Below, piece by piece: positions 1 through 29,443 of a DNA stretch of 29,443 bases (positions within the stretch are counted from its first letter, which is position 1; each line of letters begins with the position of its first letter). A program made the position numbers and the translations under genes. The notes beneath the pieces were generated by a model that saw nothing but the letters and a program-made list of their open reading frames with translations, was not told the DNA's origin and made no database searches. The DNA is from Pseudovirgaria hyperparasitica. Its lineage: Eukaryota. Location: NCBI GenBank assembly GCA_010093815.1, contig ML996575.1. One strand, 5' to 3'.

Positions 1-807
1 ATGTGACCCGGTTTGGGTCTCCGCCAAACTGAGAGATGTATTTCTTGACCCAGTGCATTGCGACTCGTTGGTCACCAAAACCGAGTGATAGAGCGTCTTG
101 GTCAGCAAGTTCCTTGGACTGCGAAAAGCCGAATGCGTTGAGACGGTAGTTGATGGATGCAAACACCACGGGCTGATTCATGTTGATGGAATGCTGGACG
201 ATATTGGCGCCTTGGTAGATGACGCCCTGTATGGCCTCAGTTTCTGTGAAGCCTAATGCAGCAGACGAGCCGACTGCAAAGCCGCCTCCGTGAATCCACA
301 AGACCTGAACGAGCAAAATTAACGATAGTAGGTACAGCTGCATGCTTGATCACTTACCACGGGCAGTTTACTATCCTTGGTCGCATTGAGCGGAGCCTGC
401 ACATTGATTGAGAGGCAGTCCTCCGCTGTTCCCAATACCGGTCTCAATAGGGGACCCTCCAGTAAAGTGGCGAGTCCACCAAGTAGGTCCCCAATCGGAC
501 TGGGAGAAAGAATGGAAAGGACGGACTGCTGAATACATGCCGGGCCATAATCAGAAGCGTCTTGAACGCCCTCGAGTTTGGTGGTGAGAAGCTTAGAGCG
601 GCGAAACCTTTCAGGACGAGCATAGGGCATTCCGAGGTAGTTCTTGGTGCCCGTTCTCAGATCTTTCGCACCCCGAAAACTGGCATAGTCAAGGTTGACA
701 GCATCGGCAGGACCGCCGATGAAGAGTTTCGCAGCGCTGATGATGGCCGAGTTGGCAGCGCCGGCCAACAACAGGAGGCTCACAAAGGCCTTTGTTGATA
801 TCAGCAT
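1..807 (-). CDS. Secreted type-B carboxylesterase/lipase (COesterase family); 5' part only, continues beyond the left edge. Exons 807-358 and 304-<1
   Basis: Signal peptide MLISTKAFVSLLLLAGAANSA; YLGMPYA, YGPACIQ and EDCLSINVQAP motifs. Removing a GTAAGT..CAG intron (357-305) joins KLPV to VLWIHGGGF (oxyanion hole), followed by ASINYRLNAFGF, GFGDQRVAMHWV and FGGDPNRVT just before the expected GESAG, which is outside the window. Confidence 0.93.
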
Positions 808-1663
808 CTTTGAGTCAAGCGGGCGCTCCCGAGCAGCAGGAATCGACGGCGGATGTCATTCTTGGTCATGGGTAGTCTGATGGAATAAATAGCTGGAGGT
901 CGCGGTTGAGATGTTGTTGAGAAGGGCCGAGTTGGACTAGCACTAGCACAGTTGCGCGATCAAGGCGCCGATTAGTAGGGGCCGGCTATGGTCTGGACAG
1001 CTATCCGATGGTTGTTGTCTCGCGTGGCGCAGAACACGAGGTGAGAATTAGATATACGTGTACAATAGACTGCATGCGTCTTTCTTCTTAGGTCGATTAT
1101 GAGATGGCAGATAAGACGAGACGAGAGGTCACTGTCACCATCACGACGCTTCTTGTTGGTCAGCCCTGTCAGCCTTCAACGCCATGTCGGCCGTGCCAAG
1201 AGGGTGCTATAGGAAGATGAGCTATGATACGACCGGATAAGGGACGAAGTGGACTATAGTACATACATGGCCGTATACACGTATTGCTAAGTGCGTGTTG
1301 GTGGCTGGAGGATGGTGGAGGATGGCGGAGGATGTATGATGTATGAGAATAAGAAAGGACGAGAGTTGATGGAGAAGAGGCAGGTGAGGAACAAGGAATT
1401 GGCGGCGGGGGAAATGAGAGTGAGTGACCAGATACTGAGGTCAGTATAGCGATACACTTGACCGTGGCGGTCACGTCATGGCATAATCGTGCAGAAGGAG
1501 GCATATTTGGGCCTTGCGATTCAGGCAAGTATACCTATGACCTCGGCAGTATTATTAGTCGCACGCCTAAAGCTGCCCGGCTGTCCGAGAATGGAAGGGT
1601 CGATGGGAGACCTTCAGCCACTAATCGTAACCAACTGAGCCACATGCGCACGCTTGTTGCTAC

Positions 1664-1759
1664 CTTGCTTCATAGGGCTTAAGGCTTACATGTGTCTTGC
1701 CTCATAAGGCATAAGGCTCATAGATATCCTGCCTTATAAGGCATAAGGCATATAAGGGA
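1664..1759. repeat. Three degenerate 32-bp tandem repeats rich in TAAGGC, including the perfect palindrome GCCTTATAAGGC (1731-1742)
   Basis: Units read directly: cttgcttcatagggcttaaggcttacatgtgt (1664-1695), cttgcctcataaggcataaggctcatagatat (1696-1727), cctgccttataaggcataaggcatataaggga (1728-1759). Confidence 0.8.
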
Positions 1760-2665
1760 TCCACCCATCCTTCTTCCCATCCAACTTATCGCTACTGTAC
1801 GTTGGGATCTGGGTAGTATCTATACCGTCAGTCTTGAAAATACGCAGCAGACCTGTCCTTCCGCCCGGGACATGATTACCTAATAATGCCCAAGTGGCCC
1901 CATGCACCGATTGCCCTAATAAGTGTGTGAATGCCCTGAGTCGTGCGCGATGGTCACCTGGTCATGTCGGCAGTTTCCAGTCCGTAATCAGTACTTCACA
2001 GTCTGCAGCCCATAAGTCAGACTTCAGTCACCTGCCCTGCATCTAAGCACCTCCAGCCCCTGTTGGCACCTGAGGTTTGCACCACCCCTCCTCGCCTGGC
2101 TGGTCGTCGTTGTCATCGTCGTCACCTTGTTATTACCCTACTTGTCTGTCTATATTCCAGTCCATAGTACTCACAACCACAACACATAGCCACAGAGCAC
2201 TCTCAATCACTGTTCAATAGTAGCAGGACTACTATTTCGCCAGCTTGACCGTCTGGCAACGGTAGCTGTCCCGCCTTGCTCTTCCAACCCCACCAAACAC
2301 CACTGCCCCAGCTCTTGATCCGCCCGAGGCGTCCAGTTACAGCAACAAAGAGCTGGACACAGACGCGTCTGTCAAAGCTACTGGTCTCCTCGGTATTCAC
2401 TCTCAGAAGCTGTCTCCTTCACTCTAGGACCTTGACGTGTTAGTAGCTTCGTCTCGAGACCACGAGCTTGAGTCAGAAGGCTGATTCTGTCATCAGTGTC
2501 TGAGACCACAATCCACCTCTACTAAGCATCTCACCCCAACTCGAACAAACTCTCACCAAGCACGCCTCTCTCCTGCGACCACGCTTTAGTCTACTCCCTT
2601 CATACGCTTTATTACAGCTCGTCCTTACGCGATCGATCCCTTTACGGTTCCTACAAGCTTTTTGA

Positions 2666-5600
2666 ATGACACCTTCGCCAGACAGCCCTCCCGTTACAAC
2701 TACACAACCCTCTTCCTTTACACGAAAACAAGTCCTTCAACAAAAGAAAAAGAAAAACTTGGATGCCACAAAGGCCAACGTCAAAGAAGTTCCAAACAAT
2801 GAGCTGGGACAAAAGGATAGGTATGGCGAGCGTATCACAACAATATACCCAAAGGAGGTGTAAGTCGATTCGTTTCCTTTTTCTCTTACTCTTTTCCTCT
2901 TTCTCTCTCTCTCATCTTGTCCCTTATTGCCGCTTTTTAGTGCAAGCGAATACGATACCACATCATTCGCTATTGTGCTAGCTCTGTATCCTTGCTGCTT
3001 AGACGGGGAGTGTTTATCTGCGTGCTATAGACATAATATGAAACCAGTCTAATATGTTCAACAGAGCTGCCTTTCCTGTTGACGATCATGGCGCATCTTT
3101 ACCACCAGACAACGTGCCGTCGAGCATTGCCACGTCTCCTCTACTGTCAGCTTTTGGATCTGCAAACGCTGCATCGGCGCAGTACACGAGTGAATGGACC
3201 AAATCACTCCCATATCCCGCGAAGCAGCATCCCATAGGCAACGGGATCAATATCGGTGGTCCTCCGCCAACCCCCAATTCTCACCCGCACATGTTCAAAG
3301 ATGACTATAATGGTGCTGTGCCTACCTCTGTATCTCCGCCGGCCTCCATAGGTTCAAGACCTCTCAGCCACCCAACACAATTCTCAAGTTTTGGAGGCCG
3401 ACTCCAACCTTCACCTCAGCCGTCAGTCGGACGTGACAGACGGTCGTCTATGTATGCGCGCACTGGTGCGCGTTCTCCCTTCTTGGCACATCCTCCATTG
3501 CCACACCAGCCACAGCCGCATTTTTATGGCCTGCAAAATCTGGATATGGCATTGGGGACGCAGAAGACTGGTAACATCCGTCCAGGAAGTGATGGCTATT
3601 ATTGTGGGTTTGATACACTGAGACTGCCGGGTGAAAGTGCTTCTCGGGCCACAAAGAACGTCTTACTCGTTGGCTATGAAGGAGGTTTTGACGTCCTGAA
3701 GGTTGAACGCACCAAGATGGACGTTATAGGACGCCTGGAAGGACTCCGAGGCGCCGTCATAGGAGCAAAGCTCCTTTCATCCACAGGCCCTGGTGACATG
3801 TATGCGTCCTTGCGTCCACTCGTAGCGCTTACCGTTCATGGCCCGGTAGTAGATCTGGCAAACGTCCCAGAGCCTGATAATGATACTGCCTCCGTAACAT
3901 ATGCGGACACTAGACCTGCAACACCAAAGTCTGCAAGCGATATCAAGGAATACCAAACTACAGTGGAAGTTTACTCTCTTCTGAAGCAAGAACATATCGC
4001 CACGTTATTCGTATGCCCGCCAGTTCCTATTTCAAGTCCAATCGACAGCCCGCTCTTCCGACCTCCGTTACCAACTGGTGATTTGCGAATTGATGCTAGT
4101 GGCCGATTTGTCACAATAAGCTCTGGCAGCAGTGGCGAAGTCTATGTATTTTCCTCGCAACTGAAGAAAGCAGCAACGTCAGAGTCCTCCCATTTTAGAT
4201 GCATAGGTAAGCTGTGGACATCTGTGCAGTCACGGAGTCTCGGCTCGGCCTCGAGTTCTTCAAGCTCTAACGATGCAAGAAATATGGACGGGGATGAGCA
4301 TAGGCCACATGGAGTTCCGGTGGTATCAGTAAGTGGACGATGGATTGCTGTGGCACCACCTGCGTCGGCGACAAGCCTCTCCATCAATGGTTCGGCTATG
4401 CTGTCTGTATCAAACCAGAGCCCTGCAGGTCTCGGACATCATACAGCTCCTCCTCAACCGAATGAGAATTGTGCTGTCGACGCTCCTCAGAGCGACGGGC
4501 TAGCAGGGCGATTCGCAAGAGAAGGAGCACAAGCTGCCGTGCGCGGCGCAAAATGGGCTGCTGGCCGGGGCTTTCAGGCTTATCAATACTATTTTGGAAA
4601 GCCTGGACAGCCTCAGGATCCGATTGGGGCGCCTATTGATCACATGAACCAGCAGTCCTACCCTCAAGCCTACGGACATTTCGGCAGTTCTCCCACTCGT
4701 CACGACTCCACGATGGTATCTGTGTACGACCTCAATCGCTTCTTGGACAACGAAGAGTCTAAGCGGAAAGGGGTCTTAGAACCAATTGCATCATTCATAC
4801 CTCCGCACGGTATCAGTCATTTGTCACTCTCCCCTTCCGGTGTCATGCTTTTGACCGTTGGAAAGAAGGGTGACGTGCAAGAGGTGTGGAATTTGATGAA
4901 GATCACGAACCGCAAGAACCGCAAGTCAAATCGAAGCACTCTAGACGGCCCGCATGTTCGGCAAGTCGCGAGATTCACTCGGATGACTGTTGCTAATGTG
5001 GTTGATGTCGCTTGGACCTCTCCTATTGGACGCGGAGTGGCTATTCTTACTGAGAACGGAACTGCACATTTGTATCCAATGCCATCAGCAGCATTCCAGT
5101 GGCCTCCGGCTAGAAGTATGGCAGCAAAACCGCGCAATGCCTTGAAGGAAGAAGCACCGGTGCTACAAGACTCCGGTCGGACTGGTGCTGTAGGAGCTAT
5201 GAGCTCTGCTTTCAGTGCCCTCAATGGGACGGCACGTAGCTTCACAAACGCCTATCGATCTCAGAAGGGCAGTGAAAGCACTAAAAGCCCTGGATCAACC
5301 TTTGCCCTACCGAGCATGACAACTGCAGTCGGTGCACGAAGTAGCAAAGCCGTTGCTAAAAATCTATCGAAATCTTTAGGGACCGCCGCCAAAAGCTTTG
5401 CCCAAGCTGGAGACAACAGAATTCACCTAGGCTCGACTAGCTCAATACCTGTGTCAAACTTGATATGCTGGCTGACAAGCAGAAGCGGCAAACCCTCCTT
5501 AGCAATCGTTTCAGCAGGTCACATCGACATCTATCGCGTCTTCATGCAGCCAGCACGAGGCAAGCAACATCCAGCCCGTGTGAAGAAGAAACGTATGGTA

Positions 5601-6224
5601 CAATACCAAGTCCCTGATGTTCGCGGCGGTCCGTTCCCACCGTCCCTCATCGCAAAAATTGGCCCACATACACCTGGGGACCTTAACGGCACCAAAGATC
5701 TCCCTCTCGAAGGGATCTGGGCCCTGCGCACTCTTAAGCGCGAACACACCTCTACGAAACCCAAGGAACGCACTCCCCACCCTCTCAGCTTCGCTGAGCT
5801 CGAGACAAGCGCGCCGTTCCTGCCGTTTCACACCGATCGCCGCGCCAACATGTTCTTCACTGCCGAAGACGCGCTCAATCCATCTACTCAACCGCGCACC
5901 ATCAACGATGGTAAAGATGGTGTCTCTCTCACCGACCACGTGCCGCAGCCCTCATTCGGCGGCCGCCTAGCTGGCCATCGCGTCTTCATAACGCATCCGT
6001 CACGTCATCTCTCTGGCGAGGACGATACAGACCTAGACTTGCATGACCAGCTCGATGGAGTGACGGCTGAGAATCGGATGGTAAAGAAGGGCGGCGATTA
6101 CGAGGAAGTGCAGATCATTGTCACTACTCGACGGCGTAGAAGGCTTGAGGATGGGTATGGCGACCAAGAAGGGTTTTTTGAAGATGATTGTGAGGTGCTG
6201 GACTTTGCTGACGATCGTGTTTGA
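2666..6224 (+). CDS. BCAS3/ATG18-like WD40 beta-propeller protein, about 1117 aa. Exons 2666-2859 and 3065-6224
   Basis: 1056-codon ORF with YYCGFD, VLLVGYEGGFDV, ISHLSLSPSGVMLLTV and ARFTRMTVANVVDVAW..TENGTAHLY segments typical of fungal BCAS3-like proteins. An intron 2860-3064 (GTAAGT donor, CTAAT branch, CAG acceptor) joins the upstream 2666 ORF in frame (GT|A = Val). Confidence 0.75.
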
Positions 6225-6779
6225 CATTGGGCGATGAACCTGATATGGCGTTTCGCGCGCATTGTTTGTTTGAACTTTTGAGCATTCGAATGCCACATAC
6301 GAATCAGAATACCTTATAGAGCTCTTCGCATTCAAATGTATCGTTTGGAACTGGAGTAATTCGAATCTTGCGGGTATCAAATATCGGGACGACTGTCTTG
6401 CACTATCTATCTATCAACTTGCCTCAAAGTCATGATGTTATTTGCATTCTCACCGGGTCGTGGAGTTCTACAGATGGGCGGGCACATGGCATGCTTTTAG
6501 TATATAAACAAATCATGACAGATCAATGCACATACATTCAATATCGGCACAGTCCGTCCGCGGTCCGTCCGCAGTCCTCAGTGCGACGAGTCGCATGAAG
6601 TGCCAGGCAGTGTATACTAGCACTCACAGCTCAACCAGCTTCTGGATGCTGCCAATGACGTGCTGCACGATGCTGGATCGCGCATGCAAGATGCATATCA
6701 CGGCTGTATTCGTCGTCGTTTGCATATCACGCCACGTCTCCCCACCTAAACTTCTATGACATCAGTGTGTTATGCAAGT

Positions 6780-8160
6780 TAGCAAGAATAGTAAGAGTAG
6801 ACTTACTTCGGAGTAAAGAAAAATCACTTTACTCCGGGGTAACTAATTAGTAGGAGATGATAGTAATTCATTTTTTTTAGATATATATTTCTGAGCTTAT
6901 AAAGGAGCTATTGTTTTTTTTTTTCTTTTCTTTCTAGCCTTGGAAACTTGGGCTACGTGCTACTAATTACCCTTTTTATATGGGAATTGAGGTTTTCCTT
7001 CTTCGCTTTTTCTTAATACTATTATTTTTTTTTCTAGGGATTTTCCAACGTGGACTTTTTTTAGACTCTACTCTCTGGTTCTAGAAGAACTAGTACTTAA
7101 TTAAAGTTAACTACTTCTTTATTTCTATCTTCATCTACTGGTAGTAGTAGATTTAATATTCTTCTTATTAGCTTTGGCTTCGTTATACTAGTATATAATT
7201 CTTATATATTAGTTCTCTTATATTCTATGGATATAGACTCTCTTCTAATCTTTCTAATAACTAGACTAGCTCTTAGAGATAGAGTAGTCTAAATAAGTAA
7301 TAGAAGGATTAAAGAGAGTAGAGATAGATATAGTATTTAGGTATCGACCGTTACGGTAACTAACGTAATATAGTAGACAATAGTATAAAGATACTTATAG
7401 AAGTAACTACTAGCTTACTATACTCCTTGAGAGAAGATAGAGGAGATAGAAATGGCTTTATTTAATTAATAATACTTACTATAAACTAATATATACTATC
7501 TATAATATCTACTTTTATATTAAGAATAATGTCTAAAGAGTAGAAAGTAGACGATATAGTTTACTTCTATATTAGACTTACTTAATCTAGCTAATCTAAT
7601 ATATATTAATAATGTTATAGTAGTATAATATAAAATTAGTTCTAGCTACTATAAAGATTACTATAGAAACTATCTAGTTCTAGATACTCTTTATAAGAAG
7701 AGTTTAGCTAGATAGATAGAATAGTAAATTAATCTTACTATAACTTAGTAATCTCTATCTATAATATATAGGAAAGAGACTATATATATATATATCTAGT
7801 TATATCTAATCTTATCTTAAACTATAATAGTCTATTAGTATCTCTTATAGTATATAGTCTAATAATAGATCTAATTAGATATTAGAGAGACTTTTAATAA
7901 AGATAATATCTAATAGCTACTTATAGATAGCCAAGTAGTACTTATACTTATAGAATTTAGTATATTACTACTAGATTAAACTATATATAAGTTACTACTA
8001 AATGGATTAGAGAACTCTTTTAAGATAGCTATTTAATAATTAGATGTATTTTAACTTTAAATCCTGTCTTAGAATGACTAAAGATCCAAAATAATTTTCT
8101 CTTTTCATTTTCTTCATTAATTTCTTTTCTTAATACTCTTACTACTACCATATATAGTAT
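6780..8160. mobile_element. RIP-degenerated repeat/transposon relic, family not identifiable
   Basis: Abrupt switch to very AT-rich sequence with heavy TpA excess and CpA/TpG depletion; no ORF of 60 or more codons. A possible minus-strand frame starting near 8151 (MVVVRVLRKEINEENEKRKLFWIF...) is interrupted by TAA/TAG stops consistent with mutated CAA/CAG. Boundaries approximate. Confidence 0.7.
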
Positions 8161-8327
8161 GGTGAAGCATGAGGAAGTGTGGTAGAAGGGCTTCTACTTT
8201 CTGAAAGGATCAGCGTCTGGGACGTTAAATAGCTCACGTTTGTAGCTCTTAATCTCTCTCTTCTTTACATACAAATTCACTTCAACTCAATTGACGAATC
8301 TCTCAATAACCTCATACTTTATTAACG

Positions 8328-11131
8328 ATGGCGGCAGGTGACTCAACCGTTGGGGTACCCGTTATGGATACGTCTCACGTTCTTAATGTTATGAAATACA
8401 AGAAGTCACTGTCGAAAGCAGAGACTATGGCTTGTGTCTCTCTCTCTGGTACGGAGACCAAGGCACTCTTCGGGGAAAATGATGACAGCACTGAATCTCT
8501 GGCCTCTCTACGCCAAAAACTGTTTGACAAGAAAGTCTTGAGTGCAAAGAGGTCAGCTTAAGTAAACACAAGATTAAGCACTGATGAGATGCTTACTTAC
8601 TTACAGAGCCGGATACCCTTTCTGCACAGAGAGTGGTGGTTCAGTCGGTGACAGCACAATGATCAAAGATTACCTCCTCATGCTCGATCGTTCGCTCGAG
8701 GTATGTTGACTACTTCTCTGGATAGTAGGTATATGACTCACTCTGGCCAGTCGAAGAATAAGGCGCGGACTATATACATCCTGTCAGAGCGTTCCACAAT
8801 AGACGAGACGACCACGGCATTTCTCGCCCAAAATCATGACCTTGATCTGAAGGTATGACGACAAACGCTATACTATTGAGATGCTGATATGTGCTAGGCA
8901 AATCGGCCGGACCTACTCAAGTCTGGTACCACTGATCTTAGTAGTGCATATTCGAAAGATGCTTTCACAGCTCAGGCTGGGACTGGCGGGAACACGTAAG
9001 TTTTGCTTCATTTCTTCTTCGCGATAGCCTTAGGCTGATTTCTCTAGACACCCAGCCGATATGACAGAGACTCACTGGGATATCGTCACACGGACCAACG
9101 CTCTTTGCAGTGGATACAAGATTCTGTACACCACGGAGAAGAAGACTGACGAAATAGTCAAGATCACACCAAACGATTTAGAAAAGACAATGTACACTGC
9201 CTTTCAGGTCACCGAAAGATCTTTCTCCCCTCATGAGATCTCCTTTGCTCGACCTGACAAGGAGAAGGATATAAAGCTTCCACCCGTATGTGCGCCTGCT
9301 AATGGTTTGGTATATACACTCATGTCAGGATACAGAGCAAATACAGAATTCCAAGATTCCGTGTCGAAGACGACTCAAACGTGGACGTGTATGAGACAAA
9401 GACCCATTTAGAGTCATCTATGGCAGAAAGCTCTTTCTCGAAGTCCTCAATCGAAGCATCAGCGTGAGCTCTGTTTTGTGATCAGTGTGACGCGTACTGA
9501 CAAACTCGCAGTGGTGGTGGTGCCTTTGGCTTTTCACTTGGAGCCAGTATGGGGTTTGCCAAAAGCGATGAGGACAAGAATGCACAGACAAGCACGAAAG
9601 ATGTTGCGACCATGCATATTCGCTATTACGTATATATTCAGCTCTTTCACCATTATGATGTGGCTGATTGTCATACAGTTTCCGCGTGTGGTCATTCAGC
9701 TTGATGAGCTCTCACTTGAGTTATCACAGGAATGCAAAGACGAACTCGATGTGGTGCTGACTACCGCCAAGTTTGAGAACCTGCAGCGCTTCTCTGAGAA
9801 GTTTGGTCAGTAAAAATGGCCTGCATGAACGATTTACTCTCGAACTGACCAACGCTCAGGGCACTTCTTCGCGACCCGTGTCCAGCTTGGCGGCACCCTG
9901 TTTTCCTCGGAGGCATCAGCGGCATTTGGTGACTCCTCTGATTCGGAAAAAGCTAGCGCTATGAAGGCCTCTGCGGCGCTGTCCTTCTCGTCACCGTACG
10001 CCCAAGCCTCCATAAGCGCTAGTCGAGAGGAAATCAATGCATCTGCCACGAGCAATAAGGAGAGTATGTTCGCAAAGTCCATCATTTGGCAAGCTAAGGG
10101 TGGTGACACTCTTCTTTGTAACAAGTACGTCTCTCCATCCTGCTGCAATCTCTCAGCTACTGATTATATCAAGTCCTCCGGCATGGGCGCCCACCGTAGC
10201 CTCGTTTTATAATTGGCGCATCATCAAGGTATTTCACGACGATTGGTTTGAGTATCTATCTAATGTTCCTTCAGCAAGATAAAATAGTTCCCTTGGTGGA
10301 TCTGATCGGCAAGCTACCTGGTTATTCCGATGTACCCGTGGCATTCGAGAAAATTGCAAGCGGCGAACATCCTGCAATGACAACCATACCACTTAAATTC
10401 ACCCTTCAGAAGGAAGGAAAGAGCGATGAGTACCTGACCTTGGAAAAGACAGGATGGTCGTGTGAGTCAAATCCATAACCCTCTTGCTATGATCTCTTTT
10501 CCACTTACACAGCATCATATTCTAAGCTTTGGAGCCCATGATCCTGGCTGGGCATGTGAGCGACCTGCCTCATTCGTCGATCGATTGGCTATGCACAAAC
10601 TATATGAAGAGAGAAGAAGATCGCCCAGATATCAGAGTCGGCAAAAATCCATCTCCAGCATCCCGCATCTTCCAAGCCTCAGTTGCCGTGCCTGAGAATG
10701 ACAAGGATAGCGTCAAAGAGGTACGTGACCACACCTGCCTGCCCTTCCTTTTTCTAAAACTGCAATACCCATTACTGATCACCTCCACACCCCTCCAGCT
10801 CCAATACAACACAAAATACAAACTCTCCCACCACGCCACCGCCACCACGCTCGGCTCCCACCCTCCCCTGCCCCGCACATTCATCTTCGGCTCCGACATG
10901 CTCGTCGACTTCGTCTTCCAGACACCCGGCGACGTCAAGAAGACCGGGTCTATCAAGGACGGCGACACTGTCGAGCTTGCTGTGCACACCTTGATTCCGT
11001 GTGGTCTGCTGATGACGTCGCTGTCGACATCTCCTGCGGCGCCCAAGGGGACGGAGATCTTGGAGGCGAAGCCGTGGCAGTCAGACCAGAGGGACAGGTA
11101 TTTGAAGTTCGTGTTTCAGTATGTGGCTTGA
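8328..11131 (+). CDS. MACPF (membrane attack complex/perforin)-domain protein, 13 exons, about 720 aa, no signal peptide
   Basis: Hand-spliced introns 8552-8606, 8701-8750, 8853-8897, 8996-9047, 9286-9335, 9464-9511, 9630-9678, 9806-9859, 10125-10173, 10229-10274, 10462-10526 and 10721-10798 give one open frame of 2163 nt. It contains FSEKFGHFFATRVQLGG (resembles the MACPF Y/W-G-T/S-H-F/Y-x6-GG signature), plus RIPRFRVEDDS, FPRVVIQLD and WQAKGGDTLLCNNPPAWAPTVASFYNWRIIKQ. Confidence 0.85.
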
Positions 11132-11304
11132 GGTGGCGACGTGTGTCTGATGTGAGATGGGGTAGGGGACAGGAAGCTGGCTTCGAGTTATTATATCGCG
11201 ATCTTGCAAGTCTAATGTTTTATTGTATTCTGTTCTTTGGAGTGAATCTTCTTCCTCCTCGTCTTCCTCCTAATCTGTGCCCTGCTCCCCGCAGGCTGTG
11301 AGCC

Positions 11305-11503
11305 TGTGATGTGCTCCTTACCTCGTATAGATGAGGTTTTACGGGACACGTAATCCGTCCCTGTTATACCGTACCCGTAGAGTCTTCCCTTTGCGTCTGT
11401 ACGGGGTGAATATGTATATACTTTACGTAAAGATATGCAGATGAAATCCATCTACTAAGATGTCATACAATCTAACCACGTGACTATACGATTGAAAATC
11501 ACA
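11305..11503. mobile_element. Solo-LTR-like element (about 199 bp), copy A
   Basis: Inverted termini TGTGAT...ATCACA. The first ~140 bp align with 26794-26935 (gtaatccgtccctgttataccgtacccgtagagtctt vs gtaatccgtccccgttataccgtacccatagagtctt). No target-site duplication seen. Confidence 0.6.
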
Positions 11504-11710
11504 CAACGTGATACTGTCCCGAGGCAGAATTGTGTAATCTGGGTGCTAGCCTTTTATAAAACACCTCCGAGCCTAATCTCACGATTACGAGTATAGTTGA
11601 AAATGTTTGGTATTATATACGTACCATATCCCCGGTCCACAACGGCAATCCGTAAGTGCTCTACGGATACAGACTTACGAAGTATATACACCACCCACTG
11701 GCCACAGCCT

Positions 11711-12901
11711 CTACGTCAGAACGGGCGCCACCCAATCCATCCAATCCGCCACATTCACAACCGCCGAACTCCTCTCCACCCCCGCCGTACTCGCATTCCC
11801 CTCCAGCAAATACTTCGACATAAACGCCATCAACTCGCCCCTCTGCGCCTCCGGAAACTGACAATGCGCATGGCCCCCAACAAGACTAAACCCCATCGCA
11901 TCCGCCGCGCCGACAGCCGCATACACCCTCCGGCCAACAATACCACACCCCGTCGTCGCCACAGGCCCCAACCACTCAATATCATTCTCCATCACATACA
12001 GGCCCCTCGGCGCCACAAGCGCCGCAAGCTCATGGTGATCAACGGGTAGACGCGCGGTGCCCAGCGCCGCAACGCCATCGAACCGCGCACTGAACCAGGC
12101 ATTCTCGCGGACGATCTGCGCCGCAGTCTGGATGTTCTTGCCTCGCGCTGCCTCGCTGTCGGCAATGCGCCAGCAGCTTGCGCCGCCGGCGCCGCTCTCC
12201 TGCGGCAGGGTGAGGGCGATGCGCTCGTCGAATGCGCCGGCGACGAAGGCGCCTTTGGCGTTGCGCGAGCAGCCTGTGACGCCGATGCGGAGGGGGTCGA
12301 TTGCGGAGGTGGGTGCGACGAGGGCGAGAGCGTCGAGGATGCGGCTGACGGCCCAGGACCAGGCGATGAGGGCGCCGGCGGAGTGGGAGGGGCCGTATAG
12401 GGAGTAGAATAGGCCGTGGCCGCGCGAGGAGAGGTCGGATTGGGCGGCGATCGCGTCGTTGTCAAGGATGATTGTGGCGATTGAGGATGGGGGGATGGGG
12501 ATGGAGGGTTGGCCGAGGGTGATGATGGCGGGGAAGGGGCCTGGGCCGGGGGGCTTTTGGATGGTGACGGTGAAGGAGATGGAGGTGCTTGCTTCGCGGG
12601 CGGTGATTGTGAGGATGTTGTTGGAGAGGGAGGCGGATAGGGAGGATGGCTTGGCGGGTTTGTCGCCGAGCTCGGATTTCTGGAAGAGTTGGCTGAGTTC
12701 TTGTTGGCGACAGGCCCAGTCGGCTTTAGTAGTGACGGAGCGGCCGGAGGCGAATATGAAGGGGTTGGGGAGTTTGGATGTGCTTGGGGGCGTGAAGTTG
12801 CTAGGGAGGGTACATGTTGTTTGGCGGGAGGAGAGGCTCGCTGGGTGAGCGAGAGCGCAGACGACATGAAGGAGCAGTAGGGCGGCTGTGTACAGAATCA
12901 T
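11711..12901 (-). CDS. Secreted glucuronoyl esterase (carbohydrate esterase family CE15, Cip2-like), 396 aa, intronless, no CBM1
   Basis: Signal peptide from ATG at 12901 (MILYTAALLLLHVVCALA); LPNPF, W.CRQQE, AGALIAWSWAVSRILDAL, IGVTGCSRNAKGA (nucleophile Ser), PQESGAGG, LPVDHHELAALVAPRGL and GGHAHCQFP motifs. Confidence 0.93.
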   Translation of the reverse strand: MILYTAALLLLHVVCALAHPASLSSRQTTCTLPSNFTPPSTSKLPNPFIFASGRSVTTKADWACRQQELSQLFQKSELGDKPAKPSSLSASLSNNILTITAREASTSISFTVTIQKPPGPGPFPAIITLGQPSIPIPPSSIATIILDNDAIAAQSDLSSRGHGLFYSLYGPSHSAGALIAWSWAVSRILDALALVAPTSAIDPLRIGVTGCSRNAKGAFVAGAFDERIALTLPQESGAGGASCWRIADSEAARGKNIQTAAQIVRENAWFSARFDGVAALGTARLPVDHHELAALVAPRGLYVMENDIEWLGPVATTGCGIVGRRVYAAVGAADAMGFSLVGGHAHCQFPEAQRGELMAFMSKYLLEGNASTAGVERSSAVVNVADWMDWVAPVLT

Positions 12902-13477
12902 TTTGTGATCTAGGATCGGTTTTTGGGCTGATTCGTGTCCTGTAAGCAGACAAGTGTGAGGTTTTATATGCTCATGCCAAGCCAGACGTGCGATGTCCAG
13001 ACTCGAGACTTTGTTCACAATTTCCGTAACCTGGATGACTTACTATAAACATTTGGTTGATACCCGACTAGAAATTGAGTTTATATGTTACCTTGGACAT
13101 ATTAGCCATATATAGGCTCGATCACAGGTCAATTGATGCCTGTCGACGGTAAAGAGTCTTAAGTACTTCATATGGCTCAACGGATGCGTTTGCAGAATGC
13201 CAGAGTGAAAAATACAAAGTGATCCTCTCTGATGTGTACCATTGATTGCTGGGTCGCCAAGTCAGGGAAAGCGGTGTTTACCCTGGCTGGCTAAAGTGGA
13301 AGCATTTAGATTCCCCACGCGCCAAGCCGGGCAATACGACAACAAAGCATGGCATCCATCTCGCGTGCGTGGCTGAATTCCACCTGCAGAAACGAGAGAA
13401 TATGTCCCTTGCAGACTCTAAGTCTTCGAGTGTTGCTCTATCGGTCTCAGTCCATTAGAAAACTTTGGAATACCACA

Positions 13478-14122
13478 TCACGCGAAGTGCCCATTGACAT
13501 GATGCGTCACGGCCGTCTCATCGCCCTCGAAGTCGTTACATATCGGACACGTCGCAAGAGTAAGTGCAGCATCGTTATTCTGGGGGTCAGTAGAGGTTCT
13601 GGTAGCACTTTGTCCACTGAGCGCGGCATGACGTCTCTCAGCGGCATCCAGATAGTCCGCTAGACTACGTCCTTGGTCTCTTCCCTCCATATAGGTGTAC
13701 CCGTCGTCCTCTTCTCGAACGTCTCTATACCGTGATCCAATGCCGTAGCCGCGACCACCTCCCCTACATCCACCTCTTCCTCTCGCTATAGTTGTCGCAT
13801 TCGACGTCTCTGTGCCTTCTTGCGCAGGCAAGATTTCCATCTCAGATGCCATCCTCTGCACTCGACCTACTCTGCCATCGACCAATCGTACTTTGATCCC
13901 GCGCGGGTGGTCACCTCGGGTCAGTAAGTCTTGCACGATGCCCTGCACCTCACGACCGGTGGGTTGATCGGCTTTCAATACGATGGACACAGCTGCGCCG
14001 GAGACTACTTGCGATGTTCTGGGAACGTTTGTTGGGTTTGTACTGGTGCGAGCCCGTCGATCTTGCTGGTTGTTGCGGTGGAGTGTACGATTACCTCGAG
14101 TGGCGCGATGGTTTTGAGACAT
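13478..14122 (-). CDS. YwbE/DUF2196-family protein with an RGG-rich linker and a C-terminal C2H2/UBZ-like zinc finger
   Basis: GAAVSIVLKADQPTGREVQGIVQDLLTRGDHPRGIKVRLVDGRVGRVQ matches the YwbE pattern; RGRGGCRGGGRG linker; ends in CPIC..EGDETAVTHHVNGHF. Confidence 0.8.
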   Translation of the reverse strand: MSQNHRATRGNRTLHRNNQQDRRARTSTNPTNVPRTSQVVSGAAVSIVLKADQPTGREVQGIVQDLLTRGDHPRGIKVRLVDGRVGRVQRMASEMEILPAQEGTETSNATTIARGRGGCRGGGRGYGIGSRYRDVREEDDGYTYMEGRDQGRSLADYLDAAERRHAALSGQSATRTSTDPQNNDAALTLATCPICNDFEGDETAVTHHVNGHFA

Positions 14123-14440
14123 TTTGTGGTCTATGACCGCGGATTGTCTGACGAAGGGTGTGGAGAGTAGTCACTTTGTCTGAAGCGGCAATAACCTGGA
14201 AGATGGAGGTGCACAGAGCTAGTCTGAAGATGGCATAGCGTAAAATGCTACTATGTATTAGAGTCAACGTTAATGCGCCGTAATAATTAGCGGATTAGGC
14301 GCCGACTAAGCATTCGGTTGATTTCTAAGCGCCTACACTGATGATCAAGAATGTCCTGTCACCGTTTGAGTAGACCTCGTTGAAGAAGACTCCTTCAGAA
14401 CGTTTGCACTGATCGCGTAATAAATACCATAATAGTCAAA

Positions 14441-15727
14441 ATGGCATCCTTCGACAGAATACCCGCCCAAGCAAAAGTTCAACCTACACAATTCACTGTC
14501 GCGATCCCAGATGAGAAGCTAGATGAAATGAGACAGCTATTGAAACTTGCAAAGGTTGCTCCAGAGACCTTTGAGGCCTCGCAAGGGCCAGAGACGTACG
14601 GCGTCACACGCGAATGGCTACTGAATGCAAAGTCAGAGCTTGAGAAATATGACTGGTACCATCGACCTGTCTACTAACTGAGATCGAGTACTGATACATG
14701 AAAGGAAACAAACAGAACAGCACATCAACTCATTTCCCAACTTCAAGCATTCGATCAAGCATGGCTCTGACACTCTTGACATCCACTTTGCGGCTCTATT
14801 CTCTCAGAAGGCAGATGCCATCCCAGTCACATTCCTCCATGGATGGCCTGGAAGCTTTATGGAGTTCCTCCCAATCCTGGACAAACTGAGGACCAAATAC
14901 ACAGCAGACACTCTACCCTATCATGTCATAGTGCCTTCACATCCAGGGTATGCATTCTCCTCGACTGTGCCTCTCGAACGCGAGTACGGAATCACTCACA
15001 CTGCGGACATCTTCCACCAGCTCATGCTTGATCTAGGTTTCGCCAATGGTTATGTCGTGCAGGGCGGTGACATTGGCAGCAGAGTAGCCAGAATCATGGG
15101 AAAACGCTACCCAGATATCGTCAAAGGGGTGCATCTCAACTTCTGTTTCATGCTGGAACCCGAGCAGTGTAAAGGAATGGAGCTTAATCAGCGTGAGCAG
15201 GATGGTCTTGTGCGCTGGAATGCCTTCCGTGAGAGAGGAAGTGCATATGCCTTTGAACACTCCTCTCGGCCATCAACTATCGGATTCGTTCTCCAAGCCA
15301 GCCCGCTCTCGCTTCTAGCTTGGGTCGGTGAAAAGTTTTTGACCTGGGTCGACAAGCCACTCCCGTTGAGCACTATCCTTGACGATATCGCTCTGTATTG
15401 GCTGACTGAAACCATTGCCAAGTCATTATACGCGTATCGTACCGATTATGCATTCAAGCAGATTGGTGGGCATGGCAATCCCGACTATAAGCTTCCAAAC
15501 TTTGGGTATTCATCTTTTCCAAAGGAGTTGGCAAACATACCCAAAGCGTGGGTAGAGACATCGGGGAACTTGACCTTCTACAAGGAGCATGACCAGGTAC
15601 GTGGCGCTTCCAGCAGGTCACAGTCATGTACTGACAACAGCAGGGCGGACATTTCGCTGCTTTGGAGCAACCCGAACTTCTCCTGCAAGACTTTACAGAA
15701 TACGTGCATCAAGTGTGGGAGCTTTAA
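14441..15727 (+). CDS. Epoxide hydrolase (microsomal/EHN-type alpha/beta hydrolase). Exons 14441-14655, 14705-15596 and 15644-15727
   Basis: HGWPGSFME oxyanion motif, VPSHPGYAFS, QGGDIGS nucleophile, SRPSTIG, SPLSLLAWVGEKF, FPKEL and GGHFAALEQP catalytic His after removing two GT..AG introns. The second acceptor could be 15640 or 15643. Confidence 0.93.
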
Positions 15728-15882
15728 AAAGACGCATGTCAAGCCTTCGTCGGGTATTCATACGCATACGGCGGCTAGCTACTCAAGATAATAGTACAGA
15801 ACTCCATCAACGGCCACAAAGAGATTCCAGACTCCAATGCATGATGACTCGTGTGAGACAGATATAGCTGCGTGTGCAACAC

Positions 15883-16395
15883 TTACAGCACAGCAGCTAC
15901 ACCCAACAAAACAACCGCCCCCAATCCCGCCATCTGCACCCTCAACACATCCGCCGCACCAGTCTGTGTCGGACTACTGCCACTCTCACCCGCACTTGTC
16001 GCAGTGGGACTACCTCCTGTCGGCGTAGTCGCTCCGCCATCCGGGCTAAAGCTCGCCTCCCCAAACGAGCAATTCCTCCTCATCACATTCACTGGGTTGT
16101 CTTCGCCATGGTCATTTCTATCCGAGTCGTCTCCGTACCCATGGTCATGGTAGTAGTCGATGCATGCACCACAAGCGGGGAGTTCGTTGTTGGCATTGGT
16201 GTATGTACAGACGCAGTCGCGCCAGTCTTGGCTGTTGCCGTCAGAGTGTTGTGCATCGCAGGATCTTATCAGGCCGAGCGTGCCGCCGCAGGCGCCGAGA
16301 CATGGGTCCGGGAGGTCTGACTGAGCGATGTGTTGCGCGGTGGCCGAGGCGCCGAAGAGGGCCATCGTGAAGAATGTGAGGTGCTGGTAACGCAT
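15883..16395 (-). CDS. Small secreted Cys-rich, probably GPI-anchored cell-surface protein (CAP22-like), 170 aa
   Basis: Signal peptide from 16395 (MRYQHLTFFTMALFGASATA), an 8-Cys domain (C..C..CD..DCVC..PACGACI..C), a Ser/Thr/Gly-rich stalk and a hydrophobic C-terminus (MAGLGAVVLLGVAAVL). The CAP22 resemblance is from memory. Confidence 0.75.
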   Translation of the reverse strand: MRYQHLTFFTMALFGASATAQHIAQSDLPDPCLGACGGTLGLIRSCDAQHSDGNSQDWRDCVCTYTNANNELPACGACIDYYHDHGYGDDSDRNDHGEDNPVNVMRRNCSFGEASFSPDGGATTPTGGSPTATSAGESGSSPTQTGAADVLRVQMAGLGAVVLLGVAAVL

Positions 16396-17322
16396 AGTCG
16401 GTTTTTGGGGAGAGTGGAGGATGGATGGTAGGTCTGGATTCTGGTGCAATAACGTCTAGTGTATGGTATGACCATTGAGCACTGGATAGTTGAAAAGTGG
16501 TCTCGATATTTATACACTTCTTTGGTGGTACACGAGATTCAAAATGACGTCTTCACGCGCAAAACTAGCCTTGAGATGGATATCAACCGTGTCTTGAATC
16601 CCGAAAGATTCCCCGGTGAGTATTTCGAAGTAGCAGCATGTGCGTACCAGAATTACCATACAGTCAGACAAGACTAGGCAGAACACCATACACAATACAT
16701 ACGGATCTAAATAATGTGGGGCTTACCGTAAAAGAGCGGAGGCTTCGACATTCCCGATTGGGAATAGACCGATATGGCGGCTGAGACGTCAACATTGAAC
16801 TTTCTCCGCGCGATATCATCTTTGCCAAAAGCCGAAAAGTTGAAGCTGATCATCGGAGCTGTTCCACATGGTAGGAGCTGATCAATTGTGAGGTGAGAAG
16901 AGCCTTGCTACAAGATGTCACAAGATATTACAAGAGTGAGCTGCGCCACAAGTGGTTTTGATGAGACGGAGTGGTTGCGCGAGGCTGCACCATTGCCTGC
17001 TGCCTGCTGCCTGCCTGCTGCCAGCTGTCTGTTGCCAGCTGTCCTCTTTTGCCTCTGAAAGCAACACTACAGAGAATCTTACTCACCAGTCCACACCACT
17101 TTCTACTCGCCTGCCGGACCGTCTTTTCGTCTTAAATTTGTCTCTAGACACCAAACGTCAAGACCACACGCATGCAAGCGGACCCACTGAAGTAGCCTTG
17201 TCGCTCACTGATAGCTCGATACGCCCAAGTGAGATCATCGGTTCTTCTCAGAAAGAGCGTGGCAGAAAGAAAGTTATTCACAATAGCTGGATAGGGGAGG
17301 ACTATCCGAAGTCGAGATACAA

Positions 17323-19353
17323 ATGCGTCTCATCAACACTAAGACGCTGAAGCTAGAAGAATTCTTCGATCATGCTATACCAAAATACGCCATCCTGTCT
17401 CACACTTGGGACAAGGACGAGGTCCTTCTCACAGACGTAACGGGGTCGCTTTGGGACGCGAAAGACAAAGCAGGCTTCACGAAGATCGAGAATTGCTGTA
17501 GGCAGGCTGTCAGAGATGGATGGGAATACGCATGGGTCGACACTTGCTGTATCGATAAGCGGAGCAGTGCTGAGCTGAGTGAGAGCATAAACTCAATGTT
17601 CCGATATTACAAGGAGGCACAGGTGTGCTACGCCTATCTTTCCGATGTTCCACCAGAAGATTTCACGAATTGCGACACTACCGCTGTGGATGACTCGGTG
17701 GAACGATCGGGTAAAGTCGGAGACACCTCTGTGAAGGTGGAAAACATATATGTGGCTGACATGACGGACTGCGGTACGATTAAGACCAATATTTCTGGCA
17801 CAGCCAGAACGACCGAATCCTCCGCGTTTTCTCGAAGTCGCTGGTTTACGAGAGGATGGACGTTACAGGAGCTTCTTGCTCCCGACCGAGTTGTCTTTTA
17901 CAATAGCAACTGGGAAAGTTTCGGAACGAAATCAACTCTTCGGGACGAGATCTCGTCCATCACCAGTATTGATGATCAGACTCTTAATGGTCGCTCGTTC
18001 GATCAATGCAGCGTCGCTCGCCGAATGTCTTGGGCAGCAAGACGGAAGACTACCAGAGTTGAGGATACTGCATATTGTCTCATGGGAATCTTTGATGTCA
18101 ATATGCCTCTACTGTATGGCGAGGGGAATAAAGCGTTTGAACGACTACAACGTGAGATCATGATGAAGTCTACAGATCGATCCCTTCTCGCGTGGCGTCT
18201 TGAAGCAGATGATGTAAACGCTTATCATGCGGTGCTAGCAAGGTCTCCTGCGGCATTCGCGACCTGTCACTCATTACGACCATGTCGTCCTCTGAAATAC
18301 GATGATGCCATCATGGAAATGACAAATCTCGGTTTGCGTATCAGCCTACCTCTATGGCCCTGGTCCGACGGTGATGACCGCATATTCTTCGCACTTTTGG
18401 ATTGCGCTAGCCTATACGAAGATATCACGACAGGTATCGTTCAAAGACAAGCAACAGGAATATTCCTGACCCTAAAAAGAGGCGTATTTCACCGGGTCTG
18501 GGCCCACTTGAGTCATGTTTTATATCGAAACCGAGCTAACGACTTTCTGAGAAGCGACACGTCTTTCGCAATGCTTCGAGGATGCCAGCGTATAACAATC
18601 TTAAACACTATCCAACCTGTGAAGCTCGCTTCTAACACGCCTGTCGGAATTCAGGATTTATATTTATATGTCAATAAGACACAACTCAAGGCTGCTCTTC
18701 AGTCTTACGGATGGGATGCTGAGGTCTCCGTAATGACTAACAAGCTTTTTCCTTTTGAACCGGATGGTAGTCGTTTTGAGTCATGTCATTTTGACCTTTT
18801 GCATTTCCGTCGTTTTGGTCCGCAAGACAGGTGGAGCGGACCAAAACTTGCGATTCAGATTTCGTCGGAGCAACAGCTTCGGGTGACTATAATCATCCGC
18901 TGCGACAAGGATGACGGTATGTGGTGTAATACCTATATTCCGTCACTCTCTCGCTGGAGGACGAGATTGGTCCCTGCAGCCACCATGCTTGGCAACAACA
19001 GGTTTTGGGTTGATCCCTGGGTATGGGCTGCGGACGAAGGCCTGAAGTCGAAGATCAGATCGCCTTGGCCTGGTCTTAACAAGGCTATAACCAGCATTCA
19101 GTCTATTATGCGACTCACGAAAAGTTCAAGGCGCCTGACGTCTTCCGAAGCGCTGGTCCGTCCTGCGATCGTTAGATTGAGTGGTAACCGGGTCGCATGT
19201 ACGGAATTGGTGATTACGTTCGAGGAGACGGCGTTTGATGACAAGAACGCATACGTGCTGCGATTCGACATTATGAAAAGAATGTTTCACACAAGAGACG
19301 CAATGACAACAGTAGGGCTCCGCGCCGATGTGACACGTAAGGTAATATGGTAA
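17323..19353 (+). CDS. HET-domain (heterokaryon incompatibility, HET-E N-terminal type) protein with an unrecognised C-terminal half
   Basis: MRLINTKTL, YAILSHTW, WVDTCCIDKRSSAELSESINSMFRYY, CYAYLSDV, SRWFTRGWTLQELLAP and RMSWAARRKTTRVEDTAYCLMGIFDVNMPLLYGEG motifs. No P-loop/NACHT or WD/ANK/TPR repeats are visible. Confidence 0.93.
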   Translation: MRLINTKTLKLEEFFDHAIPKYAILSHTWDKDEVLLTDVTGSLWDAKDKAGFTKIENCCRQAVRDGWEYAWVDTCCIDKRSSAELSESINSMFRYYKEAQVCYAYLSDVPPEDFTNCDTTAVDDSVERSGKVGDTSVKVENIYVADMTDCGTIKTNISGTARTTESSAFSRSRWFTRGWTLQELLAPDRVVFYNSNWESFGTKSTLRDEISSITSIDDQTLNGRSFDQCSVARRMSWAARRKTTRVEDTAYCLMGIFDVNMPLLYGEGNKAFERLQREIMMKSTDRSLLAWRLEADDVNAYHAVLARSPAAFATCHSLRPCRPLKYDDAIMEMTNLGLRISLPLWPWSDGDDRIFFALLDCASLYEDITTGIVQRQATGIFLTLKRGVFHRVWAHLSHVLYRNRANDFLRSDTSFAMLRGCQRITILNTIQPVKLASNTPVGIQDLYLYVNKTQLKAALQSYGWDAEVSVMTNKLFPFEPDGSRFESCHFDLLHFRRFGPQDRWSGPKLAIQISSEQQLRVTIIIRCDKDDGMWCNTYIPSLSRWRTRLVPAATMLGNNRFWVDPWVWAADEGLKSKIRSPWPGLNKAITSIQSIMRLTKSSRRLTSSEALVRPAIVRLSGNRVACTELVITFEETAFDDKNAYVLRFDIMKRMFHTRDAMTTVGLRADVTRKVIW

Positions 19354-19674
19354 AAAGTCGTCAGACGCAGTTGATACTATGTTATCTTTGATCCACGTAG
19401 TAAAGGCTTGAGCAATTAAAGTTAAGCAGAAGATTGGGGACTTGCTATTATGCAGGCCAATTCACTATCGACCCTCGTACACCATACCGTCAGACATATC
19501 AGCGGCAAATACATTCATTGATCGTCGAAAGAGTGAAGGAAAAGGACGATCGAACACACAATGTATTTCTGGAGGTGCATTCAGCATGACTCCTCTAGCT
19601 ACGGATGTCGTCAACGTTCGTGTCTATAATTCTATAATTATGACCGAAAGCCCACAATGCGTCTAATTCGTCTA

Positions 19675-20710
19675 TCAATCGACCTTGACGACAATGGCCG
19701 TCAGACTCGTTGCACCACCGTAATACCTCGTCGCCACGACTGGCGTGACCAGGCTCAGAACCTCCGTATCATCCACCTCGTATCGCGGATACAAGACTGT
19801 CCTCAAAGAATCCGTACTCCGCAACAGAATCAATGCTCCCGGCCTCATGCACTTTGCCACGCCCACCAAAAGGTCCTTCTTCGCATCCGCATCGGCGCCA
19901 ACCATGGCAGCGAAATGTACAACATCAAACTCGCGCAAATCCGTCAGACTGTCGGCATCGATCTGCTCAAAGGACACGTTCTTGAAGCCGCATGAGGTCA
20001 CCAAGGAGCTGGAGAGCGCAATGGCGTCCGGGTTGCGGTCGATATTGTGGTAGCTCACATCGTCAGAATACCTCTCTGCATAGCACAAGGACGTGAAGGG
20101 TGTGGGACCAGAGCCGATGAAGGCAATGCGGCGGATCGGGGGTAGAGAGAGCTCGCCCAGGGCAGTATCGAGAGTGTTGACTTCCATACGGGCAAGTTGC
20201 CTGTACTGATCGAGATAGGGGAAGGAATTGAATGTCTTGAGGGCGGTGGTTTTGGCAGGGGCATTGATGACTTTGCGGGCGAAGTCGGCTTCGAGGAGGT
20301 ATTCGGCGTCGCCCCAGAGGGTCCAGAGGCGCGGGATGAGGGGGACGATGCGAGGGTCGGAGAGGATCTGTGGAAGATGAGTGAGCAACGCTGGAGCAGA
20401 ACAGGCCGGATTGACAGCCACATACCTTGCTGTCTTGCTCGACGGTGGTCTTTGTGGTGGTGACGAGGTCGAAGAGCTGGTTGAAGAGCTTGCTGTTCTG
20501 CGGATTGGGCTCCAGACTTTCGAGACGCTCGAGACGGGCAAACAGGGCAAGAATGCCGAGGGCGAGACGTTCGGTGTCGTCTGGGTGGTAGGGCAGGTCG
20601 AAGGCATACCTACCGACGGTGTGCTTCAGGCCGTTTGCGCCGGCAGCCACAAGAGGATTCGCACCATTCACACCGTTCGCAGCGGCAGCGTGCAGTGGCG
20701 TGCCGGGCAT
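19675..20710 (-). CDS. Nicotianamine synthase (NAS)-family SAM-dependent aminocarboxypropyltransferase, 325 aa. Exons 20710-20426 and 20367-19675
   Basis: A GTATGT..CAG intron (20425-20368) joins LESLEPNPQNSKLFNQLFDLV to AEYLLE, FPYLDQYRQLARME, IAFIGSGPTPFTS, FDVVHFAAMVG, KKDLL and MRPGALILLRSTDSLRTVLYP, all collinear with plant/fungal NAS motifs. Confidence 0.9.
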
Positions 20711-23195
20711 TTTTTATTTTGTTTCCTTTTTTTGATGTCTTCGCAATGATATTGGATGGTGATGTTATTATATCTACCGACGCGACGCGGCGGCGCAAGA
20801 GGACTTTTGTACGCACGACGTGACGTGCACGTGGACAGCAGTGTGCTCAGACGTGCGTCTGTGCACGGCGACGACGTGGGCGTGCATTAGGTTTGCGAGG
20901 TGATGCGGCTACAATGGTGTAGCTGCAGCAGACGAGTGCGTTGTGGTGAGGGTTGAGGAATTAGCGACATGGATTTTGTGGCAGTAAACAATGAGGTGTG
21001 TTTGGTGGTGTGTTGGGTGTTTAGGGTGTTTAGGGTTGAGGCGAGGGAGATCACGCCGCCTTGGCTGGTTAAGGGCCTTGGAAAACGCTGTAGATGCCTG
21101 ACAAGGGGAGAAAGGGGGGGGAGGGGGGGTCAGGCAGTCTGGAGCCGAGGGTATGTCACAGCACTCGTGGGACTGGGGCGCGGCACATGTCATCCCGGCG
21201 CTCTGTGCGACTTGGGCAGCATTGGGATGAATGGATGTTGCCTGACTATCTAGGCATCATTCGGCTTTGGACGAGTCATGACAATACCGTACCATTACGA
21301 AAGAATACAGCACAGCGTAACAAACATATGTATTATATCAATACCCAAATATCACATTACATCACTTCCCTCTGATAGTGGTACCAATATAGTATACGCC
21401 GGAGTCTAGTCCTGAAGTGGCATAGCCAGAGCGTTAGTGAGCGGGAGTCAATGAACGGTATCTGCATCAGGCCTAGCGTTCCAGAATATTCCATGCCGGT
21501 CCATAGCACCCGGTATAGTCAACTAGTATATTGTACCTATAGGATATTACGCACGTAAGCAAGCAAGTATGAGTTGTGTATTAGCATGTCTAGCAGAGTG
21601 TGACACTGTCTGGTCTCACCAGACTGGACAAGTCAAGACTCATCAGGACATGACACGACGGTTCTCAGGCTGCTCCGGTCTGCTTAGATTCCAGGACCTC
21701 GGACAACTGCTTTGAATCTAGTGCAGCCCCTTACTTGGGAGGTCCAGGCGCGTATCTGCAAGGGATCCGTCAACTAGGTTCAGTCTGCCGTAATCAGCTA
21801 GCGTGACATCTATCCGAGGACCGAACTCGAGGTACCTGACCTAACCTCCTCCTCCCACCACTTCACCCAATCCACTATCAAAACACACAAGCTGCTCGCC
21901 ATCACGGTGCCAAACTCTGTTTGTACCTGGAAACCGTCCACTTGCAACTCGGCCTCGCCCTCTCTCAGCCTTGCCCACCCAGCCGCGCAGTCCTAATTCA
22001 GCCATGAGCACTTGAACCCACTCTAGCTGTGTGAAAGTGGATGCTTCACACTCCATTAATCCGACAACTCCACGCTTTCTTCACAAACCAGGCAATCCAC
22101 ACGCAAGGATGTCCGATAAGGTTGCATATGGCACTCGGAACCTTATTTAGACCCAACGGTGCGCACGCGGTGTGCTGCTTTTTTTTCAGGCCTATGGCAA
22201 AGCAGGCTGCTTTGTGGCCTGGCTGGCCTGCCTGCCTGTCTGTCTGTGTGAGGCACACGACACACAAGTTGTTCCAACACGGAACCGGGAATCGGGAACC
22301 GGGAAGACACGCGATCCAGCCCTCGACTCTTTTCTTTCTCCTTATTTCTCCAACTTCCAGGGGGGGGCATTTGTATCATGCCATGCCATGCCTGTGCCAT
22401 GTGACGTGCACAGGCGCGTTTTGAGTTGGTCTTTTTTTTGCTCGCCGAACTCGGGGAGGGACGGGGCTCGCTCACGCTCAAGACTGCTTTCTCGCCGGTT
22501 GGTCATACGACGCCAGCAGCGACACAAGGCAACTGGCCCTGCGCGAATTCGCTGGTATCTGATGCCGGGAATAACTTGTTGCTCTTTTGAGCGAGAGAAG
22601 GGCGGTGTATTTTGCATACCGTGATGGTCGAGGCGGCGCAGTGCAGCGCTGTGCTGCTGTGCTGGCTGTCGACGTGAGGCAGTTGGCACACTGATTGACT
22701 GGATGGTAACTGCGCATCGTTTGACGTGTTCAATTGTTGTGCCGTCCTCGGATTGCATGTTACTGCTGTCGCTTCACTACTACTGACAGACTAATTACTA
22801 CTGCGCCTATTATTGACATATCCACTATCCACAGGTTCACTCTGAAACCGGGGCGCTTGGCGTTCTGGCCGATGTCGTCCGGAGCAACTAAGGAAAGAAC
22901 GACCAGCCGGCCCTCAACCTTAAAAAAACTTGTGGGAACAAAGTGGGAAGGAATGATGTAAGCCCTCGGAATTAATGAAGAAAGGGCGGTCAACGGTTTG
23001 GTTTGCGTACCCTGATGGACGTTTCTGCGCCTTCCCTCTTCTCCTGCTAATCTCATCTGATTAGATTGCCTCCTCTTCACTTCTTCAAAACTCCACCATC
23101 CCTTGCGCCCCCCCTTCAACAACCGTTTCTTCGATCTCAACATCGAGAATCTGTTTCCTTTTCTTTTTTCTTTTCCACCTACAGTCTTCGCCGCT
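20711..23195. promoter_or_regulatory. About 2.5-kb shared divergent promoter region between the NAS-like and ATP-grasp genes
   Basis: The two genes face away from each other and there is no credible CDS in between. The region holds an ACGTG cluster (20817-20879), TGTGCTCA (20842-20849), an 8-bp inverted repeat (22116-22146) and intron-like signals at 22958-23184. Confidence 0.6.
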
Positions 23196-25226
23196 ATGCT
23201 TTCTTCTGCTCATATCGACGTTTGCTGCGTTATCAAGCTCATTTCGCCGACGTCCCGCGAGGATGCGTGTGCCACTCGGCTCTTACACGTCCTCGTGGGC
23301 CACAATTCCGACTTCGATCCACTCGAGATGCTTGGAGAGGGTGTGACGCTACTGAGTTACGAGCAAGTTCCGCGCAGAAGAGAAGGCTGCTCTGCTGCCG
23401 TGCAGTATCTGTTCGACCAGATGGAATCGCTGCCGGACTGTCGATATCCGAAGTTGTTGACCTTTATCCTGCCATACACCGATGGATACGTCGTCCGATC
23501 CGACTTCATCAACGTTCGCCTGGGCGCTCTTGCTGGACAACGTGAACTGCAGCAGTTTCTCAAGCCATTGCAGTACTGCAGAGGGCCAAAGGCCGACCTG
23601 AACAGCAACAGCCTCGACGACGGCACATTGATGTCGCTGATTAGCTCTGCTGCTGGTGTTATAACCAGTCCATTCGACTACGAGTTCAACTTGAAGGATC
23701 TAGAAGACGGCATCGCGGGACGCATCTCCTACCCCTGGCTATCATCAACGCCCATCACGCCACGACGTGTCGCCCTATTCCGCGGCCGTCCGAATCATAA
23801 GACCGGCTTTCCTGTCTACGCTGCCGCAAAAAACCTGGGCCTCTCTCTCGTTGTCATTGATGAACCAGGTCATTGGCTTCAGCCTGACAGCGATGAGAAC
23901 AGAGACCTACGCGAAGCTTTCATCCCCATCGATATCACCGAGGACGACGGCCTCCCTGCTCGCATCGCCACTGCTGTTGCAGAGTCCCATTATCACATCG
24001 ATGGCATCTTCACCCTCTCCGACAATTACCTCGTCTCCGTCGCTCGCGCAGCTGAGCTCATGCGTTTGCCTACGTGTCCTTCTTCCGCATACGAAGTCGC
24101 CTACGACAAACATCAAACACGTCGTCTCCAAGCCGCGCCGCATGAGTTTGCCAGTGTCAACAGCTCTGCGGACCTCCTCTCTATCATCGACTCTCAAGCA
24201 TTCCTGCCCACCTATCCACTCATTGTCAAACCTCGCACCCGTGGTTGGTCGTCTGAGTACGTCACAAAAGTCCGTGACCAGGCAGAGCTCGAAGCAATCA
24301 TGGCCAAGATATGCAAAAAGTATCCTGGTGGCGCGCTCATCGAGCCATACTACGATGGCCCAGAGCTCGATGTCAACATCATCGTATCTTCCGGGAAAGT
24401 CCTCTACACTGAGATCGTCGACGAACTGCCTAGCAATGGTGACACCTCCGATGGCAGCAGCGCCGATTTCCTCGAGAGCGGAGTGCTCATTCCATCCAAG
24501 CTGCCACGCTACGAGCAGGACGCCATATGCAAGCAAATTGCCGACATAATCATCCCACTCGGCTTTACAGATGGCGTCTTCCACACTGAGGTCCGCCTTA
24601 CGCGATCAAGCATGGCGTTCCAGGCAGATCCTACAACTGGTCTAGTCGACCTCGCGCCTGCATCCTCCGAGAAAGCAGACGACGAGAAAGAGCCTGCCGT
24701 GCGCGCGCATATCGTCGAAATCAACGCTCGTCCTCCCGGCATCTTCAGTCAAAAGCTCTCGGCACACACCTTTGGCGTCGACTACTTCGCCGCACGCATG
24801 CTCGCCGCCATTGCCGACCCTGCACGTCTCGCCCTCACCAGCATCCCCTTTTCCGTCTCCACTATGCCGCCCGGCGCCCAGTGCCACTCCTTCATGCTCT
24901 TCCTACCCGTACTCCGACCGGGCGTGACGGACGGCGAGGACGTCCTGAACAGAGTGATGGAGCGCGTGCCGCACATTGCCGAGCGTGTTGTGGACAGCCA
25001 CTGCTTCTTCACCAAGGGCGACACGCTGCCTGACCCAAGCGAGACAGTCGCATGCTTCGCGCGCGTAATTCTGGCCAGCACAGAGGGCAGGGAGCACGTT
25101 ATGGGCATGGCGGACAGGGTTAAGAGGGAATACTTTAAGGACGATGAGTACGAGCAAAGCGTGAAGATTCAGGACGGCCTTGTGGGTAAGGCTAGCGACG
25201 ACAGAGTGGATTCCTGTCGCGAATAA
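23196..25226 (+). CDS. ATP-grasp amino-acid ligase (FsqD/carnosine synthase/L-amino-acid ligase-like), about 676 aa from the first in-frame ATG
   Basis: AAAKNLGLSLVVIDEPGHWL, IDGIFTLSD, AYDKHQTR, YPLIVKP..GWSSE.V.KV, LIEPYYDGPELDVN, GFTDGVFHTEVRL and the catalytic IVEINARPPG (ExNxR) motif. The ORF-track start at 23103 is a TTG in a pyrimidine-rich leader. Confidence 0.9.
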   Translation: MLSSAHIDVCCVIKLISPTSREDACATRLLHVLVGHNSDFDPLEMLGEGVTLLSYEQVPRRREGCSAAVQYLFDQMESLPDCRYPKLLTFILPYTDGYVVRSDFINVRLGALAGQRELQQFLKPLQYCRGPKADLNSNSLDDGTLMSLISSAAGVITSPFDYEFNLKDLEDGIAGRISYPWLSSTPITPRRVALFRGRPNHKTGFPVYAAAKNLGLSLVVIDEPGHWLQPDSDENRDLREAFIPIDITEDDGLPARIATAVAESHYHIDGIFTLSDNYLVSVARAAELMRLPTCPSSAYEVAYDKHQTRRLQAAPHEFASVNSSADLLSIIDSQAFLPTYPLIVKPRTRGWSSEYVTKVRDQAELEAIMAKICKKYPGGALIEPYYDGPELDVNIIVSSGKVLYTEIVDELPSNGDTSDGSSADFLESGVLIPSKLPRYEQDAICKQIADIIIPLGFTDGVFHTEVRLTRSSMAFQADPTTGLVDLAPASSEKADDEKEPAVRAHIVEINARPPGIFSQKLSAHTFGVDYFAARMLAAIADPARLALTSIPFSVSTMPPGAQCHSFMLFLPVLRPGVTDGEDVLNRVMERVPHIAERVVDSHCFFTKGDTLPDPSETVACFARVILASTEGREHVMGMADRVKREYFKDDEYEQSVKIQDGLVGKASDDRVDSCRE

Positions 25227-25656
25227 ACCAGGTCGCCGTCCGTCCCGTGCACACACTTTTTCTCTTTGTATTTCTAGGCCTCATCTTTTATTTCTTTGCT
25301 TTCAATCCTTTCGGTCTTTTTTTCGGTCCGTTTTTTTTCCCTTATATTCCCGGTGGGGTTTTTTGGCGATGCGTATAGATGGGTGGTGTTGCTGCTGCTG
25401 CTGGTAGGGTGGTGATAGTGGAGTTTGGTCGTTGGCCTTTTGAAAACGGTATAGATTTGTTGCTGTAGTTGTAGTCGTAGTCGGTAGAGCTGTATATTAT
25501 TCGTGAAGTGGAAGTAAATGGCCTTTGTGTCTGTGTCGGTGTCTGTGAGTCTGTGTCGGTGTCTGTGTGTCTGTATCTGTAAATGTCCGCGTCTGTGCCC
25601 CTGGATCTATATATATCTCTAAATATAACATCTACGGCACGTGTCTATTTGTCTGT

Positions 25657-25657
<1 letters not shown>

Positions 25658-25735
<78 letters not shown>
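25658..25735. repeat. (CA)39 perfect microsatellite within a GTCTGT/GTGC low-complexity zone (about 25525-25950)
   Basis: 78 nt of uninterrupted CA read directly. Confidence 0.97.
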
Positions 25736-25738
<3 letters not shown>

Positions 25739-26793
25739 CTACCGTAACATTTCGTCTCGTCCACGTGTCTGCATCTGTGCATCCATGCGTATATATGTAT
25801 ATACTGTAGGTACGTGCGTGCGGCGTACGCGGACCGTCTAATTATCTCTGTGGTGTCCGCATGTGCGTCCGTGCATGCAGCCTATGTACACAACACCGCC
25901 ACACACATTACGCACGCACCATCGCTGTCTGTAGCACACATACGCACACTAATTAACTACCAGCATCTTTTAGCCCTCCGCCCCCGATTCTAGCTTCGTG
26001 GGTTGCTAGGTCGTGCGTAGATGGGGGTATATGGGAATGTGGATATTATTCTACCTTGTTATTAGCTAATTTGTGTTTCAACTATGGAATGTCTTTTCTT
26101 CTATATATGTCTGTGTTGTACAATTATGCACGGTGTATGTGTAGGATTGGAAGGAATGGATGCCGTGGGATTAGGTGAGGGCTTTGGACTGCTTTGTGCG
26201 TGCTGGACTGGGAGTCAGTAGTTTGTCACTGTCTTGCACTGTTTGGCGGATGGGGTTATAGGTGAGTATATCGATATAGTCTGGCGGGTAACGGATGATT
26301 GGCTCGGTTAGAAACACTGTACAAGAGACTAAATATCATAGGGAAGAATGAGCCAGGTAGTAGAGAAAAAACACTTAATTCCCTCGTACTCCATAAGTAC
26401 TATGACTCTTTAGCTTTCCTCTATAAATAATAAATCCACTTTATTCTCAAACGGCTTTCTTTGTCTGTTTGCGTGATTTTTTGAGGACATTGCTAGGTAT
26501 CATGGTGCGTAGGTATCATGTTAATTAAACTAGATGGTGACTTTTTCTCCAAGAGTAACATTCTATCTAGGTATATCTAAACTTTACAGTCTAAACTCCT
26601 TCAATTCTATAGTTTCTTCCGGTATTACGCTTGTGAACTACGACCATGTTCTTGTCCCGGTATACTACCCTCTCTTTTATGCTTCTTATAGCGCTTGTCA
26701 CTCCCTCCTTTGCATAGAGAACTTATACGATTAATAAAGCGTCATGTAGGGGCTTTCCCTTGGACAACTTTATACAGGAGGCCCGGTATATAT

Positions 26794-26994
26794 AGTGATA
26801 TACTCCGTACCCTGTACGGATAAGGTTTTATAGGATAAGTAATCCGTCCCCGTTATACCGTACCCATAGAGTCTTATCTATATATCTATACGGGGTAAAT
26901 ATATATATATCTAAGGTAGAATATATAGCTAATGACGCCTATAATATTTATTAGTAAATCACTATATAAACTCTAAAAACTATATAGAATCACG
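26794..26994. mobile_element. Solo-LTR-like element (about 201 bp), copy B, more heavily RIP-mutated
   Basis: Same orientation as, and homologous to, 11305-11503. Degenerate termini AGTGAT...ATCACG; many differences are transitions creating TpA (tgcgtctgtacggggtgaatatgtat vs tatatctatacggggtaaatatatat). Confidence 0.6.
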
Positions 26995-27556
26995 CGTTTT
27001 TAGTGCTTATTCTTCTCTATAATATTATAGATATATATATTATTTATAGAGTTATATTCTTACTATATAACTTACGCTATTTACTAGGTCATTCCTTATA
27101 TAAATACTAAAAATAATATTTTATCTATATTATAGATAACGATAAATATAGATAAAGTAAGGGAGACTATATCCTATTATAAACGGCGTATTATAGCGAT
27201 ATCCCTTTATTAGTTTATTACTAAATCCGTATAGTAATCTATTAGGGTGTTATAGTATATATATCTTAAACTTACCTCCTTATCTCCTTATCTTCTTATC
27301 TCCTTATCTTCTTATCTTCTTATCTCTTTATAATAGTCTATAACTTACTCTTTATAAGTAGTAATAGTAACGTTAGCGAATAGTAATCCTTATCTTCTCT
27401 ACCTTCTCTTAATAGTAAGTATAAGCGTAAGTATACCTATCTAGTATAGGATTATTACCGTAAGGCTATCTAGAATAAGCCTATTATAAGAGGTAAAAAT
27501 AAGATCTAGTACTATAATATTAAAGGCTATTAGAAAGGTATTATAAGTACTAGTAC
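26995..27556. mobile_element. RIP-mutated repeat fragment containing seven tandem 8-mers CTTAYCTY (27271-27326)
   Basis: TpA-rich, no ORF; units cttacctc cttatctc cttatctt cttatctc cttatctt cttatctt cttatctc. Family unknown. Confidence 0.55.
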
Positions 27557-29443
27557 TATTAGGACTTAGCCTTAGGTAGGACCCGACCTACATGTACCTT
27601 AGCTAATAGGGTTAGAAGGTGACGTGAAGGGCGGTAAACAGTTACGTGCTAGATAGATCGGCGTCCCTTTATATATATACTCTTAGATTCCTACCGAAAG
27701 GGTTCGGTAGTAATTCGTTCTATAATAGAATATACTCTATTATTCTATCTAACTATACTACTATCTAATAACCCTATTCTTATATTCGAATTACTCCCTA
27801 TATAGTACTATAGTTAAGATAGTCTAACTAGAACCAAGAAGGTCAACACGATCTACTATAGGGATAAGTAATACTATATTAAATAATAGAGATCCTCTAT
27901 AATCGGTATTAATCCTAGCCGTTTCTAACTAAGAAGTAGAAATATTAGACTAAATCACGGAGCTTTTAGACGAAGAAATGGTAGATACGCTAAGTAACTT
28001 CTAATAATATAAAGCCGGATAACGAGTTATGGCGGAGCTATACGAGGTATTATAATAAACCATCGCTAAACTTTAGAAATACGTTACGAATTAGGCTCGA
28101 GAGATTTAAACCCTTAAAGAATAGATAGAACGCGCGAAACTCCTCGTAAAGAGACGAGAACTTAAGGAGTCTCTTAAAGAACTACGCCGAACGATAGTAG
28201 GTAGACGACTTCCTATACTAATTTAGGCGGAATTAGTTCACCTACTATTAGAGTTATAATAATCTACTATATACCCGGCCGCTTCGTTACCGATTTACTC
28301 TACTTCTTCCCTAGGTATACCGAAACCTAAAGACCCGACTATATTTATAGGGAAGAACTAAAAGGAGTAGAAAGACTAGAAGAGAGACTACGAAAAGTAC
28401 TTCCTTAATAACCCTCTACTCTTTTCTACTAAAGTATAACGCATTTCGTTCGGAGAATAATACCTAGACTTATAATCCCGCGATTAATAGGATAGATAGA
28501 AGGAAGTACAGCTACTATCTATGATAACCTAGGAATATTTAGCTATATTTATACTAAACACCCTCGGAACGGATAGAGAACGTGAAAGAAAGGCACTATC
28601 TAAGTTAAGAAGCGTGGTATAACGACCGAACTAGACACCTACTTAACTACTATAATACCTCTAAAACCTATAGAATAATATCCCTATACTATAGAAAAAT
28701 ATTCGTATATTCTAGTTTCGCGAAGTACTACTTCCGTTAATCCATAAAAGACTAGAAATAGTATTATTAAGTTTTAACTATCTATACGAATTAGAGAAGA
28801 AAGCTAATAAATACTACCGCATCCTTAAGAAACGCGGCTCTCTAGGTAAAACCGACGAACCCTATACGGGTTAGAAATAAGGTTAATCGAATACGTTCGA
28901 TTAAGAGTAACCTTACCGTAATTAGCGCTAGAAGAGCGTAAATCGGGGTAGAAACGCGTTAAGAGGACACTAAAATAATTAAGGTAGTGCTTCTTAACGC
29001 GGAAAAGGATAAGGCATAGGCTTAAATATAACGCCTATTATAAAATAGTAGGATTATAGCGCACTTCGTTACTATAAGTATAGAGAAATAGAATATATTT
29101 CACCTAACTATAAGAATCCAAAAAAAGAATAGACTAGGACACGAGACCTAACCGCGTTCTTAGCTAAATTATATATACTTAGGAGGAGCCGTAGCGCCTT
29201 CCGGCGAGTAAAGACCTAATATTACTAAAAGTATCGTTACCTATAGTAAATAGTAATAAAACTATATAGGCCCTTATAGATACTAGTATAGAAGATAACT
29301 ATATTTCGTCGATTCTTATAAAGGAGTATAGATTATCGTACGATCTTAGTAAAGTTAGCCGAACTATTATAGTTAATAGATATAAAGTTAGAACTTTAGG
29401 TAAAGCTATAATGAATTACGAAGTTCATAACTTAAAGATAATA
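27557..29443 (+). mobile_element. RIP-inactivated Ty3/gypsy-type LTR retrotransposon: 5' LTR about 27557-27770, gag about 27978-29132, start of pol (protease); truncated by the window edge
   Basis: LTR termini TATTAG...CTAATA (RIP of TGTTAG...CTAACA). gag relic PKPKDPTIFIGK near 28320. Mutated CCHC knuckle YYKYREIEYISPNYKNPKK near 29070-29125 followed by an A-run (possible frameshift site). Protease motif ALIDTSIEDNYIS at about 29271-29309 (from D-T-G-A). Many TAA/TAG stops. Gypsy rather than copia is inferred from gag/pol style; RT and integrase order is not in the window. Confidence 0.85.

Follow-up and report, generated by a model that had tools for sequence, protein, structure and literature searches.

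Recurrent pairing of nicotianamine synthase-family and ATP-grasp ligase genes in fungi: a candidate NRPS-independent route to amide-modified nicotianamine-type chelators

Plants rely on nicotianamine as a central metal ligand, and its bacterial cousins, staphylopine and relatives, are important in acquiring zinc; for fungi, to our knowledge, studies have so far covered only the synthase. The Neurospora crassa enzyme NcNAS (NCU09855) is a proven nicotianamine synthase (NAS) that gives plain nicotianamine from SAM when supplied alone in vitro, and nicotianamine itself has been found in N. crassa (PMC10248798). In the bacterial Cnt pathways (CntK/L/M), which lead to staphylopine, pseudopaline and yersinopine, a NAS-family enzyme and a tailoring enzyme are encoded at zinc-starvation loci (PMC10248798). 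A copper-responsive cluster of Pseudogymnoascus destructans, comprising genes for an MFS protein, an opine dehydrogenase and a SAM-using enzyme, has been proposed to make a metallophore (PMC12113139). As for fungal ATP-grasp enzymes, the account in PMC12568646 presents the activity of FsqD as merely proposed and that of AnkG as shown only in vivo. Our literature searches returned no work on a pairing of NAS with an ATP-grasp enzyme or an L-amino acid ligase: among the matches listed for 'nicotianamine' with 'ATP-grasp', the only paper concerned AzeJ-type azetidine synthases, no mention of NCU09854 was found, and NCU09855 appeared as a table entry only.

Here we analyze a 29,443-nucleotide stretch of Pseudovirgaria hyperparasitica contig ML996575.1 (assembly GCA_010093815.1; hereafter, the window), in which a NAS gene and an ATP-grasp ligase gene, both intact, stand head-to-head. 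A previous reading of this DNA, made from the letters alone, had suggested that the two enzymes act in series in an NRPS-independent metallophore or azetidine-peptide pathway.

Two intact, divergent and expressed genes

The limits that the sequence-only reading had set for the pair (19675-25226) coincide exactly with the outer ends of the two stop codons, and its account of two intact, divergent genes is confirmed: the spliced sequence, the Pfam NAS match and RNA contigs establish an intact two-exon NAS gene on the minus strand, a single open frame with Pfam matches establishes an intact ATP-grasp gene on the plus strand, and the two diverge from one intergenic region, with 2485 bp between their start codons (Table 1).

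Table 1. Features of the locus, in window positions.
Feature	Positions	Strand	Details
HET-domain ORF	17287-19353	+	Pfam HET, E 9.5e-17
NAS exon 2	19675-20367	-	230 codons plus stop; Pfam NAS, E 2.2e-38
NAS intron	20368-20425	-	58 nt, GT..AG; exact gap in contigs of both RNA runs
NAS exon 1	20426-20710	-	95 codons from ATG at 20710; weak Pfam NAS N-terminal match, E 0.0081
NAS 5' untranslated leader	20711-21111	-	~0.4 kb; spliced contig ends at 21111 (X1) or 21074 (X2)
Region between the two transcripts	21320-21813		No RNA contig in either run
Upstream part of ligase contig	21814-23195	+	1382 nt; 18 upstream ATGs
ATP-grasp ligase, L-amino-acid-ligase (LAL) type	23196-25226	+	ATG to stop, single exon, 676 aa

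The spliced NAS product corresponds letter for letter to the 325-aa protein P0048, named nicotianamine synthase at NCBI, the exon 2 translation being identical to its residues 96-325. Profile positions 48-253 of the 276 in PF03059 fall on exon 2 and positions 5-47 on exon 1, and residues E121 and Y150 align with MtNAS E81/Y107 and AtNAS1 E77/Y106, the glutamate and tyrosine with catalytic roles (PMC10248798); the Pfam match and these two conserved residues bear out the assignment to the NAS family. Four residues upstream of the catalytic glutamate, E117 is the aligned counterpart of AtNAS1 E73, which is required for nicotianamine formation (PMC10248798). The VGMD motif by the reaction chamber reads VGAD in the window NAS, VGMS in NcNAS and VGMA in rice NAS3.

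The ligase matches Pfam ATPgrasp_N (1.6e-17) and ATP-grasp_4 (6.2e-08), and its best PDB match is BL00235 (E 8.6e-15 with the single sequence, 1.8e-25 with a profile). An AlphaFold2 model (pLDDT 86.2) has a predicted fold that matches the L-amino-acid ligases BL00235, BacD and RizA (Foldseek to 3vot: E 1.1e-23, TM 0.78 on target, identity 21%). Homologues span up to 97% of the frame, counted from the first ATG, and every family-invariant residue is retained, including K345 and the motif E508-x-N510-x-R512; K345, E383, E508, N510 and R512, which we take to be nucleotide- and metal-binding residues, show no variation among 23 sequences and are conserved across the family. Pfam, fold and invariant residues together thus confirm an ATP-grasp enzyme and specify it as L-amino-acid-ligase type. 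LAL C-terminal domain 2 (PF18603) gave no match in the window ligase at E <= 0.01; the predicted-fold alignment nevertheless covers the C-terminal part. The fungal ligase also has an extra N-terminal region of ~190 residues, conserved in the family from about residue 85. Folded alone, the N-terminal 200 residues reach a pLDDT of 84, and the best match of this fold among 48,161 chains is the C-terminal half of RizA, at a Z of 6.0 that is too weak for naming the fold.

Both genes are expressed: one and the same RNA sample yields a NAS contig from which the intron has been removed and a ligase contig colinear with the genomic DNA. The data comprise runs X1 and X2 of one sample from one study, in which the RNA origin is inferred from the spliced joint and depths cannot rank the genes. 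Contigs of both runs skip exactly the NAS intron, whose ends read CT..AC on the plus strand. The X2 NAS contig carries an adapter-like loose end after 21074, and a low-depth RNA contig covers 21099-21319. Between the transcripts lies a contig-free gap of ~0.5-0.7 kb, a kind of hole that in itself proves nothing about transcription; the segment common to both runs is presumed to be a shared bidirectional promoter. The ligase contig is colinear, without joints, from 21814 (X1) or 21840 (X2) through 25400. Its upstream part represents either a long ligase leader or an overlapping upstream transcript fused by the assembler; no ORF within it is conserved in comparison with related loci, and a search of the intergenic interval 20700-23200 against Rfam gave no match at E <= 0.1.

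Regarding the surroundings, the pair is flanked by the HET-domain ORF and by an AT-rich block, from ~26.5 kb to the window end, whose dinucleotide indices are RIP-like (TpA/ApT 1.6-1.9; (CpA+TpG)/(ApC+GpT) 0.13-0.14); the sequence-only reading had taken this side for a RIP-mutated transposon nest. The label of an accessory-type location that was derived from these flanks says little, because the NAS-ligase pair is old and vertically conserved. A Pfam scan of 15 ORFs in the rest of the window, from which intron-split genes could escape, found no transporter domain, in agreement with the sequence-only reading, and no opine dehydrogenase (CntM-like) domain was found in the scanned window ORFs or in related fungal loci.

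Recurrence of the pair in fungi and bacteria

Adjacency of the two genes is not confined to this genome. Among 64 metagenome loci holding a relative of the ligase, 15 carry a NAS gene head-to-head with it, ~0.9-2.1 kb from the ligase start, and these 15 are all of the loci in the ligase's own clade with ~3 kb or more of upstream sequence; outside that clade, NAS occurs in 0 of 28 loci with at least 3 kb upstream. All of the NAS-linked ligases fall within one clade of 28 rows (SH-aLRT 99), while their loci span two fungal classes and two very different NAS clades. Consecutive NAS and ligase accessions are also found in five named Sordariales genomes, those of Cercophora newfieldiana, Podospora appendiculata, Neurospora tetrasperma, N. 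crassa and N. hispaniola; the OR74A strain of N. crassa has NCU09854 as its ligase and the proven enzyme NCU09855 as its NAS. Ophiocordyceps camponoti-leonardi shows an apparent near-linkage, the locus tags being 5895 and 5899 on contigs of equal length. For P0008 with P0081, P0021 with P0117 and P0026 with P0153, equal lengths of the longest contigs are weak evidence of co-residence, as the unrelated bacterial contig L137 also has a length of 7834.

A search for further conserved neighbors, such as transporters, yielded no third gene kept with the pair: when the ORFs of the window and those of eight representative loci were set against one another, all versus all, NAS and ligase alone were common and no transporter accompanied them, and extension to all 65 sources gave the same outcome. 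Other matches among the window and the eight loci were alternative-frame shadows, a HET domain shared with L038 and a carboxylesterase shared with L001.

Dissoconium, Diaporthe, Colletotrichum and Gnomoniopsis, which have the nearest named relatives of the window NAS, are absent among the 47 ligase matches listed, an incomplete set given that another search for ligase relatives gave 202 clusters at E <= 1e-30. In many fungi, NAS may well function on its own.

The two families are also paired in bacteria, where NAS abuts LAL upstream on the same strand in 19 of 64 bacterial LAL loci. One such operon has znuCBA and genes of ECF/ABC transporters as neighbors (L084), another lies beside IucA/IucC siderophore genes (L066), and a third occurs with MFS, aminotransferase and dioxygenase genes (L080); these zinc-uptake and siderophore settings suggest the same chemistry outside fungi. 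The bacterial NAS-linked ligases carry PF18603, unlike the window ligase, and their same-strand pairing is a parallel that is independent of the fungal one. In the other 45 loci NAS is absent, which indicates that the LAL subfamily does not depend strictly on a NAS product.

Taken together, recurrence in metagenome loci, in Sordariales and in bacterial operons strongly supports the proposal that the two genes belong together. The contrary explanation, that the genes came to lie side by side by chance, stayed so and have no functional link, strikes us as extremely unlikely, given that the pair is present in ~8 distinct metagenome lineages in addition to the named Sordariales and the window, with near-linkage in Ophiocordyceps, and given that bacteria arrived at a pairing of their own and no other neighbor has been conserved.

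Metal-response motifs and the proposed chemistry

The intergenic regions of Sordariales-type metagenome loci contain sequences of two kinds that match described metal-response motifs. ATCTGATAA, which matches the SreA type, occurs once each in seven of nine regions (7 found, 0.2 expected), and GCCATCAAGGT, which matches the ZafA type, is mostly present twice per region, with CAAGGT found 20 times where 6.1 would be expected; the motif definitions are those of PMC2610380 (SreA) and PMC6070888 (ZafA). No Mac1-type motif is enriched. Within the window, the interval 20430-23008 is free of CARGGT, and an exact ATCWGATAA is absent throughout.

We favor, with about even confidence, the reading that NAS and ligase form an old, conserved two-gene module, sharing one divergent intergenic region, for an NRPS-independent, amide-modified nicotianamine-type chelator. 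As to what the pair makes, from which substrates, in which order and to what end, we infer the following. From the enzyme family and the family of the N. crassa orthologue, the NAS would join aminobutyrate parts of SAM to give nicotianamine or a close analogue. The LAL-type ATP-grasp enzyme would then use ATP to convert a carboxylate into an acyl phosphate and, from this, an amide bond, the partners being the nicotianamine-type product (through its amino-acid-like end or a carboxylate) and an amino acid or amine. An amide-modified nicotianamine-type chelator would thus arise with no PKS or NRPS, most likely serving zinc or iron homeostasis. The ligase is not needed for nicotianamine as such, since NcNAS alone makes it in vitro and the compound is present in N. 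crassa. Several points weigh against a joint pathway: the window's own intergenic region lacks the metal-response motifs, no transporter is conserved with the pair, and the window NAS is long-branched. Moreover, 14 residues set the NAS-linked clade of ligases apart, and these show no clear charge pattern and are not notably basic, which counts against joint chemistry because a tricarboxylate substrate might call for basic residues.

The promoter motifs also suit a different account, in which a shared metal-responsive bidirectional promoter places both genes in the same regulon while the ligase makes a small peptide of its own, for instance a metal-binding dipeptide, that is never joined to nicotianamine. 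The motifs argue for co-regulation and are silent on shared chemistry, and ZafA is known to act on a divergent promoter in Aspergillus fumigatus, that of aspf2 and zrfC (PMC6070888). The 45 bacterial LAL loci without NAS fit this account as well, and one of them (L168), where LAL adjoins genes for an MFS transporter, a CobW/COG0523-type GTPase and a ribosomal S14 paralogue, implies that this type of ligase can serve a metal-starvation response without NAS. Even so, we judge separate chemistry unlikely: the head-to-head arrangement is strict in each of the 15 loci of the clade whose flank is long enough, across two classes and two NAS clades, and together with the abutting bacterial operons this linkage exceeds what co-regulation usually preserves.

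The ancestry of the window NAS bears on two further alternatives. In the NAS tree, the protein falls on a long branch in clade A (stem 1.91) together with Dissoconium, Diaporthe and Colletotrichum sequences, its nearest named relatives being these and Gnomoniopsis; clade A is sister to actinobacterial NAS, of which one (P0168, the NAS of L066) is LAL-linked. We know of no clade A member that has been characterized. This divergence, along with C-terminal motifs unlike those of NcNAS and plants and the LAL-linked bacterial sister, leaves some room for a reversed order, whereby the ligase would first form a dipeptide or acyl-amino acid and NAS would use this as the acceptor of at least one aminobutyrate group, in the way that CntL acts on histidine and MtNAS on glutamate. 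Such an order is rather improbable, however, as NcNAS, with the same gene neighbor, makes nicotianamine from SAM alone (PMC10248798), and the window NAS keeps E117, a mark of nicotianamine-forming enzymes. A clade A enzyme so divergent might alternatively release azetidine-2-carboxylate or a one-unit product for the ligase to couple to an amino acid, and ATP-grasp genes are indeed drawn near bacterial AzeJ-type azetidine synthases (PMC11794875). We consider an azetidine dipeptide very unlikely, since AzeJ and VioH are related to class I methyltransferases and lie outside the NAS family (PMC11794875), and since the partners of this ligase clade include NcNAS-type enzymes, whose product is full nicotianamine.

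Returning to the favored module, we further propose, tentatively and with somewhat less than even confidence, that NAS plus LAL constitutes a cross-kingdom unit for so far unseen amide-linked (aminoacyl- or peptidyl-) nicotianamine metallophores, induced by zinc and/or iron starvation, in Neurospora, many other ascomycetes, actinobacteria and Sorangium. If this is true, the fungal 'nicotianamine' phenotype would be partly due to an amide-linked derivative. A ligase that has been tied to NAS for hundreds of millions of years, and whose gene adjoins that of the enzyme proven in N. crassa, leads us to predict a new metabolite derived from nicotianamine and makes NCU09854 a concrete test gene in a model organism. 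Rule-based cluster finders would probably overlook the pair, as it has no PKS, NRPS or terpene core.

Comparison with described systems

On the ligase side, the closest solved relatives by sequence and fold are BL00235, BacD/YwfE and RizA, which have ATPgrasp_N and ATP-grasp_4 in common with the window ligase but differ from it in that the latter has the extra N-terminal region and no LAL_C2 match. FsqD, AnkG and Cp1B resemble it as stand-alone ATP-grasp enzymes of small fungal biosynthetic clusters, although none of the three is known to be paired with a NAS. The fsq cluster has its ATP-grasp gene beside an A-T-R NRPS-like gene, and a sister subclade of the present ligase family likewise adjoins A-T-R NRPS-like genes, which hints at kinship with FsqD; Cp1B (PDB 9cjn) is absent from both the sequence-profile and the Foldseek match lists of the window ligase.

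With regard to the pathway as a whole, the P. destructans cluster, which is fungal, small, metal-regulated and Cnt-like, comes near the pair, but its components, among them an opine dehydrogenase and a transporter, do not include an ATP-grasp enzyme, and it follows another partner logic. From the Cnt pathways, the pair departs in having an ATP-grasp amide ligase, rather than an opine dehydrogenase, as the partner, and in the lack of a transporter in the window; what it shares with them is the combination of a NAS-family enzyme with one tailoring enzyme to yield, in our proposal, a small chelator without an NRPS.

The nearest described counterpart of the NAS is NcNAS, of the class III 'core' NAS group found in fungi and mosses. 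The window protein is only 28% identical to it and belongs to a separate, long-branched clade. The two nonetheless have the same Pfam family, the catalytic glutamate and tyrosine and the extra glutamate; the window protein has the short core-NAS form, its gene has one intron, and the corresponding ATP-grasp gene adjoins NAS in N. crassa too.

The divergent NAS and ligase genes

The sequence-only reading described an intact two-exon gene of the nicotianamine synthase (NAS) family on the minus strand, diverging from an intact ATP-grasp gene on the plus strand, and both gene models held. The spliced NAS frame is identical to the 325-aa database protein P0048, which NCBI names as the nicotianamine synthase of Pseudovirgaria hyperparasitica, and it matches the Pfam NAS family (E 2.2e-38). 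Alignment with the archaeal NAS structure (MtNAS) pairs E121 and Y150 with the catalytic residues E81 and Y107; in an alignment of 13 sequences Y150 never varies, and E121 and E117 hardly vary. E117 is the equivalent of E73 in the plant enzyme AtNAS1, a residue shown by mutagenesis to be essential in an enzyme that forms nicotianamine (PMC10248798, partial text).

The partner gene encodes an L-amino-acid-ligase (LAL)-type protein with ATPgrasp_N and ATP-grasp_4 domains. Homologues cover up to 97% of its 676-aa frame, which makes a start at the first ATG plausible; the database entry, P0001, calls this frame shorter, at 563 aa. The structural model is confident (pLDDT 86.2, pTM 0.88), and structure and sequence searches alike match it best to the L-amino-acid ligases BL00235 (Foldseek E 1.1e-23; profile E 1.8e-25), BacD/YwfE and RizA. 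The ligase retains the invariant residues of the family, including K345 and E508-x-N510-x-R512, and carries an extra N-terminal region of ~190 residues, conserved from about residue 85 across the whole fungal family, for which a structural search returned nothing convincing (top match Z 6.0).

Features of the window and of related loci
Feature	Coordinates	Strand	Evidence or context
NAS exon 1	20710 (ATG) to 20426	minus	sequence
NAS intron, 58 nt, GT..AG	20425-20368	minus	sequence and RNA contigs
NAS exon 2	to 19675 (stop)	minus	sequence
HET-domain ORF	17287-19353	plus	just downstream of NAS stop, convergent with NAS
ATP-grasp ligase, single open frame, 676 aa	23196 (ATG) to 25226 (stop)	plus	ORF, Pfam
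Composite element	L001:8900-9250		NAS/ligase intergenic
Composite element	L010:8650-9000		NAS/ligase intergenic
Composite element	L013:2600-2880		NAS/ligase intergenic
Composite element	L016:5900-6330		NAS/ligase intergenic
Composite element	L038:6650-6960		NAS/ligase intergenic
Aeromicrobium NAS-LAL operon	L084:5911-12104		adjoins znuCBA and ECF/ABC transporter genes
Phytoactinopolyspora NAS-LAL operon	L066:998-8254		adjoins IucA/IucC (siderophore), decarboxylase and aminotransferase genes
Sorangium NAS-LAL operon	L080:3636-10601		with dioxygenase, MFS and aminotransferase genes
Jiangella NAS-LAL operon	L155:3218-6278		with SDR and MFS genes

Expression was read from two sequencing runs of one sample (X1 and X2), whose contigs omit exactly the NAS intron, with its GT..AG ends on the minus strand, and therefore derive from RNA. 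The NAS and ligase ATGs are separated by 2485 bp. Between them, the NAS contig ends upstream at 21111 (X1) or 21074 (X2), a low-depth RNA contig spans 21099-21319, no RNA contig of either run covers 21320-21813, and the ligase contig extends without a joint from 21814 (X1) or 21840 (X2) to beyond 25400. This layout, a spliced NAS contig and a colinear ligase contig, indicates that this one sample contains transcripts of both genes, which run outward from a contig-free stretch of ~0.5-0.7 kb. The 1382 nt that precede the ligase ATG in the transcript contig (21814-23195) contain 18 upstream ATGs, with neither an Rfam match nor a conserved ORF, and seem to be an unusually long leader or, alternatively, an upstream transcript merged by the assembler. 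The spliced NAS contig continues for ~2.6 kb below 19400 (to 16800), across the convergent HET-domain gene; the 3' ends of the two genes may overlap, or two transcripts may have been merged in assembly.

The surroundings include AT-rich blocks at 7000-8000 and from ~26500 to the window end at 29443 (24-36% G+C), with RIP-like indices (TpA/ApT 1.6-1.9; (CpA+TpG)/(ApC+GpT) 0.13-0.14), and no open frame of at least 70 aa lies between 26179 and the window end. A long (CA)n microsatellite (25650-25720), read as TH and CV repeats in frame translations, sits just 3' of the ligase gene. An intact 1060-aa frame at 3042-6224 (plus strand) has no Pfam match and is grouped by the protein atlas with Ascomycota BCAS3-domain (WD40) proteins (score 0.98).

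Recurrence of the pair in fungi

Co-occurrence of both orthologues elsewhere, which the sequence-only reading had named as a check on its pathway, was found repeatedly. Metagenome contigs scanned with an alignment of ligase relatives yielded 64 loci, in 15 of which tblastn with the window NAS detected a NAS gene (L001-L007, L010, L011, L013, L015-L017, L038 and L040); in all 15 the NAS gene is upstream and in opposite orientation, at a distance of 0.9-2.1 kb from where the ligase is estimated to start. These loci represent about eight distinct lineages and are all those in the clade of the window ligase that have roughly 3 kb or more of sequence upstream. Outside this clade, 28 loci have an upstream flank of at least 3 kb, and NAS was found in none of them. 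When 56 ligases were placed in a tree, all NAS-linked members fall into a single clade (28 rows, SH-aLRT 99), within which the window ligase groups with Periconia proteins; in a larger FastTree (159 rows) this clade has 23 terminals and gains Myriangium duriaei and two Ophiocordyceps species. Consecutive GenBank accessions, with the two contigs equal in length, place the pair in Cercophora newfieldiana, Podospora appendiculata, Neurospora tetrasperma, N. hispaniola and N. crassa, where in strain OR74A the ligase is NCU09854 and the NAS (NcNAS) is NCU09855 (Table 1 of PMC6437048, partial text); in Ophiocordyceps camponoti-leonardi the locus tags of the two genes differ by four. The ligase relative of O. 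polyrhachis-furcata, P0032, is annotated at 1091 aa, against 560-750 aa in most others, and may contain a fused domain or reflect a merged gene model.

The NAS partners fall into two clades, against one for the NAS-linked ligases. In a 60-row NAS tree, the window NAS belongs to a long-stemmed clade A (SH-aLRT 100) that also includes Dissoconium, Diaporthe, Colletotrichum and Gnomoniopsis, its sister group consisting of actinobacterial NAS-family proteins and a chytrid; clade B holds NcNAS and the NAS of the Sordariales-type loci, together with Helotiales, Xylariales and a moss, and its members share only 28-35% identity with the window NAS. This placement suggests either ancient paralogy or gene transfer. 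Both clades contain NAS genes linked to the ligase, in clade A that of the window and probably P0081, whose contig is as long as that of ligase P0008; however they arose, a NAS partner has stayed with the ligase across the divergence. An accident of gene order is an unlikely rival account of the adjacency, given the recurrence of the pair. A comparison of every ORF in the window with those of eight representative loci showed NAS and ligase to be the only genes common to all nine; the additional conserved neighbours, such as transporters, for which the earlier reading had also suggested a search did not emerge, nor did a third enzyme.

Inspection of nine intergenic regions revealed an SreA-type GATA element, ATCTGATAA, once each in seven of them, all Sordariales-type (L001, L002, L007, L010, L013, L016 and L038), compared with 0.2 occurrences expected from shuffles. 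Most of these regions also contain two copies of a ZafA-type core element, GCCATCAAGGT, in one orientation, one copy being 18-60 nt away from the SreA-type element; across the intergenic regions, CAAGGT occurs 20 times, against 6.1 expected. The two elements match the published SreA motif (ATCWGATAA; PMC2610380, partial text) and ZafA core (CARGGT; PMC6070888, partial text), and the composite, ATCTGATAA with mostly two flanking GCCATCAAGGT copies, is conserved ~0.7-1.1 kb upstream of the ligase start. Since L001 and L013 share flanks and L002, L007 and L010 are close kin, the motif-bearing loci amount to about four independent lineages. Neither motif was found in the window's NAS/ligase intergenic region, and we therefore infer zinc and iron control for the Sordariales pair only. 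Co-regulation of NAS and ligase with no common chemistry is a less likely rival reading, with which the composite element is compatible.

Ligase relatives in bacteria and beyond the NAS-linked clade

Among 80 bacterial and archaeal NAS loci, retained from 229 found, four are followed immediately, in the same orientation, by an LAL-type ATP-grasp gene. A search with these four ligases returned 64 loci, with a NAS gene abutting upstream in 19, carried by Phytoactinopolyspora, Jiangella, Aeromicrobium, Acidimicrobiales genomes, Sorangium and others. The surroundings of these operons are metal-related, and no paper was found on L084, L066, L080 or L155. The window and Sorangium ligases are 25% identical across 285 residues (E 2e-15), which supports kinship at the level of a common superfamily only. 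In Promicromonospora (L168:2716-9078), a ligase of the same subfamily occurs without NAS, beside genes for an MFS protein, a CobW/COG0523-type GTPase and a ribosomal S14 paralogue, a combination typical of zinc-starvation regulons.

Fungal ligase relatives that lack NAS neighbour A-T-R NRPS-like enzymes (8 loci), ABC transporters (7), POT peptide transporters (6) and a PLP-dependent enzyme with a rhodanese protein (4); examples from other subclades are L044:5190-9464, L043:2040-5309, L026:2574-3509, L019:1848-2732 and L029:3486-4244. The fungal family overall looks like one of tailoring or assembly ligases of small pathways, its other subclades being candidates for several further small, core-less pathways.

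Proposed pathway and known systems

Most likely, NAS acts first and the ligase second. NAS would convert SAM into nicotianamine or a close analogue, after which the ligase would use ATP to activate a carboxylate and form an amide between the NAS product and an amino acid or amine, giving a modified chelator. The basis for this order is NcNAS, an enzyme with the same gene neighbour, which needs only SAM to make nicotianamine (PMC10248798, partial text). That finding also counts against two rivals: a reverse order, in which the ligase product would serve as the NAS acceptor, and an azetidine dipeptide as product, a reading for which AzeJ-type azetidine synthases with ATP-grasp neighbours (PMC11794875, partial text) offer a parallel.

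A literature search, with subscription journals and supplements outside its scope, found no link between NAS and an ATP-grasp or L-amino-acid ligase and nothing on NCU09854. Besides the AzeJ-type enzymes, the nearest published systems found are the Cnt systems, a copper-responsive cluster of Pseudogymnoascus destructans that combines an opine dehydrogenase with a SAM-using enzyme (PMC12113139, partial text), and a short list of fungal natural-product ATP-grasp enzymes (PMC12568646, partial text). Against these, we rate the NAS-ligase pair as a proposed nicotianamine-type metallophore pathway in which the new element is the partner enzyme, the ligase.
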